From Escherichia phage vB_EcoM_11B_SA_NWU: DNA of 64,000 bases. The notes under the pieces are model-generated. The model saw nothing but the letters and a program-made list of their open reading frames with translations, was not told the origin of the DNA and made no database searches. Positions within the stretch are counted from its first letter, which is position 1. Every line of letters begins with the position of its first letter. The translations under genes were made by a program, and so were the position numbers. This document shows positions 1 through 64,000 of the stretch, piece by piece. Location of the stretch: sequence record OR062527. One strand, given 5' to 3'.

Positions 1-2178
1 TTAGGCCGCAAGGGCCTTCATAGTTTTAGCGATTTGGGAAACTTCATCATCACTTAAAGAGTTGCGATAACCGATGAAGTCGGAAACAATACGGAATTTC
101 TTGGTAAACTCAGCAACCATTTTATCACTGTTTTTTGAAGCATTACGTGATAATTCATCAAAAAGATTAGTTACTGTCCAGATGTCATGACCGATGGTAT
201 CTTTTCCACCGTTGAAATATACACCCTGTAATGAACTAACCATATTAGCGAGTCGTGTATATTCTTCAGAAACTTCATCTACACTGAAGTACTTCATCAT
301 AAAATCTAGTTCAGGATACTTAATAATTTTATCAATATATCGTTTAGCTGAACTTGAATAACCTACATACTTATCATAATCTACATCATCAAAAGCATCT
401 ACATATAAATCACGCAGAGTTTCAAAAATACACTGGCATTGACCAAGTTCTTTTACCTTTTTCTGCAAAAGCGGACGAATAACATAAAATTCATTAATGC
501 CAATAAGATTCGCCATACGAGTCAAAATACTCGTAGATGGATGACAAAGCGATGTAGTACCATCCATAGAGAAAATATCAGAACGATGCATGTATGCTAC
601 ATAACCAGTAATTTCATCTGCTTCTGACGTAAGTGTAAACAATTCCTCTTTTTCCCAGCGACCATCTTTAATTTCAAACTTAAACGCAGTAGCAGCTTTA
701 GGACGAGGAGCTTTACTTTTAACTGCCTTCGGAATATAACTTTTAACTAAATCTTCAATTTCTGACAAATAATGAATGTTAACTTCATCACTTTCAAACA
801 TTGCCATAATATCAGGGAGTAAATCAATCTGCGATTCTACTTCCGGATTAATAAACAGAAGACGCTCATTGTGATGAATATTCAAAGTGTTATTAAATTC
901 ACTATCATCTAATGCACGTGCTAATCCACGGACAATATTAACACGATTTTTAATATTATCAATAACAATATTAATTTTTGTCGTATTAATACCAAACAGA
1001 CGATAACTTGATGCAACGGCTGAAGTTTCATGACTTTGCTTAATGCGTTTCAGTCGAGGGTCAAGATTTACTTCATACACAACTCCTGCATTACATAACT
1101 TACTGTCAGGTTCAAACATGCTCTGCATCTTTTTATATGACAGATTTTTAGTCGTGAATTTGACTGAATTACTAATCATATAATCTCGAGCAGAATACCC
1201 CATCTTCATCAATTCACGATATGTGTGACGGGGAGATGTAGATTCTTTAAATCGTTTTACATCTTCATTAAATGCTTTCTCACTAAGCTCTTTAACTCGT
1301 TCAATAATATTTTTACGAGTACGATCATCCAATGAAAGAGCTTCACGTGATGGAGCAATATCAAGTGAACCCATTGGAAACTTAATGTAATTCACTTCAT
1401 TGCGAATGCTTAGCCAGTTACGGTCTCTAATAACACCATCGATAGGATAAACGATACCGCCGTAGATAGCATATAATCCACCACGATCAGGCCAGTATCT
1501 TTCTGGATTTACACCGTAATAATCATCAAAATCCGGAAAATAATCAATTTCACGGTCAAGACCATTAATAATAGCCAAATCTTTGAACGGTCGCATGATA
1601 TAAGAAACTTCATAAGCAAAGTTTCTAAAGTCTTTTTCTTCAACTGGAACTACGATTTCAATACCAGTTTTATCATTTGGACCCATTTCTTTTACGAATG
1701 TAGGTTTAATTTGTGGACCATCACCATCCATGTAAGCTACATAACCACGAATTTCACCTTTATGATATGAAGTAATACTAAATGTATCAGTATAACTAAA
1801 CGGAGATTTAGAACCTAAACCAAATCCGCCAATGAAATCGTTAGATTCAGCCTTAGATGAACTAAAGTATGAATTATACAACCCAGGAGAATTATCATCG
1901 CCTTGAATATCAAAATCACTCATGCCCGGACCAAAATCTCGGCAAACAAATCGCGGATCTAATCGTCCTGGAACTTGAATGATAAATTTTTCAGGATTTC
2001 CATTGAGAGCATGGGCATCAATCATGTTGGTAATCAATTCACGGACTACTGCGCGAATCTTGTTTGTATACAAATCAGATGACAGAATTTTAAATACTTT
2101 AGGAGATGCTGTGATGCTAAATGCTTTTGATTTAGAACCATTACCAAGAATTGTTTCTTTTTCGGTGGTGATAATCAT
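1..2178 (-). CDS. rIIA: rIIA protein (725 aa; stop codon at positions 1-3)
   Basis: 725-aa minus-strand ORF; length and N-terminus [14 protein letters not shown] match T4 rIIA as recalled; first gene of the T4 map. Confidence 0.9.
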
Positions 2179-2188
2179 AATTTCCTCA

Positions 2189-2392
2189 TTAATTCATATT
2201 ACGCTTAATAACTTCAGCAACTTCTAGTAGTTCATCTTTAGTTGCGGTATCGGATTGAATTTTATCTCTAATATCCTTAAAGCGGTTTTTAAATTCTTCT
2301 GCTTCTCCCATATCGAAAAAGCGTTGAATGATTCTATATTCTCGATGAACTGCTTTATCAAAAAGTTCTAAATTTACTCTATATGATTTCAT
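2189..2392 (-). CDS. rIIA.1-like small protein (67 aa)
   Basis: Small ORF immediately upstream of rIIA on the same strand; early promoter just upstream. Confidence 0.6.
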
Positions 2393-2416
2393 TTCAATAT
2401 CCTCATTTGCCCAATT

Positions 2417-2448
2417 AATTGTACCACATCCTTGTGGTAAAGTAAACT
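2417..2448 (-). promoter_or_regulatory. T4-type early promoter (GTTTAC, 17 bp, TGgTACAAT)
   Basis: Minus strand reads GTTTACTTTACCACAAGGATGTGGTACAAT; upstream of rIIA.1. Confidence 0.55.
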
Positions 2449-4267
2449 ACTGGCTCATCCATTCTTTACGAAGGTCAGCATTATCTCCCATGAGCATTTC
2501 AAAAAGTTCTTTCCAATTCTCAGGAAGTTTAACAACATCATATACTGGATTTTGAATCATTTCACGGTATTCAGATTTTTCCAAAGAGCCAAGTCCTTTA
2601 ATATAACGGATGCTATGTTTAGGTAGAGCATCTTTGGCACTCTCATATTCAGCGACTGTATAAAACCATTCTTGTTTTTTACCAACCTGAGCGATGATTA
2701 CAGGAGTTTTGACGAAGCGAATTCTTCCTTGTTCAAACAGTTCTGGCCAATTACTAAAAAATCCGAGCAGAGAAGGATAAATGCTTCCTAGACCATCGTG
2801 GTCAGCATCGGTCATAATAGCAATATTATGATAATTCAAGTTTTCGGCTTTTTCACCAAGAACTAATCCAGTGATTGCGCAAATATCAAACAGTTCTTTA
2901 TTTTTAAGCATATCAGCATATGACATACCCCAACTGTTGAGAACTTTACCACGTAATGGATAACCACCATGAAGTTCTTTATCACGAACATCAATAAGAT
3001 ATCCGATAGCAGAATCACCCTCAGTTAAGAACAATGTAGTATCAGCATCTTTACCGCAAAGATTCGCTTTAATGTGTTTATGAACCTTAGCTTTAGAAGC
3101 TTTTTTAGCTGCTTTAGTTTCTGCTGCTTTTTCTGCCGCCAATTTACGAGCCAAGGCAGCTTCAATAATTGGCATTAAAATTGCTTCATTATTTAAAATA
3201 GCGCGTGAAATCTTTTTAGCATCAAGCTGAATATGACTACGAATTTCACCAAATGGAGAAGTCAAACGCTCTTTAGTTTGAGAATCAAATCGCATGTTTT
3301 TCATATCACGAACAAACATGACGATAGTCAAACATTCTTTAACACGTGCTTTAGTTACATCAATTTTGAACTTACGTTTGATTTGTGGAATAAGGTCTTC
3401 ACAAATATCATCCATAACACAGTCAATGTGATGACCACCATTCTTAGTATGAATGTTATTGACGTATGTTAATTGACGAAAACCATCCGGTGAACGACCA
3501 ACCGCAATAGAACAATTTTCTTGCTCTTGAACGATAGCATGTTCATCATATTGGCGTGCATATTTCTTAAAATTACCCTGAACTTTTTTACCATTAAAGG
3601 TAAATTGAATATCAGGATAAACAACAGCAAGTGTCTGGAGACGATCTAATGTAATGTCAAGATAAACCTGAGATAGCTCATTAGTTTCAAATGACATAAA
3701 ATCGGGAATGAAAGTAACACGAGTTCCTTTCCATTTTCCTGGAATAGTTTCCCATGATTTATTTTCCATGCCATTTGAACAACGAACTACAATATTATTT
3801 TGACCATCGCCAGTTTCACCAACAAACATCACAGAAAAAATGTTTGTCAAACTAGAACCAACACCATTCATACCACCAGTGACGCGTTCTTTATCATCAC
3901 CAAAGTTACCACCAGCTTTTGGAATAGTCCAGGCAGCAACAGGACCAGGAATTTCTTCACCAGTAGGTGTTTTAACCATCGCTTGTGGAATTCCGCGACC
4001 GTTATCTTCAACTGTTACTTGATTGTTTTTAATAGTAACATTAATTTTATTTGCGAATTTAAACTTAGTACGAATACCTTCATCTACTGAGTTATCGATA
4101 ATTTCATCAATAAGCTTAACAAGACCAGGTACATACTGAACACTTTCCCATTTACCAAACAGAAAGCGCTCATGCGTTTCATTAGCTGAAGAGCCAATAT
4201 ACATGCCGCTACGCTTTTTGATATGTTCAATATCGCTCAGAATTTTAATTTCATTCTTAATCATCAC
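2447..4267 (-). CDS. 39: DNA topoisomerase II large subunit, single uninterrupted ORF covering T4 gp39 plus gp60 regions (606 aa)
   Basis: GyrB-like ATPase N-terminus and Toprim-like C-terminus (TDADHDG) in one reading frame; no mobA insertion and no bypass gap. Confidence 0.9.
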   Translation of the reverse strand: MMIKNEIKILSDIEHIKKRSGMYIGSSANETHERFLFGKWESVQYVPGLVKLIDEIIDNSVDEGIRTKFKFANKINVTIKNNQVTVEDNGRGIPQAMVKTPTGEEIPGPVAAWTIPKAGGNFGDDKERVTGGMNGVGSSLTNIFSVMFVGETGDGQNNIVVRCSNGMENKSWETIPGKWKGTRVTFIPDFMSFETNELSQVYLDITLDRLQTLAVVYPDIQFTFNGKKVQGNFKKYARQYDEHAIVQEQENCSIAVGRSPDGFRQLTYVNNIHTKNGGHHIDCVMDDICEDLIPQIKRKFKIDVTKARVKECLTIVMFVRDMKNMRFDSQTKERLTSPFGEIRSHIQLDAKKISRAILNNEAILMPIIEAALARKLAAEKAAETKAAKKASKAKVHKHIKANLCGKDADTTLFLTEGDSAIGYLIDVRDKELHGGYPLRGKVLNSWGMSYADMLKNKELFDICAITGLVLGEKAENLNYHNIAIMTDADHDGLGSIYPSLLGFFSNWPELFEQGRIRFVKTPVIIAQVGKKQEWFYTVAEYESAKDALPKHSIRYIKGLGSLEKSEYREMIQNPVYDVVKLPENWKELFEMLMGDNADLRKEWMSQ

Positions 4268-4319
4268 TTATCCTCGTTTGGTTTCGGGAATATTATACTC
4301 CGGTAATCATAAAGCTAAA

Positions 4320-4339
4320 GGCCCGAAGGCCTTTTATTT
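4320..4339 (-). other. intercistronic UUCG-tetraloop hairpin (GGCC-UUCG-GGCC on the transcript)
   Basis: Directly after the lipoprotein stop and about 50 nt before the gene 39 ATG; T-run on the plus side. Confidence 0.5.
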
Positions 4340-4603
4340 AAAACGGATAGTCGAATCCTTGAAGAATAGACCAGAACATACTGTTCCTTCTACTTTCTGC
4401 CCGGTAGGTCCAATAGCACGAAATCCAGTATGTTGGAAATCATTTTCAGAGCAACCGAACCAATTATATCCAGTGATTTCAATATTCGTAAAACCACTTG
4501 AAGACAAAACTCTAGTTGCGTTATCAACATCAGTACATCCTGCTAAAGACACCACTAATACTAATGCTGCGATAGAACGATTAATATATTTCATAGTTTT
4601 CAC
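4334..4603 (-). CDS. small lipoprotein (89 aa)
   Basis: Signal peptide with lipobox LAGC; start overlaps upstream stop. Confidence 0.6.
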   Translation of the reverse strand: MKTMKYINRSIAALVLVVSLAGCTDVDNATRVLSSSGFTNIEITGYNWFGCSENDFQHTGFRAIGPTGQKVEGTVCSGLFFKDSTIRFK

Positions 4604-4974
4604 TTAAATTTAATGGCTTGAAGAAGACTGATAATTCTCAAGCGACTTCCTTCATCTTTAACTGTAAAAGAAAGAGGGTCACCAGATTTCATAGTGATAG
4701 TGCATTCAAAATCAAAATTTTCGGAAACTTCTTCGAAGAAGTCAAATTCTTCATCATAAATTAGAACTTCACTCCGCAGACTGTGAAGAATTTTTCCAGC
4801 ATTTCTGCTAGTTGCTGTACTAATCATTGTAACGTTATTACCTTTCATATCTTCAACGATAAATTCGCTTGTAGATATTACGGCATTAATAGAACCATTC
4901 CTATTACTAGCAGAAAGTAGATATTTCTTTTCTTCGCCTTCGCGAATACGATATTTCTTACCGATTTTAAACAT
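4600..4974 (-). CDS. hypothetical protein (124 aa)
   Basis: Minus-strand ORF tiling between neighbours; ATG adjacent to upstream stop. Confidence 0.55.
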   Translation of the reverse strand: MFKIGKKYRIREGEEKKYLLSASNRNGSINAVISTSEFIVEDMKGNNVTMISTATSRNAGKILHSLRSEVLIYDEEFDFFEEVSENFDFECTITMKSGDPLSFTVKDEGSRLRIISLLQAIKFK

Positions 4975-4976
4975 AA

Positions 4977-5153
4977 TTACCCTTTAAGTAAGTCGTAAAA
5001 TCCACCATTCACATGCTTAGGAGCAGAAGTCCGACGAGTAGACAAACGATGGCATTTAGGGCAAACATCATTTTCTCGTTCAGAAATCTTTTTAATTTTT
5101 TCATATTCATGCCCGCAATCTTCGGATTGGCATTTATAATCATACATTGGCAT
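4977..5153 (-). CDS. zinc-ribbon protein, FmdB-like (58 aa, below the ORF-track cut-off)
   Basis: Hand-translated MPMYDYKCQSEDCGHEYE...CPKCH with two CxxC pairs; AAGGAA Shine-Dalgarno 6 nt upstream of ATG. Confidence 0.5.
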   Translation of the reverse strand: MPMYDYKCQSEDCGHEYEKIKKISERENDVCPKCHRLSTRRTSAPKHVNGGFYDLLKG

Positions 5154-5155
5154 AA

Positions 5156-5581
5156 TTATTCCTTAAAATGTGCTTTCAGCATCTGATACAAAGACCATGC
5201 CTGTTCATTATTTTCAATAGTAACTTTCATGACCGGGAATTCTGTGAAATCTTCTATTTGTTCTTGCTCTTTCTCTTCCTGCTCTTGCTCTTCGGCTGCC
5301 TGGTATGGATTTTCCACTTCATCAAAGAACGCAGCTTCACTCGTTGAAAGCCAGATAAAATCTTCATCCAAAATATCTTTACCAGAAGATAACGCCAATT
5401 TTCCACTAGATGTCACAATTTTAGTAGGACGACCAAGATAGTCAATATCTGTAACTCTAAAAGGTTCCATACCAAGACGACGTGCATAAATTCCATTTTC
5501 AGTATGGTCCTTGATAAAATTTTCTTGAGCTTGTTTATTTTTAAATTGATACCATTTATTAACTTCAAATTTAGTAGCCAT
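5156..5581 (-). CDS. goF-like protein by position and length (141 aa)
   Basis: Synteny with the T4 39-goF-cef interval; 141 aa; acidic C-terminal tail. Confidence 0.5.
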
Positions 5582-5796
5582 TAATAAGTTTCCTTCCAGT
5601 AAGTTGTGCCATCTTCAGTAATTTCACGGAATACACCATAAATTGGTTGTTTATCACCGACTTTCTCATACACATAAACTGAAGTCAGGTGAGTAAACTT
5701 AACGGTATGTTCCTTTTGAACCACTACCAAATCTGGATCAAATAATACATCTTCAAATTCGTCATTAGTGCAATTCTGAACAATTTTACGTTTCAT
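5581..5796 (-). CDS. cef-like small protein by position (71 aa)
   Basis: 71-aa ORF in the T4 cef position; stop overlaps downstream start. Confidence 0.45.
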
Positions 5797-5809
5797 TACA
5801 ATTTCCTCA

Positions 5810-6091
5810 TTAATTGAACAGTGGAGCGATGCGTTTCAGAAGAGTATCAGCACCTTTAGCGAATTTTACATCATGAAAAACAGTTTCTTCTTCCGTTACA
5901 ACACGAGCTTTAATGTTTTCACAATCCCAATTTTTGCGAACAATCTTCAAAAGCTGCAGTAAATCTTTACATTCAGCAATATCGATAACACATCCACGAG
6001 AATCTTCCATTATCGCACGATAACCGTAAGCCATACCATAATCGTTGAAAGATTGCTCGATGATAATTAAGTTTTCCATTTTATTCTCCAA
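5810..6091 (-). CDS. hypothetical protein (93 aa)
   Basis: Minus-strand ORF; candidate promoter/hairpin region immediately upstream. Confidence 0.55.
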   Translation of the reverse strand: MENKMENLIIIEQSFNDYGMAYGYRAIMEDSRGCVIDIAECKDLLQLLKIVRKNWDCENIKARVVTEEETVFHDVKFAKGADTLLKRIAPLFN

Positions 6092-6103
6092 GTTGTTTTC
6101 TGT

Positions 6104-6146
6104 ATCAGTAGTTGATATTGATATAGTACCATAATCAACTACTGAT
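6104..6146 (-). promoter_or_regulatory. 13-bp perfect inverted repeat flanking a -10-like TGGTACTATAT loop
   Basis: ATCAGTAGTTGAT (17 bp) ATCAACTACTGAT in the intergenic gap. Confidence 0.5.
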
Positions 6147-6186
6147 GTATATAGTTTTATGAAAAAATTTTAAACTTTATGCAAAT

Positions 6187-6606
6187 TTATGCTAAAGCTG
6201 CTTCGCACCATTTTTTAATTTGGAATTCAGGAACTACCATGAACTGGCCTGCAAAAACAATATTGTAGAGCTTGACACCATCTTCTACCCAACGGTCCGA
6301 AATAAAACCAGCGACTTGATTCGTTGTCCATGGAGTTCCATCTGTTGCCGCCGCAATTGTGAATTTATGGTCTTTTACAACTAAAACTGAAGAACAAAGT
6401 TTCCATTTAAATGCGCTTTCTTCTGGCTCAATGAACTGACTTGAGACATAACCAATGTTACCATCAGCGTCACGAACTTTAACCTCGTTACGACCAAAAA
6501 CTGGATCACTTACAGAAAGAACTTCAACCAGCTTTCCTGCAACTTTAGAACGAGAAGCAACGGATACATATACGTAATCACCAGTAGAGAGATTTACAAT
6601 ATTCAT
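6187..6606 (-). CDS. tandem paralog 1 of 3 (139 aa), MotB-region family
   Basis: Shares C-terminal motif GFIxDxW(V/I)EDGxxLYN(I/V)VFxGxF with the next two ORFs. Confidence 0.6.
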   Translation of the reverse strand: MNIVNLSTGDYVYVSVASRSKVAGKLVEVLSVSDPVFGRNEVKVRDADGNIGYVSSQFIEPEESAFKWKLCSSVLVVKDHKFTIAAATDGTPWTTNQVAGFISDRWVEDGVKLYNIVFAGQFMVVPEFQIKKWCEAALA

Positions 6607-6615
6607 AATAATTCC

Positions 6616-7089
6616 TTAAGCTTTACGAGGAGAAGCATAACGAGTGATTTCAGATTCTTCAACAACCCGGAAGTCACCTAAAAATACAATATTGTATAGC
6701 TTTTTACCGTCTTCAATCCATTGGTCTGTGATGAAGCCACACATCCTATCAGTTTTACTTGGACCAGCGAAATCATCAATATAATCGAATTCTTCATCAG
6801 TTACAAATTCAACGCCTTTGCACAACGCCCATTTAAATTGTGCATTAGACTCAGTGGATTCAACATCTTCAACAGAAGCAAAATGAGAGCTAACACGAGT
6901 TTCCAGAAATTTAGGACTTACGTAAGCGTACTGAGTTTCAGTTTTTCCAGAACTAGGAATGATTCGAACTTTAATTTCTTTAACACGACCAGTACCATTA
7001 GTACGAAGTCCTACCACTTCAACTAGACGACCTGCAGCTTTAGAACGAGATGCAGACGATACACGCTTAATTTCACCGATAGTAATCAT
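6616..7089 (-). CDS. tandem paralog 2 of 3 (157 aa)
   Basis: Same conserved C-terminal motif (GFITDQWIEDGKKLYNIVF). Confidence 0.6.
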   Translation of the reverse strand: MITIGEIKRVSSASRSKAAGRLVEVVGLRTNGTGRVKEIKVRIIPSSGKTETQYAYVSPKFLETRVSSHFASVEDVESTESNAQFKWALCKGVEFVTDEEFDYIDDFAGPSKTDRMCGFITDQWIEDGKKLYNIVFLGDFRVVEESEITRYASPRKA

Positions 7090-7128
7090 AATTTTTCTCT
7101 CTTGGTTAATAAGATTTATTCTCCATGA

Positions 7129-7161
7129 GAGCCATTATAACAGGCTCTCTATAAAGTAAAC
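7129..7161 (-). promoter_or_regulatory. T4-type early promoter (GTTTAC, TATAAT)
   Basis: Minus strand GTTTACTTTATAGAGAGCCTGTTATAATGG; -10 lies between GAGAGCC/GGCTCTC inverted repeats. Confidence 0.55.
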
Positions 7162-7671
7162 TTAATTAAGGATATTAATTACTGCACTGCGTGGAACTAC
7201 ACTAAAATCACCTGCATGAACAACGTTCAGAAGTTCAACACCATCTTCAAGCCACTGATCAGTTACCCAACCACTTACTGGACCAGCAAATGGTCGACGA
7301 ATTGAAACAGCTTTACACAACAAGTCAGTAGGCTCGATAGGCTTAACCAGAGTACCGTACATGCAAGCAATGTCCATATCAAAGTGGAGACCAGTGCTAA
7401 CAGGTGCTTCTTCAATCAACAATTCGAAATCTTGTTCTGTAATATAGACCGTAGATATTGTACCATATAAGTTTTTAATTCTTAAGAATGATACAGATGG
7501 AGCTGTGGCAGTTGATGCAAAAATAGGACCAGCATTTACAATAGTGAAACCTTTACCTTGGGTAACACCAATAAGCTCGCAAAACTTACTATAAGAACCA
7601 TTATTTGCTTCAAACCAGTTTACTTGCTTTTCGTCTTTCAGGATGTAAGTAGCTGTAGTACTGATATTCAT
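7162..7671 (-). CDS. tandem paralog 3 of 3 (169 aa)
   Basis: Same C-terminal motif (GWVTDQWLEDGVELLNVVH); early promoter just downstream at 7129-7161. Confidence 0.6.
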   Translation of the reverse strand: MNISTTATYILKDEKQVNWFEANNGSYSKFCELIGVTQGKGFTIVNAGPIFASTATAPSVSFLRIKNLYGTISTVYITEQDFELLIEEAPVSTGLHFDMDIACMYGTLVKPIEPTDLLCKAVSIRRPFAGPVSGWVTDQWLEDGVELLNVVHAGDFSVVPRSAVINILN

Positions 7672-7683
7672 GATGTTTTCCCC

Positions 7684-8187
7684 TTAATCTAAGGTAATAA
7701 AGCCTTTTAATTCGGCATGTGACTTGCGGAACATTACTTGGTGACCGCCAATGATAACTTGGTCATCAGGTACTTCGTATACAGCGAGATAAAATCCTTT
7801 AGAAGCTAATTCTTCACGCTCTTCTCGTGTGAACCATCTCATCATATCATATTCACTAACAAAAGCAAAATGATAAAGAGCTATAAACCATCCTGGAATA
7901 TAGTGATCTACGCCTACATATTCTTCTTTCTCAAATTTAGTGTTAATTGCTATATTAGCATTTTTAACTAATAATTTGTCTTCATGCGGCACAGGAATTC
8001 TTTTATTATCATTACTATGATGCATAAAATTAGGTCTGTCATAACCTACGTGTAATAACCACTCTTCGCTCCATGAATCTATTATACTCCTGTATGGCGT
8101 TATTTGAACACAAAGATCTCGACGTATTGTTATAGCATCTTCATAATTAAGAATACTAAATGATGATTCAACACGATAAATTTTCAT
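7684..8187 (-). CDS. hypothetical protein (167 aa; start moved to internal Met)
   Basis: The first 13 codons of the track ORF run through the early promoter at 8212-8244; internal ATG at 8187 has a GAGGA Shine-Dalgarno. Confidence 0.5.
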   Translation of the reverse strand: MKIYRVESSFSILNYEDAITIRRDLCVQITPYRSIIDSWSEEWLLHVGYDRPNFMHHSNDNKRIPVPHEDKLLVKNANIAINTKFEKEEYVGVDHYIPGWFIALYHFAFVSEYDMMRWFTREEREELASKGFYLAVYEVPDDQVIIGGHQVMFRKSHAELKGFITLD

Positions 8188-8211
8188 TTTATTATCCTCA
8201 GTAGCTATGGT

Positions 8212-8244
8212 GTTATAGTACCACAACTAACCGAGGAAGTAAAC
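8212..8244 (-). promoter_or_regulatory. T4-type early promoter
   Basis: GTTTAC, 17 bp spacer, TGGTACTAT. Confidence 0.55.
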
Positions 8245-8249
8245 AACTT

Positions 8250-8933
8250 TTATCGTTTTGTTGGAAGAGACAGAGGATCGCATTCTTCCTCTGACGGAGC
8301 GTCTTCTAGACCCATAGCATAGCGCAAAGCATACTTCATCATCAGGATGTCTTTCGCACAGTCATGAATAGAATCATGCGCAACGAATCCATCTAAAGTT
8401 CCTTTTGGAAGAGGACACGTGGTCATATCACGAACAAGGAGAAGTGCTTCAATTCTGGTACGAATATCACGCTGATTCCAGAATTTACACGGTTCTAACT
8501 TAAATGTATCAAGCTCATTCTCGGAAACGCCGTTAAGACGTTGAATATCGCGAATGAGATCGACTAAAATTGGAAAATCAAACGACATTCCACGGCACCA
8601 GCCTTGAGATTTCCAAGGATCGATATTATGCGCATTGATGTAATCATTAAATTTTGCAATACCATCGATAGTGCTTACATCTTCATCTGATGGCGCAATA
8701 TTTTTTCGAGCTTCAGAAGATTGATTCTTCCACCATTCGATAGTGCTTTTAGTAAAAAGACGATGTCCTTTTTGGCTTTTTAAATCAAATTTGATTTTAA
8801 TGCCACGTGAAACTAATTCATCAAATGTTTCAACGACTTCTGGATTAGGGTCAAAAGCAATTACAGCCAAATCAATAACAGCTGCTTTTTCACCGCTTCC
8901 CATTGTTTCAAAATCTATAATAAAATCAAACAT
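8250..8933 (-). CDS. dexA: exonuclease A (227 aa), DEDD 3'-5' exonuclease
   Basis: N-terminal IIDFETMG exonuclease motif; length 227 aa as in T4 DexA; synteny. Confidence 0.85.
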   Translation of the reverse strand: MFDFIIDFETMGSGEKAAVIDLAVIAFDPNPEVVETFDELVSRGIKIKFDLKSQKGHRLFTKSTIEWWKNQSSEARKNIAPSDEDVSTIDGIAKFNDYINAHNIDPWKSQGWCRGMSFDFPILVDLIRDIQRLNGVSENELDTFKLEPCKFWNQRDIRTRIEALLLVRDMTTCPLPKGTLDGFVAHDSIHDCAKDILMMKYALRYAMGLEDAPSEEECDPLSLPTKR

Positions 8934-9175
8934 TAAATTTTCCTTGCTAAATCGCGAATTTGACCTACAATATAATCTTGGATATAAACTTTATTAATAG
9001 GCTCATCAATAAATTTTGCCATAGATTCAATATCTTTTTGTATCTCTTCAAGACTGTATACTATCTTTAAAGCCTTTTCGCGAACAGTAACATTATCAGG
9101 TCCTGAATTTTCTTCAATGACAACTTTAACATTTGCCATAAGAGATTTAAACTGATACCAACTTAATTCAATCAT
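8933..9175 (-). CDS. small protein (about 80 aa), dexA.x-like
   Basis: Internal ATG overlaps the upstream stop in an ATGATTGA arrangement. Confidence 0.45.
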   Translation of the reverse strand: MIELSWYQFKSLMANVKVVIEENSGPDNVTVREKALKIVYSLEEIQKDIESMAKFIDEPINKVYIQDYIVGQIRDLARKI

Positions 9176-9428
9176 TAATAACCGCCTTATAAAGATGGTT
9201 AATTTCACCCAAAATATAATCACTGATTGTGACAGTTTTCACTTCGCCGCAAAAGAATTCTAACGCAATCAAATCTCGTTCAATTTCTTCCAATTGAAGC
9301 ATCAACTTGCCCGATTTAATTTTTACATTTGTACGATTTTTACTATAAGCTATTTCATAAATTTCGCTCACTTTATCTTGAAGTAGATAAAACTGATCTT
9401 TAGTTATTTCCACGAATAGCTTCCTCAA
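9168..9428 (-). CDS. small protein (86 aa)
   Basis: Minus-strand ORF tiling between dexA and dda. Confidence 0.5.
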   Translation of the reverse strand: MRKLFVEITKDQFYLLQDKVSEIYEIAYSKNRTNVKIKSGKLMLQLEEIERDLIALEFFCGEVKTVTISDYILGEINHLYKAVIND

Positions 9429-9660
9429 ATTTAATTAGTAATTTACAAACACTTTCATCTAGTGTAATTACCGTATCTGTATTACTATGATATGATTGTT
9501 TTTCAATTCGTTTAATTGCTAGTATAGTATCACTTATAAGATAAAGCTTATTAAGGAGCTCAGCTCCTGTTACCATAACATTAAGATTATCTTGCTTATT
9601 AGTATGCTTCCTTATACCATCTATTAGACGATTTAAATATTTTGAATTGATGTTAATCAT
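9400..9660 (-). CDS. small protein (86 aa)
   Basis: Minus-strand ORF tiling between dexA and dda. Confidence 0.5.
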   Translation of the reverse strand: MININSKYLNRLIDGIRKHTNKQDNLNVMVTGAELLNKLYLISDTILAIKRIEKQSYHSNTDTVITLDESVCKLLIKFEEAIRGNN

Positions 9661-9666
9661 ATAGCC

Positions 9667-10986
9667 TCACACATAAAACACATCATAACGACCACGGGTG
9701 ACACCAACATAAAGAAGTTGTTGAGCTAATTCAGCATCTGCATAATGAATACAAGGCGTATAGATGAAAGCACGGTCTACAGACATACCCTGTGCTTTAT
9801 GGAATGTTGATGCAGGAAGTGCTTTCACTTTACTAAACTGTGATTTAGCATCCCAAAAATCACTCCATGGAGCTTTTCCACCCTTATTCCAATTTTTATA
9901 AGTTTCTGCTGTTTTACCTAAAAATAAGTTAAACTTATACAGCTCTTCATCAGATGAAATTATTTTAATCTTTTCACGATAATATTCATCATCGCCGTAA
10001 GTTTCTACTGTTAAATCCCAATGACGAATTAAGTATTCTCCAGAAACACCACGAGCTTTAACAAAGGTTGATGTATACTCTGCTTCTATAATACGAACTA
10101 ACTGCCCGTTATTAAAAATAATTTCTGACACAGGTTTTCCATCAATTTTATATGTTTTAATTAATGGTTCCTGCATTACAATAATTTCACCGACAATAAA
10201 ATCTTTATCAGTTTCAAAAATCTTTTTACGAATAATATTGTTTAACTTGTCAACGGATTTATTCGTAAATGCCATTACGCGATTTTCAAACAAATCATCT
10301 AATGATTTTACGATTGAAAAATAATTTACCATAAAATCGCGTAAAGCGGTATCACCAGTAAATCCACGTACTCCATGCCCGTCAACAACTTTATCATAAA
10401 TCCACTTACCGTTGCGAACATCAGTAGCTACATCAATAATAGGAGCATTACTGCGTTTAACTTCAGTGAGTTCACACTGATAAAAATCTTTGTGTGTAAA
10501 GAATGGACTGATATAAGCAGTGTTTTCTCCTGGGTCAACAGGTCTAATTTGCTTATTATCGCCTATTCCAATTATAGTACACCAAGGTGGAATGGTTGAA
10601 AGCAGAATTTTAAATAGCTTTCTATCATACATTGACACTTCGTCGCAGATTAATACTCTACATTTAGCTAAATCTGGTACTTCCTTCTGTTCAAAAAGGA
10701 CATTTTCTTCATATGTTACAGGGTTAATTTTAAGAATACTATGAATAGTACTTGCTTCTTTCCCTGATAGTTTTGAAAGAATCTTTTTAGCTGCATGCGT
10801 AGGAGCTGCTAAAATAATGCCAGTTTCGCCTGTAGATATTAGGGCTTCAATGATGAACTTAGTAAGAGTAGTCTTACCAGTACCGGCAGGTCCATTAATA
10901 GTTACATGATGTTTCTTTTCTTTAATAGCCTTCATAACAGTGTCAAAGGCATTTTTCTGGCCTTCGGTCAAATCATCAAATGTCAT
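9667..10986 (-). CDS. dda: Dda DNA helicase (439 aa), SF1
   Basis: Walker A GPAGTGKT; length 439 aa as in T4 Dda; synteny. Confidence 0.9.
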   Translation of the reverse strand: MTFDDLTEGQKNAFDTVMKAIKEKKHHVTINGPAGTGKTTLTKFIIEALISTGETGIILAAPTHAAKKILSKLSGKEASTIHSILKINPVTYEENVLFEQKEVPDLAKCRVLICDEVSMYDRKLFKILLSTIPPWCTIIGIGDNKQIRPVDPGENTAYISPFFTHKDFYQCELTEVKRSNAPIIDVATDVRNGKWIYDKVVDGHGVRGFTGDTALRDFMVNYFSIVKSLDDLFENRVMAFTNKSVDKLNNIIRKKIFETDKDFIVGEIIVMQEPLIKTYKIDGKPVSEIIFNNGQLVRIIEAEYTSTFVKARGVSGEYLIRHWDLTVETYGDDEYYREKIKIISSDEELYKFNLFLGKTAETYKNWNKGGKAPWSDFWDAKSQFSKVKALPASTFHKAQGMSVDRAFIYTPCIHYADAELAQQLLYVGVTRGRYDVFYV

Positions 10987-11294
10987 CGTAAATTCCCTGC
11001 AATTGGTATACTAACAATACGCCCAGTATCTAAAATTCGCTGATATAATCTTTGCGTCTCTACATCAGGCTTAACATGTTTAACTTCTATTTTATTAAAC
11101 CAAAACTTGCGTGGAGTCTCAACTAGTCTTGGAATTCCCATACCTAAAGCTAGTCGATACTGTTCTTTGAGCGTAGTAAATACTCTATCAGCAATCTCCC
11201 TTTCAAAAAATATAGCAGGACGATGTTCATCAAGCGGAACTGGCGCAGTAAATCCGTCTTTGTCCCTATAAACTATTGCATACACATAAAACAT
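10983..11294 (-). CDS. dda.1-like hypothetical protein (103 aa)
   Basis: ORF overlapping the dda start by 4 nt. Confidence 0.55.
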   Translation of the reverse strand: MFYVYAIVYRDKDGFTAPVPLDEHRPAIFFEREIADRVFTTLKEQYRLALGMGIPRLVETPRKFWFNKIEVKHVKPDVETQRLYQRILDTGRIVSIPIAGNLR

Positions 11295-11295
11295 A

Positions 11296-12051
11296 TTATC
11301 CTCGGATAAGTTTAAAAATTGAACAATTTAGCGGATATCCTCTTTTCAATTTAAGTTTATCAATAAAAGACAAGTTTTGATACCGCTCTACACCTTGAAT
11401 AATTTTATCACACATATCATATTGCATTTCTGCTTCTGACAACTTTTTCACAATTTTCCAATCCGAGCCTTTAAGAATAACGTTCAGTTTAGCAACTTCA
11501 GCGCCTTCTGCTATGCGAGAACCATCAATACGTGCTTTAAGTGCTATAATCCTTAGCTTAATGTCAGAGGTCTGTTTTGATTTAGAAAGCTGAGAAATGT
11601 GTTCAATTCGGTTTTCACGTTTTTTCTGTATAGCTTTAATTTGATTATAAGTCTTTTTGATTTTAGCCCATTTCTTTTCATCTAAATTTAGTTTATGAAC
11701 TTTTTTCGCAGATGAACGACCAATTCGCAACGCGAATAAATTACGCTTTTCAATCAACTCCTCTAAAGTATAATCAGAACGAAACGTATTATACTTTTTC
11801 TTTACTGCAATAACATTCCCTTTAATATATCCAACGTTATTATCAAAACGTTCTAACGATAATTTCTCGCCTTCAATACGATTATCAAAAGGTTCTCCCG
11901 AGTAAGCACAAACTTTTTGATCTAAAATGTTCTTAATGTAATTGAAGTCTAAGTTAAAATCTTTAGAACGTCTTTTTGCAGATGCCTGAGTATGCTCTAA
12001 ACGACGTTTAATTTTACGAATTTGGTTATTAGACATATTATGCATTTTCAT
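11296..12051 (-). CDS. Srd-like lysine-rich protein by position (251 aa)
   Basis: 251-aa ORF in the T4 srd position between dda.1 and modA; own early promoter at 12079-12115. Confidence 0.45.
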   Translation of the reverse strand: MKMHNMSNNQIRKIKRRLEHTQASAKRRSKDFNLDFNYIKNILDQKVCAYSGEPFDNRIEGEKLSLERFDNNVGYIKGNVIAVKKKYNTFRSDYTLEELIEKRNLFALRIGRSSAKKVHKLNLDEKKWAKIKKTYNQIKAIQKKRENRIEHISQLSKSKQTSDIKLRIIALKARIDGSRIAEGAEVAKLNVILKGSDWKIVKKLSEAEMQYDMCDKIIQGVERYQNLSFIDKLKLKRGYPLNCSIFKLIRG

Positions 12052-12078
12052 ATTTTCTCACATCTTACGGACGGTTGA

Positions 12079-12115
12079 CTACTATACTATAACATTTTTA
12101 CCTTAGCCTGTAAAC
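12079..12115 (-). promoter_or_regulatory. T4-type early promoter upstream of the srd-like gene
   Basis: GTTTACAGGCTAAGGTAAAAATGTTATAGTAT. Confidence 0.5.
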
Positions 12116-12172
12116 AACTTTATGTAAAAATGCTTTAAAAATTTCATGGTATAATGAATCTAAGTCCTTCCA

Positions 12173-12775
12173 TTATAGATTAAATCCTTCAAAATCAAGA
12201 GTATAGATAGTGTATGTTGAATACTTTTTATACTCATATCTATCTGCAATTCTAAATACACTTCCAGCTGGTATCATTACTTCTTGTTCATCTGAAACTA
12301 ATTACATATTACGATAGCGATGGCTATCCGGAAACTTAAAGCTTGGATTGTATTCTTTACAGCGTAGAGCTTTTATAGCATACTCCTGGAAATTGAATAC
12401 CATAGGAGCTTTGAATTCAAAAATAACTTGTGTGTTATACTCTAAACCGGAAGCAAAATGTAGAGCTATATTTTTATCATATGAAGCTGATACTACTTTA
12501 TCAAATGTAATAATATCAATTCCTTGATTTAACACCTGCTTAGTCTCAGCTGGAACACCTCTCCAAAGAGGTTTATCGTTTGGTTCCAAACGAGATTTGA
12601 TTATTTCATTTAACCAAGTATGGTCATCTGGCTTATTAGTAATACAATGAATTAAAAGTTCAATTTCGGATAAATTAAACCCTTCAGAAAGTAATTCTTC
12701 ACGAATAGAAGCACGCACCGATGCATCCATTGATTTGATTTTAAAATCATTTAATTGCATTACTGAGTATTTCAT
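12173..12775 (-). pseudogene. modA: modA ADP-ribosyltransferase interrupted by an in-frame TAA (157-aa product; catalytic motif lies after the stop)
   Basis: ORF stops at TAA 12302-12304; the same frame continues LVSDEQEVMIPAGSVFRIADRY... for 42 codons, giving 200 codons in total; compare modB HEQEWMVPIG. Confidence 0.6.
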
Positions 12776-13407
12776 TCAACTACCTCAATATCATAAACTT
12801 TAAATGTTCCAAATGAATCATGCAATTTTTCTTTTGAAATAGAAGTTATTTTATACTTTCCAATTGGAACCATCCATTCTTGTTCATGTACAATCATCAT
12901 TAAGTTATCAGTGCGTTCTGAATCTAATCCATCAGTATCTTCATATGTATACTTGAACTCAGTATTTGGAGAAGAAAGTATAATATCGCTGATATGGTCA
13001 GAGTAATTAAAAGCTTTATCAGTTTTTAATCGAAATATTGTTTCAGTGAAATATTCAGCATAAGAAAAAGAGCATGCTGTATGCAAACTAGTAGTAAATG
13101 AATCTACCCTGTTCGTTGAAAACACTTCTCCAACTTGTAAATCTTTAATGAGTTCTTTTGTTGATTTTGATATACCACGATATAACTGATAAGGCGATTT
13201 AGTTAAATGCTTTTTAACGATTTTATTCAACTGCCGATGAAGAGCTTCATTCTTTTTAGCTTCCATACATTGCCAAAGAATTGACTGCTCGAAGTCAGTA
13301 AATTTTTCACAGACCTTTTTATACATATCATATTGAAAATCAACGCTTTCAGCTTTTATAGATAACTGTTCAACATCTGCTGGATTAATAATCATGATAG
13401 CCTCCAT
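12772..13407 (-). CDS. modB: ModB ADP-ribosyltransferase (211 aa)
   Basis: ART motifs: Arg (YRGISK), STS-like (SFTTSL) and E-x-E (HEQEWMVP); early promoter at 13420-13451; synteny. Confidence 0.7.
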   Translation of the reverse strand: MEAIMIINPADVEQLSIKAESVDFQYDMYKKVCEKFTDFEQSILWQCMEAKKNEALHRQLNKIVKKHLTKSPYQLYRGISKSTKELIKDLQVGEVFSTNRVDSFTTSLHTACSFSYAEYFTETIFRLKTDKAFNYSDHISDIILSSPNTEFKYTYEDTDGLDSERTDNLMMIVHEQEWMVPIGKYKITSISKEKLHDSFGTFKVYDIEVVE

Positions 13408-13419
13408 ATACTTCAGAAG

Positions 13420-13451
13420 CTATCATATCATTGTTAAGAAGGAAAGTAAAC
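13420..13451 (-). promoter_or_regulatory. T4-type early promoter upstream of modB
   Basis: GTTTAC, 17 bp spacer, ATATGAT. Confidence 0.5.
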
Positions 13452-13462
13452 AACTTTTTGAA

Positions 13463-13645
13463 TTATTTTGCCCAGGGAGCCCAAGGCGGAGGGTCAAGAT
13501 GGTATGAAGCTAGTTCTTCTAGAAGAGCATCTGGGGCTTCAATTCCATAATTCTGTAATACTATACGGTACTCTTTCTTATAATCACTAGAATCATTCTG
13601 GATATTCGTAGAATGATTATCTTCTAACATCTCAAATAAATCCAT
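13463..13645 (-). CDS. small acidic protein (60 aa)
   Basis: Minus-strand ORF downstream of an early promoter. Confidence 0.45.
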   Translation of the reverse strand: MDLFEMLEDNHSTNIQNDSSDYKKEYRIVLQNYGIEAPDALLEELASYHLDPPPWAPWAK

Positions 13646-13653
13646 ATTAATTC

Positions 13654-14124
13654 CTAGCGATAAAAACCAAAATGACGATTAGCTTCAACAATCTTTCTTT
13701 CTTCTTCGGACATTCTCCAACGTAGTCCAACATCAAAATGAGCCCAGACCATCTTAACAAATGCATTTATGTCTTTAATATCTTCAATAATGAATGTTTT
13801 ACTTTTAGAAGGTTGACTAGCTAATTTAACTTTATCATCTTCAAACAGGTCAAAAAGACCATATTCATGAGCTCTTTTATAGCCTTTAATAGTTAAAGCT
13901 TCAGAAGAAGAAAACGGTGAATCAGTATTATGCAAAATATCTTCAGTATGCTTTATAATTAAAATAACATTTTCTGGATATTTTCTTTCTTTTATATCTT
14001 TAATTAAACTATCCGGATTTTCTGCTAAAGGAATAATTAATGAGCAATTTTTATCAAGTGTATTTACTGATTTACCTTCTTTAGACATAAATCCTATTGA
14101 ATACAGTTTTGCTACTTCAATCAT
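13654..14124 (-). CDS. hypothetical protein (156 aa)
   Basis: Minus-strand ORF; start overlaps the upstream micro-ORF stop. Confidence 0.55.
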
Positions 14125-14281
14125 GTGATTTCCTTTTGCCTACTAATGGACCATCAGGAATTTTGTTTTCCTGGATATATTTCTCATTTTCTTCCATCAT
14201 TTTACTGCCAATTTTAAGAAGCAAATCCAAGGCTTCATTTGCTTTAGCCTTTGCCTCTTCTAACGTCATATCTTTGGTCAT
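14117..14281 (-). CDS. micro-ORF (54 aa), translationally coupled on both sides
   Basis: Hand-translated [21 protein letters not shown]...; ATGA overlap with the upstream stop and 8-nt overlap with the downstream ATG. Confidence 0.4.
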
Positions 14282-14481
14282 GATTTATCCCCATAGATGT
14301 CTCTCATCAATTTAAGCGCTGAGCGTTCTAATTTCTTTTCTTTCTCAGCGCTAATCATTGATTTCATCCATTCTTCTGATTCGTTCTGCATTTCTTTATT
14401 TGCTTGTTCAACCCAACCATCATCAATATACATTGAGTTTGGTCTATTGAACCATTCAAGCATTTTCTTCAGAACTTTCAT
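14278..14481 (-). CDS. small protein (67 aa)
   Basis: Minus-strand ORF. Confidence 0.5.
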
Positions 14482-14953
14482 TTGTTTTACCTAAAACGAT
14501 AGTATGGACACCGTCAAATTCATGAATTTTTAGCAAATTTGGATTTAAACTATTCCATACAGAAGAAATAAAGTATGATAAAGCATCTTCACTCGCAATT
14601 ATAAACTTATTTCCTTTATCTATTTTCCAACTATATACTGAATCATACGAATAGAAAGATAAAGGTTTATCATTATATTGTTCTGCGCTAACATTAATGT
14701 ATTCGGATTTAGTAAATGCTTCAATTGCTCTAAACGGAATATTTGGTACAGTTTCAATAATACCAATCTTTTTAAGTTTTATTTCAGCATCTTCAGGAAC
14801 TGGCATTGAAACGAAATTTTCTACGAGATACATTGGGTCACAATAACCCTTATCAATCATTACTGCTACGGTAATTGGAACGTCTTTAACAAACGACATA
14901 CTATTACTGTTAATATACATTTCAAACAAAATTGCTTCCATAATTTTCCTCAA
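14456..14953 (-). CDS. hypothetical protein (165 aa)
   Basis: Minus-strand ORF. Confidence 0.55.
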
Positions 14954-15288
14954 TCACAAGATGTAGATGAACAACTAGAATCACAAGAACTTCCACATGA
15001 ATCTCCCGTCCACACATGAACAGGAACATTTGTATCATATGAATCAGAACTAGACTGTGTATTCTGTGTGTTAGATGATGCAGTAGGTACTGACCAACGC
15101 CAAGGATTTTTATAATATTCTTGGGCTTCTTCATAAGTCATAGTAACTGCTTCTACTGTTCCATCTCCCATATAAACATATTCAACTACAGTTAAAGGAA
15201 GATAGTCATTTGAAATCGGAACTACACCTTCTCCCGGAGTTGTAGAGAAAAAATCTAACAGACTTTTAAACCAATTAAAAATAAACAT
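14950..15288 (-). CDS. hypothetical protein with Cys/Ser-rich C-terminus (112 aa)
   Basis: Minus-strand ORF; C-terminus [18 protein letters not shown]. Confidence 0.5.
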
Positions 15289-15494
15289 TACAAAAAGCCT
15301 CTCTTAAATTCAACTTGTTTCTCACCATAATCATATCGAATCTCTGCATTAAATTCGACAGAACCATCTGCGTACATCATAAATGAATGCACAACAACTT
15401 CTGTAGACCATGGCTGTAGTTCATATTTCTTCATTACATGTCGTGAAATGATAATATCTAAATCTTCATTTGGTTTAATCCAACGATTTAACAT
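15288..15494 (-). CDS. small protein (68 aa)
   Basis: Minus-strand ORF upstream-adjacent to the previous gene. Confidence 0.5.
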   Translation of the reverse strand: MLNRWIKPNEDLDIIISRHVMKKYELQPWSTEVVVHSFMMYADGSVEFNAEIRYDYGEKQVEFKRGFL

Positions 15495-15560
15495 AGTGCT
15501 CTCCTCTATAAGATAATTCTATTATACCATACTCGTTTTGATATGTAAACCATTTAAATG

Positions 15561-15583
15561 AAAAAGGACTCCCGAAGGAGTCC
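15561..15583 (-). terminator. rho-independent terminator after soc (GGACUCC-UUCG-GGAGUCC then U5)
   Basis: 7-bp GC-rich stem, UUCG loop, UUUUUC on the minus-strand transcript. Confidence 0.65.
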
Positions 15584-15590
15584 TTAAATT

Positions 15591-15827
15591 TTAACCACCT
15601 ATTTCTGTAGGTGTAAACATTGCAGCATTTTTAGTTTTCCAAGTCGCTGCATCGGAAACTACATCAGAATAAGCTGCTTTTTCTGACGGAAAGATTTGAT
15701 AATGAGAATCTGCAATACGATGTTCATTTGAATATACATCAAATGCTACAGAAACTTCCATACCTTTAACTTCTTTGCCTTCACCCGCTGGATGAGTAAA
15801 GGTCTTGATGTTAACGAAACCACCCAT
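15591..15827 (-). CDS. soc: small outer capsid protein Soc (78 aa)
   Basis: Close match to T4 Soc as recalled (VNIKTF...VSVAF...HYQ.FPSEKAAYS); TATAAATA late promoter upstream; terminator downstream. Confidence 0.85.
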   Translation of the reverse strand: MGGFVNIKTFTHPAGEGKEVKGMEVSVAFDVYSNEHRIADSHYQIFPSEKAAYSDVVSDAATWKTKNAAMFTPTEIGG

Positions 15828-15858
15828 AATAAACTCCTTTATTGTTTAATTACAGGTG

Positions 15859-15866
15859 TATTTATA
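15859..15866 (-). promoter_or_regulatory. late promoter -10 element TATAAATA upstream of soc
   Basis: Exact TATAAATA on the minus strand about 31 nt before the soc ATG. Confidence 0.65.
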
Positions 15867-15868
15867 AC

Positions 15869-16009
15869 TTACAATTTAGCTGCTTTCCAGAGTTGTTCAA
15901 TAATCTCTTGGTCTATTTCTTTAGTTATTTCATTACGTAATAAGGCAGTAAGGGCTTTCGCCCTTTTCTTATTCAACTTTTTGAGCTGACGCTTATTTAA
16001 ACGAGCCAT
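15869..16009 (-). CDS. basic micro-ORF (46 aa), soc.x-like
   Basis: Hand-translated MARLNKRQLKKLNKKRAKALTALL...; its ATG overlaps the gene 56 stop (TAATG); GAGGT Shine-Dalgarno. Confidence 0.45.
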   Translation of the reverse strand: MARLNKRQLKKLNKKRAKALTALLRNEITKEIDQEIIEQLWKAAKL

Positions 16010-16527
16010 TAATAACCTCGGTCTTGACGAGCGAAGTTTTCGGCATTTTTCAGATAATAAAGTTTAAAGATTTCTTCAGCTGACATTCCAAGAGCAATAA
16101 ATTTATTCATAAAAAAGTGAAACTGATCAATTAGTTCAAATTTAATTTCAAGCTGATCTTCGGGAGATAAATCTTGAATTTTCTTGGATTGCATTTCGGA
16201 ATAACGTTTCTTCCAAGGTTTCCATACAGCAGAAGCTTCTTTTTCACCATTACTCATACCACCGAGAGAAGTATATAGCTCGCGAGTTTCGTCTGCGATA
16301 TAATCGTCTTGGTTTCGCAGCCAAGCAAGAACTTCTCCTGCAGTTTCAAGTGAATCAGGATGACGATTTGTTTCTGGTTTATCATTAGCCAAACGAATCT
16401 GTAAATGCCGCTGCATATCAAGCATAACCTGCAGTGGGTCAATATTGTGCATAATATTCTCAGCATATGCACGATTTGCTTTATCAACGCCTTCGATCAA
16501 ATGAGCACATTCATTAAAGTGAGCCAT
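16009..16527 (-). CDS. 56: dCTP pyrophosphatase gp56 (about 172 aa; start at internal Met, not the 203-aa track ORF)
   Basis: Sequence from MAHFNECAHL onward matches T4 gp56 as recalled; AAGGAAA Shine-Dalgarno 7 nt before this ATG; MotA-type middle promoter upstream. Confidence 0.85.
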   Translation of the reverse strand: MAHFNECAHLIEGVDKANRAYAENIMHNIDPLQVMLDMQRHLQIRLANDKPETNRHPDSLETAGEVLAWLRNQDDYIADETRELYTSLGGMSNGEKEASAVWKPWKKRYSEMQSKKIQDLSPEDQLEIKFELIDQFHFFMNKFIALGMSAEEIFKLYYLKNAENFARQDRGY

Positions 16528-16561
16528 TATTTTTCCTTTCAATTCATGGGTTAGTAGATTA

Positions 16562-16585
16562 ATTATACAATAAATATATAAAGCA
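16562..16585 (-). promoter_or_regulatory. MotA-dependent middle promoter for gene 56 (TTGCTTTA, 11 bp, TATAAT)
   Basis: MotA box and -10 with canonical spacing about 35 nt upstream of the gene 56 ATG. Confidence 0.6.
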
Positions 16586-16598
16586 ATAAGGAGGACAT

Positions 16599-16799
16599 AT
16601 GGTACAAAAATTAATGGCACTTGTTAATGCCATAAAAGGTAATAAAAAACGTATAGCTTTTACTATTTCTGCTATGGTAGGAATTTTACTCTGGAACTTT
16701 ATTCTATCACCAATTGCAATTGCGCATGGTGTTAATATTCCAGTAGTTACTCTTGATACATTCGTAGATTTAGCATTTGCTTTAGTTGGGTTAATTTAA
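16599..16799 (+). CDS. small hydrophobic membrane protein (66 aa) on the opposite strand, convergent with gene 61
   Basis: Only plus-strand ORF filling an otherwise gene-free gap (16528-16795); AAGGAGG Shine-Dalgarno 4 nt before ATG; two predicted transmembrane segments. Confidence 0.45.
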   Translation: MVQKLMALVNAIKGNKKRIAFTISAMVGILLWNFILSPIAIAHGVNIPVVTLDTFVDLAFALVGLI

Positions 16800-17824
16800 A
16801 TCTTAGCATATTTAGATAGCCGCATTTTAGCCATCAACCCCTGGGCAATATTATTTTTCATATATTCCATAATTTGTTCAGGGGTTGCACCTTCCTTTCT
16901 AATCATATCATTAACATCTTTTGATTTCCAGGGAGATTTATCCCAAAACATAACCCTTTCTCCTGCATCAACTAATTTAGTCATTCGCTTAATAGTGTCA
17001 GGATGACGAGGTTCATTATCTAAGACCCACACACGCCTATCTTTAAATGGAACAACTTCTAGGTCTAATTGACCGCCCGTAATAGCTATACCATTTTCAA
17101 TAAAAAGTGAATCTATAGGTCCTTCTAGAACATATACATCGCCATCTTTAACTCGTTCGACTCCATATATTTTTGTTGCCTCAGGATAAGCTTTAATGGT
17201 GATATATTTTTGAGGAGCATCTTTCTTTAATGCACGTCCTTGAAAAGACTCAGCTTTTCCATTAGCATTATAAATTGGAATAACAAGACGAGGCTCAGAA
17301 ATTTCCTTTTTGTATGTTCCCGGTGCTATGCTATTAACTAATTTAGGCCATTCGGTTGTAAACCAAAGATATTTCCATTTATCCTTTGGAATACAACGAG
17401 CTTTTACATATTTTATAATTGGATGGTCTTCCGCCAGTTTATCTAATCTAACACATGACGGAAGAGATTTAATTATTTTCTTCTCAGGTTGTTTAGGAAG
17501 TTCTTTAGGTTTTTCTACTGGACGACTTTTACCTTTTTCTTTTCTTATTTCAAAGATATACTCACGATATAAATCAGGTTCAAACTCCTTTAAATATATT
17601 CCGATTGGTGCGTGATAGTTACAGTTATAACAATGAATATTTCCTTCATTATTATCACCATAATACCATCCACGAGCTTTATTCTGATCGGTTTTTGAAT
17701 CTCCACAAACGGGGCATCTAAACCGCAATTTAAAAGTTGAACTATTATTTACTTGTGTGAATTTAGGTAAATGAGCCAATGCACGATACGCAAACTCATT
17801 ATCAATCCAAGGTATTGATGACAT
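16796..17824 (-). CDS. 61: DNA primase gp61 (342 aa)
   Basis: Zinc-finger CPVCGD...CYNC; length 342 aa as in T4 gp61; adjacent to the 41 region. Confidence 0.9.
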   Translation of the reverse strand: MSSIPWIDNEFAYRALAHLPKFTQVNNSSTFKLRFRCPVCGDSKTDQNKARGWYYGDNNEGNIHCYNCNYHAPIGIYLKEFEPDLYREYIFEIRKEKGKSRPVEKPKELPKQPEKKIIKSLPSCVRLDKLAEDHPIIKYVKARCIPKDKWKYLWFTTEWPKLVNSIAPGTYKKEISEPRLVIPIYNANGKAESFQGRALKKDAPQKYITIKAYPEATKIYGVERVKDGDVYVLEGPIDSLFIENGIAITGGQLDLEVVPFKDRRVWVLDNEPRHPDTIKRMTKLVDAGERVMFWDKSPWKSKDVNDMIRKEGATPEQIMEYMKNNIAQGLMAKMRLSKYAKI

Positions 17825-17826
17825 TT

Positions 17827-17991
17827 TTACTCTTCTTTTTCTTTAGATTCCTCTTTTTTCTTTTTAGGAATCTGTTCAGGACCTTTATTTACTACAGCCC
17901 CTGACGTTGTTCCAGTAGAGATATTTTCAGGATTACCACCTGAATCTCCAGCGACCATATCTTCTTTAATAAATTCTTTATATGTTTTCAT
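17827..17991 (-). CDS. micro-ORF (54 aa) with capsid-targeting-sequence-like N-terminus MKTYKEFIKE and Lys/Glu-rich tail
   Basis: Hand-translated; AGAGGT Shine-Dalgarno; N-terminus resembles the internal-protein CTS MKTYQEFIAE. Confidence 0.45.
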   Translation of the reverse strand: MKTYKEFIKEDMVAGDSGGNPENISTGTTSGAVVNKGPEQIPKKKKEESKEKEE

Positions 17992-18036
17992 ATTAACCTC
18001 TATTCATAAAAGCATTAAAAATTTGGTCATCAATAG
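17989..18036. repeat. direct repeat copy 1 (about 48 bp, roughly 94% identical to copy 2)
   Basis: catattaacct(c/t)tattcataaaagcattaaaaatttg...caataga spans the 61.1-like C-terminus, stop, ribosome-binding site and next ATG. Confidence 0.7.
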
Positions 18037-18349
18037 ATGGCGCAGTAATATTTTCTGCATCATTTAGCAAATCATTAATTTCATCAGATAGCATAACACA
18101 TGTACCTTTATTTCCTGTAATTGTTACTGCACAATTACGAACGTTTTCTTTATCAAATTTTAGGTTAATATTTTCGTAGTGAAAATCCTTTAATGCCGAA
18201 TATATCTTTAAAATGAAATTGTCTTTTACTACAATAAACCCAACCTCACTATTAAAACGCGGTTCATGGAAACTGTAATAAACCTTTTCATCTATAAAAT
18301 CGTATGAAATTTTTTCCATTTTTAAATATGAAAATTCAGAACTATACAT
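17993..18349 (-). CDS. 61.1-like protein (118 aa)
   Basis: Minus-strand ORF; C-terminal 14 codons and the downstream junction duplicated at the end of the next gene. Confidence 0.55.
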   Translation of the reverse strand: MYSSEFSYLKMEKISYDFIDEKVYYSFHEPRFNSEVGFIVVKDNFILKIYSALKDFHYENINLKFDKENVRNCAVTITGNKGTCVMLSDEINDLLNDAENITAPSIDDQIFNAFMNRG

Positions 18350-18394
18350 ATTAACCTTTATTCATAAAAGCATTAAAAATTTGATCGTCAATAG
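18347..18394. repeat. direct repeat copy 2
   Basis: Same junction module at the 61.2-like C-terminus. Confidence 0.7.
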
Positions 18395-18983
18395 AAACTT
18401 TTACTTTAGGCTGTTCTTCAAACGGTAATTCATATCCACATATTACAATTTTGTGATCGATACCAAAATACACAGAAGCAATATTATTAATATTATTTTC
18501 AGTGAAATCTAAATCAACATCAATATCTTTTTGACTAACGCTCAAAGGATAATTAATACGAATAATTCGATTATCTTTAACAAAGATTCCACCGACATAC
18601 TCTGTGCTGCGTTTAAAGTTTACACGTTTCCTAAATGAAAAATATTCAGGTTCTTTATGGGCTCGACTCATAGGACTTAAAGTGTATTCCGAATATGAAA
18701 TATCAAATCCTACACCTTCAATATGAGCCAAAGTGTCATGATTAAACCAATTATAATCGTATGCCAAATCCATTAAATTGTAATATGTGAAAGGCACCGG
18801 ATTAACATCATATGTTGTACCTTTAAAATCTGCCCAGGCAACGATTTCGTTATCTTTAACAATTACAAAAATTGTGCCAATAAGATATCCACGGTTATTT
18901 TCATCAGGCGTTATATTATAACATTGTGCATCAGGAAATTTACCGTATTTAAACGGTGGATTTTTGTGCATATAATAAATCAT
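18351..18983 (-). CDS. 61.2-like protein (210 aa); position of T4 anti-DarT factor AdfA
   Basis: Synteny between 61 and sp; C-terminus IDDQIFNAFMNKG shared with the 61.1-like ORF. Confidence 0.5.
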   Translation of the reverse strand: MIYYMHKNPPFKYGKFPDAQCYNITPDENNRGYLIGTIFVIVKDNEIVAWADFKGTTYDVNPVPFTYYNLMDLAYDYNWFNHDTLAHIEGVGFDISYSEYTLSPMSRAHKEPEYFSFRKRVNFKRSTEYVGGIFVKDNRIIRINYPLSVSQKDIDVDLDFTENNINNIASVYFGIDHKIVICGYELPFEEQPKVKVSIDDQIFNAFMNKG

Positions 18984-18984
18984 A

Positions 18985-19278
18985 TTATTCGCCTGTGATT
19001 TCGGTTACGATATTTTTGTTATTAAAGTTTTTATCGCAATACAGAACATAATTATACTGCATTACTCCACCAGATTTAAGCTGTTTTTGCACTTCGGCTT
19101 TCATTTCAGGACGATCGCGCTCAACAATATTCATAATATCTGCTTCAATCTGGGTTTCAACCTCAGTCTGATCTGCAGTCATAGACCATTCACACAAATC
19201 TTTATCATAACCTGCCATAGCAGGCTGAGCAGCACAAGAAGCTAAAGCAAAAATTGTAGCAAAGATAAATTTTTTCAT
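18985..19278 (-). CDS. sp: Spackle periplasmic protein (97 aa)
   Basis: Signal peptide MKKFIFATIFALASCAAQPAMA; 97 aa; synteny with T4 61.3/sp; early promoter upstream. Confidence 0.8.
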   Translation of the reverse strand: MKKFIFATIFALASCAAQPAMAGYDKDLCEWSMTADQTEVETQIEADIMNIVERDRPEMKAEVQKQLKSGGVMQYNYVLYCDKNFNNKNIVTEITGE

Positions 19279-19299
19279 GATAATCTCCTCAGTAGTTTA

Positions 19300-19336
19300 T
19301 GTTTATATAGTATCTCAATTTCCAACAAAAGTAAAC
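19300..19336 (-). promoter_or_regulatory. T4-type early promoter upstream of sp
   Basis: GTTTACTTTTGTTGGAAATTGAGATACTAT. Confidence 0.55.
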
Positions 19337-19338
19337 AG

Positions 19339-19596
19339 TTATTTTAAAACTTCTGCGTAATCACATGTTACAAACTGTTTCTCTAGCTTGGCGATTTTAC
19401 GAAAGTATCTTTTACATTGACGAATCTGTCGCTTAGTAGGGCGCACAGCAAACTTAATAAATTCCACTCGACCAAATGGAGGACTTTCTTCTGTTGGAAT
19501 ATCTAACACCAATTCCCACGTATCTGCAATAAGTGCTTTGAATTGAGTATTTTTTCTGACACTATACGGAGTAGGCTTAAATAAAACTATATGCAT
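19339..19596 (-). CDS. 61.4-like small basic protein (85 aa; TifA position)
   Basis: Internal ATG 1 nt after the dmd stop with a GAGGA Shine-Dalgarno; adjacent to dmd as T4 61.4. Confidence 0.5.
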   Translation of the reverse strand: MHIVLFKPTPYSVRKNTQFKALIADTWELVLDIPTEESPPFGRVEFIKFAVRPTKRQIRQCKRYFRKIAKLEKQFVTCDYAEVLK

Positions 19597-19597
19597 A

Positions 19598-19780
19598 TTA
19601 TCCTCGGCAATCTGCTTCACACACTTTCTTGTCATCAATGAAAGCTTTAACTAATGCTTTATTAACTTCAGCATATTGAGTAGTAGCCCATTGAACGTCA
19701 TCTTTCATCATTGTGGTTTCTTTAGTAAACATGCTTTCATTCTTAAACCACCCCATAAAAACTACCTTTACCAATTCCAT
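19598..19780 (-). CDS. dmd: Dmd antitoxin (discriminator of mRNA degradation), 60 aa
   Basis: 60-aa sequence MELVKVVFMGWFKNESMFTKE... matches T4 Dmd (61.5) as recalled; early promoter upstream. Confidence 0.85.
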   Translation of the reverse strand: MELVKVVFMGWFKNESMFTKETTMMKDDVQWATTQYAEVNKALVKAFIDDKKVCEADCRG

Positions 19781-19804
19781 AACAATCTCCTCATTTAACC
19801 AACA

Positions 19805-19839
19805 AGACTACTATACCATAGTCTTGTCAGCTTGTAAAC
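19805..19839 (-). promoter_or_regulatory. T4-type early promoter upstream of dmd
   Basis: GTTTACAAGCTGACAAGACTATGGTATAGT; -10 between CAAGACTA/TAGTCTTG inverted repeats. Confidence 0.55.
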
Positions 19840-21266
19840 TAAAATTTTAATTCATTTGCCAAAGCATCTAACTGAGCTCGAGCTGATTCGTTTCTTTGAT
19901 AGCGATTCTGTTCAGCCTGAATCTGTTGTGAACCTGCTACTTCACTCACTTCAGTTGGAGTAGAATCTTGTTCAATTTCTACCCATTTCTGATTTCCTTT
20001 TTGAACACCCATCAAAAACTTATTCCACTTATTCTTATCACCATATCGTGATTTGATTTGCTTAATGAGTTGTTGTTCAGCAGCTGCTAACTCTTCAGTT
20101 TCAATGACCGCAAGCATAAAATCAGCTGTTGCTGGAAGACCAGCAGATTCTGCGATATCACTCATGTTAACATCAGAAGAGTCCCAAGCTTGTTTACCAA
20201 CCTGTGCTGCAGTCCAAAGAACAGTTTCGGTTTCAACAGCCAGAGCACGTAATTCCTCTGCAATAGCTTTAACAGTTGTGTAACTATTTTCTGAATAAAC
20301 TCTAATGCGGCAAGATTTACAAATACCTAGATAGTCGACAATAATAATTGTTGGAACAAAATTCTTTTTGAGCTTCAATTCATTCAAGAGAGACCTGAAT
20401 GTGTTAGCATCTGCCCCACCAGTGGGATACTGTTTAACGATTAAACGACCGAGGGTAGATTTCTCACGCCATTTTTCCATTTTTCCTTTATACTCAGCGT
20501 AAGAAATATGTCCATCATCAATATCATCAAGAGAAACATCGAGCATATTAGCATCAATACGTTTAGCGCAGACTTCTTCTGCCATTTCCATAGAGATATA
20601 AAGAACGTTATGACCAAGCTGCAAATAATCTGCTGCTAATGAACAAAGTCCTAATGATTTACCAACGTTAACGCCAGCCATTAAAACGTTCAGTGTTCCT
20701 GTCTCAGCTCCGCCTTTAGTAATTTTGTTTAGAATTCTGAGTTTAAATGGAACTTTACGAGCTTTATTCATATAAGATAGCCAGCGTGCTTCATAGTCAT
20801 CCATCCAATCATGACCAACGTAGCTATCAAATGAAATTGATAATGCTTGACGCATGATGTCAGGAATAGCACCAACATCCGGCATTTTCTTATTTCGTTT
20901 TTCTGGAGGAAGCTCAGCATTAGTTTGAATTTCAATTATTTTAGACGTAGCATTAAACATCGCCCTTTGCTGAACATATTTTTCTGTTTCTTTTACTAAC
21001 CAGCTGTGGTCTTCTGGAGAATCAGCCAGTTTTGAAATAAGTGTTTTTACACCAGAATATTCTGTTTCAGTAAATGAACTATTTTCTAATGCAACATTTA
21101 ACGCATTAATAGATGGAACGCTATGATACTCATTAACATGAGATTTAATTAATTTGAATGTATTTTTAGCTGGACCACTTTCAAAATATTCTGAATCCAT
21201 ATATGGCCAAACTTTTGAAAAATAAGCTTGATCAAATATGAGATGAGAAAGAATAATTTCTACCAC
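19839..21266 (-). CDS. 41: replicative DNA helicase gp41 (475 aa)
   Basis: DnaB-family Walker A GVNVGKS; 475 aa; N-terminus MVEIILSHLIFDQAYF matches T4 gp41 as recalled. Confidence 0.9.
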   Translation of the reverse strand: MVEIILSHLIFDQAYFSKVWPYMDSEYFESGPAKNTFKLIKSHVNEYHSVPSINALNVALENSSFTETEYSGVKTLISKLADSPEDHSWLVKETEKYVQQRAMFNATSKIIEIQTNAELPPEKRNKKMPDVGAIPDIMRQALSISFDSYVGHDWMDDYEARWLSYMNKARKVPFKLRILNKITKGGAETGTLNVLMAGVNVGKSLGLCSLAADYLQLGHNVLYISMEMAEEVCAKRIDANMLDVSLDDIDDGHISYAEYKGKMEKWREKSTLGRLIVKQYPTGGADANTFRSLLNELKLKKNFVPTIIIVDYLGICKSCRIRVYSENSYTTVKAIAEELRALAVETETVLWTAAQVGKQAWDSSDVNMSDIAESAGLPATADFMLAVIETEELAAAEQQLIKQIKSRYGDKNKWNKFLMGVQKGNQKWVEIEQDSTPTEVSEVAGSQQIQAEQNRYQRNESARAQLDALANELKF

Positions 21267-21275
21267 ACTTACTCC

Positions 21276-21638
21276 TTAAAAGAATTTAAACTTTTTCTTT
21301 GACCTTTTATTAAATGCATCTTGTAGTTGCATTGTAATACATTTTTCTACATGAGGAGCTAACTCAGCTTTTCTTTCTTGGTCAAGAACAGCAAAGTCCA
21401 TTACGACTTTTCCATCAACCCAATCTAATTTTGTCACATACACAATGTGTGTAGAACCATCTTCTAGTTTAATGACAATCTCCTGGATAACATTTTCCAT
21501 GGCAGATTTAATTATCTTAAGAGATTCATTAAAAAGACGTTCTTTTCTTTCTTCTTCCCCCTCCGAAGAGGGGGATTCATCGATAATTTCTAGATCTAAA
21601 TCTAAATCATCTTTATTCATTAAATTCTTCCATATCAC
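21276..21638 (-). CDS. gene 40-like protein by position (120 aa)
   Basis: ORF between uvsX and 41 as in T4; start overlaps the uvsX 3' end. Confidence 0.45.
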   Translation of the reverse strand: MIWKNLMNKDDLDLDLEIIDESPSSEGEEERKERLFNESLKIIKSAMENVIQEIVIKLEDGSTHIVYVTKLDWVDGKVVMDFAVLDQERKAELAPHVEKCITMQLQDAFNKRSKKKFKFF

Positions 21639-22794
21639 TTAACTGCTCGAGGTCAGTTTCTAAATCAGCGGCTGATTTACTTTTACTTTCTGGAGATTTA
21701 AATTTTTCAACCTTTGAGTTAATCAATTCATCAACTTCAGCTTCAACAATTTCATTACTATCAATAGCACCTAATTGATAAGCACGTTTAATAGCATCTC
21801 GGAATGGTTGATGCTTAAATAAAGGACCCCAGAATGTAGTGCAATTGGTATCTTTTGCACGCCAAGATTTTTCTTCGCGAATCATCTCGCCGGTTTCTTC
21901 GTCAAGAAATTCACGAGCATACCAACCATTCTTAGGTTTTACTACAAATCCTAATTCTAGAGCCATATCTAACAATCCAGAATAAGGATCGATACCACCG
22001 TCAAATTTAACATCAATAAAGAATTTACTTTTTTCTTTAACGGTACGAGATTTTTCTACATTTAGAACAAATTGATACCCCTGAAGATCAGAACCATCTT
22101 TAATCTGACGTTTACCGATAATGAATACAGTATCAGCCGAATACATTACGCCTGTACCGCCTGTCATCACGGTTTTACTAAACATTTCAATTGTTTCAAT
22201 TGTATGGTTAACCGCAACGCATGGAATATTTTTAATGCTAAAGTAAGGAGTAACAATACGGAATAATGACTTCAGTGATTTAGCACGAGTCATATCTGCC
22301 ACAGATTTTTCATTCAAGGCATCTTCAGTTTCTTTCTTAGAAGCCATATTACCGATTGAGTCGATGAATACAATAACTTTTTCACCGCGCTCAATAGCTT
22401 CAAGCTGATTCACCATATCAATTTTCAGCTGTTCAACTGACTGAATTGGCGTATGAATTACTCGTTCCGGGTCAACTCCCATGGATCGCAAATAAGCTGG
22501 AGTAATACCAAATTCGCTATCATAGAATAGACAAACCGCGTCAGGATATTTGTTCAAATACGCCGCAACCATAGTCAAAGACATATTTGATTTAAAGTGC
22601 TTAGAAGGCCCTGCGAAAATAGTTAAACCAGACTGCATTCCACCATCAATCGCACCTGAAATAGCGATATTAAGCATTGGGATTTTTGTACGGATTACAT
22701 CCTTTTCATTAAAGAATTTAGATGTAGTCAGTTCAGCAGTCATTTTAGAAGTGGAAGCTTTAATCAAACGGGATTTTAAATCTGCAATAGACAT
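21613..22794 (-). CDS. uvsX: UvsX recombinase (393 aa), RecA-like
   Basis: RecA fold motifs (GPSKHFKS); near-identity to T4 UvsX as recalled; synteny. Confidence 0.9.
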   Translation of the reverse strand: MSIADLKSRLIKASTSKMTAELTTSKFFNEKDVIRTKIPMLNIAISGAIDGGMQSGLTIFAGPSKHFKSNMSLTMVAAYLNKYPDAVCLFYDSEFGITPAYLRSMGVDPERVIHTPIQSVEQLKIDMVNQLEAIERGEKVIVFIDSIGNMASKKETEDALNEKSVADMTRAKSLKSLFRIVTPYFSIKNIPCVAVNHTIETIEMFSKTVMTGGTGVMYSADTVFIIGKRQIKDGSDLQGYQFVLNVEKSRTVKEKSKFFIDVKFDGGIDPYSGLLDMALELGFVVKPKNGWYAREFLDEETGEMIREEKSWRAKDTNCTTFWGPLFKHQPFRDAIKRAYQLGAIDSNEIVEAEVDELINSKVEKFKSPESKSKSAADLETDLEQLSDMEEFNE

Positions 22795-22871
22795 TCATTT
22801 TTTCCATAGGCATCATTATATTTTCCTCACTGGTTAAAGATAGAGTAATTATAACACAATAAATTTAGGCA

Positions 22872-23720
22872 TTAATCAACTGCTATTGGATGAATAGCAT
22901 TAAACTTATGAAATGCTTCTGATTTTTCTTTACGTGAAACACACATGCGAAGAACCTTTAATGGCTCGTCTTCTTCACCCAACGATTTTCGTTTTTCAAT
23001 ATTAGAAGTTTTCCAACGAGCTTGCTCTGGAAACTCTCTATTGATTTGCTCAAGCGCTCTATTATGTTTAGAATTACTACGAATTGAACTGCACCCTCCA
23101 GGAGCTTGTGCTTTTCCAGATACAACCAGATATTTGAACAAGGCCAAATGCGGATAACCTTGATTAATTAAATTGAGAAATGCATACATATCTTCGCACA
23201 AATCAATTTTTCCATACCCAATTTGTTCTGTCGTAAGTTTTCCGAGGTCATACCATGTATTCGTGAATCCATATGAATTTTCACGATAATTACCCCAAGA
23301 TGAAGTAATTTTAAAAATAGGTAGACGAGCATGACCATGATAATACCCGCAATCCATGGCATCCTCAACATATTGAATCAATTCATAGAACTGTTCACGA
23401 GTTAATTGATTAATTTTATCTACACAACGACGATCATCTCTTTTTCGCATTGAGCTCATACGAATAGTAGTATCATCGTCAATCATCCAGATTCGTTGAC
23501 CTGCATACATATCAGTAATTGCTTTACGAGTACCGGCAATTCCGTTTACATCATCAGGAATAGTTATAATTTTAGCTCTAGACCCATAGGCATCATAATA
23601 AGCTTTTTCTTCATGTTCACGCACTACAATATGGGGTTCATAATCAGTCGGAAACATATCAAGGGCAGAAACTGCCCCGACACGCTGATAACTTGGAATT
23701 ACGAATTGAATCATTTCCAC
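22872..23720 (-). CDS. GT-A-type glycosyltransferase (282 aa) in the T4 beta-gt position; candidate beta-glucosyl-HMC-alpha-glucosyltransferase
   Basis: DxD motif (WMIDDDTTI); does not resemble the 351-aa T4 beta-gt as recalled; located between uvsX and 42. Confidence 0.5.
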   Translation of the reverse strand: MEMIQFVIPSYQRVGAVSALDMFPTDYEPHIVVREHEEKAYYDAYGSRAKIITIPDDVNGIAGTRKAITDMYAGQRIWMIDDDTTIRMSSMRKRDDRRCVDKINQLTREQFYELIQYVEDAMDCGYYHGHARLPIFKITSSWGNYRENSYGFTNTWYDLGKLTTEQIGYGKIDLCEDMYAFLNLINQGYPHLALFKYLVVSGKAQAPGGCSSIRSNSKHNRALEQINREFPEQARWKTSNIEKRKSLGEEDEPLKVLRMCVSRKEKSEAFHKFNAIHPIAVD

Positions 23721-24451
23721 TCACCGTTATAATCTTTTTTCGCAATATGAGTTTCGCCAGTATTCCACCAATGGTCAACCAAATAAAAATGGCGGGAATA
23801 CACATGAAGACTTCCGACATTCCATATAATAGAACCTGCTTTATACTGACGAGTTGAATCACCTGCATTCAAATCAGATACTAATTTATCTAGTACGTAT
23901 TTTTGCCATGCATAATCATTACGGAATCCGAAGACCACGTCATTTGAACGCATGTTTACTACTGCATTGACTTTCTTATCACGAATCAAGTACTGTACTG
24001 TATTCGTACACATGAAATCTGACATACCATCTTTACGATAGTCAAACTGCATGGATGGGCGAGTATAAATCATGATACCACGCCGAGAATCAGGATTTTG
24101 ACCAAGTTCAAATAAACACATATCATACTGGGCATAGTTATCTTCTGACCAGATGGCCCAACCATAATTCGAGTTAATTTCGCCTTTAGAAGATGCTACC
24201 TGCTGCCAAATCTTTGGTGTTTCACCTGGAATATCTTTAACAAACAAGCTCTTAGATTTATACCATTCAAGTTCACGCTGAATGTATTCATCATTAAGAG
24301 CGCCAAAAATAAACGGTTCATCTGCTACAAATGATGCGCCAATAATTTCAATAGTTTTAACGCCAGTTTTATCAACTACGAAATCTTTTTCTTTTAATGC
24401 AAGCCCCAAATGAAGACGGATTTCTTCAACTGTCATAGAGTCACTAATCAT
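23711..24451 (-). CDS. 42: dCMP hydroxymethylase gp42 (246 aa)
   Basis: Thymidylate-synthase-like fold; 246 aa as in T4 gp42; synteny. Confidence 0.9.
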   Translation of the reverse strand: MISDSMTVEEIRLHLGLALKEKDFVVDKTGVKTIEIIGASFVADEPFIFGALNDEYIQRELEWYKSKSLFVKDIPGETPKIWQQVASSKGEINSNYGWAIWSEDNYAQYDMCLFELGQNPDSRRGIMIYTRPSMQFDYRKDGMSDFMCTNTVQYLIRDKKVNAVVNMRSNDVVFGFRNDYAWQKYVLDKLVSDLNAGDSTRQYKAGSIIWNVGSLHVYSRHFYLVDHWWNTGETHIAKKDYNGEWK

Positions 24452-24458
24452 TTAAACC

Positions 24459-24608
24459 TCAATTGATACATTCATATTTAACTTGTAACAGTAATAAACC
24501 CCAACCTAAAATAATAGTTGGAATCATAAGAGGAACCGTTACACTATAGTATATACTTATTATAACCATCAAGATTAAAAGCAACACTGCTATAATTTTG
24601 CTTTTCAT
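24459..24608 (-). CDS. micro membrane protein (49 aa)
   Basis: Hand-translated MKSKIIAVLLLILMVIISIYY...; ATGA overlap with the imm stop. Confidence 0.4.
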   Translation of the reverse strand: MKSKIIAVLLLILMVIISIYYSVTVPLMIPTIILGWGLLLLQVKYECIN

Positions 24609-24856
24609 TCCTTCTCTCTGATGATAATTACCTGATTTGGCTGTGCAGACTTTTTGGTTTCACCTGCAATTGACCAAATAAATGTAATAAACCAACCAAT
24701 GATTGACCAGTTAAACAGTAAAGACGTGAAAAAGATTCCTACTGTTGATTTAGACCCACGCATCAAGGCGATGAAGCACGGAAGCATGTATATAATAATA
24801 GCCAACACGCCTGAAACTAAAACCATAAAAATTGAACCTGCTACTAAAGTTTCCAT
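24605..24856 (-). CDS. imm: Imm superinfection immunity membrane protein (83 aa)
   Basis: 83-aa two-TM protein in the T4 imm position between 42 and 43. Confidence 0.8.
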   Translation of the reverse strand: METLVAGSIFMVLVSGVLAIIIYMLPCFIALMRGSKSTVGIFFTSLLFNWSIIGWFITFIWSIAGETKKSAQPNQVIIIREKE

Positions 24857-24862
24857 GTTTCC

Positions 24863-25243
24863 TCACTTAGTCAAATTTTTTACACATGAATTATAAGAAT
24901 TCACTACATACTCCATCGGAGCATTTTTACCAGTACGCCATTGGTAATTATTAGCCCAATTAGCCCAAAGTTCGGCACAGTAGTTTTCAATTTTTTCTTC
25001 GCGTGTAATTACATCTGAATTACGATATGCTTGAGCAGATTCATCTGGACGAATAGCTTCGTCAAAATTCGCCTGCATTTGTTCTACTGTCTGTTTTGGA
25101 GCTTCTTTATAACACTTGACGTTAGGATTATAAAATTTGCTTGAACAGTTTACAATTTTTCCTACATCAGACTGATTTACTACCGGTCCTTGAGCTACAC
25201 AACCAGTAAGACCCAATGCAATAACCAAAATAGCAATTTTCAT
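24863..25243 (-). CDS. imm.1-like lipoprotein (126 aa; start at internal Met)
   Basis: Lipobox LTGC after MKIAILVIALG; GGAGAA Shine-Dalgarno; the track N-terminal extension reads through promoter DNA. Confidence 0.6.
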   Translation of the reverse strand: MKIAILVIALGLTGCVAQGPVVNQSDVGKIVNCSSKFYNPNVKCYKEAPKQTVEQMQANFDEAIRPDESAQAYRNSDVITREEKIENYCAELWANWANNYQWRTGKNAPMEYVVNSYNSCVKNLTK

Positions 25244-25265
25244 TTCATTCTCCAAATTTGTATTG

Positions 25266-25298
25266 GTTGATAGTTGTATAGTACCACAGAGGAACAGT
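25266..25298. repeat. 33-bp dispersed repeat copy 1 (promoter module gttgatagttgtatagtaccacagaggaacagt)
   Basis: Identical to 50526-50558; shorter relatives at 52447-52468 and 56434-56458. Confidence 0.7.
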
Positions 25299-25305
25299 GG
25301 ACCTA
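25271..25305 (-). promoter_or_regulatory. early promoter module (TGTGGTACTATACAACTATC) upstream of imm.1-like gene
   Basis: Shares a 33-bp identical block with the promoter at 50526-50558. Confidence 0.5.
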
Positions 25306-25349
25306 GAATCATCTATTTTTCCTAAGTATAGATTTATATTACTTGTATG

Positions 25350-25370
25350 AAAAAGGGACCCGGAGGTCCC
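25350..25370 (-). terminator. terminator-like hairpin after gene 43 (GGGACC-UCCG-GGUCCC then U5)
   Basis: Hairpin followed by UUUUUC on the minus strand. Confidence 0.6.
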
Positions 25371-25383
25371 TAGATTTATTCTA

Positions 25384-28080
25384 TCAGCCAAACAGGAAGT
25401 CTAACGAAGCTTTTTCCTCATAGTCCATACCTGCCGATTCACACATGCCCGCAAGCGGTTTAACAAACGATTTTTGAAACAAAGTTGAGTAGTCAATCCA
25501 AGACAGTACGTCAGAACGAATTTCTTTTGGAAGTTCCGTACCCGATGGCCAAGCAATGCACTTATCACCAAATGGATTTCCTTCACGTAATGGAAGAACC
25601 ATTACCTTATTTCCATCCAAAATTGGAGCTACACCTAAACCGTTAACAGCTCGACGATAAGTTAGTACACCACGAATATGGAATGGACATTTAAATCCTG
25701 GCCAACCTTTATCATCATATTTCGCTATATCGTTCGCAGTTTTTACTTCAGCAATAACTTTATAGTCAAGTTGACGATATTCTTTCTCAAAGTTCTTGTA
25801 GTATTCTTGGACAGACTCTTCACCTTCCTGAAGAATACGACGAATACTTTCTTCGAGAGCTTCTTGCACTGCTTTTGGTGTTGAACTCTGTTGAGTTTCC
25901 ATACCCATGATTTTTAGATGCGGTTCAGCAAATCGCTTATCTTCCATATCATAAACGTTCAGAGCATAACGTTTTTTCGCTTTCCAAAATCCACCGACAC
26001 CCTTTGAACCAAGTGGAGGGCAAGAAATAGCTTCACGGTCCATATGCATCAGATGCTCGCGGTTATTCATATAATCACATAACTCACGATATGCAACATC
26101 AATCATAGGTTCCATCTTTTTCTTACCAAACTGATTCATGAATTCAACTAAATCATTTTGTTCTTTAAAGCGATCAAGACCTACTTTTTCAATAACTTTA
26201 TCTACACAAACGTATACCGAATCAGTATCACCTGCTGCGATGAAATCTTCACTATTAGTTCCACACACTTTATTTAGATACTCATTAATTTTACGAGCAA
26301 TCCACTGAATACCGACTTGACCAAAAATTGTAATAGCAGTAGCATTTCGCAAATCATAGTAGCGGAAATGAATATTACCAAGAGCACCGTAAAGGCTGTT
26401 AATAAGAATTTTACGGTTCAGCTGATTTGTATTAGCAAGTGTAGCCGCTTTTTCACATTCTTCAATCAAACTATTAAGAACAGATTCGGTGTAATTCGAT
26501 AGTTCATTTAAGAAATCATCACTGAACTTAACATATCGTTCAACTTCAGGTTTAGTTGAACAAGACCCTGCGCCTTTCATAATAATCTTTTTAATAGCTT
26601 CGGCATTCATTTCTTCAGCGAACATTTTCTTTTTCCAATCTTTACGTTGGAAAAATACTTTAGCGATTTCCTTTGGAATGATACCTTCTTGATGCTTATC
26701 ATACATCCATCCATTCGGAGAACAAGAATATTCATCACTTGGCTTAGGAGCAGTTCCTGCGATATATTCATGAATTGGATGAACTTTAAACTGTCCACGA
26801 ATAGTTTCAGGACTAATGTTAACCTGACGAATAATGCTCGGATACAGAGACGTCAAGTCAAAACTCATAATATATCGACGAGCAATTGGTTTAGGTTCAA
26901 ATACGAATGCACCCGGAAAACTCTGTTTAACGTGCGAACCTTGTTGAGGAATAACCTTATGTTCACCTTTCAATGAGTTAAAAATAATAGCATCCCAGGT
27001 TTTAATAGGACTCATTACACCGGAAAAAGGCATTTTAGCGTAATAAGACATACTTAAAACTAGATCGATAAACCCGCGAATTTTATCAATTGCTTGAACT
27101 GATTCTACGTCAATGATGTTATAACTAATGTATCGTTGATGATTAGTCTCACGAAGTTTATTAATAGGACCGTCGTATGGTAATTTACCTTTTTTGGTTT
27201 CATGTTGAGCAACTGATTCCAAAGAGAATGACGGCAAATTAGTAAATGCGAATTTCTTATACAAATCTAAATAATCAAGAATAGATACGCCATCAATAGA
27301 ATAAATTTCTTTGCTACCGTACATATTTTGAATTAGTTTAGATTTTACTCGACCGATTGGAGAGAAGCGTTTCATACTACGTTCACCGAGAACCATTTTA
27401 ACGCGATTCATGATATACGGAACGTCAAACCCCTCAATATTCCAACCAGTAAAAATAGCAGGCCGTTTCTGTTCCCAGAGATTAATATATTCCATGAGCA
27501 TATCACGCTCATTATCGAATGGCATATAAATTACTCGGTCAAGAATTTCTTGAGGAACTTCATCACCACCTTCACAGTCAAGCTTAGCAGCTAACTTTGC
27601 ATCCCATTTTGATACTGAACCGTACATTGAATTCAAAAGGTCGAAAACATAAAAACGATCATCAATCGAATCGTAATGAGTGATAGCATCAATTTCATAT
27701 TCAGCTTTCATTGGGTCAGGAAATTTATCACCAGTAACCTCAATGTCACAGTTAGCTACACGAACAAATTTTCGGTCATAAACAATTTCTGAACCGTATG
27801 TATCACTGATATAAGCGAGTTTAAAATCGTTCATACCGAGAGCTTCGAGACCGATGTCTTCCATTCGTTTCATCCAATCTCGAGCATCTTTCATTGATGG
27901 AAATTTTTGAGGAGCGCAGTTTTTACCATAGATGTCTTTGTACTTTGACTCTTCCTTACAATGCCTAAACATAGTTGGAAGATATTCTACTTCACGAGTA
28001 CGTTCCTTTCCATTTTCATCAATATAACGCTCAACAATGTTATTTCCGACTGTTTCAATAGAGATATAAAATTCTTTCAT
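25384..28080 (-). CDS. 43: DNA polymerase gp43 (898 aa), family B
   Basis: 898 aa; exonuclease and polymerase motifs (DTDS); translational operator hairpin upstream. Confidence 0.95.
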   Translation of the reverse strand: MKEFYISIETVGNNIVERYIDENGKERTREVEYLPTMFRHCKEESKYKDIYGKNCAPQKFPSMKDARDWMKRMEDIGLEALGMNDFKLAYISDTYGSEIVYDRKFVRVANCDIEVTGDKFPDPMKAEYEIDAITHYDSIDDRFYVFDLLNSMYGSVSKWDAKLAAKLDCEGGDEVPQEILDRVIYMPFDNERDMLMEYINLWEQKRPAIFTGWNIEGFDVPYIMNRVKMVLGERSMKRFSPIGRVKSKLIQNMYGSKEIYSIDGVSILDYLDLYKKFAFTNLPSFSLESVAQHETKKGKLPYDGPINKLRETNHQRYISYNIIDVESVQAIDKIRGFIDLVLSMSYYAKMPFSGVMSPIKTWDAIIFNSLKGEHKVIPQQGSHVKQSFPGAFVFEPKPIARRYIMSFDLTSLYPSIIRQVNISPETIRGQFKVHPIHEYIAGTAPKPSDEYSCSPNGWMYDKHQEGIIPKEIAKVFFQRKDWKKKMFAEEMNAEAIKKIIMKGAGSCSTKPEVERYVKFSDDFLNELSNYTESVLNSLIEECEKAATLANTNQLNRKILINSLYGALGNIHFRYYDLRNATAITIFGQVGIQWIARKINEYLNKVCGTNSEDFIAAGDTDSVYVCVDKVIEKVGLDRFKEQNDLVEFMNQFGKKKMEPMIDVAYRELCDYMNNREHLMHMDREAISCPPLGSKGVGGFWKAKKRYALNVYDMEDKRFAEPHLKIMGMETQQSSTPKAVQEALEESIRRILQEGEESVQEYYKNFEKEYRQLDYKVIAEVKTANDIAKYDDKGWPGFKCPFHIRGVLTYRRAVNGLGVAPILDGNKVMVLPLREGNPFGDKCIAWPSGTELPKEIRSDVLSWIDYSTLFQKSFVKPLAGMCESAGMDYEEKASLDFLFG

Positions 28081-28098
28081 AGATATTCCTTAGTTTAT

Positions 28099-28117
28099 AG
28101 CCCGAGTTATTAGGCTC
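28099..28117 (-). promoter_or_regulatory. gene 43 translational operator hairpin
   Basis: Minus strand GAGCCUAAUAACUCGGGCU followed by AAGGAA and the gene 43 ATG, as recalled for the T4 gp43 autoregulatory operator. Confidence 0.6.
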
Positions 28118-28140
28118 TTGATATATTATACTCCAAATAA

Positions 28141-28154
28141 GGGGCCGAAGCCCC
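28141..28154 (-). other. intercistronic UUCG-tetraloop hairpin upstream of the gene 43 operator
   Basis: GGGGC-UUCG-GCCCC. Confidence 0.5.
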
Positions 28155-28158
28155 TTGC

Positions 28159-28380
28159 TTAAATTAATACCAGTTGTCGGTGAAAAATTGTTAATCCATC
28201 TGCATTAATTGACTTAACCACTGCGGTAAAGTGTTTTTGTTCTGGGTGAACTAATTTTTGAAATTCTACCTGAAATTTTAGTTGGAGGTTTTCTGGTAAA
28301 TCAAAAAGTGTTTCTGTTGCAGAAAGATTATATTTTTCTTTAAGAGACGCCATGTATTCTTGCGGAGTTATAGCAGTCAT
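28159..28380 (-). CDS. small protein (73 aa) between regA and 43, coupled to the regA stop
   Basis: ATG 1 nt after the regA stop (TAAT ATG); sequence MTAITPQEYMASLKEKYNL... Confidence 0.45.
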   Translation of the reverse strand: MTAITPQEYMASLKEKYNLSATETLFDLPENLQLKFQVEFQKLVHPEQKHFTAVVKSINADGLTIFHRQLVLI

Positions 28381-28381
28381 A

Positions 28382-28750
28382 TTAATTACCAATCGTATAT
28401 TTAGGAACGAGTTTCCATTCATGTTTTTGTTTAAAAGAAATAACTCGGAAGTTATTAGTTAAATCTTTCATAAAAGTTCTTTGACCAGGAACGATTTCAA
28501 TCAGTCCCCAATCTTCTAGCAGCCATGCAATCGAATCACGACGAACTTCATCTTCTTCTGTCATTTCAACTTGACGACCATCCATACGAAGCATTTCTTT
28601 AAAATGAACGATATAGTATAGTCCTTTTTTCTGAAGAATATGACAGGACTGATACAGAACTTTATCTTTATTATTAGCAATTCCCATACGAGTCAAAGTT
28701 TCTTTTACTTTCAGAAAATCTTCAGGTTTTTTAAGAGTAATTTCAATCAT
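28382..28750 (-). CDS. regA: RegA translational repressor (122 aa)
   Basis: 122-aa sequence matches T4 RegA as recalled (MIEITLKKPEDFLKVKETLTRMG...). Confidence 0.9.
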   Translation of the reverse strand: MIEITLKKPEDFLKVKETLTRMGIANNKDKVLYQSCHILQKKGLYYIVHFKEMLRMDGRQVEMTEEDEVRRDSIAWLLEDWGLIEIVPGQRTFMKDLTNNFRVISFKQKHEWKLVPKYTIGN

Positions 28751-28751
28751 T

Positions 28752-29315
28752 TTACCATTCCAATGCTAGTTTTTTGAGTTGTTTCTGTTCTTTTACGTTC
28801 TTAGTCACTTCTTTCAAAAAATCATCCGTGACTAAACCTTTTAGTTCTTTTAATACTAAAGGAAGTTTTCCATTTTTAGTAAGAATTGATTTATAGTTAA
28901 TTGCATCATTTGTATTAACTTGATACCGCTTAGCAAGTAACTTAATAATCAATACTTCGGTAGAATCTTCAACTAGTTTTGCCCATTTACCATATCTTTT
29001 ACCACGAGGAACTGCAGCCATTAGATAATTAAAATGAGCTTCATCACTTAAGCCTGATCCAATTAAATTCATAGCATATACAGCTGGCATGCACTCTGGA
29101 AATTGTGATAATGCATTTTCAACCATGAATTTTGAATAATCTTTTTGAGCAATAGAGCATTTAGTTTTATTATTAATAGCTCCAATTATTTCAAAAAATT
29201 CATTTTCAGCTTTTTCTTTAAAAGTATCAGCAGCAGATTGGACAGCTGTCCAATCTTTAGAATACCAAGCAACTTGATGCTCGTTTAATTGAATATCATC
29301 TTCAAATAAGCTCAT
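28752..29315 (-). CDS. 62: clamp loader subunit gp62 (187 aa)
   Basis: 187 aa; synteny regA-62-44-45. Confidence 0.9.
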
Positions 29316-29316
29316 A

Positions 29317-30276
29317 TCACTTCCACTGCATTTCGCATGCTAATTGAATGAAAAGATAAGCTAGATGCAATTCAGTATTAGCTGCAATACCATGATACTG
29401 ATTATTTTCGCCGACAATTTCGTACATACGAATAATACTCTGTGGTGTTACACGTGAATAGATTTCTTCGGCAAGTTTACCCACGAACCACGAATAATCG
29501 GCTGCATATTTTGGTGCTAAAGCTCTGAGTTGTTTAACATCTTTATTTTTGAGAGACTCAAGAACATCATCAATAGCACCACGATCGTTAGTAACCAGTG
29601 ATAAAATACCAGCATCCAAAACACCTTTAGATGAATAACTATCGAGCTCGCCAATAGTTTTACGAAAATCAGGAAAATTCTTTTTAACCAAAGCTGCTAC
29701 AACTTTCATATCAGCTATAGCAATACCTTCATGTTTACAGATTTCAGTCAATCGACGAATCATCTGCTTCATCATTTCAATTTTATCTTCATCGGTCGGT
29801 TGACCGAACGTAATAACTCGGCAGCGTGACTGAAGTGGTTTAATAATACCATCAATATTGTTAGCAGTAATAATAATACTGCAGTTTGAACTATAAGCTT
29901 CCATAAAGGAACGAAGATGTCGCTGAGATTCTGCTAAACCTGAGCGGTCAAATTCATCAATAACGATTACTTTTTGACGACCATCAAATGAAGCTGCACT
30001 CGCAAAATTAGTTAAAGGACCACGAACGAAATCAATTTTACAGTCTGATCCATTTACAAACATCATATCAGCATTTACATCATGACACAATGCTTTTGCT
30101 ACAGTTGTTTTACCTGTTCCTGGAGAAGGAGAATGAAGAATAATATGTGGAATCTTACCTTTACTTGTAATAGATTTAAAGGTTTCTTTATCAAAGGCGG
30201 GAAGAATACATTCATCGATAGTAGATGGACGATATTTCTGTTCAAGAATGTGTTCTTTTTCATTTACGGTAATCAT
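29317..30276 (-). CDS. 44: clamp loader ATPase gp44 (319 aa; start at second in-frame ATG)
   Basis: AAA+ Walker A GTGKTT; GAGGAAA Shine-Dalgarno before the ATG at 30276; 319 aa as in T4. Confidence 0.9.
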
Positions 30277-30310
30277 AATTTCCTCATTCAAGTTTTAGTG
30301 TAAATTATAA

Positions 30311-30324
30311 AGGGCCGAAGCCCT
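30311..30324 (-). other. intercistronic UUCG-tetraloop hairpin between genes 45 and 44
   Basis: AGGGC-UUCG-GCCCU followed by a U-rich stretch. Confidence 0.5.
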
Positions 30325-30327
30325 CTA

Positions 30328-31014
30328 TTAAAAATCGTGGGTAGAATCAGCTTCAAGAGCTACTACATAATTCGCATGTTCACCTTCAAATTTAGCAGCA
30401 CCTTGTTTACCTTTTGCCCAGAGCAGAAGTTTATAATTTCCTGGTTGCATTTTCATATTTGCCATATTGATAATGAAATTAAATGTATTTTCACCATCAT
30501 AATCACCAAGAGTCAAAGAATATTTAACACGGGTCAGAGCAGAATCTTCTACTTTATTAAAACCGTTAATTACGATTTTACCTTCTTTTACCGTGATAGC
30601 AATTGTATCAATTTGCAGACCACGAGATACACGCAACAGTTGTTGAAGGTCTTCAGCTTTAATTTCAGTAACAACAGATGCTACCGGGAATGGAATTGGT
30701 TTATTAGGAGCAACTACTGTACTCGGATCGGCTGCTGGCCAAAAAATTGTTGAACGAGCATCAGCAATTTTAATATTTCCATCTTCTGACTGGGAAATTT
30801 CTGCATCATCATTAACTAGAGACAGAATACCGAGAAAACCGTTCAAATCGTAAATTGCTACATCAAAATCAATAACGTCAGAAATATTTGCTTCCGCATA
30901 AGTTGTACCATTAACTGCGCGAGTCATAATAAATTGACCGGATTTAAGCATAATGCCAGAATTAATAGTAGCGAAATTTTTAAGCAGAGCAGTAGTATCT
31001 TTAGACAGTTTCAT
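30328..31014 (-). CDS. 45: sliding clamp gp45 (228 aa)
   Basis: 228 aa; synteny; MotA-box middle promoter upstream. Confidence 0.9.
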   Translation of the reverse strand: MKLSKDTTALLKNFATINSGIMLKSGQFIMTRAVNGTTYAEANISDVIDFDVAIYDLNGFLGILSLVNDDAEISQSEDGNIKIADARSTIFWPAADPSTVVAPNKPIPFPVASVVTEIKAEDLQQLLRVSRGLQIDTIAITVKEGKIVINGFNKVEDSALTRVKYSLTLGDYDGENTFNFIINMANMKMQPGNYKLLLWAKGKQGAAKFEGEHANYVVALEADSTHDF

Positions 31015-31043
31015 GTAATTTCCTTCAATTCAAATGAGATTTA

Positions 31044-31068
31044 ATTTTATAACTAATTTAATAAAGCA
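31044..31068 (-). promoter_or_regulatory. MotA-dependent middle promoter for gene 45 (TTGCTTTA, 12 bp, TAAAAT)
   Basis: MotA box with -10 at the proper spacing upstream of gene 45. Confidence 0.55.
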
Positions 31069-31069
31069 A

Positions 31070-31459
31070 TTAACGATTAAAATCAGCCGCAATTGTTTCC
31101 GCAACAATTTGAGCAGCAACAATTAGACGTTCATCTGCATTACCACAATAATCATCTTCAAGGCGTTCACCACATGAAGTCATAATAAATTTAGCACCGG
31201 CGTTTAGGGATTCTGTAGTATGTTTGCGCATTAGTTCAATCCATTTATTACTTACTTCACGATCGATAGCTTCATAATACGCATGACGAGCAGGTGCAGA
31301 TTTAATTTTGTTCTGAATAACTTCCATTGCGTTATCAGAAAGAGACAAAACCCATGCTCGACGAATTTTATTTTGGTTTTGTGGATTTGATTCAGAACGC
31401 ACGTGTTTTGGCTGAATATCTTTTACGTCAACAGTATAATTCACAGTAATTTTAGTCAT
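31070..31459 (-). CDS. rpbA: RNA polymerase binding protein RpbA (129 aa)
   Basis: 129-aa ORF immediately upstream of 45 as in T4. Confidence 0.75.
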
Positions 31460-31468
31460 AATACACCT

Positions 31469-31657
31469 TTAGTCATAATAATCAGTAACAGTCCAAGCTT
31501 CATTTCTATTGGACATTATTTTTGTATATTCTGCTTTAAATGCATTCCTGAGCATAGATTCAGTAACTATATGCTCTTCATTAGAAAAATTATTTCTCAG
31601 AATATATCGTTTTATTTCAGGAAAAGTTAATAGATGCTGTCCAGTTGAATATTCCAT
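31469..31657 (-). CDS. 45.2-like small protein (62 aa)
   Basis: Small ORF between 46 and rpbA. Confidence 0.5.
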   Translation of the reverse strand: MEYSTGQHLLTFPEIKRYILRNNFSNEEHIVTESMLRNAFKAEYTKIMSNRNEAWTVTDYYD

Positions 31658-31712
31658 GTTTTTCCTCCATAGAGATTATACTCTAATAAATTAAAGCATA
31701 ATCTCTTATAAA

Positions 31713-33395
31713 TTAAACCATTACAGTAAATCGACCAACTTTCTTCATTTGAAGATGCTGACCGTATGCTTGTGGGTCATGGTCTCTATGCGAAATAACA
31801 AAAACATTAGTATTTTTTAAACTATCTAAAATAGTTGAAATAGCTTTTACACCTTCAACGTCGGTCGCTGAATCAAAAACTTCGTCAAGAATTAACGTGT
31901 TTATTTTAACACCTGAAACTTTTTCAGCAATATCACGCCAAGTAAATAAAAGAGCAATATCAATTCGCGCTTTTTCACCTTGACTGAATGAAGCATAACT
32001 AAAATCTTCACGACCACGGGATTTAATTGTCTCATTAAATTCTTCATCTAATGTAAACACATAATCCGCTTCCATTATTTTAAGATAATGGTTAATCTGC
32101 TTATTAAATAATGGAATGTACTTTTTAATAATAGCACCTTTAATACCAGAATCTTTGAGCATATCAGTCAAAATTCCTCGGTGGTATTTTTCCATTACTA
32201 AATTAGTTTTTGTCTTAACAATTTTATCAAGTTCTTCTTGAAGCAGTGCTATTTCATCAGCATGGTCAATAAACTCAGAAGATGCTTTTTCTATAGCTGC
32301 TTTAACTTTTTTAGCTTTATCTACTGTCGTGATTAGAGATTGCTTTTTATTGCGAATATCATTTGCCAACGACTGCTGGGTTTTAATATTATCTCGGTAT
32401 TCATCAACAAGAACTTTTAAATTATCACGGTGTGTTGAAAGCTGTTCAAACGAATGCGTGCATTCAGAAACTTTATCTTTAATTTTAGAAACAACTTTAT
32501 CACCGGAACTCAATTGTGACAAACAGGTTGGACATAATCCACCTTCGTGATACATATTAATGACTTTATTATACGAGTCAATTTTTGATTTAATTAAAAC
32601 TGCTTCTTGACCGATTTTATTAAATGCATCAGTCGGGTCTTCGTCTAAAACAATATTAACTAATCTTTCATTAGCTTCTTCTATTTCCGATTTTAGCGTT
32701 CTAGCTTCTTTTGCCAAATCATCATACATATTTTGCAGACGAGTAAGATTGTCACCCGTTAATTTTTTCTGGCGTTCAACGTTATCATTATATATTTTAA
32801 TTTGTTGGATAATACTATCTTTTTTAACATCAAGCACTTGGTTTTGTGAATTTAATTCACGTATTAGTGCTTTATTAAGCTTATCCATTTCAGCTAATGT
32901 TCCTACCTCAAGCAGGTCTTCCACAAGCTTTCTTCGCGCAGGGGTCGACAAACCCATGAAAGGGGTATACCCTGCTGTACCAAGGACAACAATCTGCTTG
33001 AAACTGGCATATGACATTCCGATAAGCTGTTCAAATTCTGCTTGGAAATCTTTACTGCTGGCAGATTCATTAAGACGTGTACCGTTAACGGTGATTTCGA
33101 AAACGTTTGGTTTTTGTCCTCTTTTGATATAGTACTTTTTCTCATCATATTCCATCCACAGTTCAACTAAAAGTTCTTTCTTATTTGTGCTGTTTATTAA
33201 TTGACCTTTCTTTACATCACGAAATGGCTTACCAAAAAGCCCAAATGTGATGGCTTCTAACATAGTAGACTTACCACCGCCATTTCGTCCAGTAATAAGA
33301 GTTTTTTGAACCTTATCTAATTGAATGTCAATAGGATTTCCACCTACTGACATTATATTTTGATACCTAACTCGGTTTAGTTTAAAATTTTTCAC
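31713..33395 (-). CDS. 46: recombination nuclease subunit gp46 (560 aa), Rad50/SbcC-like
   Basis: Walker A GRNGGGKST, coiled-coil middle, CPTC zinc hook; 560 aa. Confidence 0.9.
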   Translation of the reverse strand: MKNFKLNRVRYQNIMSVGGNPIDIQLDKVQKTLITGRNGGGKSTMLEAITFGLFGKPFRDVKKGQLINSTNKKELLVELWMEYDEKKYYIKRGQKPNVFEITVNGTRLNESASSKDFQAEFEQLIGMSYASFKQIVVLGTAGYTPFMGLSTPARRKLVEDLLEVGTLAEMDKLNKALIRELNSQNQVLDVKKDSIIQQIKIYNDNVERQKKLTGDNLTRLQNMYDDLAKEARTLKSEIEEANERLVNIVLDEDPTDAFNKIGQEAVLIKSKIDSYNKVINMYHEGGLCPTCLSQLSSGDKVVSKIKDKVSECTHSFEQLSTHRDNLKVLVDEYRDNIKTQQSLANDIRNKKQSLITTVDKAKKVKAAIEKASSEFIDHADEIALLQEELDKIVKTKTNLVMEKYHRGILTDMLKDSGIKGAIIKKYIPLFNKQINHYLKIMEADYVFTLDEEFNETIKSRGREDFSYASFSQGEKARIDIALLFTWRDIAEKVSGVKINTLILDEVFDSATDVEGVKAISTILDSLKNTNVFVISHRDHDPQAYGQHLQMKKVGRFTVMV

Positions 33396-33655
33396 AAAAG
33401 ATTCCTTTTAATGTATCTTTTAGACCATTCTATCATATCATCATAATCTAAAAAGTATTCATCAAATTCAGCCATGCAAACAACGCCTTGTGCTGCTTTT
33501 GATGTGATATAAATTATTCCAACATATCTAGAATCTTCTTCGGTATAATCAATATTTGCTATGAATTCATCATTAATGTCAAATGTCGAAAACTTCACAG
33601 TATGCATCCTTAATACAAGATACAGCCATATCTTGTAATGATTTAGGTGTGTCAT
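33392..33655 (-). CDS. 46.1-like small protein (87 aa; start uncertain)
   Basis: ORF between 47 and 46; overlaps its upstream neighbour. Confidence 0.45.
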   Translation of the reverse strand: MTHLNHYKIWLYLVLRMHTVKFSTFDINDEFIANIDYTEEDSRYVGIIYITSKAAQGVVCMAEFDEYFLDYDDMIEWSKRYIKRNLL

Positions 33656-33842
33656 TATCTAAAATGTTGAAGTTAAAAGATACGGCCCAGTCAGTGCAGA
33701 CCGTTACCTTTTTAATACAATTATCTTCAACCTCTAACGGTTCAAACCAATATTCAATAATTTCTTTATGACCAATATCATCTTTTACTTCGCATTCAAA
33801 ATGCTGACTCATCATAACATTTTTAAATTCATCAAAAGTCAT
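33579..33842 (-). CDS. 46.2-like small protein (87 aa)
   Basis: ORF between 47 and 46. Confidence 0.45.
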   Translation of the reverse strand: MTFDEFKNVMMSQHFECEVKDDIGHKEIIEYWFEPLEVEDNCIKKVTVCTDWAVSFNFNILDNDTPKSLQDMAVSCIKDAYCEVFDI

Positions 33843-34858
33843 TGTGTTGCCTCTACATATAACTGATTTGCATATTGAATAAGTGCTTCGCGATCAGAAT
33901 CAGTGATGTCTGGAATTGCATTAATGTATTCTTCCATCAATGTCTGAAGAGATTGAACTTCAACTTCTTCACTATCATCTGACTCGACAGAGTTATCAAT
34001 CTTTGACACAACTCGTAATGAATGCACAACTTTTTCTAGTTCAGATTCGAACTTCGTTAGATTTTTGTCTACTTCAGTTACTATAACACGTACTGATAGA
34101 TTTGTAAAATCTTTATAGTCAATTTTTCCTTTAAATGGATAATGAATTCTACGATGCCAGGTAGTATTGTTTGGAATAAATTCCATTCGTTCTGTTTCTG
34201 TATCAAACATCCAGAACCCACGAGGGTCATTCTCGTCACCTGCAGTTAGTGTCCATGGTGTCCCAATATATCTGACGTTAGCAGCCTCAGAGATAGTATG
34301 GAAGTGACCAGACCACACTTCTTTATAAGTCTTAAGGAAATCAGGTTCAAGACCATGAGATTTCATTCCTTTATAAAAATAAAATCCGTTCAGTTCCCAG
34401 TGACCAACGCAAAAAGAAGCAGATGAAGTTTTGATGTGTTCAAGAATTTCACCAGTATTTTCTTCACACATCCAAGGAATTAAATCAATTAAACATCCGT
34501 CAAAATCTACTGTAGTAGGCTTATCATACACTTTAACATTAGGATATTTAGCCAAAAGCTCAGTAGAGGCATTTGGAGTTAAAGTATTTTTAAAGTGCAT
34601 ATCATGGTTTCCTACAACAGTATGTAGGGTAATACCAGCATCATCAAGCATTTGAACTATTTCACGAGCAAACTCCATAGTTTTATGCGTGATTGCTTTT
34701 CGCACATCAAAAATATCGCCGTATTGAATCCAGGTAGTAATTCCATTTTTCTTAGAATATTCTATTGCTTGTTTAATTCCATCCAACTGAATGGATTGAA
34801 CCCACTCATCATCGGCTTTAACACCTAAATGCCAATCACCTAAATTTAAAATTTTCAT
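33839..34858 (-). CDS. 47: recombination nuclease subunit gp47 (339 aa), Mre11/SbcD-like
   Basis: Calcineurin-like phosphoesterase motifs (GDWHLG, GNHD); 339 aa. Confidence 0.9.
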   Translation of the reverse strand: MKILNLGDWHLGVKADDEWVQSIQLDGIKQAIEYSKKNGITTWIQYGDIFDVRKAITHKTMEFAREIVQMLDDAGITLHTVVGNHDMHFKNTLTPNASTELLAKYPNVKVYDKPTTVDFDGCLIDLIPWMCEENTGEILEHIKTSSASFCVGHWELNGFYFYKGMKSHGLEPDFLKTYKEVWSGHFHTISEAANVRYIGTPWTLTAGDENDPRGFWMFDTETERMEFIPNNTTWHRRIHYPFKGKIDYKDFTNLSVRVIVTEVDKNLTKFESELEKVVHSLRVVSKIDNSVESDDSEEVEVQSLQTLMEEYINAIPDITDSDREALIQYANQLYVEATQ

Positions 34859-34995
34859 ATATCAAGAACCGTCATTGAAATGCAAAATAAAATTATTGAA
34901 ATAAACCCATCTGATGTGCTAAAGAACCCAATCCAACATGCTCTAGTGAATAGATAAAATGCAAGAAAAAGTATCACATATCCAAGAAATATCAT
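34855..34995 (-). CDS. micro membrane protein (46 aa), 47.1-like
   Basis: Hand-translated MIFLGYVILFLAFYLF...; ATGA overlap with the gene 47 start. Confidence 0.4.
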   Translation of the reverse strand: MIFLGYVILFLAFYLFTRACWIGFFSTSDGFISIILFCISMTVLDI

Positions 34996-35020
34996 TATAT
35001 CAAACTCCGTATAAAGCTAA

Positions 35021-35034
35021 AGGGCCGAAGCCCT
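35021..35034 (-). other. UUCG-tetraloop hairpin overlapping the alpha-gt stop codon
   Basis: AGGGC-UUCG-GCCCU. Confidence 0.5.
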
Positions 35035-36237
35035 TTATTTTGTAATAATGTCAAACTGTTCTTTAAAGCAGAAGCTTGAATCTTGATGCTGATACAAAAA
35101 TTCATAAGCTTTTTCGCGTTCGCGGTCATAAAGAGTTCGGTCAGATGACAGTTCTTTAATACGTTCAAATGTTGATTCCATGTCATTTTCATCAAACCAA
35201 ATGATACCGCTATCATGCGAGGTCAAAGGAGTATTATCAACACGGAATTTTAAATTTTCGCCAGTAGATTTCCAAAATACCGGAATTGTTCCACATGCAC
35301 CAAGCTCGAGATGAGTATATTCTAAAGAACGTTGTAGATATTTTTTATCTAATTTACTCAGCTGATAACCAAATCCGGATTTACTCATACGTTCAAGCAT
35401 TTCGCTATTTACATAACGGTCGAGAATTTGCGTTGGCAAATTAGGAGCAATTTTAATTTGGTCTACTTGATGAAGACGATAATACTCGTATGGAATTCCT
35501 TTTTCTTTAATAGGAATGAACGCTGGAGAACGTTCCAGACCTTCCATAATAGTACTCAATCCTGCAGGTTTAAGATGTTTTTCATGAAAATCAAACATCT
35601 GATAAAAGCCTTTCCATGTAGTCGTACGACCAATCCAACGGTTGACATTCATATTAATTTCAGAAACATCTTTCCAGTAGGTTGATCGAACCTTCGCAAT
35701 ATCCATAGGAGGTTGAAAGTTATATACTGTCGGTGCTTCTTCAATATCATCAAACAGAGAAACTGTTTCTGGATACCATTCTTTCATCAGAACTTTATTA
35801 AAATCACCATTATCAGAATGACTGAAAATAACATCAGCTCGACGAACAGTTTCTTCTAATCCCAAATTTCGGCGCAAAGAAAGAGAAGAATGGTCATGTT
35901 GATAAACTACAACACGAACAGAAGGTTTAATGTTATCAATAATTTTTTTATAGTTATTAATAGTGTCTTCTTCAACCGAAGTAGCAGGAACTGAATTGAT
36001 AATTAGAATATCACAATCATTTACCAGCTTAAGTGTTTTATCGTATTCTTTTGCCAATAAAACCGGAATTGAAAATGATTTATAATCATGCGCACAATTA
36101 CGAGTAAATGATTTATCTTTAGCATAAACCAAAGTTACTTCATGACCATTTTTAATAAACCAATCACGTTGCTCAAGAGAAAATTTAGTTACACCACAAC
36201 CTTCAAGACCTCGAGCCATAAAAATACATACTTTCAT
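35035..36237 (-). CDS. a-gt: DNA alpha-glucosyltransferase (400 aa)
   Basis: 400 aa; near-identity to T4 alpha-gt as recalled (CIFMARGLEGCGVTKFSLEQRDWF); MotA-box promoter upstream. Confidence 0.9.
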   Translation of the reverse strand: MKVCIFMARGLEGCGVTKFSLEQRDWFIKNGHEVTLVYAKDKSFTRNCAHDYKSFSIPVLLAKEYDKTLKLVNDCDILIINSVPATSVEEDTINNYKKIIDNIKPSVRVVVYQHDHSSLSLRRNLGLEETVRRADVIFSHSDNGDFNKVLMKEWYPETVSLFDDIEEAPTVYNFQPPMDIAKVRSTYWKDVSEINMNVNRWIGRTTTWKGFYQMFDFHEKHLKPAGLSTIMEGLERSPAFIPIKEKGIPYEYYRLHQVDQIKIAPNLPTQILDRYVNSEMLERMSKSGFGYQLSKLDKKYLQRSLEYTHLELGACGTIPVFWKSTGENLKFRVDNTPLTSHDSGIIWFDENDMESTFERIKELSSDRTLYDREREKAYEFLYQHQDSSFCFKEQFDIITK

Positions 36238-36261
36238 TTAATATCCTCTTTGTTTTGGTTT

Positions 36262-36285
36262 ATTTTACCAAAAATTTATAAAGCA
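36262..36285 (-). promoter_or_regulatory. MotA-dependent middle promoter for alpha-gt (TGCTTTA, 11 bp, TAAAAT)
   Basis: MotA box with -10 about 25 nt upstream of the alpha-gt ATG. Confidence 0.5.
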
Positions 36286-36290
36286 ATATA

Positions 36291-36304
36291 GGAGCCGAAG
36301 CTCC
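36291..36304 (-). other. UUCG-tetraloop hairpin upstream of the alpha-gt middle promoter
   Basis: GGAGC-UUCG-GCUCC. Confidence 0.5.
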
Positions 36305-36474
36305 TATCCGCATAATACGCCATACAGAGGCTCGTTAGAACTTTTAAATTTTATGCGCTTATATGTTATAGTTCCTTCTGCTTTAGCTTTATCATGAGAC
36401 TCTTTAAAGCGTCTCATCATTTCCTCTTTAGAGGAACGAATTTTATTATCTATTTCAGAAGTCTGGGTGTTCAT
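36304..36474 (-). CDS. micro-ORF (56 aa), weak support
   Basis: Hand-translated MNTQTSEIDNKIRSSKEEMMRRFKE...; weak ribosome-binding site. Confidence 0.3.
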   Translation of the reverse strand: MNTQTSEIDNKIRSSKEEMMRRFKESHDKAKAEGTITYKRIKFKSSNEPLYGVLCG

Positions 36475-36477
36475 CTT

Positions 36478-36684
36478 TCATAACTGCCACCATTTTTTGA
36501 CTTGATAAGAATCAACCCACACTTTCATATTAGGGTCTGCTCTTACAATAGGAGGATTAACTTCTTTAATTGAACTATCATGGTATTCTTTTTCAGAAAT
36601 TTTCACACAAAGATGACCATTCAAAGATTCAGTAAATCCTGCATTAATTTTAAGACGCTTGAATTTTACGTGTGTAAGCATCAA
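36478..36684 (-). CDS. small protein (68 aa)
   Basis: Minus-strand ORF. Confidence 0.5.
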   Translation of the reverse strand: MMLTHVKFKRLKINAGFTESLNGHLCVKISEKEYHDSSIKEVNPPIVRADPNMKVWVDSYQVKKWWQL

Positions 36685-36967
36685 TCATATCCTCAATCTG
36701 CGATCTAGTAGTCTTCCAAAGAATACTGATGAGTTCATCGTTATATGGCTGTTTTAGAATATCCCGACTTTTCTTGATAGCATATTCGTATTGAGCAAAA
36801 TTATTGTTTTCAGCTGCGATCTGGGCGTGCTTATAAAGACGATTCAGTTCGCGTTTGTTTTTAGACAATAACTTATTTGCTTTTCTTTCTGCTTCAAGAC
36901 GGTTCTTTTCTTCAATAGAAGAAATAAGCTTTTCCACTTCATCATTAATTTCGGGTTTATCAGTCAT
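36650..36967 (-). CDS. small coiled-coil protein (105 aa)
   Basis: Minus-strand ORF. Confidence 0.5.
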   Translation of the reverse strand: MTDKPEINDEVEKLISSIEEKNRLEAERKANKLLSKNKRELNRLYKHAQIAAENNNFAQYEYAIKKSRDILKQPYNDELISILWKTTRSQIEDMIDAYTRKIQAS

Positions 36968-36968
36968 A

Positions 36969-37187
36969 TTATTTCTCTAGTATAAAATAAAAATCATCAT
37001 CTGTTAAATGATACCGATAGTTTAATTCTACACCATTAGATTTAAAAGCGGTATCATACGGATTTTCTGGATCAATATCAATGTCAAGAGCTAAAACTTC
37101 CCTAAGATACATTTTAAGTAAATAGGGAATAGCTTCAACTTCAGGTATTTCTTCCAAGAATCCGGAGAGGTTAATCGTTAGCCTCAT
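36969..37187 (-). CDS. small acidic protein (72 aa)
   Basis: Minus-strand ORF; overlaps the 55 stop. Confidence 0.5.
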
Positions 37188-37728
37188 ATAAAAAATCCAA
37201 ACTAGGAGAATCGTCTACAACACTTTTCTTTTCAGCCCCCGGTGTTCTATAGGTTGATTCTTCGTAATGCGTCATTTTATCGTAGATGTCTTGAATAAAA
37301 GTTTCATCTACTAACGCAACCATATCGTCGTCACGGCTGTCATAGACATTGTGAACGAAGTAACTATATTTCTTTGCAACTTCCTTACGTTCTTTTTTAA
37401 TACGTTGGACGAATGCATTAAAACAAGCTTGAGTTATATATGCATGTGGGTTTTTATATTTCGTTTCATCAAAATTATGAAGCCCCTTAATAGAAGCTTC
37501 TATACCATCTGCAATCATTTCTTGTTTCCAAGACTGGGTGTATCCTGAAAAGTTGAAACGTTTAGATAAGCCTTCTGCAATAAGCATAATGGCTAATCCG
37601 ATAGTATCATTCTGACGAACTACTTTATTTGGGTCTTTATTATTTGCTAATTCTGTTTTCCAATCAATAATAGCTTGTAAAAGCTCTTTATTGTTTACGT
37701 AATTATATTTAGGCTTAGTTTCTGACAT
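37171..37728 (-). CDS. 55: late sigma factor gp55 (185 aa; start at second Met)
   Basis: Sequence from [23 protein letters not shown] matches T4 gp55 as recalled. Confidence 0.9.
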
Positions 37729-37806
37729 TTTCACCTCTTAGCTCAATTCATAGATCTATTATATCATAATATTTGAAGACCTATCTTAAAGCACAGAGGA
37801 TATCAG

Positions 37807-38076
37807 TTATCTAAGTAAACAGTATGCTTGGAACACTTTCTCCATCATCTTTTTAAATTCATGAATATCTATATAATGACTAGTTAAATCAGCATGATAT
37901 AAAAAGTCTAAAAACTTTTCATGAGTGCTAACATATTCACTTTCATTTAATTCAGAAACATGACTTTCCCAATATCCAACACCAGTCTTATTTGGGAAAA
38001 ATGAAATTTTCATGTATTGGTCAACATAGAAAATGCCATAATTTTCAATAGTAATAGAAATATTAATAAATTTCAT
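37807..38076 (-). CDS. 55.x-like small protein (89 aa)
   Basis: Minus-strand ORF. Confidence 0.5.
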   Translation of the reverse strand: MKFINISITIENYGIFYVDQYMKISFFPNKTGVGYWESHVSELNESEYVSTHEKFLDFLYHADLTSHYIDIHEFKKMMEKVFQAYCLLR

Positions 38077-38288
38077 GCATTCATCAACTTAGCCGCTCCA
38101 AGAGCTGCATCTAGTGAATCAAATTGGTCAACATATTCAATCAATTCGCCGTAATTGGCATATAACCACCATTGGCTAAATTCATACTCAAGGATGAATC
38201 CGTTTCCTTCAATTTGAGTTAAACCAATGCCATTTGTATTTACTTCATATCCAGCAAGACGCAAATCGTTAATAAGAGCTTCGTTCAT
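38073..38288 (-). CDS. small acidic protein (71 aa)
   Basis: Minus-strand ORF; 4-nt overlap with its neighbour. Confidence 0.5.
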   Translation of the reverse strand: MNEALINDLRLAGYEVNTNGIGLTQIEGNGFILEYEFSQWWLYANYGELIEYVDQFDSLDAALGAAKLMNA

Positions 38289-38290
38289 AA

Positions 38291-38617
38291 TTATACCTTA
38301 GTAATTTTCAGGTCTGCAAATTTTTTCTTGCGTTGATTTTTCATACGACGAATAGTTTTATCGGAAATTTCATGCTTTTGATAAGCTTTAGATTCTACAC
38401 CAAAAGCTTTAACATCAAATTCTGACAAGATATATTGAACCAACAATTCACGGACAGTATTGCGTCCAATCTTCTGATCATTCTGTTTCATCGTCTGATG
38501 AAGCTCTTTTTCCCATTTATCCAAAATTTGAGGAGTTACAATATCGCCTTTTTCTAGCAAAGAAACTACTTTATCATATGCGTAAGAATTAATGACGTTT
38601 TTAATTTGAATAGTCAT
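38291..38617 (-). CDS. small basic protein (108 aa)
   Basis: Minus-strand ORF; UUCG hairpin upstream. Confidence 0.5.
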   Translation of the reverse strand: MTIQIKNVINSYAYDKVVSLLEKGDIVTPQILDKWEKELHQTMKQNDQKIGRNTVRELLVQYILSEFDVKAFGVESKAYQKHEISDKTIRRMKNQRKKKFADLKITKV

Positions 38618-38650
38618 ACATTATCCTCAATTACGTTAAAATTTTATTAT

Positions 38651-38669
38651 CCAAAAAGGGCCGAAGCCC
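38651..38669 (-). terminator. terminator-like UUCG hairpin followed by a U-run
   Basis: AGGGC-UUCG-GCCCU then UUUUUGG on the minus strand. Confidence 0.6.
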
Positions 38670-38870
38670 TTAGCTAAACTTTTTGGCACCCTTCCAGCCT
38701 TCGTACATCATTGCAGCTGATATTAATATTGCTCCTGCGCATTTTGAATATTTGTGATTCCAAAACCAGTTCAGAAAAACTTCGTCATCAATACCTTGGG
38801 CTATCATATTTTCAAAGAACTGACGACGAGCTTCAGCAATTCGTTGTGATAATTTAGATTCAGGATTCAT
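38670..38870 (-). CDS. small protein (66 aa)
   Basis: Minus-strand ORF followed by a terminator-like hairpin. Confidence 0.5.
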   Translation of the reverse strand: MNPESKLSQRIAEARRQFFENMIAQGIDDEVFLNWFWNHKYSKCAGAILISAAMMYEGWKGAKKFS

Positions 38871-39002
38871 TTAAATTTTCCAGTTACCGTTTTCATCAAT
38901 GAATTTAATCCAGTCATTTACTGACCACTTGGTCGTATCGCCTTTTGGAGCAATATTTAAAGTGTATAATCCTTGTTTAAAAAGCATGCGTTTGATATTC
39001 AT
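38871..39002 (-). CDS. micro-ORF (43 aa; start moved to internal Met)
   Basis: GAGGAAA Shine-Dalgarno before the internal ATG; the upstream track extension overlaps its neighbour. Confidence 0.4.
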   Translation of the reverse strand: MNIKRMLFKQGLYTLNIAPKGDTTKWSVNDWIKFIDENGNWKI

Positions 39003-39009
39003 ATTTTCC

Positions 39010-39303
39010 TCAGCTGTAACGATAGCACTCGTTTGATTTACGCTTAGCAACTCGTTGAGAAGTATTGTAATCAAAATCATCGTCAATGTAAACTGATTTT
39101 TTCAACTTTCTTACTTCACCACGTAATTGACGATTTAACTCATCTTTAACTTCTGAATCAATGCCTTTCATTCTACGCCATTTATCAGAGCGAAAAATGT
39201 TTTCAACCATATCTTTATGACTTACACCATCAGGAGCTTTACGCTTTCCGAAATAGTCATAATCACGTACTTTTAAATCTTTACGACGATATGTTTTACC
39301 CAT
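39010..39303 (-). CDS. basic protein (97 aa; start at internal Met)
   Basis: ATGGGTAA overlap with the upstream micro-ORF stop. Confidence 0.45.
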   Translation of the reverse strand: MGKTYRRKDLKVRDYDYFGKRKAPDGVSHKDMVENIFRSDKWRRMKGIDSEVKDELNRQLRGEVRKLKKSVYIDDDFDYNTSQRVAKRKSNECYRYS

Positions 39304-39472
39304 GGAGTTTAATTTCCTTAGCAACTGAACTAAATACAGCACGGTCACAAATCATGTGTTTGTTCCATTTAAGTACAGTATAATGAACATCTAGATCATC
39401 TACTGCTGTAACAATAACAATATGTCCGTTAACACGATAATACTGATCCTTTTTAATCTCTTTATCAACCAT
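39296..39472 (-). CDS. micro-ORF (58 aa)
   Basis: Hand-translated MVDKEIKKDQYYRVNGHIVIV...; TGAGGA Shine-Dalgarno; early promoter at 39500-39532. Confidence 0.45.
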   Translation of the reverse strand: MVDKEIKKDQYYRVNGHIVIVTAVDDLDVHYTVLKWNKHMICDRAVFSSVAKEIKLHG

Positions 39473-39499
39473 ATCAAATCCTCAAAGGCAATTCATATG

Positions 39500-39532
39500 T
39501 TAATAATACCACAGTTTGAACTTCTTGTAAAC
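39500..39532 (-). promoter_or_regulatory. T4-type early promoter
   Basis: GTTTACAAGAAGTTCAAACTGTGGTATTAT. Confidence 0.5.
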
Positions 39533-39600
39533 AACTTTGTGAAAATTATTTTAGGGAACGATAAGAAGGGAACGATAGCTTAGAATGGTAATATACAGAA

Positions 39601-39627
39601 TGCGAGAAAGAAAGGCCCAGAGGGCCC
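39601..39627 (-). terminator. terminator-like hairpin after the NrdH-like gene
   Basis: GGCCC-UCU-GGGCC then UUUCUUUCU on the minus strand. Confidence 0.55.
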
Positions 39628-39630
39628 GTC

Positions 39631-39954
39631 TTAGTCTTCTATGATATCTCTATCATATCCAAGTGAAATGAGAGTTTCTTTGAAGTGTTTAATGTTCTTT
39701 TGTCTAGAATCATTGATGAAAATGACTGGATAACGAATGTTAAGAGATGTGAATCCAGCGCGTTTAGCAAGAGATACAATCAGTGGACGATCATACTCAA
39801 TCTTACCATTATTTGTAAGAACTTTATAGAAAGTAAAAGGAGCATTGAGCTCCTTTAGAAGTTTTGTAACTGATTGACATCCAGGACAACGACCTACTTC
39901 ATCTGGAATTCCATAGACTTCAATCTTATTCTTTAAGTTCGAGTTTTGTTCCAC
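39631..39954 (-). CDS. nrdH: glutaredoxin/NrdH-like redoxin (about 107 aa; start codon uncertain, possibly GTG)
   Basis: CPGC redox motif after KIEVYGIP; located beside nrdG/nrdD; the track N-terminal extension is implausible. Confidence 0.45.
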   Translation of the reverse strand: MEQNSNLKNKIEVYGIPDEVGRCPGCQSVTKLLKELNAPFTFYKVLTNNGKIEYDRPLIVSLAKRAGFTSLNIRYPVIFINDSRQKNIKHFKETLISLGYDRDIIED

Positions 39955-40237
39955 GAGAAATAATTCCTTGGTAAGCCCAATAAGGAGGATTAACAGAATC
40001 CTCACCAGAGTTTTCTTCAGGAAAATAAACCTGGATAACGAAGCCGGATTCATCAAAGGTAAAATAAACCGTAGGCAGTTCACCTAACAAATCGGCACGA
40101 GCGTTGATTTCTTCGAGGTCTTGTTCACGTCCAGCCCAGAAGCTTGGGTTCAGACTACATTCATAGAAATAATAGTCATTACCGAACATATCAAAACCAT
40201 TCCAACTCTCTACTACATACCGCTCAAAACTAATCAT
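39926..40237 (-). CDS. hypothetical acidic protein (103 aa)
   Basis: Minus-strand ORF. Confidence 0.5.
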   Translation of the reverse strand: MISFERYVVESWNGFDMFGNDYYFYECSLNPSFWAGREQDLEEINARADLLGELPTVYFTFDESGFVIQVYFPEENSGEDSVNPPYWAYQGIISRGTKLELKE

Positions 40238-40239
40238 AA

Positions 40240-40455
40240 TTAATCCTTTTTATCAAGAACCGCATTCAGCTTGTTAGTAATTTTATCCAGACGCTCATTG
40301 AACTCACTAGAAGATAAGCCCTTTTCTGGAGAAATTAAACTAATCACGAAAAATACAACAATAAAAGGAATAAGAAAAATAGCTCCAACTGCCATAAACA
40401 GAAAGAACGTTACAGTTGTAAGAAAATCAGCTAAACCTTTACGAAATTTATACAT
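40240..40455 (-). CDS. small membrane protein (71 aa)
   Basis: Two hydrophobic segments. Confidence 0.5.
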   Translation of the reverse strand: MYKFRKGLADFLTTVTFFLFMAVGAIFLIPFIVVFFVISLISPEKGLSSSEFNERLDKITNKLNAVLDKKD

Positions 40456-40570
40456 ATTTTACCCTTAATTGATTAACCAAGCATTAATAAGCACTAAACT
40501 ATATTGCGAATAAAATTCTGGACCAAAATGAAAAATCATATCATTTATAGTGTCCATAATATAATTCAAT

Positions 40571-41041
40571 TTAATCATGTTTCCACACCCCATCGGTATT
40601 TGACCAAAGTCGCTGATTATCTGATCCTCGCCACAGCTTTTTAGTCGGAAGATTTTTCTCATACTTCCCATCAATAATAACATCAACATATTTAAGCATT
40701 TCTAGTTGTTTAATATCTTCAAACTTATATCCTGTCCACAACCAAATGCTTTTATTGGGATAAAGATTTTTTACTGTTTGAACCACAGAGTGAATCACGT
40801 CTCTGTTATCAGGATAAAGAGGGTCACCTCCGGTTATAGTTAATCCTTCTATATAATCATTATTCAAACATTCAATCAATTGTTCTAGTGTTTCACCAGT
40901 AAATGGAATACCATTTCTAGCATTCCATGTTGATTTATTATAACACCCTTCGCATTTATGCAAACAACCTGTAACGAAAAGAACGGCCCTGCATCCAGGG
41001 CCATTCACAAAATCGCAAGGATAAAATCTATCATAATTCAT
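40571..41041 (-). CDS. nrdG: anaerobic ribonucleotide reductase activating protein NrdG (156 aa), radical SAM
   Basis: CxxxCxxC cluster (CLHKCEGC); 156 aa; directly downstream of nrdD. Confidence 0.9.
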   Translation of the reverse strand: MNYDRFYPCDFVNGPGCRAVLFVTGCLHKCEGCYNKSTWNARNGIPFTGETLEQLIECLNNDYIEGLTITGGDPLYPDNRDVIHSVVQTVKNLYPNKSIWLWTGYKFEDIKQLEMLKYVDVIIDGKYEKNLPTKKLWRGSDNQRLWSNTDGVWKHD

Positions 41042-42855
41042 TGGTGTTTAACCCTATGCATGATTTCTTTATTTTTACCGAGATTAAATCCGCGTTCGTT
41101 CGGATTTCCAAGATAACCGCATGTTCTTCTTATTGTATTCATCTTTTTAGGATCAGTTTCTCCACAAATAGAACAAACAAATCCGTTTTCAGTAGGAGTC
41201 ATTTCATGTGTACTTCCGCATGTAAAACATTTATCTACTGGCATGTTAACACCAAAATAATCTAAATGTTGTGCAGCATAATCCCATACAGCCTCAAGAC
41301 CTTTTAAGTTATTTTTCATATCAGGAAGTTCAACATAAGAAATGTGACCACCTGTCGCAATGAAATGATATGGTGCTTCGCGAGAAATCTTTTCAAACGG
41401 GGTGATATTTTCTTCTACTGAAACGTGGAAACTGTTAGTGTACCAGCCTTTATCAGTAACATCCTTTACACTTCCATATTTTTCGGTATCAAGTTTACAG
41501 AAGCGATAACAAAGGTTTTCAGCAGGTGTAGAATACAAGCTAAAAGCAAAACCGGTTCTTTCAGTCCACTGCTTAAGACGAGCATTCATTTTAGTTAAAA
41601 TTTCTTGTCCAATATCACGACCGACAAGAATATTCAATTCGTGAATACCAATGTATCCTAGGGACACTGAACTTCTGCCGTTTTTAAATAACTCAATTAT
41701 ATCGTCATCATGTTTAAGACGAACCCCGAATGCACCTTCTTGATAAAGAATAGGAGCAACAGTAGCTTTAACTCCTTTTAAGGAACTAATTCTACACATC
41801 AAAGCTTCAAAACATAAATCCATTCGTTCATTGAATAATTCAGCAAATTTCTGTTCATTGAACTGTGTTCCAATATAAGAATCTAACGCAATACGAGGAA
41901 GATTCAGTGTTACAACACCAAGATTATTACGTCCATCAAGAATTTCATTACCAGTCGAATCTTTCCATACGCTCAAGAAACTACGACATCCCATTGGAGA
42001 AACAGGAATAGATGAGCCGGTGATAGCTTTATTGTTCTTAGCTGAAATAATATCAGGATACATTCTTTTGCTTGCGCACTCTAGAGCAAGCTGCTTAATA
42101 TCATAGTTCGGATCGTCTTTGTAAAGATTAACACCTTCTTCAACGAACATAACGAGCTTAGGAAAAATAGGAGTTATCCCATCACGACCGAGACCTTTAA
42201 TGCGATTTTTCAGAATTGCTTTCTGAATCATTCGTTCAGTCCAGTCAGTTCCCGTACCAAATGTAATTGTTACAAAAGGCGTTTGTCCGTTTGAACTAAA
42301 GAGAGTATTTACTTCATATTCATAAGCTTGGAATGCATCGTATACGTCTTTTTCTGTTTTAGATTGGGCATAATTCAACGCATCAGCGATTTGCCATTTT
42401 TCTGCATCCTCAATATGTTTTGCATAGGTGCGTTTAACATAAGGAGAAAGTACTTTATCTACATTCGCAAAAGTCGTTCCGCCATATTGATGAGAAGCAA
42501 CTTGTGCAGTAATTTGTGCCATAATTGCAGTAGCAACACCGATTGATTTAGGAGTTTCAATCTGTGCATTGCCGAGCTTAAATCCGTTTTCAAGCATTCC
42601 TTTTAAATCTACTAAACAGCAATTAGTAAATGGAAGAGCAGGGGAATAATCAATATCATGGAAATGAATAATTCCGCTTTCATGCGCTTTCATAATAAAA
42701 GACGGGACCATATTTTTGGCAATGTGCTTAGACACAATACCAGCCATAAGGTCCCGTTGAGTTGGAAAAACACGAGAATCTTTATTAGCATTCTCGTTCA
42801 AAAGGTCTTTATTAGTTTTATGAATCAATCCTTCAATTTCTTTTTCAATTGTCAT
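41038..42855 (-). CDS. nrdD: anaerobic ribonucleotide reductase NrdD (605 aa), uninterrupted
   Basis: Glycyl-radical motif RTCGYLG near the C-terminus; single continuous 605-codon ORF (no intron). Confidence 0.9.
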   Translation of the reverse strand: MTIEKEIEGLIHKTNKDLLNENANKDSRVFPTQRDLMAGIVSKHIAKNMVPSFIMKAHESGIIHFHDIDYSPALPFTNCCLVDLKGMLENGFKLGNAQIETPKSIGVATAIMAQITAQVASHQYGGTTFANVDKVLSPYVKRTYAKHIEDAEKWQIADALNYAQSKTEKDVYDAFQAYEYEVNTLFSSNGQTPFVTITFGTGTDWTERMIQKAILKNRIKGLGRDGITPIFPKLVMFVEEGVNLYKDDPNYDIKQLALECASKRMYPDIISAKNNKAITGSSIPVSPMGCRSFLSVWKDSTGNEILDGRNNLGVVTLNLPRIALDSYIGTQFNEQKFAELFNERMDLCFEALMCRISSLKGVKATVAPILYQEGAFGVRLKHDDDIIELFKNGRSSVSLGYIGIHELNILVGRDIGQEILTKMNARLKQWTERTGFAFSLYSTPAENLCYRFCKLDTEKYGSVKDVTDKGWYTNSFHVSVEENITPFEKISREAPYHFIATGGHISYVELPDMKNNLKGLEAVWDYAAQHLDYFGVNMPVDKCFTCGSTHEMTPTENGFVCSICGETDPKKMNTIRRTCGYLGNPNERGFNLGKNKEIMHRVKHQ

Positions 42856-43325
42856 TTTAAACTCTTTCTAAGCTGCTTCTTAAATGAAGCTATTAATTGT
42901 GTTTTAGTGTCAGATTCATTATATTCAAATCCTCTTTGAAGCATCTCAGCCATCATTTCCTCTTTTCCTAAACGAGAAAATTCCTTTGATTTATCTCCAA
43001 CGAAGTTAGGGTGAATATTATTTTGGGTGTAATCGGATTTTAAATAAGTAAGTAAATTTTCTAACCATTCAAGATAATCAACACCTTGTCCCTTTAAGCC
43101 AGAACGATTAAATTTATGCTTCATTTGACCTTCTGCGGCATTGCAGAGATTACAAAGCAATCCACGCACCTTTCCTGCTTTTGGTCCATTTAATTCATGG
43201 TCATGGTCGAGGTGATTAGCTTGAACGTCAGGATTTAGTTCTCGTTGGCAAATTAAGCATTTACCATTTTGTGCATTATAAAATTTTTGTTTTTCTTCTT
43301 TGTATAATTTGCCAGTCAATAACAT
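42852..43325 (-). CDS. 49: endonuclease VII gp49 (157 aa)
   Basis: Zinc-binding CLICQ...HLDHDH...CNLCN motifs; 157 aa. Confidence 0.9.
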   Translation of the reverse strand: MLLTGKLYKEEKQKFYNAQNGKCLICQRELNPDVQANHLDHDHELNGPKAGKVRGLLCNLCNAAEGQMKHKFNRSGLKGQGVDYLEWLENLLTYLKSDYTQNNIHPNFVGDKSKEFSRLGKEEMMAEMLQRGFEYNESDTKTQLIASFKKQLRKSLK

Positions 43326-43374
43326 AATAAAATCCTTACCTTAAATAGATAAGGGTATTTATTATTTTCAAGTA

Positions 43375-43839
43375 TTAAAATGCTCGGTCAGAAAAAGAAA
43401 TTTGAGTTTCAAGCCATTCAATATATTCTGCCGCAGCTTGCATCAAATTTCCTTCGTAATCATCAATATCTTTTTTCAACGCCGATTTAGCTAATGCGTA
43501 TGAAATACGTTCACCTTGAAAACCGGCTTTAGGCTTCTGAACAACTTGATTAGTTCGCTCTACAACTTCTTCAATTTCGCCATTTTCGACTGATTCAGTA
43601 TTCCACAAACACCAATACGTAATTGGCTTATCGTAGATGTTAATAATCTTTCCATCAGAAAGTTCAATTTCAATAATTCCAGTATCAGGTTCTATATCAT
43701 CTTCACATTCTTTTGCAAGTTCACGAACTTTAAAGACAGTACCTGCACTAAGTTCCGGCCAGTAATTACACAGCCCTGTATCAGCACGATTAATTCTAAA
43801 CCACTTATCTACTGTAATCATGTCCCATCTCCATATCAA
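43375..43839 (-). CDS. pin-region protein (about 150 aa; start at Met1 or Met7)
   Basis: ORF upstream of 49, in the position of T4 pin. Confidence 0.4.
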   Translation of the reverse strand: MIWRWDMITVDKWFRINRADTGLCNYWPELSAGTVFKVRELAKECEDDIEPDTGIIEIELSDGKIINIYDKPITYWCLWNTESVENGEIEEVVERTNQVVQKPKAGFQGERISYALAKSALKKDIDDYEGNLMQAAAEYIEWLETQISFSDRAF

Positions 43840-43960
43840 TTAAGTCATTTATCGTTGGTTCATTATACACCGTTTCTTCATCAGTGTAAACCGGTTCTTC
43901 CGGCTCTGGCTCTACAGTTTCCCATCTAGCCGCCCACCAAGGTTTTATAGCGTAATCCAT
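43805..43960 (-). CDS. acidic micro-ORF (51 aa) in a locally GC-rich stretch, weak support
   Basis: Hand-translated MDYAIKPWWAARWETVEPEPEEP...; overlaps both neighbours. Confidence 0.3.
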   Translation of the reverse strand: MDYAIKPWWAARWETVEPEPEEPVYTDEETVYNEPTINDLIDMEMGHDYSR

Positions 43961-44265
43961 TCTCGTACTATCTGAGTTACTACACGTTCCCGGGGCTCGA
44001 CTAGTTCAACAGTCGGAACTGCATAATACCAGTCAGAATGGTAAGAACCCGAACGGCATTCATTTACGGAAACATGTACGTTATGTTTTGGACTAAAATA
44101 AACACACTGACGATATTGGCATTTACCATCTTGCACCCAGTCTTCTATTTCGACAGGTTTAAGATAATCGGAAAAATCGAAATCATAGTTTTCTGAAAAT
44201 GCATCATGGTCTTCAATGATTTCACTCAGAACTGCATCAACATCTAATTTATTTTCAATAGTCAT
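43945..44265 (-). CDS. hypothetical protein (106 aa)
   Basis: Minus-strand ORF. Confidence 0.5.
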   Translation of the reverse strand: MTIENKLDVDAVLSEIIEDHDAFSENYDFDFSDYLKPVEIEDWVQDGKCQYRQCVYFSPKHNVHVSVNECRSGSYHSDWYYAVPTVELVEPRERVVTQIVREWITL

Positions 44266-44275
44266 TTTTCACCAA

Positions 44276-44485
44276 TTAATTTCGCAATTTATTAAGTTCT
44301 TCATAATCAATCCAGGATTCTAATCCTGATGGCAAATCAGATTCAATTTCCCAAAGAAGTTCTTCAATTTTATGAAGACGATCTAGTTCTTCAGCAGGAA
44401 TAGTAACCATTGACGGAGCTCTTGCTACATTAATATCGTAAATCATATTTACCCCAGTTTGACCATACAATCGCCGTATTTCCAC
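44276..44485 (-). CDS. small protein (69 aa)
   Basis: Minus-strand ORF. Confidence 0.5.
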   Translation of the reverse strand: MEIRRLYGQTGVNMIYDINVARAPSMVTIPAEELDRLHKIEELLWEIESDLPSGLESWIDYEELNKLRN

Positions 44486-44664
44486 TTAGAAATAGACTTT
44501 TCACCGTTAGAATAATAAACTTCAAGTTTAGCACGATTATTTTTAATTTGAATAACCTTTGCTGTCATCAAAGTTCCATACCCATAATAAACTGCAACTT
44601 CATCACCTACATATACCGCGCTTCCGCGGTAATCGTGAATATAGTCAGTTCCTTCGAGCATCAT
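44449..44664 (-). CDS. small protein (71 aa)
   Basis: Minus-strand ORF. Confidence 0.5.
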   Translation of the reverse strand: MMLEGTDYIHDYRGSAVYVGDEVAVYYGYGTLMTAKVIQIKNNRAKLEVYYSNGEKSISKWKYGDCMVKLG

Positions 44665-44924
44665 TTAAAATATTCTCGCAGTTGGTCAAATCCACCAATA
44701 TGACTTCCATCAGGAGCAAATACTTGTGGCATTGTCAAACCAATTTGAGTATCACGGCCTAGTTTAGTCAGAAGCTCAGCGATTTTTTCATCATCAAAAA
44801 CACCTTTTTCCGGCATAATGTTGATAAATTCAAACGGCTGTTTCTTCACGGTCAAAAGACGTTTTGCATTATCACAATACACACATTTATGGATGTTGCT
44901 ATCATAACCATATACTTTAAACAT
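44661..44924 (-). CDS. nrdC: thioredoxin/glutaredoxin NrdC (87 aa)
   Basis: CVYC active site; 87 aa as T4 NrdC. Confidence 0.85.
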   Translation of the reverse strand: MFKVYGYDSNIHKCVYCDNAKRLLTVKKQPFEFINIMPEKGVFDDEKIAELLTKLGRDTQIGLTMPQVFAPDGSHIGGFDQLREYFK

Positions 44925-44925
44925 A

Positions 44926-45204
44926 TTATTCCTTAATTCCTAGTACTTGTTTAAAAGTCTCGTCGTAATCAAGACTTTGGCCCGTTTGTTCTTTATGTTT
45001 GTATATAATATCACTTACTTCTGATAGCATATTTTTATATGAACGAGTTAAAGCAGATTTAAGCACGCTGTATCTATCAGGAAATTTACCATGTTCATTA
45101 TAATAAGCTATTGCTAATTCACGGACTGCCTTTTCAGCAGCCTCCATATATTCTTTACGCTTGGTCATTTTAATCCAAAATATTATTAGGCATTGGTTGA
45201 ACAC
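44926..45204 (-). CDS. nrdC.1-like protein (92 aa)
   Basis: Minus-strand ORF. Confidence 0.5.
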
Positions 45205-45559
45205 TCACAAGTTCTTTAAAGAACTCAGTAGAGTCAGGCAATTTAACCATTTCCGGAGCATGCTTACTGAATTTATGTTTACATTGACGGCATTTATATT
45301 CAAGCTCTGGTTTACGCCAGTTAATCAATTGAACTTGTTCAGTACCGCATTCAGGGCAATTAGGAACGTTTTTAGAAGCTCTTTCACGTCGTTCAACCAT
45401 AGCCATAATAGCATCCCATGCTGGAGGTTTAAAATCTAAATCGTCGCAGCCGTGAATCTTTCCACGCATTTCCAAATCGTCTTCTTCACCAGCCATAATA
45501 ATTTTAATTAGACTAGAATTACTTGAAGCTGCAATGTCTTCTAATAAACGCTTTTTCAT
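45170..45559 (-). CDS. nrdC.2-like zinc-ribbon protein (129 aa)
   Basis: CPECG...CRQCKH motifs. Confidence 0.5.
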
Positions 45560-46485
45560 TTCAATACCTCAATAGCATTACGTAAACCATTTGCTTTTGC
45601 ATTAAGAGCTTTTAACAATTTGGTGTGTTCTGCAATTTGGGCTTCAACTTCAATCAAACGGGCATTGAGATATTCACGTTCTTCACTCAAATTATCAACC
45701 TTTTCTACTTTAGGCTCTTTTACAACTGTCTTATATGTATTAGGGTTCTTCAGTTTAATTAGAATGCGTGAACTGTATAACATTGAACCATTATCTTCGG
45801 TTTCGTCATACATTTCCACTACGTCCATAATTTTTAACATCATGCGGAGTTTATAAGACAACGAACGAATAGTTTTGTTGTGCTTATTAATTTCTTTAGC
45901 TGTCATGGTGCCAAGATTACGTGAGTAATAATAAGGAACCTGGATATTAATTAATACTGATGAACCACCTGGCTTGTGTGTTACTTCATCAGCAATAACC
46001 CAGTCCTTAACATGAACTGTATTTGTACGGTCATCGCCCGCGGTAAATAGTTTGCGAGCATGCTTAAAAAGCATATTCACTTGGTCATTGAATTGACAAG
46101 CAAATTTATCAGCAAATTTAGTTTCAGGAATGGTAGAAAACCAATCAGCCAAATGAGTCTTTTTAACATCATTAACAATAGTAAATTCAACAAAATCGGT
46201 TATAGATGTCTCAGATTTAATGAAGCTCGGCTTCATAAAGTTTTTAATGTTCTCATGAGCTACAGTAGAAGATAACATACGAGAACGTTTAAACCATTCA
46301 AGCAAATTGCCTAACGAATGAGAATAAGCGTTTTGAGTATCTTTACAGATATGATTTTCCTGACCAACATATTGAAGGAAATCACGAAGAATATTATTGA
46401 TTACTGCTCTGTGCCCGATCTGATAATTACGGTGTTTAGTAATAAGACTGTCAAAATAATCAATATAATGTTTACGAGTTTTCAT
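45556..46485 (-). CDS. nrdC-block protein with C-terminal coiled coil (309 aa)
   Basis: First of four consecutive 300-340 aa ORFs with coiled-coil tails. Confidence 0.6.
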   Translation of the reverse strand: MKTRKHYIDYFDSLITKHRNYQIGHRAVINNILRDFLQYVGQENHICKDTQNAYSHSLGNLLEWFKRSRMLSSTVAHENIKNFMKPSFIKSETSITDFVEFTIVNDVKKTHLADWFSTIPETKFADKFACQFNDQVNMLFKHARKLFTAGDDRTNTVHVKDWVIADEVTHKPGGSSVLINIQVPYYYSRNLGTMTAKEINKHNKTIRSLSYKLRMMLKIMDVVEMYDETEDNGSMLYSSRILIKLKNPNTYKTVVKEPKVEKVDNLSEEREYLNARLIEVEAQIAEHTKLLKALNAKANGLRNAIEVLK

Positions 46486-46539
46486 GTTCTTCTCACTTGG
46501 TTAATGATTTATACTCCGAGCCATCCTTGGCTTTAAATT

Positions 46540-47538
46540 TTACTTAATTAACTGTAAAGCCTGTTCTAAACGATCAAGACGATTAACAGATTCTTCCCAA
46601 ATCCTTTTAGCCTGCTCATATTCTTTCTGCGCTTTATTAGAAATTTCTAGAACTTCTTTATAAGCTTTTTCTAATGCAATAACTTCTGGACGAATTTCTA
46701 CCGGTTCAGGTGAATCATCAAGATTATTCATTAGTTCCTCAAGGGTAGTTTCTTCTTTAGGAGTATTCACAATTTCCTCACATTTTTGTTGATAAATTTC
46801 TTTATCAGTAGGTGAATAAGCACATTTCACTTCACGAAGACTAATTACAATTTTATATCCTTCCCATCCGCATATATTCTTAAAAGGATATGTATGAATA
46901 TTTTCTACTGTTTCCATACAAAGTAATGCAGTCTCTAACTGACGAGTTATAGTGCTAGCAATTGAGAAAAATTTATTAATATTCTTTTGGTTAGCGTTTG
47001 GTGTAAAAAATCCATAATTCACAAAAATAGCTACTTTATTTTCATCAAGCTCATATTCTTTTACGATAATCATATCAGAAGCCAAAGGATGAATTTGACG
47101 ATAATCGCCATAACATAATTTAGAAGCTGATTTTAGAATTTGTCCTTTGAAAAGTCTGAAATTACTAATCCAACGGCGAGTAAAAATATTCTCAGGGTCT
47201 TCTTTATTAAGATGATAAGAATTAACATCACCGAACCAATTATATCCTACTACATCTTTGGTTCGTTTAATTTCTTTCCCAAAATTACCAAGAATATCCC
47301 GATTAACCAAATATGAAAGAAGACGAGACTCTTTAAAGGTTTTCTTGATAACATCTTTATCTACACGGCTAGAAATTTTACGAATTTCATGAATAAATTT
47401 AGCAGAAGAAACAATACTTGCATCAACACTATTGAGCCACTGATTGATAATAGAAAGAACGCTATTTTGGCCAAACATCGGTATAGCTTTATCATCAATA
47501 ACTCTATTGAATGATTTAATATATTCGTTGCGAGTCAT
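46540..47538 (-). CDS. nrdC-block protein with C-terminal coiled coil (about 332 aa; start at Met11)
   Basis: GAGGAG Shine-Dalgarno before the ATG at 47538; Met1 lies inside the promoter at 47566-47596. Confidence 0.55.
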   Translation of the reverse strand: MTRNEYIKSFNRVIDDKAIPMFGQNSVLSIINQWLNSVDASIVSSAKFIHEIRKISSRVDKDVIKKTFKESRLLSYLVNRDILGNFGKEIKRTKDVVGYNWFGDVNSYHLNKEDPENIFTRRWISNFRLFKGQILKSASKLCYGDYRQIHPLASDMIIVKEYELDENKVAIFVNYGFFTPNANQKNINKFFSIASTITRQLETALLCMETVENIHTYPFKNICGWEGYKIVISLREVKCAYSPTDKEIYQQKCEEIVNTPKEETTLEELMNNLDDSPEPVEIRPEVIALEKAYKEVLEISNKAQKEYEQAKRIWEESVNRLDRLEQALQLIK

Positions 47539-47565
47539 ATTAATCTCCTCAGTAGAAAGTAAGAA

Positions 47566-47596
47566 CATTATACCACATCCTTGTGGCGAAGTAAAC
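47566..47596 (-). promoter_or_regulatory. T4-type early promoter, near-copy of the one at 2417-2448
   Basis: GTTTACTTCGCCACAAGGATGTGGTATAAT; shares CCACAAGGATGTGGTA with the rIIA.1 promoter. Confidence 0.55.
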
Positions 47597-48615
47597 TAGT
47601 TTAGTGCATTTAGTGCGTTGTTCAATTTAGAACGTTGCTTCGTGAGATTTTTTACTTTTTCTTGAGCTTTTTCTAGCATCTTTTCAGCTTCTAACGCTTC
47701 ATTAGTTGCTTTAACGAGTTCATCATCTACTGCCTTGATAGACTTCTCAATCGCATCCGCGTGCCATTTTTCAACAGGTTTAAGACTAGGATTTTCAACA
47801 GGAAGAAAATTCACTTTATTAAATTTCCATGCATCTTTATTACCTGAACTATACATCCAAAATTTAGGATCGTTTGATGAGCAATTAGATAAATTTAAGT
47901 TATCTTGTACTTCCTGCTTTTTCTCTTGCGTGACTTCGTCTTTTCTCAAAAAATCATATTTAAATGAAACGATCATATCAAGTTCATATGTTGTTGTATG
48001 TTCCCAATTTCGCTCAAAACGAGGTAAAATCTTAGATTGAACAGCAGCAACAACATCCATATACTTAAATGCTTCTGTCAGCTGTGATTTAAGACATTCA
48101 CAAATTGAACGAGAATTTTTAGTATTAGGTTTAAAGCTAATTCGTGCAGTTCTATTATTTTCTTTAGATGGTCTTACTTCCATTTGAAGAGTATAACCAT
48201 CAAATTTCAGATTCTTTAAGTTAATATCAGAACCTTTTAATCGACTAGCAGTAGACAAAATTTGCTTTAATTGTTTACGGAATAGAGCAATAAATCTCCA
48301 TTCAAGACGATAATGATTTGGATTAAAAAATCCTGTTGATAAATCAACCTTACTCTGACCAACGCCTTGAACAAATAGAGGATTTTTATAATCAATAGTT
48401 TTACAGAAATCGGTGAGCTGCTCACGAGCAGTCATTTGTGTAATATATCCCGCTTTACTAAAATGACGTAACCATTCACTGCTATTCATATACTTAAAGT
48501 GAATGGAACTATTAACTCTATCAGGGTCTAAATTATTTTGGCACAAAAATGTCATAACATTACGGGTATAGCTGGCATTACGAACCATATCTTCAATTTG
48601 AGAACGAGTTTTCAT
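47596..48615 (-). CDS. nrdC-block protein with C-terminal coiled coil (339 aa)
   Basis: N-terminus MKTRSQ resembles that of the 309-aa ORF (MKTRKH). Confidence 0.6.
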   Translation of the reverse strand: MKTRSQIEDMVRNASYTRNVMTFLCQNNLDPDRVNSSIHFKYMNSSEWLRHFSKAGYITQMTAREQLTDFCKTIDYKNPLFVQGVGQSKVDLSTGFFNPNHYRLEWRFIALFRKQLKQILSTASRLKGSDINLKNLKFDGYTLQMEVRPSKENNRTARISFKPNTKNSRSICECLKSQLTEAFKYMDVVAAVQSKILPRFERNWEHTTTYELDMIVSFKYDFLRKDEVTQEKKQEVQDNLNLSNCSSNDPKFWMYSSGNKDAWKFNKVNFLPVENPSLKPVEKWHADAIEKSIKAVDDELVKATNEALEAEKMLEKAQEKVKNLTKQRSKLNNALNALN

Positions 48616-48623
48616 GGTGTTCC

Positions 48624-49532
48624 TTAAGATTTAAGTAAATCAACAATTTTAATTAATTTTTCACGCTCAGATTTAGCTTTACTACTCAATCCAGATAGTC
48701 TGAAAATTTCATCGTCATACTGTTGAATAGAAATATTCAGCTCTTCAATTTGCTTATTAAAATAATCAATTTGCTCAGAATGTTTTTCATTACTGCGAAC
48801 TGGTACAGGTTTTGTAGGCAATTTAGTTAAACTGGATTCATCCGGGCGATAAATTAAAATACAACTTGAACCAATCGGGCATTTAGCACCAGACACATAT
48901 TCTAATGTTCCGGCTTCTTTTAAAACTTCAAAAGCTAAACAGAGATGATGCCCCATATTAACATAATCTGTAGAGCGAGCTCTGACGTAATAATCATCTC
49001 CGCGAATACTAAATTTAAAGCATTTAAGGTCTTCTGTATTATTGGTCTTAAAAATCATTTGTTTATCTAGACCTTTAGCTAATCGAGCGCCTAATGCTAA
49101 TAATCGTCGTTGATTTTCCCACAAATCTGCGATCATTTGGTCAAATGATAATTTCGGCATTAGTCGACCGTAAAGATCATAGCCTTTATTATAATTGCGA
49201 AGAATTTCACTCGCGTTAATACGAGACAACGCTCCAATTTTATTAAGGGCTTTCATGATGCGATTAGATAAACCCATTCCAGACCCGTTTGTTCGTTGTA
49301 AATGTTTATCTAATCCAAACCCAATATCAACTTTAAATTTATCTAAAATTTCAGCATGAACATCTCTGTCAATAACATTCAAATCCAAAGTTGGGTTAAA
49401 TCTATGAAAAAATTTATCTGGCTCTCCACGACGAAGTACAGTCCATTCATTCAATTTTTTATTAACTAAAGATTTAATTACTGCATTGACATTATTAATT
49501 ACTACTGACATATTTTCCTCACTCAATTTCAA
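48624..49532 (-). CDS. nrdC-block protein with C-terminal coiled coil (302 aa)
   Basis: Minus-strand ORF. Confidence 0.6.
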   Translation of the reverse strand: MKLSEENMSVVINNVNAVIKSLVNKKLNEWTVLRRGEPDKFFHRFNPTLDLNVIDRDVHAEILDKFKVDIGFGLDKHLQRTNGSGMGLSNRIMKALNKIGALSRINASEILRNYNKGYDLYGRLMPKLSFDQMIADLWENQRRLLALGARLAKGLDKQMIFKTNNTEDLKCFKFSIRGDDYYVRARSTDYVNMGHHLCLAFEVLKEAGTLEYVSGAKCPIGSSCILIYRPDESSLTKLPTKPVPVRSNEKHSEQIDYFNKQIEELNISIQQYDDEIFRLSGLSSKAKSEREKLIKIVDLLKS

Positions 49533-49926
49533 TTTTACTAAATACGCAGAATATGATGGAAAAGACTATATAAGCACCGCATACAGATTGAACTAATACC
49601 ATTCCAAAGAACCAAACAATATTATCAAACAATGTCTGTTTTACGTCGAAAGGACGTAAACTTACAGTAATATTATCACCTTTTTCTATTGAAGAATACA
49701 TCTCTGGTGAAATATATTCGCTAAATCTATAACCGTCTTTGAGTTCATACACAGCAATAAACGATAAACTAGACCCCTTTCCTTGAGTTCCTGTGATAGT
49801 ATTAACTACAGTAACATCATAATCTTTATAATGCATATAATCATTAATTGCGTAATAACCATATGCAATTACTACACATAAACAACATATCAATAAATTC
49901 AATCTTTTAATTATCAACTGTTTCAT
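49519..49926 (-). CDS. membrane protein (135 aa)
   Basis: N- and C-terminal hydrophobic helices. Confidence 0.55.
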   Translation of the reverse strand: MKQLIIKRLNLLICCLCVVIAYGYYAINDYMHYKDYDVTVVNTITGTQGKGSSLSFIAVYELKDGYRFSEYISPEMYSSIEKGDNITVSLRPFDVKQTLFDNIVWFFGMVLVQSVCGAYIVFSIIFCVFSKIEIE

Positions 49927-49981
49927 AATAATCTCAATTAAAAGGGCTTAGAACCATTATACCATCCTTGGTATAAAGCGG

Positions 49982-50509
49982 TTATGCGAGTACCGTCTTT
50001 AACCGTTCTTCAAACTTCCGAAGAGTATTCTGGCGTTCAGCTCTTTGCTTTTTGTAAGTTTCAATACGCTCTGAAATGAGAGTGTATCGTTCATTTACTG
50101 ATTCTTTCATAAAATCAGGAATTTCACGAGAAGCTTTAATCTCGTCAAATTTATCAATAACAGCTTGCTCTTCAGCAATTAAGTTATCATACATTAAAAT
50201 ATCTTTCTTGATGAACTCAATATCTTCTTGAGTTACACGAGATAATTTAGATGCTTTATCCTTTTTGTACTGTTCGTTAGTATCACGAGACCAGTGTAAT
50301 GTACGATTTTTATTCGTATTCTTGTAAATTTCTACAATACCAATCTCATCAATAATAACGATCCAATTCCAGCGAGATTTGTAAATTTGTCCTCCATCAA
50401 CAGTGATTTCACCTCCGATTGAGATGTCATTAAAGAACTTGCTTTGTGCTTCAGATTTAAATTTACCATCATTGTAATTTACCAAGTTGAAAATATCTTT
50501 AGCATTCAT
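49982..50509 (-). CDS. coiled-coil protein (about 175 aa; start at internal Met)
   Basis: GGAGG Shine-Dalgarno before the ATG at 50509; the track N-terminus reads through promoter DNA. Confidence 0.55.
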   Translation of the reverse strand: MNAKDIFNLVNYNDGKFKSEAQSKFFNDISIGGEITVDGGQIYKSRWNWIVIIDEIGIVEIYKNTNKNRTLHWSRDTNEQYKKDKASKLSRVTQEDIEFIKKDILMYDNLIAEEQAVIDKFDEIKASREIPDFMKESVNERYTLISERIETYKKQRAERQNTLRKFEERLKTVLA

Positions 50510-50525
50510 TTTCTGTTCCTCCGTA

Positions 50526-50558
50526 GTTGATAGTTGTATAGTACCACAGAGGAACAGT
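50526..50558. repeat. 33-bp dispersed repeat copy 2
   Basis: Identical to 25266-25298. Confidence 0.7.
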
Positions 50559-50567
50559 CTTGTAAAC
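50531..50567 (-). promoter_or_regulatory. T4-type early promoter
   Basis: GTTTACAAGACTGTTCCTCTGTGGTACTATAC. Confidence 0.55.
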
Positions 50568-50569
50568 AA

Positions 50570-50884
50570 CTAAAAGAAACTTCTTTCACAATTTTTTCCA
50601 CTGAACCAGGCGCTCACTGCTTTCTTAGTCTCAGGAGCAGTGTTATCCATAAACCATTCAAAGGCAGCCTTTTTATGATTCTGGAGGGCTTCTCGGGCTT
50701 TAATCTGCTCACGGTCTATTAACACTAACACATGAGCCTTTCTTGTCACCATGGGCTTCTTATGATTTTTTGAATACTCCCAGTCATTTGTCCATCGCAT
50801 CGTTGTTGCGAACTGGAATACAGCTTCTTTAATTTTAGTTTCGTAAATTTCACGAGCCTTTGAGTATAACATTACTACCTCCAT
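50570..50884 (-). CDS. small basic protein (104 aa)
   Basis: Minus-strand ORF. Confidence 0.5.
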   Translation of the reverse strand: MEVVMLYSKAREIYETKIKEAVFQFATTMRWTNDWEYSKNHKKPMVTRKAHVLVLIDREQIKAREALQNHKKAAFEWFMDNTAPETKKAVSAWFSGKNCERSFF

Positions 50885-50975
50885 TCACCAGTTTAATTCT
50901 AGTCATCTTTTTAATGGCAGTCCATATAATCTATTTTTTGAACTGCCTTTTTGTCTTAGAAGGCCTCTTATGAAT

Positions 50976-51944
50976 TTATTTCAGAAGAGTAACCTCAGCG
51001 ATTTCTTCCCAACCGTTTTTGTCGGTCATAATAAAGTCAGCAAGATAAAGAGCAGTACGCAGTGAAACATTGCGTAAACGATTAACATTGACTTTCATCC
51101 ATGATAATGCTTTATAAGTTTCTTCATCAGAAAGACCGCGCTTTTGCATCATGTCAGTTGAAAGAATAACATCTTCAACCCTGACCATAATTTCTTCATT
51201 AGTGTGAACACCCAAATCCAAATAAACCGAGCGGGACACTAATGCTTGTAAATGTGGAGCAAGTTTAGTACCACGGTCTAATTCGCGGTCAATGTCAACG
51301 TTTGTGATAAAAACAATCGTTCCTTTAAATTCAAACTCACGCTCAATACCTTTTTCTTCTAAGTAAGAAGATGCAGTGCTCCAGCAGACTTTACGGGTCT
51401 CTCCAGTGTCCAGAGCAGCTTTTAGAAGATTAAGAATGTCCATATCAGAGAAAACATCCACATCATCAATCAAAAGGACAGAATTCTCTTCACGATTATT
51501 CCAAAGCTGCTCATAAAGACCAATACCAGAGATTTTACCATTAATGCTTTTATATTCAATGTATCCAATATCATTTGCTTTATTTAAAGCTTTATCTAAA
51601 GAATATGTTTTACCAATACCTGCCGCACCAGAGATAATTAATGAACGAATGTTTCCGTTAATAATACCATTCGTCATCATTCCCATAACATTAAATCTTT
51701 TATTAATGCGGGTTTTCATATCTTCATATGATTCTTTAACTTCTTCAACTTTTACACCATCATATGAAATATCTGACTTGTAAACCCAAACACCGCGACG
51801 TTTACCGTCAATTTCAACAAAAACTTTACCATCTCCTTGTGCATCTACCGGAGCATTATCTGGGAACCATTCGCCTAAGAGCTCAAAAGTTCCAGAGATT
51901 TCTTTACCGAAGTAGATACCCTTATTGATAGTTACAGTTTTCAT
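50976..51944 (-). CDS. P-loop ATPase, AAA-like (about 322 aa; start at Met7)
   Basis: Walker A GAAGIGKT and Walker B LLIDDVD; GGAG Shine-Dalgarno before the ATG at 51944. Confidence 0.6.
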   Translation of the reverse strand: MKTVTINKGIYFGKEISGTFELLGEWFPDNAPVDAQGDGKVFVEIDGKRRGVWVYKSDISYDGVKVEEVKESYEDMKTRINKRFNVMGMMTNGIINGNIRSLIISGAAGIGKTYSLDKALNKANDIGYIEYKSINGKISGIGLYEQLWNNREENSVLLIDDVDVFSDMDILNLLKAALDTGETRKVCWSTASSYLEEKGIEREFEFKGTIVFITNVDIDRELDRGTKLAPHLQALVSRSVYLDLGVHTNEEIMVRVEDVILSTDMMQKRGLSDEETYKALSWMKVNVNRLRNVSLRTALYLADFIMTDKNGWEEIAEVTLLK

Positions 51945-51974
51945 TTTATTCTCCAATTTCACATTTGTTTTGAT

Positions 51975-52010
51975 AGGGTAATAGTATCACACTACTACCC
52001 TACTGTAAAC
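51975..52010 (-). promoter_or_regulatory. T4-type early promoter upstream of the AAA-like ATPase gene
   Basis: GTTTACAGTAGGGTAGTAGTGTGATACTAT; flanked by AGGGTA/TACCCT inverted repeats. Confidence 0.5.
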
Positions 52011-52013
52011 AAT

Positions 52014-52277
52014 TTATTTTATTGTTCGCCAAATTTTTACTGCTTCACGACGAGATACTTCTATAGCTCCAAGTTCTACAGCTTTTTGGCGTCGTCGAGC
52101 ATGTAAGTCATAATGTTTAATGCGTTTATCTTGAAACCAAGAACGTTTCATTCCTATTGCTTCTGCTATTTCATGGAGCTCTTCAATATCTCCATCAGTG
52201 AACATATGACAATTTTTAGTTGGATGACCGCGAAGTTTCCATCCATGATTCATTAAAACATCTACGTAAACTGTCAT
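52014..52277 (-). CDS. DUF4031-like small protein (87 aa)
   Basis: Pattern MTVYVD...HMF...ELH...IG..R.WFQ...HYDL...A...GA recalled as typical of the DUF4031 family. Confidence 0.5.
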   Translation of the reverse strand: MTVYVDVLMNHGWKLRGHPTKNCHMFTDGDIEELHEIAEAIGMKRSWFQDKRIKHYDLHARRRQKAVELGAIEVSRREAVKIWRTIK

Positions 52278-52423
52278 TGATTCTGCTCCAAATATGTTTC
52301 TATAATTTTCTGGGCGAGATAAACTGCGTTATCTTCAGTTGCATCTTCTAAGAAACTTTCAAAACACTCTGAAATTTCTTCTGTGTCAATCAACTTTTTT
52401 ACTTCAATTGGTGTAATTTTCAT
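52274..52423 (-). CDS. acidic micro-ORF (49 aa), weak support
   Basis: Hand-translated MKITPIEVKKLIDTEEISE...; ATGA overlap with the downstream start. Confidence 0.35.
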   Translation of the reverse strand: MKITPIEVKKLIDTEEISECFESFLEDATEDNAVYLAQKIIETYLEQNQ

Positions 52424-52480
52424 TTTGTTTTCCGTTTATGTGTTTGTTTTGATAGTTGTATAGTACCATAAAATTTTGAA

Positions 52481-52506
52481 ATAAAAAAGGGAGCCCGAAG
52501 GCTCCC
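52481..52506 (-). terminator. rho-independent terminator after the nucleotidyltransferase-like gene
   Basis: GGGAGCC-UUCG-GGCUCCC then UUUUUUAU. Confidence 0.7.
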
Positions 52507-52508
52507 TA

Positions 52509-53522
52509 TCATTTATAATAACTTCGATGGTTTTCAAGATAGACCTTCTCAAGGAAGTCATCCCAGAAACCCATGTCTACTTTTTGTTGCATACCGTTCT
52601 TAGAAGCTTCAGTAGATGCTGCTTCTACTTGATCGACCACATCTTCCAAAAACTCTTGAACTGTTTTAAATGGATGTTTACCCAACTTCACGTCGAGAAT
52701 AAATGGAGCATCTTTGAGTGGATAGACCAAGTCGCCAGTTTTGTAAATTTCCAATAGTTGAAGTCCACCACGACAAGCATGACTCAGAGCTTTCCAGTCA
52801 ATGCCTTCATTCGCTTCAGCCTTACGAGCACGTTCGCCGTATTCAGCATCTAATTTGTTCAGTGACTGCTTAAGCTCAATAATAGAAAGCGTTGTCTGAT
52901 ATTTACGACCCAACACAGTGTAGAACGTTTGTGGACCTGTTTTCTCATGATTATGGAATACCCATTCACAGAATTCATTCTCTGGAAGACGATGCTTAAT
53001 ATCTTCAACCTTGGTACGACGCAAGTGGTCTGGAATACCTTCTTGATAGTCAACCCATTGCTCAGGGATTTGATTAACTACTTTCAATACATCGCGTAAT
53101 GCTGCCAAACGAGAACCCTTGACACCGTATTTAGAAGCTTGCTTGCGAACATATCCTAAATAGGATTTCATATTAGTCGTATAGAAACGAGAGCGGTTGT
53201 CTTGAATAAACTTCCACACATCAGGCAAATCAGATTTAACCACTAGTTCAGGTGGAGTGTGAAGCATATCCAATGCTACAGTTTCACCATCTGCTGCTAA
53301 TTTAAAGAAATACTTAAGACTGTATAGTTCATGGTCAATATCATCTTTAGTGTTTTTAGATGATGTGTTGTTGGTGTTTTTACTCATGTGCTCTTTGACA
53401 TTTCCGATAAGAATATCGCGAGCAGGAGGAACAAAGATTTCTTTAAAATCTACATCAGATTCTGGGGTAGAAGTTCCATAAAGATGACTACCAAAATAGC
53501 TTTTCATTACTGTTTTCATCAT
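52509..53522 (-). CDS. Pol-beta-superfamily minimal nucleotidyltransferase-like protein (337 aa)
   Basis: N-terminal GSHLYGTSTPESDVDF (GS-x11-DxD) motif; strong terminator downstream. Confidence 0.55.
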   Translation of the reverse strand: MMKTVMKSYFGSHLYGTSTPESDVDFKEIFVPPARDILIGNVKEHMSKNTNNTSSKNTKDDIDHELYSLKYFFKLAADGETVALDMLHTPPELVVKSDLPDVWKFIQDNRSRFYTTNMKSYLGYVRKQASKYGVKGSRLAALRDVLKVVNQIPEQWVDYQEGIPDHLRRTKVEDIKHRLPENEFCEWVFHNHEKTGPQTFYTVLGRKYQTTLSIIELKQSLNKLDAEYGERARKAEANEGIDWKALSHACRGGLQLLEIYKTGDLVYPLKDAPFILDVKLGKHPFKTVQEFLEDVVDQVEAASTEASKNGMQQKVDMGFWDDFLEKVYLENHRSYYK

Positions 53523-53980
53523 TCAGCCTTATATTCAATAACAGGACATACTTTAGCTTTACGAGCTTTTAAAAATTCAACGATAACCGATTTCTTGGGT
53601 TGAATAGGAGGTAAACCTTTATTTTTCCTATCAATGTTTTCTACGTGTAAAGCATAATCCTTTTTCCATTTATAATCTTTATATTTTTCACGCAAATGTA
53701 CAGGAATAACAAATAAACCAATAATAAGTAAAACAACCAAAAGCGCAAGTATAAATGCCGATGGAAGAAGAGTCCATAAACTACCGAAAATAAGCCAACG
53801 CTGTAGGCTTTCTGTACAAATAATTGTTAGCCCTACGAGTATAGCACATCCAAAAATAGAAACGAAAAATGTAGGAATAGCAATAGACCAAAAATATGCG
53901 CATAGTGTCTTAGGTCGTTGCCATTCATCGTTAAACAATTTGAATAATTTATAGTGCCAAGAGTTTTCATTAATAATCAT
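53519..53980 (-). CDS. membrane protein (153 aa)
   Basis: Multiple hydrophobic helices. Confidence 0.55.
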   Translation of the reverse strand: MIINENSWHYKLFKLFNDEWQRPKTLCAYFWSIAIPTFFVSIFGCAILVGLTIICTESLQRWLIFGSLWTLLPSAFILALLVVLLIIGLFVIPVHLREKYKDYKWKKDYALHVENIDRKNKGLPPIQPKKSVIVEFLKARKAKVCPVIEYKAE

Positions 53981-53982
53981 AA

Positions 53983-54504
53983 TTATCCTTTCATTGAAGG
54001 CGTAACGGTTGTTAAATATTTAATCATAGCTTCAGCTTCTGATTTTGATAATGAAATTTCTTCATTGTTTTGACGAATAGAAATAAAATCCGGATGACGG
54101 TCACCACCAGCTTTTAAAACACACATATAAGTATCAACTTCGCCTTCAATATTTGAAATGATTGAAGCAGTTCCACATGAATGCGGTTTTTGATAAATCA
54201 ATACAGCTTTTCTTCCACCGTTTGATTGTTCATAGGCTTTTAATACATCAAGCAAATCAGTTCTTTTATCAATAGCTAAAATGTTATTTTCATCTTCAAT
54301 GTTAAATCCTTCGGATACTTCATAAAGCGTTACCCATAAATCACCAATGTCAATAACAGCATTTACTTTTCCACGGCTTTCAAGAGTATGACAAATTTTC
54401 TTGATTTCGTCATAACTCATTTTAATAATATCATCTCCTTGACTAAGAAAGATGTCATTTTTAAATTCAACACGAATTAAACCACTTCCACTTGAAATAA
54501 ACAT
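53983..54504 (-). CDS. tandem paralog A (173 aa)
   Basis: C-terminus SEAEAMIKYLTTVTPSMKG resembles that of the next ORF. Confidence 0.55.
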   Translation of the reverse strand: MFISSGSGLIRVEFKNDIFLSQGDDIIKMSYDEIKKICHTLESRGKVNAVIDIGDLWVTLYEVSEGFNIEDENNILAIDKRTDLLDVLKAYEQSNGGRKAVLIYQKPHSCGTASIISNIEGEVDTYMCVLKAGGDRHPDFISIRQNNEEISLSKSEAEAMIKYLTTVTPSMKG

Positions 54505-54510
54505 ATTTCC

Positions 54511-55065
54511 TCACTTTGAAATCATAGTTGGAATGACAGAATCAAGATAAGTCTTTAGCGCAATAGCTTCGTCTTTGGTAAATGTGACAATATGCGATCG
54601 AAAATCATCAATTTGACGAATAGTTAAGACATCACCATCTTCATAGCATTTTGATACGTTTAAAACAGTTTCATCATTCTGATTGCGAGCGTTAATAATA
54701 ATAGCATTGCAATTTTTGAGCCATTTTAAACTATGTTTTCTTTCATTAGAATAATAAAAATATTTAATCTTATCTATAAAACTATCCCAATGGATAACTG
54801 ATAAACACATTGACTCACTTTTAATATTAAATCCTGGGCATGAAGAATAAAAATGAATTTTGTGCTCATCATTGATGCTTACTATTTTATCAGTATAAGG
54901 ATATTCAATTTGGGTTAAATGAATGATTTCACTAGGCGTAAAATATAGCATATCGTCTTCTTGTGTCAAACGATACATATTATTTACTTTTTCTATAGCT
55001 AATTCACCAAAAAGCGGACTAACTTCTAATACTAATCGTTTCATATTAATCCTTTTTATTGGCAT
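54511..55065 (-). CDS. tandem paralog B (184 aa)
   Basis: C-terminus KDEAIALKTYLDSVIPTMISK resembles that of the previous ORF. Confidence 0.55.
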   Translation of the reverse strand: MPIKRINMKRLVLEVSPLFGELAIEKVNNMYRLTQEDDMLYFTPSEIIHLTQIEYPYTDKIVSINDEHKIHFYSSCPGFNIKSESMCLSVIHWDSFIDKIKYFYYSNERKHSLKWLKNCNAIIINARNQNDETVLNVSKCYEDGDVLTIRQIDDFRSHIVTFTKDEAIALKTYLDSVIPTMISK

Positions 55066-55324
55066 GAATTTTTTCTAAAATTTTAGAGTATTCCTTTGTA
55101 TCAGATTTACGTACAATTGATACGCTATAAGGCATACTATCAGTGTCTTTTATAAAGCGTTCCAAATGACACTCTAACAAAATTTCTGGGTTATAAATCG
55201 TGTACATCAAATTACCTGTTGCTCCACGATATTGACAGATTTCTACTGATTGAGCATCATTCCACAATTTTGTTAAGACTAAATCACCTACTTCTAATTT
55301 AGGAAAGCCCATGTTATTCACCAA
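55046..55324 (-). CDS. small protein (92 aa)
   Basis: Minus-strand ORF. Confidence 0.5.
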   Translation of the reverse strand: MVNNMGFPKLEVGDLVLTKLWNDAQSVEICQYRGATGNLMYTIYNPEILLECHLERFIKDTDSMPYSVSIVRKSDTKEYSKILEKIHANKKD

Positions 55325-55499
55325 TTAAAGTTTCAATATAAGAATCAAGATTTACTTTAGCTTCTTCCATAAGAGTTTTGTATTTAATCTTGTTGGCATG
55401 TCCGGAGAAAGCTGATTCATCAATAATTGTTGATGTATGAACAGCTTTACTATAAGTCTCAATTAATTCTCTTAATTTAAAAGCCTGCTCACTTGTCAT
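55314..55499 (-). CDS. small helical acidic protein (61 aa)
   Basis: MTSEQAFKLRELIE...; TAATG overlap with the upstream micro-ORF. Confidence 0.5.
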   Translation of the reverse strand: MTSEQAFKLRELIETYSKAVHTSTIIDESAFSGHANKIKYKTLMEEAKVNLDSYIETLIGE

Positions 55500-55603
55500 T
55501 ACATACTCCTTTGAATAATATCAATAATGTTGTTCACCAGATTATAAGTAAACATTGGGTAATTATATTGAATCATCACATACACAACAAACAAAACTTT
55601 CAT
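55499..55603 (-). CDS. hydrophobic micro-ORF (34 aa) with strong Shine-Dalgarno
   Basis: Hand-translated MKVLFVVYVMIQYNYPMFTYNLVNNIIDIIQRSM; AAGGAG 7 nt upstream; downstream of the early promoter at 55625-55661. Confidence 0.4.
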   Translation of the reverse strand: MKVLFVVYVMIQYNYPMFTYNLVNNIIDIIQRSM

Positions 55604-55624
55604 TCTCTTCTCCTTGGCAGTTGA

Positions 55625-55661
55625 CAAGATTACTATACCATAACCTTGCCAACTTGTAAAC
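55625..55661 (-). promoter_or_regulatory. T4-type early promoter
   Basis: GTTTACAAGTTGGCAAGGTTATGGTATAGT. Confidence 0.5.
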
Positions 55662-55663
55662 CG

Positions 55664-55837
55664 TTAAATGTTGTTTTCAATAAAATTTTGAAGCTTTGTG
55701 TGAGCATCAACCATGATTTTCATTTCTTCTTTGGCGAAAGCTGTACCTCTTTCCCGAGCAGAATACTCATAGTCAGAAACTGCATTAGCATATTCTTCAA
55801 TTAGCTTCATTAAAAACATCTGCTTTTCAGTTTTCAT
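55664..55837 (-). CDS. micro-ORF (57 aa)
   Basis: Hand-translated MKTEKQMFLMKLIEEYANAV...; AGGTGG Shine-Dalgarno. Confidence 0.45.
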   Translation of the reverse strand: MKTEKQMFLMKLIEEYANAVSDYEYSARERGTAFAKEEMKIMVDAHTKLQNFIENNI

Positions 55838-56021
55838 TATTCCACCTAATCATTTCAAGATATTGAACTAACTTAGCTTTAGATTTATCCAAATCCCTTT
55901 TAGCTGTTTCTATACCATCGTATGAATATCCTTCGCAATGCTCAACTGCTAATTGGTATGAATCTATTTCAATATCACGTGCTAATTTAATGATTTTTTC
56001 AAACTGTTCACGTGTCAGCAT
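55827..56021 (-). CDS. small helical acidic protein (64 aa)
   Basis: MLTREQFEKIIKLARDIE... Confidence 0.5.
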   Translation of the reverse strand: MLTREQFEKIIKLARDIEIDSYQLAVEHCEGYSYDGIETAKRDLDKSKAKLVQYLEMIRWNNEN

Positions 56022-56023
56022 AC

Positions 56024-56227
56024 TTAAACTCTCGTATTATGATCGATAATTTCATCAAGAAACATATCTAAAGCTTCTACAGCATTATCAACTTTATCTT
56101 CAAGTTCATCAATACCTTTATTCGCAATACCTGACGAAAACCAAGCAAAGTCGCTAAGTTCCTCATCTGCTTTACGAATTAAAGCTACCAATTCTTTAAT
56201 CTTATCCGCTTGTTCTACACTAATCAT
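56024..56227 (-). CDS. small helical acidic protein (67 aa; start at internal Met)
   Basis: [19 protein letters not shown]...; TAATG overlap with the upstream stop. Confidence 0.45.
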   Translation of the reverse strand: MISVEQADKIKELVALIRKADEELSDFAWFSSGIANKGIDELEDKVDNAVEALDMFLDEIIDHNTRV

Positions 56228-56415
56228 TATTCCACCACATATGAAAGAGAGAATATTGCACACGCCATGTGAGTTGCAGCTTCATCACACATGTTATAAC
56301 GTTTCTTAAGAAATTCTACAAGTTCTTCACTAGTAATTTCATCCATGTCGACGAAAAAATCGCCATTAATGATGACAAAAATATTTCCTTCTTGATTGAG
56401 TGCTTCAATTTTCAT
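56227..56415 (-). CDS. small protein (62 aa; start at internal Met)
   Basis: GAGGAG Shine-Dalgarno; the track extension reads through the promoter at 56438-56473. Confidence 0.5.
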
Positions 56416-56437
56416 GATGTTCTCCTCTTTATCTGAT

Positions 56438-56473
56438 AGTTGTATAGTACCACAGCTCAAACGGAAAGTAAAC
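56438..56473 (-). promoter_or_regulatory. T4-type early promoter
   Basis: GTTTACTTTCCGTTTGAGCTGTGGTACTATAC. Confidence 0.5.
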
Positions 56474-56482
56474 CGGTAAAAT

Positions 56483-56506
56483 GAAAAAAGTCTCCCGAAG
56501 GAGACT
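56483..56506 (-). terminator. rho-independent terminator after rI.-1
   Basis: AGUCUCC-UUCG-GGAGACU then UUUUUUCAUUUU. Confidence 0.7.
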
Positions 56507-56510
56507 AATG

Positions 56511-56897
56511 TTATTCGAGGGAAAGAAGATATTTGCTCTGGTAAAACATCCCAGTAATATCATCTATCGTGCTTTGAATGGCCGGAGGCATTTCTTTATA
56601 AATGCTGTTAGATTGGTCTAGTATGTGATCAATCATTTTAATTGTGTCGGTAGGAAGTTTACTGGCATCTGGAATAGAAGGCGTGTATTTTCTACCAGAA
56701 TACCCCAAATATTGCTCACCAAATTTGTCAATCAAATCTGGCAACTCAGAAAAAATAAAATCGTATGCTTTGTGTCTGGCATAACTTTTAGTTTCAAAAT
56801 GTGCAGAATGAAAATAAGCTTGTGCAGCCATTAATAAACCTAAGTATTCATCTGCCTTCGAAGGTTTTCCACTTTGTGAAAAGTCGCTGAATTTCAT
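56511..56897 (-). CDS. rI.-1-like protein (128 aa)
   Basis: ORF immediately downstream of rI; terminator follows. Confidence 0.55.
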
Positions 56898-57187
56898 TCA
56901 GTCTCCAATTTAATGTTCATAATTCTAGCGTATGATTGTGCCATCTCCGCACCTCGTTCTATACATTCAAAATCAGAAGAGCACGGGTCATTTTTATAGG
57001 TCGTTCTCATAAAACTATAGAATTGTTCAGACGATTCTACGCTTTTATTTTCAAAAAGCATATAAACATGTCTAATACCAGATTCCATAAATTTATCAAA
57101 ATGAGGATCGACATTCGCTTCAATTGGTGGAGATAAAGCAAACGCTAATCCTAGCATGGCAAATAGTGCCGTTGCTTTTAAGGCCAT
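56894..57187 (-). CDS. rI: RI lysis inhibition regulator (97 aa)
   Basis: 97 aa with N-terminal signal-anchor; sequence matches T4 RI as recalled. Confidence 0.85.
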   Translation of the reverse strand: MALKATALFAMLGLAFALSPPIEANVDPHFDKFMESGIRHVYMLFENKSVESSEQFYSFMRTTYKNDPCSSDFECIERGAEMAQSYARIMNIKLETE

Positions 57188-57199
57188 AAAGGCCTCCTA

Positions 57200-57412
57200 T
57201 CATTTTTGTCCTGTATTTACTTTATGCCGATGCACGGCCTTAACTTTATCAAGGTATTTTTCAAAATTTCGCAATCTGGTATAGTCTGCCGGAGATTGGT
57301 TGAGTGATACTTCTCGACGCAAAGCTGAAATGATATTTCCAACTTCTCTACGAATTTCATCTAATTGAAGCACAGTAAGATTGCGAAGTTGCTTTTCAGT
57401 TAATTGTAGCAT
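57200..57412 (-). CDS. rI.1-like small protein (70 aa)
   Basis: Minus-strand ORF between tk and rI. Confidence 0.55.
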
Positions 57413-57454
57413 ATATACCCCTTTAGTTAGATAAACCTATTTATAACTTTTGCA

Positions 57455-58036
57455 CTAACCGAGCTTTTTAGTTAATTCATTCCAATGTTTTCTGCACAAA
57501 GAAACATAAATTTCATCACCAATACAGATTTGATTACCTTCTTTAACTGGTGTTCCATCTTCCATTAATCGAGCTGTCATAATCGCTTTTTTGCCGCAAT
57601 GACAAACTGCCTTTAGTTCAATAAGTTTATCTGCAATCGCTAAAAGTTCTTTAGAACCTTCGAATAATTTTCCAGCGAAATCAGTTCTTAATCCATAAGC
57701 CATAACAGGAACATTATATGTATCAACAATTCGGCTTAATTGGTGCACCTGTTCAGTTTTTAAAAACTGAGCTTCATCCACAAATACGCAATGAATATCT
57801 TTTTGTGCTTCAGCCCATTTATAGAACTCGAAAATATCCATATCATCTGTAATAATATTCGCTTCCTGCTTAATTCCAATGCGAGAAACGACTTCACAGA
57901 CAGAATCGCGAGTATCAATAGCAGGCTTAAGAACTAATACACCCATTCCACGTTCTTTATAATTATGCGCAGCAGTCAAAAGAGAAGCAGATTTTCCAGC
58001 ATTCATTGCTGCATAAGTAAAAATTAAACTCGCCAT
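57455..58036 (-). CDS. tk: thymidine kinase (193 aa)
   Basis: P-loop NAGKSASL; zinc ribbon CHCG...CRKH; 193 aa. Confidence 0.9.
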   Translation of the reverse strand: MASLIFTYAAMNAGKSASLLTAAHNYKERGMGVLVLKPAIDTRDSVCEVVSRIGIKQEANIITDDMDIFEFYKWAEAQKDIHCVFVDEAQFLKTEQVHQLSRIVDTYNVPVMAYGLRTDFAGKLFEGSKELLAIADKLIELKAVCHCGKKAIMTARLMEDGTPVKEGNQICIGDEIYVSLCRKHWNELTKKLG

Positions 58037-58037
58037 C

Positions 58038-58226
58038 TTAGTCCTTAGTTAAATTTTCTAAATATGTTTCTAAATCATTTTCAGCTTTATCGATAGATTT
58101 TACTAATTCGTAATATGTTTCGGCATCTCCATAATCTGAAGCCGCTTCAAAAGATAAATCTCGTTCTAAACTAATAATTTCACCAACTAAAAATAATATT
58201 TCATTCTTTTCTTCGCGAGTAATCAT
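58038..58226 (-). CDS. small helical acidic protein (62 aa)
   Basis: MITREEKNEILFLVGEII... Confidence 0.5.
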   Translation of the reverse strand: MITREEKNEILFLVGEIISLERDLSFEAASDYGDAETYYELVKSIDKAENDLETYLENLTKD

Positions 58227-58408
58227 AAGGAATTTATATAATCAATAAGTTCTTGTTCTTTATTATCGAATTCTTTAGAAAGTTCTTCGTACTCGTTTGC
58301 ACTAAAAGGACCGCATTCATTACAAACTTTTTCCAATTCACTATTTTTATCCATAACTTCGTGGATAAGAGAAAAGAGTTTGTCTTTTTGTTCTTTACTT
58401 AGGCTCAT
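58223..58408 (-). CDS. small helical acidic protein (61 aa)
   Basis: MSLSKEQKDKLFSLIHEV... Confidence 0.5.
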   Translation of the reverse strand: MSLSKEQKDKLFSLIHEVMDKNSELEKVCNECGPFSANEYEELSKEFDNKEQELIDYINSL

Positions 58409-58578
58409 ATATTAATTTCCAGAAGTTTTAAAATAATTCGCTTTTGCTTAAATATTTCCATAGTTAAATGATCAGTATCTTTTTGACCAATTCCAATGGC
58501 AAAACCTTTATTAGCAGCGAGTTCAATTAAATTATCAAGTTCACGTGACACTTCATATTGTAACTCAGAACTATTCAT
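58405..58578 (-). CDS. micro-ORF (57 aa)
   Basis: Hand-translated MNSSELQYEVSRELDNLIELAANKGF...; ATGA overlaps at both ends. Confidence 0.45.
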   Translation of the reverse strand: MNSSELQYEVSRELDNLIELAANKGFAIGIGQKDTDHLTMEIFKQKRIILKLLEINI

Positions 58579-58802
58579 TTCGGTTTTCCTTCTTTAACGA
58601 AATCTGGATAAGGATAAAATCCTGAATAAAATCCTTCACCTTTATGATTGATGCATCCTTTATTAGAACAATAGCACCAATAATCAAAATCACAAGTCAT
58701 TTCATCATTACATAAAGCAAAGACAACTGGCCATTCACACTTTTCACAATGGACATTTTTAAGAATACTAGTTTGGCTCATAACCATGTAACCTTTAAGC
58801 AA
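58575..58802 (-). CDS. cysteine-rich small protein (75 aa)
   Basis: Ten Cys/His residues (CEKCE...CNDEMTCDFDYWCYCSNKGCINH). Confidence 0.5.
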   Translation of the reverse strand: MLKGYMVMSQTSILKNVHCEKCEWPVVFALCNDEMTCDFDYWCYCSNKGCINHKGEGFYSGFYPYPDFVKEGKPK

Positions 58803-58990
58803 TATTCTTCTACGTGCTGTTTACGACCTTTCTTATCAATAAAGGTATATTCAACGAATGTTCCAATGTAGTCTTTATCTACATCATGTGGACTATTAAT
58901 TGGGCATTTAGTACGGCAAATGCGTTCCCATTGACGAATAATTACTGCTTTGTTTTTAGGATCAAACGGATGCGGGTAATGTACTTTCAT
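58778..58990 (-). CDS. small protein (70 aa)
   Basis: Minus-strand ORF. Confidence 0.45.
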   Translation of the reverse strand: MKVHYPHPFDPKNKAVIIRQWERICRTKCPINSPHDVDKDYIGTFVEYTFIDKKGRKQHVEEYCLKVTWL

Positions 58991-59441
58991 AATCCACCAC
59001 TATTAAATCAATATCAGGAGTAAACATGTCAATTAATTTAGAAACCTTATCCCAATCACCGCCAGCAATACCACAACCTATGCGTGGAATGTAAATTACT
59101 GGTTTAAACAAAAGGGTTTCTGCCTGTAGATTTAATTCTATCATACAGTTTACTAAAGCACCATAATCAAGATTAGGACCCGGTTCGTATTGCGTATACA
59201 AATTATAGCACATACTAAATCCTGTAGGATTATGTTTAAAAACAATAGACATATCGCCTAATTTATCACGAGAACCGTATTCGGTTGTGGTCTTATCTAT
59301 TTCTAAAATTTTAGGATAGGCCCTTGCTAATTGACCAGCTACGCCGCTGCCCATCGTATGAAAACAATTACACCCGTGCGCAATAATATTACCTTCAAGA
59401 AAGAGGGCGACAATATCGCCCTTGATATATTTTACAATCAT
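58962..59441 (-). CDS. macro-domain-like protein (159 aa), putative ADP-ribose binding or hydrolysing
   Basis: GDIVA...NIIAHGCNCF..MGSGVAGQL and IPRIGCGIAGG motifs parallel the macro-domain GDIT...AIVNAAN..GGGV / IGTG signatures. Confidence 0.5.
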   Translation of the reverse strand: MIVKYIKGDIVALFLEGNIIAHGCNCFHTMGSGVAGQLARAYPKILEIDKTTTEYGSRDKLGDMSIVFKHNPTGFSMCYNLYTQYEPGPNLDYGALVNCMIELNLQAETLLFKPVIYIPRIGCGIAGGDWDKVSKLIDMFTPDIDLIVVDYESTLPASV

Positions 59442-59785
59442 CTAGTACTCAATCCTCGATTATAAGAATCTACTAAACGGTCAACCATTGAACGGCACGC
59501 GGCTTTGTCTTTTTCCTCCGCAACTGAGCATTCCAAGGTATTCCACTTTTTAGCATATCGTTTTAATAATGTATCGTTTTTGTATCTGCTTGTTTTATCT
59601 CTTTCTCCGTCTTTATATGCATATATTAATTTCTGCGCAAATTCAGCTTGGCATGCTTTATTTTTCCCGCAATAATCCGCTGCAGTACGGTTTACATACT
59701 CTCTAATTTCAGTATATGATGTATCTGCTAACGCAGAAGCAGAAATTGAAATTAATCCTATACATAAAACCAAAATTTTAGTCAT
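59438..59785 (-). CDS. secreted Cys-containing protein (115 aa)
   Basis: N-terminal signal peptide MTKILVLCIGLISISASALA. Confidence 0.55.
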   Translation of the reverse strand: MTKILVLCIGLISISASALADTSYTEIREYVNRTAADYCGKNKACQAEFAQKLIYAYKDGERDKTSRYKNDTLLKRYAKKWNTLECSVAEEKDKAACRSMVDRLVDSYNRGLSTR

Positions 59786-60323
59786 TTACTATTTCCAAAA
59801 GTTTATTATTTTTAAGGTAATTAGCCTTTTCTAGGACTTCAGAAGCATATTTAGAACCTGCTTTAACATTCCATCCCGAATTATAAGAGGATATCGCTTT
59901 TCTTATATCGCCCTTATGTATATTTAACCAATAAGAAAGTTCAATGTACGCCCAGGAAGCTGAATTGGACCGTTTATTCAACATTCTTTTTATTTCAGCA
60001 TCGGTCATATTATAACCAAGTTCCTTAACTCTTGCTCGCATAGTAGGCAAATAATTTTGGAACATTCCGTAAGCGTGATGCTTTGGTTTAGATTTTAAAT
60101 TAACTCCGCCAGAGCTTTCTTGCCATAAAATAGCAGCCATTATATGACCTAATCCACTCTTATGAACATTTTGGTGTGTTTTATATTTTCCATCCTTAGA
60201 AAACTGTTCCCCGAATTGATACGCGTAACGCATGTTATCGAGTTGGACATTACTGAAAGTATGCTCGGAGCTATGTGCCATCATTGAAATGGCCAATAGA
60301 CCAGCGAGTAGTGCTTTTCTCAT
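59778..60323 (-). CDS. secreted SLT-domain lytic transglycosylase-like protein (181 aa)
   Basis: Signal peptide plus SLT motifs (LWQESSGG, YGMFQ, SSYNSGW). Confidence 0.65.
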   Translation of the reverse strand: MRKALLAGLLAISMMAHSSEHTFSNVQLDNMRYAYQFGEQFSKDGKYKTHQNVHKSGLGHIMAAILWQESSGGVNLKSKPKHHAYGMFQNYLPTMRARVKELGYNMTDAEIKRMLNKRSNSASWAYIELSYWLNIHKGDIRKAISSYNSGWNVKAGSKYASEVLEKANYLKNNKLLEIVND

Positions 60324-60330
60324 GCTTACC

Positions 60331-60792
60331 TCATTGAGTTTTAATTACTGCTTTAGAAGCCTTTCCTGGTAAACGACGACTGTTGATAATTGCCATCCTA
60401 CATTGAAGTGACGGGTCTTTAAACTTCTCATTAGGTTTACAAACCGTAAATCCAAGCCAAAGATTTCCATCTGTGATTTCTAAACGTCCAGGACGATATT
60501 CAACCCCATCAATAAAATCCTCGTCAATGTCAGGACGCGGAGGCATACTCAGGAATTCATTAACTTCTAAAACATGGTCTTTTATTTTATGGAATAATTC
60601 AAAAACATATGTCTCATCAATCTCCCGTTGAATTGCACGATCAAGAAGATGTTGAGAATATTTTAGATGAAACGATGAGACTCCTGCTGCTTTTGATGCC
60701 TCACGAATCTCATTGTTAATTTGACGAAACTCCGACTCAAAATGACGACGAAGCTTATTTCGACGGATAAAAACTTCTGTATTGATAGTCAT
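60331..60792 (-). CDS. regB: RegB sequence-specific endoribonuclease (153 aa)
   Basis: 153 aa; sequence matches T4 RegB as recalled; early promoter at 60816-60849. Confidence 0.9.
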   Translation of the reverse strand: MTINTEVFIRRNKLRRHFESEFRQINNEIREASKAAGVSSFHLKYSQHLLDRAIQREIDETYVFELFHKIKDHVLEVNEFLSMPPRPDIDEDFIDGVEYRPGRLEITDGNLWLGFTVCKPNEKFKDPSLQCRMAIINSRRLPGKASKAVIKTQ

Positions 60793-60815
60793 GTTGTTCT
60801 CCTCTTAACTGATAG

Positions 60816-60849
60816 AAAAATTATACCACAGTCAAGAGGAAAAGTAAAC
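60816..60849 (-). promoter_or_regulatory. T4-type early promoter upstream of regB
   Basis: GTTTACTTTTCCTCTTGACTGTGGTATAAT. Confidence 0.55.
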
Positions 60850-60851
60850 AG

Positions 60852-61172
60852 TTATTCTTTAAATCTAATCAATTTATTCATAGACTTTGAAACTTCTGCA
60901 CGAACCTCATGTAAGTTTTTAAGCTGTTCAAGACGCTGCTCATAGTAAGCAATTTCGTCTTCTTCAAGACAGTCCTGCGAATCTTCTTTAAGATAACGTG
61001 CATAGTCCTGGAAAGCTTTACGGACTACTTCCTGGAAGTCATCAAGACTTTGAATTTTCTTAGGAGCGGCAGATACACGACGAGGTGCAGTATAATACTC
61101 ATAACCAAACCCTGCGCTTAATTGAGCCATTAGTATTTTTCCTCTGGTTGGAACACTGCACGACAAGCCCAC
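60852..61172 (-). CDS. vs.x-region protein (106 aa)
   Basis: Minus-strand ORF. Confidence 0.5.
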
Positions 61173-61411
61173 ATACTGGCTTCTTTGAGTTTCGTTTTAG
61201 CAATAGTTAACTGATCGAGGCTTTCAGCATAATTCTTCGCGAAATCACAGTCTTCGCAATTATCTAGTGCTTCCCAGAATTCATCGTATAAAGCGTCAAA
61301 GATAAGTCCTAAACGAACTTCAGCGTCTTTAATAGCATTCACTTTACCGATTTTCTCTTCAGTATGTGGTTTATAACCTTTAATATCTTCAATCATATTT
61401 GACTTCCTCAC
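61130..61411 (-). CDS. vs.x-region small protein (93 aa)
   Basis: Minus-strand ORF in the region where T4 carries vs.4 (Acb2); identity not established. Confidence 0.45.
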
Positions 61412-61610
61412 CAGTACCTAAATCATATTCAACTAAACGAATAGGTTCATGAATGCCATATTCTTGAACAGAAATTTCTGTCGTAGGATAAATTCCATCA
61501 ATATCCCCCATATTCCATGCTTCATTAAATTGTTGCTCACCTGAATTACTAAACCACTCAGTGAAAGCATTTAGTACATCTTCAGAACCTTCAATAATTA
61601 TCTTTGCCAT
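61389..61610 (-). CDS. small acidic protein (73 aa)
   Basis: Minus-strand ORF. Confidence 0.5.
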   Translation of the reverse strand: MAKIIIEGSEDVLNAFTEWFSNSGEQQFNEAWNMGDIDGIYPTTEISVQEYGIHEPIRLVEYDLGTGEEVKYD

Positions 61611-61972
61611 TACAAACTCTCGGTAAAGGTACGAGCGATAACGTCGCGCTGCTGTTCCGGAGTCAGAGAGTTAAAGCGAACTGCATAACCGGATACACGG
61701 ATGGTCAGCTGCGGATATTTTTCCGGATGCTTAACTGCATCTTCCAGAGTTTCACGACGCAGAACGTTAACGTTCAGGTGTTGACCACCTTCAATTTTAA
61801 CTGTAGGCTGTGGCTCAATTTCAATTTCACGGGCATGCAAACCATAGAAAATTTCTGGGTCTACAAAAGAGTCCTCTTTAAAAGTTTTAGAAACGATAAT
61901 TCGTGCTTGAATACCATCTTCAAAATAAATAGTACCTTTGTGTGTGCCTTCAAGAATTTGATATGCTTTCAT
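61610..61972 (-). CDS. GrcA/YfiD-like autonomous glycyl-radical cofactor protein (120 aa), chimeric
   Basis: C-terminal about 66 aa ([18 protein letters not shown]...[31 protein letters not shown]) carries the glycyl-radical motif and is GC-rich; the N-terminal half is AT-rich. Confidence 0.75.
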
Positions 61973-61978
61973 ATAACC

Positions 61979-62308
61979 TCAATTAGAAAATAAATTTATC
62001 CAAGATTGTTCTTTAATTAAAAACGGCTCAGAATCATATGCCATTAAACTTTGAGTAATTAATCCTTTAAATGGTCCATCAATAAATTCCATTGTAAAAT
62101 ATGGAATTTTATTCATTAACCGTGCATTAGGAGCAGTGCATAAAACTCTGCATCCTTTGAATACACCTTTTTGTAATTTGTATTGCTTGGGATAAAATTC
62201 ACTCAAAATATCACTGTTTGCCAAAATTTCAAAATGATTCACCAACTTATTTTTAATAGTTTTTGGCGAAAAATAAAGATATTCAAAAAGCTGCGCATCT
62301 GTCATCAT
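61979..62308 (-). CDS. hypothetical protein (about 109 aa; start at internal Met), coupled to the upstream P-loop gene
   Basis: ATGA overlap with the stop of the 62305-62844 gene. Confidence 0.45.
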   Translation of the reverse strand: MMTDAQLFEYLYFSPKTIKNKLVNHFEILANSDILSEFYPKQYKLQKGVFKGCRVLCTAPNARLMNKIPYFTMEFIDGPFKGLITQSLMAYDSEPFLIKEQSWINLFSN

Positions 62309-62844
62309 TGCATTCCGATTACGAAAAACTGTGGACGAGTAATACCACCAATGCAACATTTACTATTGCAGCAGTAGTGTACAGTGTCCATATGGGCGCT
62401 ATAAATCTTATCCATATCAGGAGATTTAACAGGCTCATCAATTATATACAAAATTCGCGAAAGCGATAAACCTATGAACTTGCTTCCTTTATTACCAATA
62501 AAACTGCGCACAGAATCAGTAAATAAACGAAAACGTATATCATCATTAGAATAACGCGAAAATTCCTTTTTAATGTTATCTGCAGAAATTTTAGCGTAAG
62601 CTGAAGTATTAGAAAGAACAATAACTGTTCCGCCATCATACAGCCAATTAGCAGCAAAGTTAGTCACAGCAACTGATTTTCCGGATTGGCGACCACCGTC
62701 AAGTCGAAGAGTGCAATACTGTTTGAGTAAGTCTTCAAATGGCGGGATATAATCGTTTTTACAAATTTCTTCTACTCTAGCATCAGAATGGTGTGTAAAA
62801 GCATTCATCAGGGATAGATAAGGACCAGTCAAAAATGTTCTCAT
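62305..62844 (-). CDS. P-loop NTPase-like protein (about 179 aa; start at internal Met)
   Basis: Walker A-like GGRQSGKS and Walker B-like YIIDEP; GAGAGA ribosome-binding site; GC-rich structured leader upstream. Confidence 0.5.
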   Translation of the reverse strand: MRTFLTGPYLSLMNAFTHHSDARVEEICKNDYIPPFEDLLKQYCTLRLDGGRQSGKSVAVTNFAANWLYDGGTVIVLSNTSAYAKISADNIKKEFSRYSNDDIRFRLFTDSVRSFIGNKGSKFIGLSLSRILYIIDEPVKSPDMDKIYSAHMDTVHYCCNSKCCIGGITRPQFFVIGMQ

Positions 62845-62979
62845 TTTATTCTCTCTAGATTTGGGCCATTCCATGGCGCATGAATTGTCCATTCCTGCAT
62901 TTACCCATTACCGCACTCAGGCTCGACCTTATCACAGGTTGGCGGGAATACCTCAAATGAGGCTCAGGTTGTTCCCATG

Positions 62980-63453
62980 TTATTTAAATGATTTGACGTA
63001 CTGAACAGAACCTTTACTATTCACAAAGGCAATTTTACCGTTTTTGTTATACATTGTGGCAGTACGTTGATAGCCATAAGTTTGTTTACCAGATTGATAA
63101 CCAACTAATGCAAAATTATCTTCACCCATTTTATTCTGTTTAGCGCGAATGCGTTCATGACCGTGAGCCATAAGAACCTTAGCATCACCAGTTGCAATGG
63201 ATCTACGAGTTTTTTCATCTTCAACTGTATTAACAAAGTCGTCAAATGAATCAAATTTAGCATGAGATTTATTATACAGTTTTCCATCTACTGCATAATT
63301 ATATCCCTGTACATCCATCTCAACTTCTGTACCATCATCCAATACAGCAGTGATTTTCTGTCCTTTTTTAAATTTCAAAAGATCAGTAAAAGATTCAGCA
63401 ATAATTTGAGAATTAATAGCTGCTTCAGTAATAAATTCTTGATATGTTTTCAT
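62980..63453 (-). CDS. capsid internal protein (IPIII-like, 157 aa) with capsid-targeting sequence
   Basis: N-terminus MKTYQEFITE matches the internal-protein CTS; immediately upstream of e as ipIII is in T4. Confidence 0.7.
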   Translation of the reverse strand: MKTYQEFITEAAINSQIIAESFTDLLKFKKGQKITAVLDDGTEVEMDVQGYNYAVDGKLYNKSHAKFDSFDDFVNTVEDEKTRRSIATGDAKVLMAHGHERIRAKQNKMGEDNFALVGYQSGKQTYGYQRTATMYNKNGKIAFVNSKGSVQYVKSFK

Positions 63454-63508
63454 GTGTATCCTTTAAATGTAAATATTTTAATTAATAATTTATCTCTTCA
63501 AATAACTG

Positions 63509-63543
63509 TGAATATACTATCACAATTCTAGGAGAAAGTAAAT
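63509..63543 (-). promoter_or_regulatory. early-type promoter upstream of the internal-protein gene
   Basis: ATTTACTTTCTCCTAGAATTGTGATAGTAT. Confidence 0.45.
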
Positions 63544-63547
63544 AACT

Positions 63548-64000
<453 letters not shown>

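Follow-up and report, generated by a model that had tools for sequence, protein, structure and literature searches.

The 64,000-nucleotide stretch of Escherichia phage vB_EcoM_11B_SA_NWU analysed here (sequence record OR062527; hereafter the window) carries on its complementary strand an ORF for a 120-aa protein, whose C-terminus read from the ORF is exactly that quoted in an initial annotation of this DNA. That annotation had described a GrcA/YfiD-like glycyl-radical gene and had proposed a comparison with T4, but had missed that the ORF is vs.6. Indeed, the product is identical to T4 Vs.6 (NP_049730.1) at 119 of 120 amino acids, and the T4 record annotates this protein as GrcA. Phrog_1209, the orthologous group of T4 vs.6, matches the product over residues 1-120 with an E value of 1.2e-62. 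The gene order vs.8-vs.7-vs.6-vs.5-vs.4-vs.3-regB-vs.1 is the same as in T4 and RB5, and the position between vs.7 and vs.5 within the vs-regB early cluster is kept in T4, SfPhi01 and RB5. The ORF is the T4 gene vs.6 (Y06I) and not a new gene, and neither the gene nor its biochemistry is novel. The gene is present in six of six early T4-like genomes (PMC1524935).

With its own Shine-Dalgarno sequence and stop codon, the ORF encodes a small stand-alone protein of the ~14 kDa class, as is characteristic of the GrcA/YfiD family (TIGR04365, IPR011140). Its stop codon overlaps the start codon of vs.5 in the sequence TAATG, which is annotated likewise in SfPhi01 and RB5, and such a stop/start overlap is typical of tight translational coupling. 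A scan of positions 60800-63600 for promoters and terminators gave 13 promoter-like sites, compared with 11.0 +/- 3.0 in shuffled sequences, and two terminator-like sites, compared with 1.6, neither count being informative. The features discussed below are listed in Table 1.

Table 1. Features of the vs.6 locus and of the nrdD-nrdG locus in the window, with the basis of each assignment.
Feature	Position	Strand	Basis
vs.6 / Y06I orthologue, CDS of a GrcA-like autonomous glycyl-radical cofactor	61610..61972	-	ORF, T4 identity, synteny, phrog_1209
Putative Shine-Dalgarno sequence GAGG, 4 nt 5' of the vs.6 ATG, overlapping the vs.7 stop codon (61979-61981)	61977..61980	-	Sequence reading
AT-rich phage-type 5' half (gene nt 1-178), diverged homologue of the GrcA N-terminal half	61795..61972	-	Composition, profile-profile match
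Patch of host origin, 172 nt (gene nt 179-350), coding for residues 60/61-116 in the glycyl-radical module	61623..61794	-	100% identity to many E. coli grcA
Gly95 codon in RVSGYAV, predicted glycyl-radical site, equivalent to GrcA Gly102 / PflB Gly734	61688..61690	-	Sequence reading, GrcA and PflB alignment
Last four sense codons and stop, ACC GAG AGT TTG TAA, phage-type, outside the conversion tract	61610..61622	-	Four synonymous differences from E. coli ACT GAA AGC CTG
vs.5 start codon overlapping the vs.6 stop codon (TAATG)	61608..61610	-	Sequence reading
NrdD, anaerobic (class III) ribonucleotide reductase	41038..42855	-	Pfam NRDD, E 3.6e-171
NrdG, radical-SAM activase of NrdD	40571..41041	-	Pfam Fer4_12, E 1.2e-48, and Radical_SAM

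The 60 C-terminal residues of the vs.6 product are all identical (60/60) to those of E. coli GrcA, which bears out the module recognized in the initial annotation. Within this half, the Pfam family Gly_radical matches residues 61-101 (E = 2.8e-18), residues 58-120 align to residues 697-759 of PflB (E = 5e-26), and the C-module matches GrcA in PDB 6OWR (E = 8.6e-42). Against NCBIfam TIGR04365, the product scored 153.3 bits over profile positions 25-126 of 126, which is below the 170-bit equivalog cut-off, because its N half has diverged; E. coli GrcA scored 233.9. To the families GrcA2 and GrcA3 (NF008341 and NF038360; ~80 aa), which share the glycyl-radical module but lack the N half of ~60 aa that the phage protein has, vs.6 scored 93-106 bits, under the cut-offs of 145 and 158.

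We know of no phage phenotype for vs.6, the evidence from T4 being in vitro. In PMC8683613, which cites Wagner 2001, T4 Y06I and E. coli YfiD are described as validated spare parts for cleaved pyruvate formate-lyase (PFL); in vitro, Y06I was activated by PFL-AE and rescued PFL that O2 had cleaved. The same paper reports the glycyl-radical role of Gly734 in PFL and shows that the N half of YfiD attaches to cleaved PFL and helps to install the radical (PMC8683613); the N-terminal half of GrcA/YfiD is reported to be disordered. Judging by its 99% identity to T4 Y06I, the vs.6 product of this phage is probably also a PFL spare part that restores PFL cleaved at Gly734. The structured C-module, a duplicate of the PFL glycyl-radical domain, would dock onto PFL cleaved by oxygen at Gly734, and the host activase PflA would then put the radical on Gly95, bringing PFL activity back. 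The likely benefit would be that fermentative output of acetyl-CoA, ATP and formate is maintained during microaerobic infection. Moreover, formate, which is made by PFL, is used by the T4 class III RNR (PMC4390871). As formate is the reductant of phage NrdD, the upkeep of PFL may indirectly serve NrdD as well.

The initial annotation correctly noted that the phage encodes NrdD and NrdG and suggested that the module could repair or modulate either NrdD or host PFL; the PFL half of this suggestion agrees with what has been shown for T4 Y06I, but the NrdD half found no support. A direct role of Vs.6 as a spare part or modulator of phage NrdD, not of host PFL, would suit the presence of nrdD and nrdG in the same window, the O2 cleavage common to all glycyl-radical enzymes and the speculation that spare parts exist for other enzymes of this kind (PMC8683613). 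However, in a BLASTP comparison of Vs.6 with the window's own NrdD, the best match had an E value of 2.6 and lay away from the glycyl site (RRTCGYLG), so that Vs.6 has no similarity to the C-terminal glycyl site of NrdD. Instead, its module is identical to that of GrcA and most resembles PflB 697-759, Y06I has been reported to act on PFL with PFL-AE (PMC8683613), and conversion by a host grcA allele, as proposed below, would keep the module PFL-type. We therefore consider NrdD a very improbable target.

The DNA encoding the module differs sharply in composition from its surroundings. GC content in 100-nt windows reaches 0.49 at 61600-61749, compared with 0.26-0.35 in the flanks. The 3' half of vs.6 has a GC of 0.492 and a GC3 of 0.443, the 5' half a GC of 0.345 and a GC3 of 0.203, and the mean GC of the window is 0.344. 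In GC, the 3' half ranks at the 99.97th percentile among all 183-nt windows. At 0.42, the GC3 of the patch exceeds the mean of 0.236 (sd 0.061) for the long ORFs of the window and is reached by only 0.17% of 57-codon windows. The sole other comparably GC-rich spot of the window, at 43875-44073, had no match in E. coli and no Pfam family.

In BLASTN searches of the 5,426 complete E. coli genomes, gene nt 179-363 (61610-61794) matched grcA in every one, at 97.8% identity (E = 4e-83). Within it, the 172 consecutive nucleotides of the patch are matched without a mismatch (100%) in many E. coli genomes and at 99% or more in 5,156 of the 5,432 matching records, and they form the only stretch of the window with a megablast match to the 5,426 genomes. 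None of the ~43 synonymous sites differs between the patch and E. coli grcA. The donor is grcA and not pflB, which is only ~80% identical to the patch at the DNA level. These data support the view taken in the initial annotation that vs.6 is a mosaic gene with a recent host-to-phage transfer from grcA. The GC-rich range given there, 61613-61840, was right in the rise of GC but not in its extent, as the host-identical DNA spans 61623-61794 and positions 61610-61622 are not host-type.

Comparison with related phages of E. coli suggested that the patch has a history different from that of the DNA around it. Between the window and Mosigvirus, dS is 0-0.10 in the patch and 0.45-0.55 in the 5' half of vs.6, compared with 0.9-2.7 in vs.7, vs.5, vs.4 and regB, and the contrast in divergence is significant (Fisher p = 4e-6). 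On this evidence, the patch is younger than the phage genera Tequatrovirus and Mosigvirus. The two genera are identical to each other over nt 171-350, which corresponds to the E. coli-identical stretch at nt 179-350. At 22 sites diagnostic for E. coli versus Klebsiella, Tequatrovirus and Mosigvirus are E. coli-type at 21-22 (this phage at all 22), whereas other T4-like lineages are divided about 50/50. In O157tp13 and LH01, the best identity of the patch to E. coli is 98.3% and 97.7%, respectively.

The Klebsiella-infecting phages of the genus Jiaodavirus, in contrast, are Klebsiella-type at 15-20 of the 22 diagnostic sites. Their patch is 91-97.5% identical to the Klebsiella allele L264 and 83-88% identical to E. 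coli, with exact runs of up to 77 nt, and it stands out from the 5' half in GC3 (0.57-0.65 versus 0.19-0.25). Its 3' boundary lies at about nt 340-345, compared with nt 350/351 in Tequatrovirus and Mosigvirus. In addition, the S/P polymorphism of Klebsiella is mirrored by the phage alleles. The Klebsiella panel was thin, comprising five to six alleles with species labels taken from the protein name, and none of the Jiaodavirus patches is 100% identical to an allele sampled in it; for the patch of the K. oxytoca phage PKO111, identity to the closest one is only 91%. An earlier reading that no Klebsiella conversion had occurred, based on KP185, whose best match in an 81-host panel was only 87% (to Pseudocitrobacter), was overturned by these labelled Klebsiella alleles. 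These data indicate that the patch type matches the host genus of the phage group, E. coli or Klebsiella. The Klebsiella-type patch of Jiaodavirus, together with its different 3' boundary, points to at least one further independent host-to-phage event at the same place, so that more than one event is seen, with the donor matching the host group in each case (Tequatrovirus and Mosigvirus versus Jiaodavirus). The allele of the metagenomic phage L178 is nearer to a Raoultella allele (95.1% identity over C-module nt 1-164, with a 69-nt run). As a separate observation, the metagenomic phage L024 has a 56-nt exact run with Haemophilus grcA; with ~5,000 pairs screened, its permutation p of 4.7e-4 is not significant, and the match is a lead only.

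Taken together, the ORF is very probably a T4-like vs.6 spare-part gene with an internal segment derived from grcA by host gene conversion, matched to the host genus and recurring in Jiaodavirus. In T-even phages of E. coli, gene nt 179-350 would have been replaced by chromosomal grcA via homologous recombination. The crossovers would fall where conservation is highest, at the beginning of a ten-residue sequence and at RTFT, and the conversion would have left the final codons and the diverged N half phage-type. In Jiaodavirus, a Klebsiella allele would have replaced the equivalent segment with another 3' end-point, which would make the process a recurring one.

The E. coli patch of Tequatrovirus and Mosigvirus, both junctions of which coincide, may come from independent uptake or from phage-phage recombination. 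A single conversion into one T-even lineage, followed by phage-phage spread between the two genera and no ongoing exchange with the host, is an account that deserves serious weight, even though we lean against it. The 5' junction is the same and the 3' junction nearly the same in both genera, most variants within the patch are private phage mutations, and the dS of 0.5 in the 5' half of vs.6, compared with 0.9-2.7 in its neighbours, hints at phage-phage exchange. Moreover, SG1 and fPS-2, which were isolated on Salmonella and Yersinia, respectively, retain the E. coli allele, which indicates that the patch does not track the isolation host over short time scales. However, the junctions would be expected to coincide in any case, since it is there that homology to the host gene stops. 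At gene nt 204 and 219, phage variants are the same as E. coli allelic variants, although hot-spot mutation could also produce them, and both the Jiaodavirus patch with its different 3' boundary and the Raoultella-like allele of L178 argue against one event only.

Beyond recurrence, it is conceivable, but in our judgment rather unlikely, that recurrent, ongoing and adaptive conversion keeps matching the structured half of vs.6 to the grcA of the current host, the ~170-nt identity acting as a recombination portal. If so, a virulent, DNA-modified phage would evolve in concert with its host, and the portal would greatly raise the frequency of further host-to-phage conversion and of phage-phage exchange around vs.6. 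Such conversion would be adaptive since the module must fit the host PFL barrel and PflA. Slopekvirus and Pseudotevenvirus, which are without a fresh patch, would then retain old patches whose codon usage is decaying toward that of the phage. The lineages without a fresh patch still carry host-genus-specific residues at positions 77 and 81, E/K in phages of E. coli and Cronobacter and L/E in phages of Klebsiella.

The sequence on either side of the patch bears on the claim of the initial annotation that a captured host module had been fused to a phage-derived N-terminus. A 3' fragment of host grcA joined to unrelated phage N-terminal sequence, as a new chimeric gene, would account for the sharp break in composition and identity at gene nt 178/179 and for the lack of nucleotide similarity upstream of it, where BLASTN of the 5' half against the 5,426 E. 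coli genomes gave no match. However, comparison of the N halves alone by hhalign gave a probability of 96.9% (E = 1.4e-10) over 60 columns with 28% identity, matching residues 2-67 of bacterial GrcA, and the N half of vs.6 is thus a diverged GrcA-type N-domain of ~60 aa, homologous over its full length; BLASTP and phmmer alignments of the product with GrcA already start at residue 22. Full-length vs.6 homologues occur on ~70 viral contigs of several lineages and in many T4-like and T5-like phages, and the 120-aa architecture is also found in phage lineages without any host-identical DNA. Furthermore, the gene ends in four codons of ancestral phage type, so that the host segment lies within it and does not represent a captured 3' end; Mosigvirus has the ending GAG AGT CTA in common with L016, L017 and L020, which are unconverted. 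The fusion reading is therefore unlikely in the extreme. Instead, a segment of host composition and near-identity is bounded inside vs.6 by phage-type sequence on both sides, and vs.6 appears to be an old full-length phage homologue of grcA, an internal segment of which was overwritten by the host allele.

That the identity arose without any transfer, through purifying selection or convergence under codon or mRNA constraints, is hardly credible and is refuted by the synonymous sites. The amino acid sequence of the module is extremely conserved in phages and bacteria, but the RB16/RB43-like phages have the same amino acids in the module with DNA only 81-83.5% identical, so purifying selection does not explain the identity of the patch; L016 and L017 likewise have an identical peptide at ~83% DNA identity. 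Moreover, the absence of synonymous differences from E. coli has to be set against the 7-17% by which E. coli differs from other genera in this segment of grcA, and host-level GC3 is found in the patch only. An artefact, in which host reads or a chimeric assembly put E. coli sequence into the phage record, is the least probable of all, for although a chimera has been seen at exactly this site (in contig L177), the patch is flanked on both sides by phage sequence in 642 independent phage records, T2 and T4 included, and in this window by phage-type codons and vs.5. Roughly 810 public T-even records carry vs.6, and in two phage records the patch is 90-95% identical, perhaps as a partial or older tract.

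Compared with T4 vs.6, which has the same gene order and also a host-identical patch, the gene of this phage differs at a few synonymous sites (the last codons are ACT GAA AGT TTG in T4 and ACC GAG AGT TTG here) and in one residue, His73 of T4 being Arg in this phage, in other T-evens and in E. coli GrcA. With E. coli GrcA/YfiD the product shares the arrangement of an N half of ~60 aa and a glycyl-radical module equivalent to PFL 693-759, with 172 nt identical, but the phage N half is only ~28% identical at the profile level and 7 aa shorter. The phage gene lies in an early cluster with overlapping stop and start codons and without the host flanking DNA and terminator, and the host regulation of grcA has presumably been lost. 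The C-terminal domain of PflB (693-759), which is the part of PFL replaced by the spare part, has a homologous fold and the same RVSGYAV motif, but the phage module is free-standing and not within a 760-aa enzyme.

Intragenic recombination between host and phage was reportedly described in cyanophage photosynthesis genes by Zeidner in 2005. The cyanophage psbA and psbD are auxiliary metabolic genes of T4-like phages with patchy %G+C, in which segments have been exchanged with the host copy (Sullivan 2006, PMC1484495). In contrast to these, the vs.6 tract is found in enterobacterial T-evens, is short, sharply bounded and up to 100% identical to the host, is confined to one structural domain and exists in genus-specific versions, E. 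coli or Klebsiella. We found no description of the vs.6/grcA mosaic at the DNA level in the accessible literature, although an earlier one may exist, and we regard the host-specific conversion as a new case, of moderate interest, of recombination between host and phage within a gene.

T-even virulent phages break down the host DNA and modify their own. The only DNA that 64 kb of this T-even genome shares with the 5,426 E. coli genomes is a 172-nt tract, bounded to within a few bases and located in the domain that docks onto a host enzyme, and it would represent a clean natural case of homologous host-to-phage gene conversion in virulent phages. The tract offers a tractable assay for the rate at which lytic phages are converted by host DNA and for the relevance of the match to the host allele for spare-part function. 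It can also mislead host-contamination filters or auxiliary-gene calls, and it can seed phage/host chimeric contigs in metagenome assemblies, of which L177 is the one seen. This Mosigvirus-type contig, in which E. coli-type sequence continues past the stop codon, passes from phage to E. coli chromosomal DNA within the patch; considered as a longer conversion tract, it was rejected as a probable assembly chimera because the DNA downstream is E. coli chromosome.

The vs.6 product is identical at 119 of 120 residues to T4 Vs.6 (NP_049730.1; RefSeq name "autonomous glycyl radical cofactor GrcA"), which is the same protein as T4 Y06I. Two spare-part proteins are validated, Y06I and E. coli YfiD/GrcA; both are activated by PFL-AE and restore activity to pyruvate formate-lyase (PFL) cleaved by O2 at Gly734, according to the summary of Wagner et al. 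2001 given in PMC8683613. Residues 1-60 of YfiD form a disordered region needed both to bind cleaved PFL and to install the radical efficiently, and residues 61-127 share the fold of PFL 693-759 (PMC8683613). The vs.6 product matched the GrcA structure 6OWR over aa 22-120 (E 8.6e-42) and PflB 697-759 (E 5e-26), contained a Pfam Gly_radical domain at aa 61-101 (E 2.8e-18) and is a member of phrog_1209. Owing to its diverged N half, it fell short of the 170-bit cut-off of NCBIfam TIGR04365, with 153.3 bits. Neither the gene nor its function is new. The neighbourhood of vs.6 in the window is the T4 vs-regB early cluster, and a scan for promoter and terminator consensus sequences around the gene returned nothing informative.

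Positions of vs.6, its parts and other ORFs discussed in the text
Feature	Position	Strand	Remark
vs.6 ORF	61610..61972	-	120 aa
vs.6 5' half	61795-61972	-	gene nt 1-178
Host-identical tract (patch)	61623-61794	-	172 consecutive bases the same as grcA (pairwise alignment)
Gly95 codon	61688-61690	-	predicted radical site
Shine-Dalgarno GAGG	4 nt upstream of vs.6 start	-	overlaps stop of preceding ORF
vs.6 TAA		-	overlaps ATG of next ORF (TAATG), from the sequence
vs.4 orthologue	61130-61411	-	two genes downstream of vs.6
DUF7412 protein gene	62980-63453	-	157 aa; between vs.8 and lysozyme gene e
Second GC-rich stretch	43875-44073		only other window stretch as GC-rich as the patch
ORF at second GC-rich stretch	43945-44265	-	106 aa

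The initial annotation had claimed similarity to host grcA and a GC step within the ORF, and both were borne out. In BLASTN searches, gene nt 179-363 matched grcA in 5,426 of 5,426 complete E. coli genomes (97.8%, E 4e-83), and the sequence upstream of nt 179 had no match in any of them. Pairwise alignment of vs.6 with grcA showed three zones, namely merely faint in-frame similarity upstream of nt 179, the uninterrupted tract (gene nt 179-350), and the last four sense codons with four synonymous differences (phage ACC GAG AGT TTG versus E. coli ACT GAA AGC CTG). Many E. coli genomes contain the tract without a single mismatch, and 5,156 of the 5,432 records that matched it do so at 99% identity or more. 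A megablast of the whole window, run in three pieces, found nothing in E. coli genomes for any sequence outside the tract. The corresponding E. coli segment itself shares 98.9% identity with another Escherichia species and no more than 93% with other genera, indicating that the donor was E. coli or Shigella. In 100-nt windows, GC was 0.49 at 61600-61749 versus 0.26-0.35 on both flanks. The 3' half of vs.6 has a GC of 0.492 and a GC at third codon positions (GC3) of 0.443, compared with 0.345 and 0.203 in the 5' half and a window mean GC of 0.344. This 3' half lies at the 99.97th percentile of GC among the window's 183-nt windows, and among 57-codon windows taken from the long ORFs of this window, just 0.17% have a GC3 as high as the patch. 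The second GC-rich stretch had no match in E. coli genomes, and its ORF had no Pfam family.

The annotation had further read the gene as a host fragment fused to a phage N-terminus. This is contradicted by a GrcA-like N half, widespread full-length homologues and phage-type last codons, which indicate instead that the host sequence is an internal tract. Profiles of the N half from ten phage and twelve bacterial GrcA proteins aligned over all 60 columns (probability 96.9%, E 1.4e-10), and some metagenomic phage homologues have intermediate, more bacterial-looking N termini. The full-length form of 120-130 aa occurs in many phage lineages without recent host DNA, including T4-like groups, T5-like phages and giant phages, the C-modules (glycyl-radical modules) of which are 64-84% identical to each of 81 host alleles; vs.6 is conserved in six of six T4-like genomes (PMC1524935). 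Mosigvirus vs.6 ends in ACT GAG AGT CTA, of which GAG AGT CTA is common to the unconverted phage lineages L016, L017 and L020. The tract corresponds to GrcA residues about 68-123, entirely within the structured PFL-docking module, and its ends fall in the two most conserved stretches, ...GAAGGTGGTCAACACCTGAACGTTAACGT... and ...CGTACCTTTAC..., where homologous crossovers between the host gene and a ~83%-identical phage copy would be most feasible.

All 18 Tequatrovirus and Mosigvirus alleles share one 5' junction and phage-type last codons. Between the window and Mosigvirus, nucleotide identity is 66-72% in vs.7, vs.5, vs.4 and regB (synonymous divergence, dS, 0.9-2.7), ~88% in the vs.6 5' half (dS 0.45-0.55), 97.7-100% in the patch (dS 0-0.10) and 77% in the last 13 nt of vs.6 (dS saturated). 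The dS of the patch is far under that of the 5' half (Fisher p = 4e-6), indicating that the patch is far younger than the split between the two genera. Purifying selection as the cause of patch identity was ruled out, as L016 and L017 encode the same peptide as the patch at ~83% DNA identity. In the phage collection, patch identity is bimodal, with 642 records at 95% or above (T2, T4 and isolates with Salmonella or Yersinia as their listed host among them), 107 at 80-90%, those listed being Klebsiella phages, and two at 90-95%, which could be partial or older conversion tracts. The T4 reference (L003, NC_000866, 8558-8920) has Arg73His within the patch, and another T4 record is 100% patch-identical; in the 5' half of vB_VIPECOOM02 (L167, 1501-1869), 6 nt are duplicated in frame (EIEIEIE).

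The Tequatrovirus and Mosigvirus patches may represent independent conversions or one tract swapped by phage-phage recombination. Their junctions coincide, and tract variants are mostly private to phages; two variants equal host alleles (nt 219 C, the K-12 allele; nt 204 A, an Escherichia sp. allele). Across 60331-62359, dS between the genera is 0.5 in the vs.6 5' half versus 0.9-2.7 in its neighbours; the whole vs.6 region may have been exchanged between genera later than its neighbours, with the shared patch as a possible recombination anchor, or this low dS may reflect unusual synonymous constraint. Isolates from Salmonella and Yersinia retain the allele of E. coli (98.8% identity, versus 90% with Salmonella), indicating that the patch tracks the host genus and long-term host rather than the isolation strain.

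Judged by sequence, the patch type matches the host genus. Klebsiella-clade grcA alleles (L263, L264, L266, L267 and L255) were obtained from a metagenome scan and two look-ups, and the protein of L263 and L264 is named by NCBI as GrcA of Klebsiella variicola. Seven Jiaodavirus alleles, from phages isolated on K. pneumoniae, K. quasipneumoniae and K. oxytoca and from two metagenome contigs, have the architecture and 5' junction codon of Tequatrovirus and Mosigvirus. Their tract shares 91-97.5% identity with L264 (exact runs of at most 77 nt) and 83-88% with E. coli; its GC3 is 0.57-0.65, compared with 0.19-0.25 in the 5' half and 0.69 in L264. At 22 sites separating E. coli grcA from L264, Tequatrovirus and Mosigvirus are E. 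coli-type at 21-22, Jiaodavirus is Klebsiella-type at 15-20, and Slopekvirus and Pseudotevenvirus are about half and half. The Jiaodavirus 3' boundary (CGT/ACT TTC ACA GAG GCA CTA, at the slash) lies ~6-10 nt upstream of that in Tequatrovirus and Mosigvirus, indicating separate events. Jiaodavirus allele diversity is 2.0% in the 5' half versus 6.2%, nearly all synonymous, in the tract, as exemplified by ValerieMcCarty03 and RCIP0032 (0/177 versus 7/165 differences), and the Klebsiella Ser/Pro polymorphism (SLTSEQQ/SLTPEQQ) is also seen among phage alleles. One allele, L178, is nearer to a Raoultella allele, at 95.1% identity across nt 1-164 of the C-module and with a 69-nt run. Lineages without a fresh tract carry host-genus-specific residues, E/K in E. 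coli and Cronobacter phages and L/E in Klebsiella phages, which would fit older decayed tracts or selection.

Based on its 99% identity to the literature case, the module would dock on cleaved PFL, after which PflA would install the radical on Gly95. The shut-off of host gene expression in infection would be the reason for a phage-borne copy, and active PFL would sustain acetyl-CoA, ATP and formate production. Both NrdD and NrdG are encoded in the window, as initially annotated. The suggested direct repair of NrdD by Vs.6 is without support, there being no similarity to the NrdD glycyl site. The reductant of the T4 class III reductase NrdD is formate, the fermentative source of which is PFL (PMC4390871), and any link between vs.6 and NrdD would be indirect, by way of this formate.

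The vs.6 mosaic resembles cyanophage psbA and psbD, in which patchy %G+C and intragenic recombination between host and phage are established (PMC1484495). No description of a vs.6/grcA DNA mosaic or of host-specific versions was found in the accessible literature, which included neither the 2003 T4 genome review nor Wagner 2001. L024 (IMGVR_UViG_3300008607_000007), a member of an unrelated group of metagenomic phages, differs from Haemophilus grcA (L142, L144, L147) at one of 71 sites over C-module nt 97-167, with a 56-nt exact run, and its siblings L022-L027 and L034 differ at 10 of 71. Ten consecutive differences between L024 and the sibling are all toward the host state, and this may be another host-to-phage tract; the permutation p of 4.7e-4 is not significant once corrected for ~5,000 pairs. 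In L177 (metagenome contig OCHD01000040.1, 170,927 bp; 401-1154), a Mosigvirus-type vs.6 turns into E. coli chromosome within the patch, and what follows the stop codon is unrelated to vs.5 and matches the grcA downstream and terminator region exactly. The 172-nt identity between phage and host probably seeded a chimeric assembly here, though L177 may be a real recombinant. L096 (CP191473.1, titled Salmonella enterica strain s1; 301-684) is a grcA with Klebsiella-type LLDAVEH residues and a C-module just 84% identical to another Salmonella allele, L268; either the record is mislabelled or a foreign grcA allele is present. Close to vs.6, the vs.4 orthologue matches the Pfam Acb2/Tad1 hairpin domain (PF24729, E 8.3e-20), a family that takes in phage sponges against cyclic-nucleotide immune signals. 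The DUF7412 protein gene (E 1.1e-95) occupies a slot held by denV, ipII and ipIII in T4, by an endonuclease in SfPhi01 and by a gene labelled Ip4 in RB5, and the vs.8-e interval looks like a variable internal-protein slot.

Follow-up and report, generated by a model that had tools for sequence, protein, structure and literature searches.

GOLLD and ROOL are stable RNAs of no assigned function that occur beside phage tRNA genes, and T4 itself carries two structured RNAs other than tRNAs, rnaC and rnaD (species 1 and 2), on the same strand as its tRNA array and close to it. HDV-like theta ribozymes are found within 5 nt of a phage tRNA and fold as a nested double pseudoknot containing a catalytic C (PMC10879173). 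At the hyperplastic regions of T4-type phages, PeSL cassettes combine an early promoter with a terminator-like stem-loop and work at the level of DNA or transcription (PMC2839356, PMC4122927). The element described here, about 75 nt in total and located immediately upstream of the 5'UTR of vs.8 in a T4-like (Tequatrovirus) genome, is apparently an undescribed RNA. Rfam 15 gave no match over 62900-62976 at E values up to 10, and none over the element at E values up to 1 when ten further member loci were scanned. tRNA cloverleaves (ARAGORN and the Rfam tRNA model) were called beside the element and never on it. Literature searches, which included the sequence itself and reviews of T4 RNAs and for which most subscription journals were outside reach, returned no description of the element.

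The window, meaning the whole stretch of 64,000 nucleotides analyzed here (record OR062527), contains the following features at this locus:

61610-61972, minus strand: vs.6, GrcA-like glycyl-radical protein (Pfam Gly_radical, E 2.8e-18; named vs.6 or GrcA in RB14 and T4)
61979-62308, minus strand: vs.7 orthologue, 109 aa (ORF and sequence, PHROG)
62305-62844, minus strand: vs.8 orthologue, 179 aa (ORF and sequence, PHROG)
62845-62902, minus strand: vs.8 5'UTR proper (GGA motif, hairpin and Shine-Dalgarno sequence)
62903-62943, minus strand: three-way-junction core, 41 nt (covariance-model match and pair counts)
62944-62976, minus strand: P1 bulged hairpin (compensatory changes; same architecture in other classes)
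62980-63453, minus strand: Ip4-type internal head protein gene (Pfam DUF7412, E 1e-95; PHROG internal virion protein)

The coding content reported in the initial annotation was confirmed: the 179-aa ORF contains GGRQSGKS and YIIDEP, the start codon of the 109-aa partner and the stop codon of vs.8 overlap in ATGA (62305-62308), the flanking genes are GrcA-like and internal-protein genes, and a denV-like ORF is absent. The same annotation placed the pair where T4 would have denV and ipII instead, which is incorrect. T4 holds vs.8 and vs.7 at exactly this position, downstream of denV, and because the pair occupies the same place in T4 it is no replacement for denV or ipII. Both denV and ipII are simply missing from this lineage, as they are in RB14 and RB32, with nothing substituted for them. 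Gene order in the window matches that of RB14, teqhad and T4, with vs.8 between the ip/denV genes and vs.7-vs.6, a position also kept in S16, VR7 and others. The T4 order e - ip - (denV) - vs.8 - vs.7 - vs.6 - vs.5 and its 4-nt overlap are the same, and the T4 and window pairs exhibit no difference of substance.

Judged from their sequences, the two ORFs are orthologues of T4 vs.8 (NP_049732) and vs.7 (NP_049731), both uncharacterised T4 genes, and they form a pair of conserved early-region genes of T4-like phages with coupled translation. The window vs.8 is 96% identical to its T4 orthologue and matches PHROG phrog_1488 with an E value of 4.2e-77 (residues 3-179 on profile positions 2-177 of 177). 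vs.7 is 96-97% identical to the T4 and RB14 proteins and gives a full-length match to PHROG phrog_2049 (E 3.8e-54); precomputed tables assign PF26834 to its homologues. The vs.8 family comprises 90 members, all of about 170-195 aa, and those with a named source all come from phage or T4-like records. Its motifs are a Walker A sequence, DGGRQSGK[ST], and a Walker B sequence, ILYIIDEP. The family alignment places the conserved start at MRTF; the longest-ORF call (195 aa) begins at an upstream ATG, and the T4 record NC_000866 lists vs.8 as a 219-aa protein whose start is 40 codons too early, inside the RNA element.

Structure prediction, recommended earlier for both proteins, was useful for only one of them. 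vs.8 is modeled as a RecA-like domain and is predicted to be a single, stand-alone RecA-like (ASCE) ATPase, but the AlphaFold model of vs.7 (pLDDT 59) was too poor, and no fold was therefore assigned. The modeled vs.8 fold, with Walker A and B motifs, resembles RecA1 of SF2 helicases (DEAD-box, RIG-I, Mfd); vs.8 differs in being one 179-aa domain without RecA2, and no Pfam helicase family matches at cut-off. It is also comparable to the ATPase domain of the large terminase (T4 gp17), but lacks the C-terminal nuclease, and Terminase_6N scores below cut-off. On this model vs.8 would work like an ATPase module, yet be a member of neither the SF2 helicases nor the large terminases. An accessory defense or anti-defense module had been proposed for the pair. 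This was abandoned: the proteins are T4 vs.8 and vs.7, and neither matches a defense or anti-defense family in PADLOC or NCBIfam (the best PADLOC result for vs.8 was HerA, with E 0.03 and 10.6 bits; there was none for vs.7). No description of the function of vs.8 or vs.7 was found in the literature searched, most subscription journals being outside its reach.

The noncoding interval had been singled out as unusually GC-rich, and it is: G+C at 62880-62979 is 49%, versus a window mean of 34.4% (sd 4.9), and 0.27% of 100-nt windows reach 50%. The nested hairpin noted there (GGGAA...CCUC-AUUU-GAGG...UUCCC) is present at 62944-62976 and corresponds to P1, which begins 3 nt after the stop codon of the internal-protein gene. 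A duplication of CCTGAGCC was also claimed; this sequence occurs exactly only once (62961-62968), and the second site (from 62921) reads GAGCCTGAG. T4 does not share the duplication (CCUGGACC and GCCCAAGC), so it was considered incidental.

The element at 62903-62976 consists of the P1 bulged hairpin followed by the 41-nt three-way junction. P1 has an outer stem, GGGAA/UUCCC, a 5' internal loop, CAACCUGAG, and an inner hairpin, CCUC-AUUU-GAGG. The junction is closed by P3, formed by the 5' strand GCCA (62940-62943) and the 3' strand U(G)GGU (62903-62907), with one bulged base. Within it, the P2 hairpin ACCU-GUGAUA-AGGU (62926-62939) carries a GNRA-like hexaloop, GURNNA. J2/4 is CGA (62923-62925), a strand that is C-N-A across the family, and is followed by the P4 hairpin GC-CUGAGU-GC (62913-62922; 2-3 bp in the family) and by J4/3, GGUAA (62908-62912), a near-invariant strand. 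The vs.8 5'UTR proper then provides a GGA motif, AUGGAC (62887-62892), the hairpin GCCAUGGAAUGGC (62865-62877), in which an A-U pair is compensated to G-C in S16, and the Shine-Dalgarno sequence AGAGAG (62851-62856). This 5'UTR is kept in all T4-like classes, including that of phage Pu-Krd-SF5, which has no junction RNA.

The evidence for this structure is comparative, not energetic. The covariance model scored 66.9 bits at 62900-62945, its sole match in the 64-kb window. Each of the four P3 pairs covaries, taking 3-5 pair types, and 96-97% of cells are paired, versus 21-45% in controls in which the partner strand was slid. In 500 shuffles, neither the covariation score nor the percentage paired of the real alignment was ever attained; on the two measures based on counts of pairs or of pair types, 3, 1 and 38 of the shuffles did as well as the real alignment. 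In P1, compensatory versions occur within the T4 class (GGGAG/CUCCC in L010 and CCUUAU/AUAAGG in L104), and two pairs vary in a second T4-like class (GC:9/CG:6 and AU:7/CG:6/GC:1). The same P1 architecture is built from different sequence in the rV5-like, Klebsiella, KIL1 and metagenomic classes. P2 covaries in two sequences only, and one P4 pair covaries as CG/UA/GC. In these alignments covariation thus appears strong for P3 and parts of P1 and thinner for P2 and P4. G-U pairs, found at a G-Y pair in 26 of 36 sequences (counted in the first P4 register, since revised) and, with U-G, in P3, assign the structure to the strand of vs.8 and the tRNAs.

GGUAA was nearly invariant even when the search pattern left J4/3 free; that scan returned mostly coding false positives, and the only real variants were two, GGAUAA and GAUAA. 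Note that the invariance of P2, J2/4 and J4/3 in the alignments was partly imposed by the patterns used for collection; members derived from BLAST were equally conserved. The register of P4 was set from diverse members. A first P4 model (5 bp with an A.G mismatch) was rejected as being in the wrong register, because members collected without constraining P4 exhibit a G-C and a C-G pair, replaced in some by U-A and G-C, between C-N-A and GGUAA. The helix CCAACC/GGUAAUGG proposed by RNAalifold was rejected as the main fold since it breaks where the P3 register holds; it is possibly an alternative conformer. Of the folding and covariance analyses called for in the initial annotation, covariance supported the leader, but its fold energy was no better than that of shuffled sequences (z -0.37 and about -0.1), and the covariation-supported junction was calculated at -2.2 kcal/mol versus -9.7 kcal/mol for a competing fold.

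The element is independent of vs.8 and associated with tRNA genes. Its region matched 865 phage records and remained >90% identical where vs.8 protein identity drops to 36-40%. In six genera of T4-like phages a distance of 60-90 nt separates it from the vs.8 start downstream, irrespective of the gene on its other side. It occurs without vs.8 and vs.7 in rV5-like phages, Klebsiella DP01-like siphophages, Pseudomonas phage KIL1 and many metagenomic viral contigs, and Pu-Krd-SF5 has vs.8 without the element. K65PH164 carries an intact copy away from vs.8, with one other gene between, and a decayed copy that adjoins it; an Ip gene separates the element from vs.8 in L034, L095 and L109. The earlier proposal that the pair has its own structured RNA leader therefore holds in part: the structure is conserved and supported by covariation, but it is not the pair's own, being found in phages without vs.8. 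Outside the T4-like phages, no gene family is consistently downstream of the element, which is followed there by a promoter, tRNAs or long noncoding stretches.

Carriers with tRNA arrays include rV5-like, Felix-like and siphovirus genomes. A same-strand tRNA gene was present within 1 kb at 26 of the 38 non-T4 loci scanned and an opposite-strand tRNA alone at none (0/38); about a third of non-T4 loci had no tRNA in the DNA scanned around the element. The element directly follows a tRNA 3' end at L119, L127 and L183, and the cores nearest to a tRNA start 39-46 nt away, with P1 between. It is located mid-array or after the tRNAs in L024, KIL1, L172 and L183, and is often upstream of arrays elsewhere. 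Klebsiella phage arrays hold it between flanking inverted repeats, like the neighboring tRNA-like pieces. L030-type rV5-like phages have a sigma-70 promoter (TTGACA-17-TATACT) just upstream, and I29 has a terminator-like hairpin with a U-tract just downstream; no promoter or terminator adjoins the element in the window or the T4-type class.

Representative genomes of 185,579 bacterial species lack the element; 44 pattern matches among them were rejected as chance occurrences in GC-rich coding DNA without the P2 hairpin. It was likewise not found in 5,426 complete E. coli genomes. The one "plasmid" match falls in a 137-kb record in which no feature is annotated at that place. A chimeric BLAST query assembled from eight metagenomic classes was swamped by T4-like matches and yielded no taxonomy for those classes.

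Among described RNAs, rnaC and rnaD of T4 share the niche of the element, but were rejected as relatives: there is no similarity in sequence or structure, and the T4 tRNA region gave no match to the model. GOLLD and ROOL also share this niche; the element is much smaller, and their Rfam models do not match it. The likeness to theta ribozymes is superficial, comprising a closing helix, a hairpin and an ...AA strand ahead of the 3' closing strand. The catalytic C of theta ribozymes is unpaired at the start of J4/2, whereas the candidate C of the element is paired, as G-C in 51 of 52 sequences. No class has a 5' strand complementary to the segment after P2, so a nested double pseudoknot is not formed, and the sequence upstream of the junction forms its own covarying hairpin (P1). 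An HDV-like or theta fold was rejected due to this topology, and the Rfam HDV models were without a match. With PeSL the element shares the character of a conserved noncoding piece bordering shuffled ip-region genes; it differs in having no promoter in the window, in its covarying three-way junction and in its presence in non-T4 phages. A look-alike of 23S rRNA helix 43 was observed separately, in phage tRNA arrays of at least 120 viral contigs.

We give about even chances to the element being a stable small RNA with a conserved factor as its binding partner, and not a regulator private to vs.8. Where there are tRNA arrays, it would be one "gene" of the array, released by the enzymes that process the neighboring tRNAs; in T4-like phages it would ride on a polycistronic transcript continuing into vs.8. 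The folded junction would act by binding a conserved cellular or phage factor. We infer excision, stability, action in trans and the conserved-factor partner from genomic context. More tentatively, the element may be an unrecognized family of trans-acting phage sRNAs, one of several non-tRNA passengers of tRNA arrays, the 23S helix-43 look-alike being another, that binds and redirects or decoys a conserved host machine; candidates would be the translation apparatus, RNA-processing enzymes and RNA-sensing defenses. In T4 it has escaped notice through its annotation as the N-terminus of vs.8. Since the element is physically the 5' leader of vs.8 in the window and the T4-type class, a role in cis is possible in T4-like phages. 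A leader of the vs.8-vs.7 operon, as a riboswitch aptamer or a protein-binding operator controlling vs.8 translation or mRNA stability, would explain why six genera keep its spacing from the vs.8 start, and the architecture of the junction, compact, with joining strands that hardly vary and a closing helix that covaries freely, is compatible with an aptamer. The P3 3' strand UGGGU has an alternative partner in GCCCA, just past the 3' hairpin, and two GGU triplets are each available to pair with ACC. This reading is nonetheless unlikely, given the lack of a consistent downstream ORF outside the T4-like phages, the retention of vs.8 without the element in Pu-Krd-SF5, and the genes that intervene in K65PH164 and in L034, L095 and L109. 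A riboswitch would be expected to keep to the 5'UTR of a regulated gene and to have an expression platform; such a consistent place was found only in T4-like phages. Less probable again is a processing signal that sets upstream RNA apart from vs.8 mRNA and from tRNAs, whether as a punctuation mark cut by RNase P, E or III or by self-cleavage as a new ribozyme. In several arrays a tRNA 3' end immediately precedes the element, T4-like phages have it between cistrons, its near-invariant junction nucleotides are typical of catalytic cores, and theta ribozymes adjoining phage tRNAs are a precedent (PMC10879173). However, no Rfam ribozyme family matched, the nested double pseudoknot of HDV-like RNAs is missing, and the flanking inverted repeats of the Klebsiella arrays make the element look like cargo and not like a cut site.

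The remaining alternatives carry little weight. Processive antitermination in the manner of HK022 put or lambda nut boxB, permitting read-through of terminators into untranslated tRNA arrays or delayed-early genes, would suit the promoter-proximal position in L030-type phages, the terminator-like hairpin in I29 and the frequent location upstream of tRNA arrays. The P2 hairpin, with its U-A closing pair and GNRA-like loop, resembles boxB and was counted in favor. We consider antitermination quite improbable, however, since the element is mid-array or after the tRNAs in L024, KIL1, L172 and L183 and no boxA-like partner was noticed (UGCUCUUU-like repeats in Klebsiella phages covary as stems). 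It is very improbable that there is no RNA here at all and that the region is instead an N-terminal extension of vs.8, a small ORF or a DNA recombination anchor of the hyperplastic ip region. The 219-aa annotation in T4 runs across the element, two frames are open across the core with some substitutions synonymous in one, and shuffling of cassettes is well known from the ip region (PMC2839356, PMC4122927). The T4 extension, however, arises because an 8-nt duplication joins the frames, and stops are present in the window, RB14 and others. The frame open across the core differs between T4 and the window, and no reading frame is conserved across the element or has a consistent start codon. The small-ORF readings PTCNKVEPKCGNG and QPVIRSSPSAVMG were rejected for want of a consistent start and due to a 1-nt deletion in JK45 that shifts the frame inside the core. 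Neither coding nor duplex DNA explains the compensatory double changes and strand-specific G-U pairs, and the element sits inside tRNA arrays of unrelated phages. Least probable of all is mimicry of the 23S rRNA GTPase-associated center. This was suggested by a P2 loop, GUAAUA, equal to 23S nucleotides 1093-1098, by GGUCGAG, which E. coli 23S rRNA has 8 nt beyond that loop, and by the existence of a true helix-43 look-alike in phage tRNA arrays. Against it, when the motif was aligned to the complete rrn operon (Smith-Waterman), it scored no better than shuffled queries, the covariance model found nothing in rRNA, the hexaloop varies among members (GUAAAA, GUGAAA, GUAGCA) and the helix order is unlike H42-H43-H44.

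For annotation, the vs.8 start should be taken as MRTF, denV and ipII should be treated as absent and not as replaced, and vs.8 may be entered as a predicted single-domain RecA-like ATPase. T4 is among the most studied phages, and a conserved, covarying RNA in its early region has gone unannotated or been mis-annotated as coding. Genomes of rV5-like and Felix-like phages and of siphoviruses carry the same RNA in their tRNA arrays. The current view of phage tRNA clusters is that they supply codons or allow escape from tRNA-targeting defenses. Conserved non-tRNA RNAs in these clusters, of which the helix-43 look-alike is a second example, would mean that they have further functions.

The RNA half of the finding, a folded element upstream of vs.8, is real, widespread and more interesting than the initial annotation proposed. 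The protein half is ordinary. Genes and RNA parts at the locus lie in this order:

63548-63949, minus strand: e (lysozyme)
62980-63453, minus strand: Ip4-type internal protein gene
62944-62976, minus strand: P1, the nested hairpin that had been noticed at first reading
62903-62943, minus strand: three-way junction, the core of the element
62305-62844, minus strand: vs.8
61979-62308, minus strand: vs.7
61610-61972, minus strand: vs.6 (GrcA-like)
downstream of vs.6, minus strand: vs.5 and onward

Over the 2.1 kb around vs.8 and vs.7, identity to Tequatrovirus genomes (RB14, RB32 and KAW1E185 among them) is 95-96%. An ORF of 179 aa with GGRQSGKS and YIIDEP motifs and an ORF of 109 aa joined to it by an ATGA overlap are both present as described. 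They had been read as a novel module standing where T4 has denV and ipII. That reading was refuted by homology, a check set beforehand, which assigns both proteins to known T4 genes; the T4 comparison had been misread, as T4 carries vs.8 and vs.7 at the same position, directly downstream of denV. Identity to the T4 proteins is 96-97% for both. No denV was found in the window, as had been said, and it is also missing from RB14 and RB32. Its site is variable, lying between e and ip4 in teqhad (L002 1613-2029) and adjoining vs.8 in T4 (L003 2084-2500); these differing sites in close relatives show cassette-like movement within the ip region.

Full-length PHROG matches were obtained for vs.8 (phrog_1488, E 4e-77) and vs.7 (phrog_2049, E 4e-54), both families of unknown function. 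Aligning 18 vs.8 homologues, the most distant at 40% identity, fixed the start as M(R/K)TF; the segments DGGRQSGK and ILYIIDEP and a single arginine never vary, and the Cys-rich tail is unconserved. A profile search gave 90 family members, each about 170-195 aa; the majority are nameless, and all that bear a source name come from a phage or T4-like record. Because vs.8 has neither a second RecA domain nor a nuclease domain, and no family HMM scored above its cut-off, it is a predicted ATPase module, neither helicase nor terminase. The structure model of vs.7 (pLDDT 59) is too poor to interpret.

Note that vs.8 in T4 (NC_000866 64,253-64,912; L003 2527-3186) is annotated as 219 aa with a start inside the RNA element. 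This frame is open only because an 8-nt duplication (CTTATAGAG) joins the leader frame to vs.8; the conserved start, MRTF, gives 179 aa, and the site in the window is 62845-62892. The start is likewise annotated too far upstream in RB14 and several other records. The proximal vs.8 5'UTR consists of a GGA motif, a hairpin GCCAYGGAAUGGC (GCCAUGGAAUGGC in the window) and a Shine-Dalgarno sequence. At 62865-62892 (minus strand) two GGA motifs, AUGGAC and the loop of hairpin GCCAUGGAAUGGC, are about 18-20 nt apart. The pair is kept in all T4-like classes, including where the junction RNA is deleted, and its spacing and loop position resemble a CsrA-binding site. Since phage Pu-Krd-SF5 keeps this 5'UTR and vs.8 without the element, the two are separate modules.

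The claim of a GC-rich, structured leader was borne out. G+C content is 49%, compared with 34% for the genome, and just 0.27% of 100-nt windows reach 50%. The copies of the supposedly duplicated CCTGAGCC are inexact, and the duplication is absent as such from T4. The fold was derived by eye and then by pair counting, and was assigned to the sense strand because of its G-U pairs. Its parts are:

P1: hairpin with an outer stem of 4-5 bp, a 5'-side internal loop of 6-10 nt and an inner hairpin
three-way junction: follows directly after P1 and ends with the P3 3' strand
P3: closing helix of four pairs, with a single bulged base after the first 3' pair
P2: hairpin, ACCU-GURNNA-AGGU
J2/4: joining strand, C-N-A
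P4: helix of 2-3 pairs closed by a loop of roughly 6 nt, replacing an initial drawing after a scan with P4 unconstrained gave diverse members
J4/3: joining strand, GGUAA

Pairing was counted in two alignments, A3 (36 distinct sequences) and A7 (61 distinct sequences). Paired cells amounted to 96.8% in A3 and 95.7% in A7, compared with 21-40% and 23-45%, respectively, when partners were slid. In A3 and A7 alike, each of the four P3 pairs has compensatory changes and occurs as 3-5 pair types. The observed covariation score and percentage paired were equalled by none of 500 shuffles in either alignment; two measures counting pairs or pair types were equalled by 3 and 1 of 500 in A3, and the pair-type count by 38 of 500 in A7. 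One P4 pair covaries (CG 42, UA 8, GC 2 in A7). In P1, the T4 class shows GGGAA/UUCCC changing to GGGAG/CUCCC and CCUCAU/AUGAGG to CCUUAU/AUAAGG, and the second T4-like class has two covarying pairs (GC:9/CG:6 and AU:7/CG:6/GC:1). Covariation in P2 comes from two sequences only, and the search patterns themselves account for some of the invariance seen in P2 and the joining strands; BLAST-derived members show the same conservation there as pattern-found ones, and GGUAA was near-invariant also when J4/3 was left free. Fold energy is weak (-2.2 kcal/mol) and the region z-score is near 0. The fold probably depends on tertiary contacts or a bound partner. We consider it very probable that this is a real, selected RNA structure.

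BLAST with a 151-nt query matched 865 phage records. Across Tequatro-, Mosig-, Gelderland-, Gapriver-, Kanagawa- and Jiaodavirus the element sits immediately before vs.8, regardless of the preceding gene, and its core is >90% identical even where vs.8 falls to 36-40% identity. In the rV5-like phage I29 a 43-nt core of about 90% identity is intergenic, beside a tRNA cluster, with a hairpin and U-tract 3' of it. Pattern scans of IMG/VR and metagenomes yielded further members in four settings: rV5-like phages, 46-kb Klebsiella siphophages (DP01/BUCT541-like), Pseudomonas phage KIL1 and many unclassified viral contigs. Same-strand tRNA genes lie within 1 kb at 26 of the 38 non-T4 loci scanned, and opposite-strand ones alone at none. 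In L119, L127 and L183 the element begins directly after a tRNA 3' end; in KIL1, L153, L172 and L099 tRNAs flank it on both sides. In L030-type rV5-like phages a consensus promoter (TTGACA-17-TATACT) closely precedes the element, and the promoter of the following gene comes shortly after it. In some Jiaodaviruses the element is present twice, in tandem. Three T4-like phages are natural variants of use for genetics: K65PH164, with one copy intact between Ip genes and another, next to vs.8, decayed (L018 730-775, 1252-1290); Pu-Krd-SF5, with an early promoter in place of the junction RNA (L019 1130-1290); and EP32B, in which P1 is lost and P2 contains a mismatch (L005 1998-2043).

Other features occur in the Klebsiella and rV5-like phages. 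In seven Klebsiella siphophage loci (L022, L024, L027, L035, L040, L091, L097), inverted repeats AGUGCUCUUUCCGUUGUG... / ...CACAACAGGUAAGAGCAUU in the tRNA regions bracket the junction RNA as well as tRNA-like pieces nearby and covary between units, comparable to the processing stems that enclose rRNA genes. The rV5-like phages (L004 3082-3180, L008 1714-1812, L175 270-367) have a tRNA-like gene of 97-99 nt in which ARAGORN reads a four-base anticodon (atcc); it could be an intron-containing or otherwise unusual tRNA. The rV5-like gene 3' of the element (L004 2170-2516; L030, L101, L102, L117) has its own strong promoter, and its product is a small protein with an acidic tail and, at the N-terminus, a KKRRRRGRP (AT-hook-like) motif.

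The element is not a tRNA or a PeSL cassette, and its alignments do not fit the topology of HDV-like/theta ribozymes. Rfam 15 models matched it neither in the window (E up to 10) nor in any of ten further member loci (E up to 1). No copy was found in representative genomes of 185,579 bacterial and archaeal species or in 5,426 E. coli genomes, and no description in the literature searched, including by the sequence itself and in T4 RNA reviews. The element is apparently undescribed and, as a family, appears new. GOLLD and ROOL, orphan structured RNAs beside phage tRNAs, are precedents in kind; T4 rnaC and rnaD are precedents in kind only and bear no resemblance to it.

Most likely, the element is an autonomous structured small RNA, which suits these facts better than a regulator private to vs.8 would. 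A cis leader or riboswitch would suit the constant position before vs.8 in T4-like phages; neither vs.8 nor vs.7 is encoded at any of the non-T4 loci, no recurring gene family was found downstream of the element, and we judge this reading unlikely. A processing signal or ribozyme, for which the abutting tRNAs might speak, is less likely again, and an antiterminator is improbable. Coding DNA or a DNA anchor is highly improbable. The element is non-coding: none of the frames across the core starts consistently, stops occur 2-12 codons upstream, T4 and the window differ in which frame is open, and in JK45 the core has lost 1 nt. Least probable is an rRNA mimic; the element shares the GUAAUA hexaloop of 23S rRNA (nucleotides 1093-1098), and overall rRNA similarity is not above chance.

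As an autonomous RNA, the element would behave as one more gene in tRNA arrays, released by tRNA-processing enzymes, and in T4-like phages would be co-transcribed with the early region running from the tRNA cluster (in T4, on the same strand and about 6 kb upstream) into vs.8. That the RNA is stable and works by binding a factor, not in cis, we hold to be about as likely as not. Unrelated phages of Escherichia, Klebsiella and Pseudomonas retain the same core, several of them with no neighbouring protein gene in common, and this points to a conserved cellular partner.

A different short RNA of about 45 nt, absent from the window, lies directly 3' of a tRNA in L183 (3349-3400, plus strand). It copies helix 43 of 23S rRNA, the L11/thiostrepton hairpin (GGCUUAGAAGCAGCC, with UUUAAAGAGU as the junction), and matches the Rfam LSU model at E 6e-5. 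Scanning for its 16-nt loop sequence gave at least 120 viral contigs (IMG/VR loci L269-L388); among the matches listed, the lower stem covaries, the flanks are non-rRNA and many copies sit in large tRNA arrays. This look-alike adds weight to the idea that unexplored non-tRNA RNAs are carried in phage tRNA arrays.
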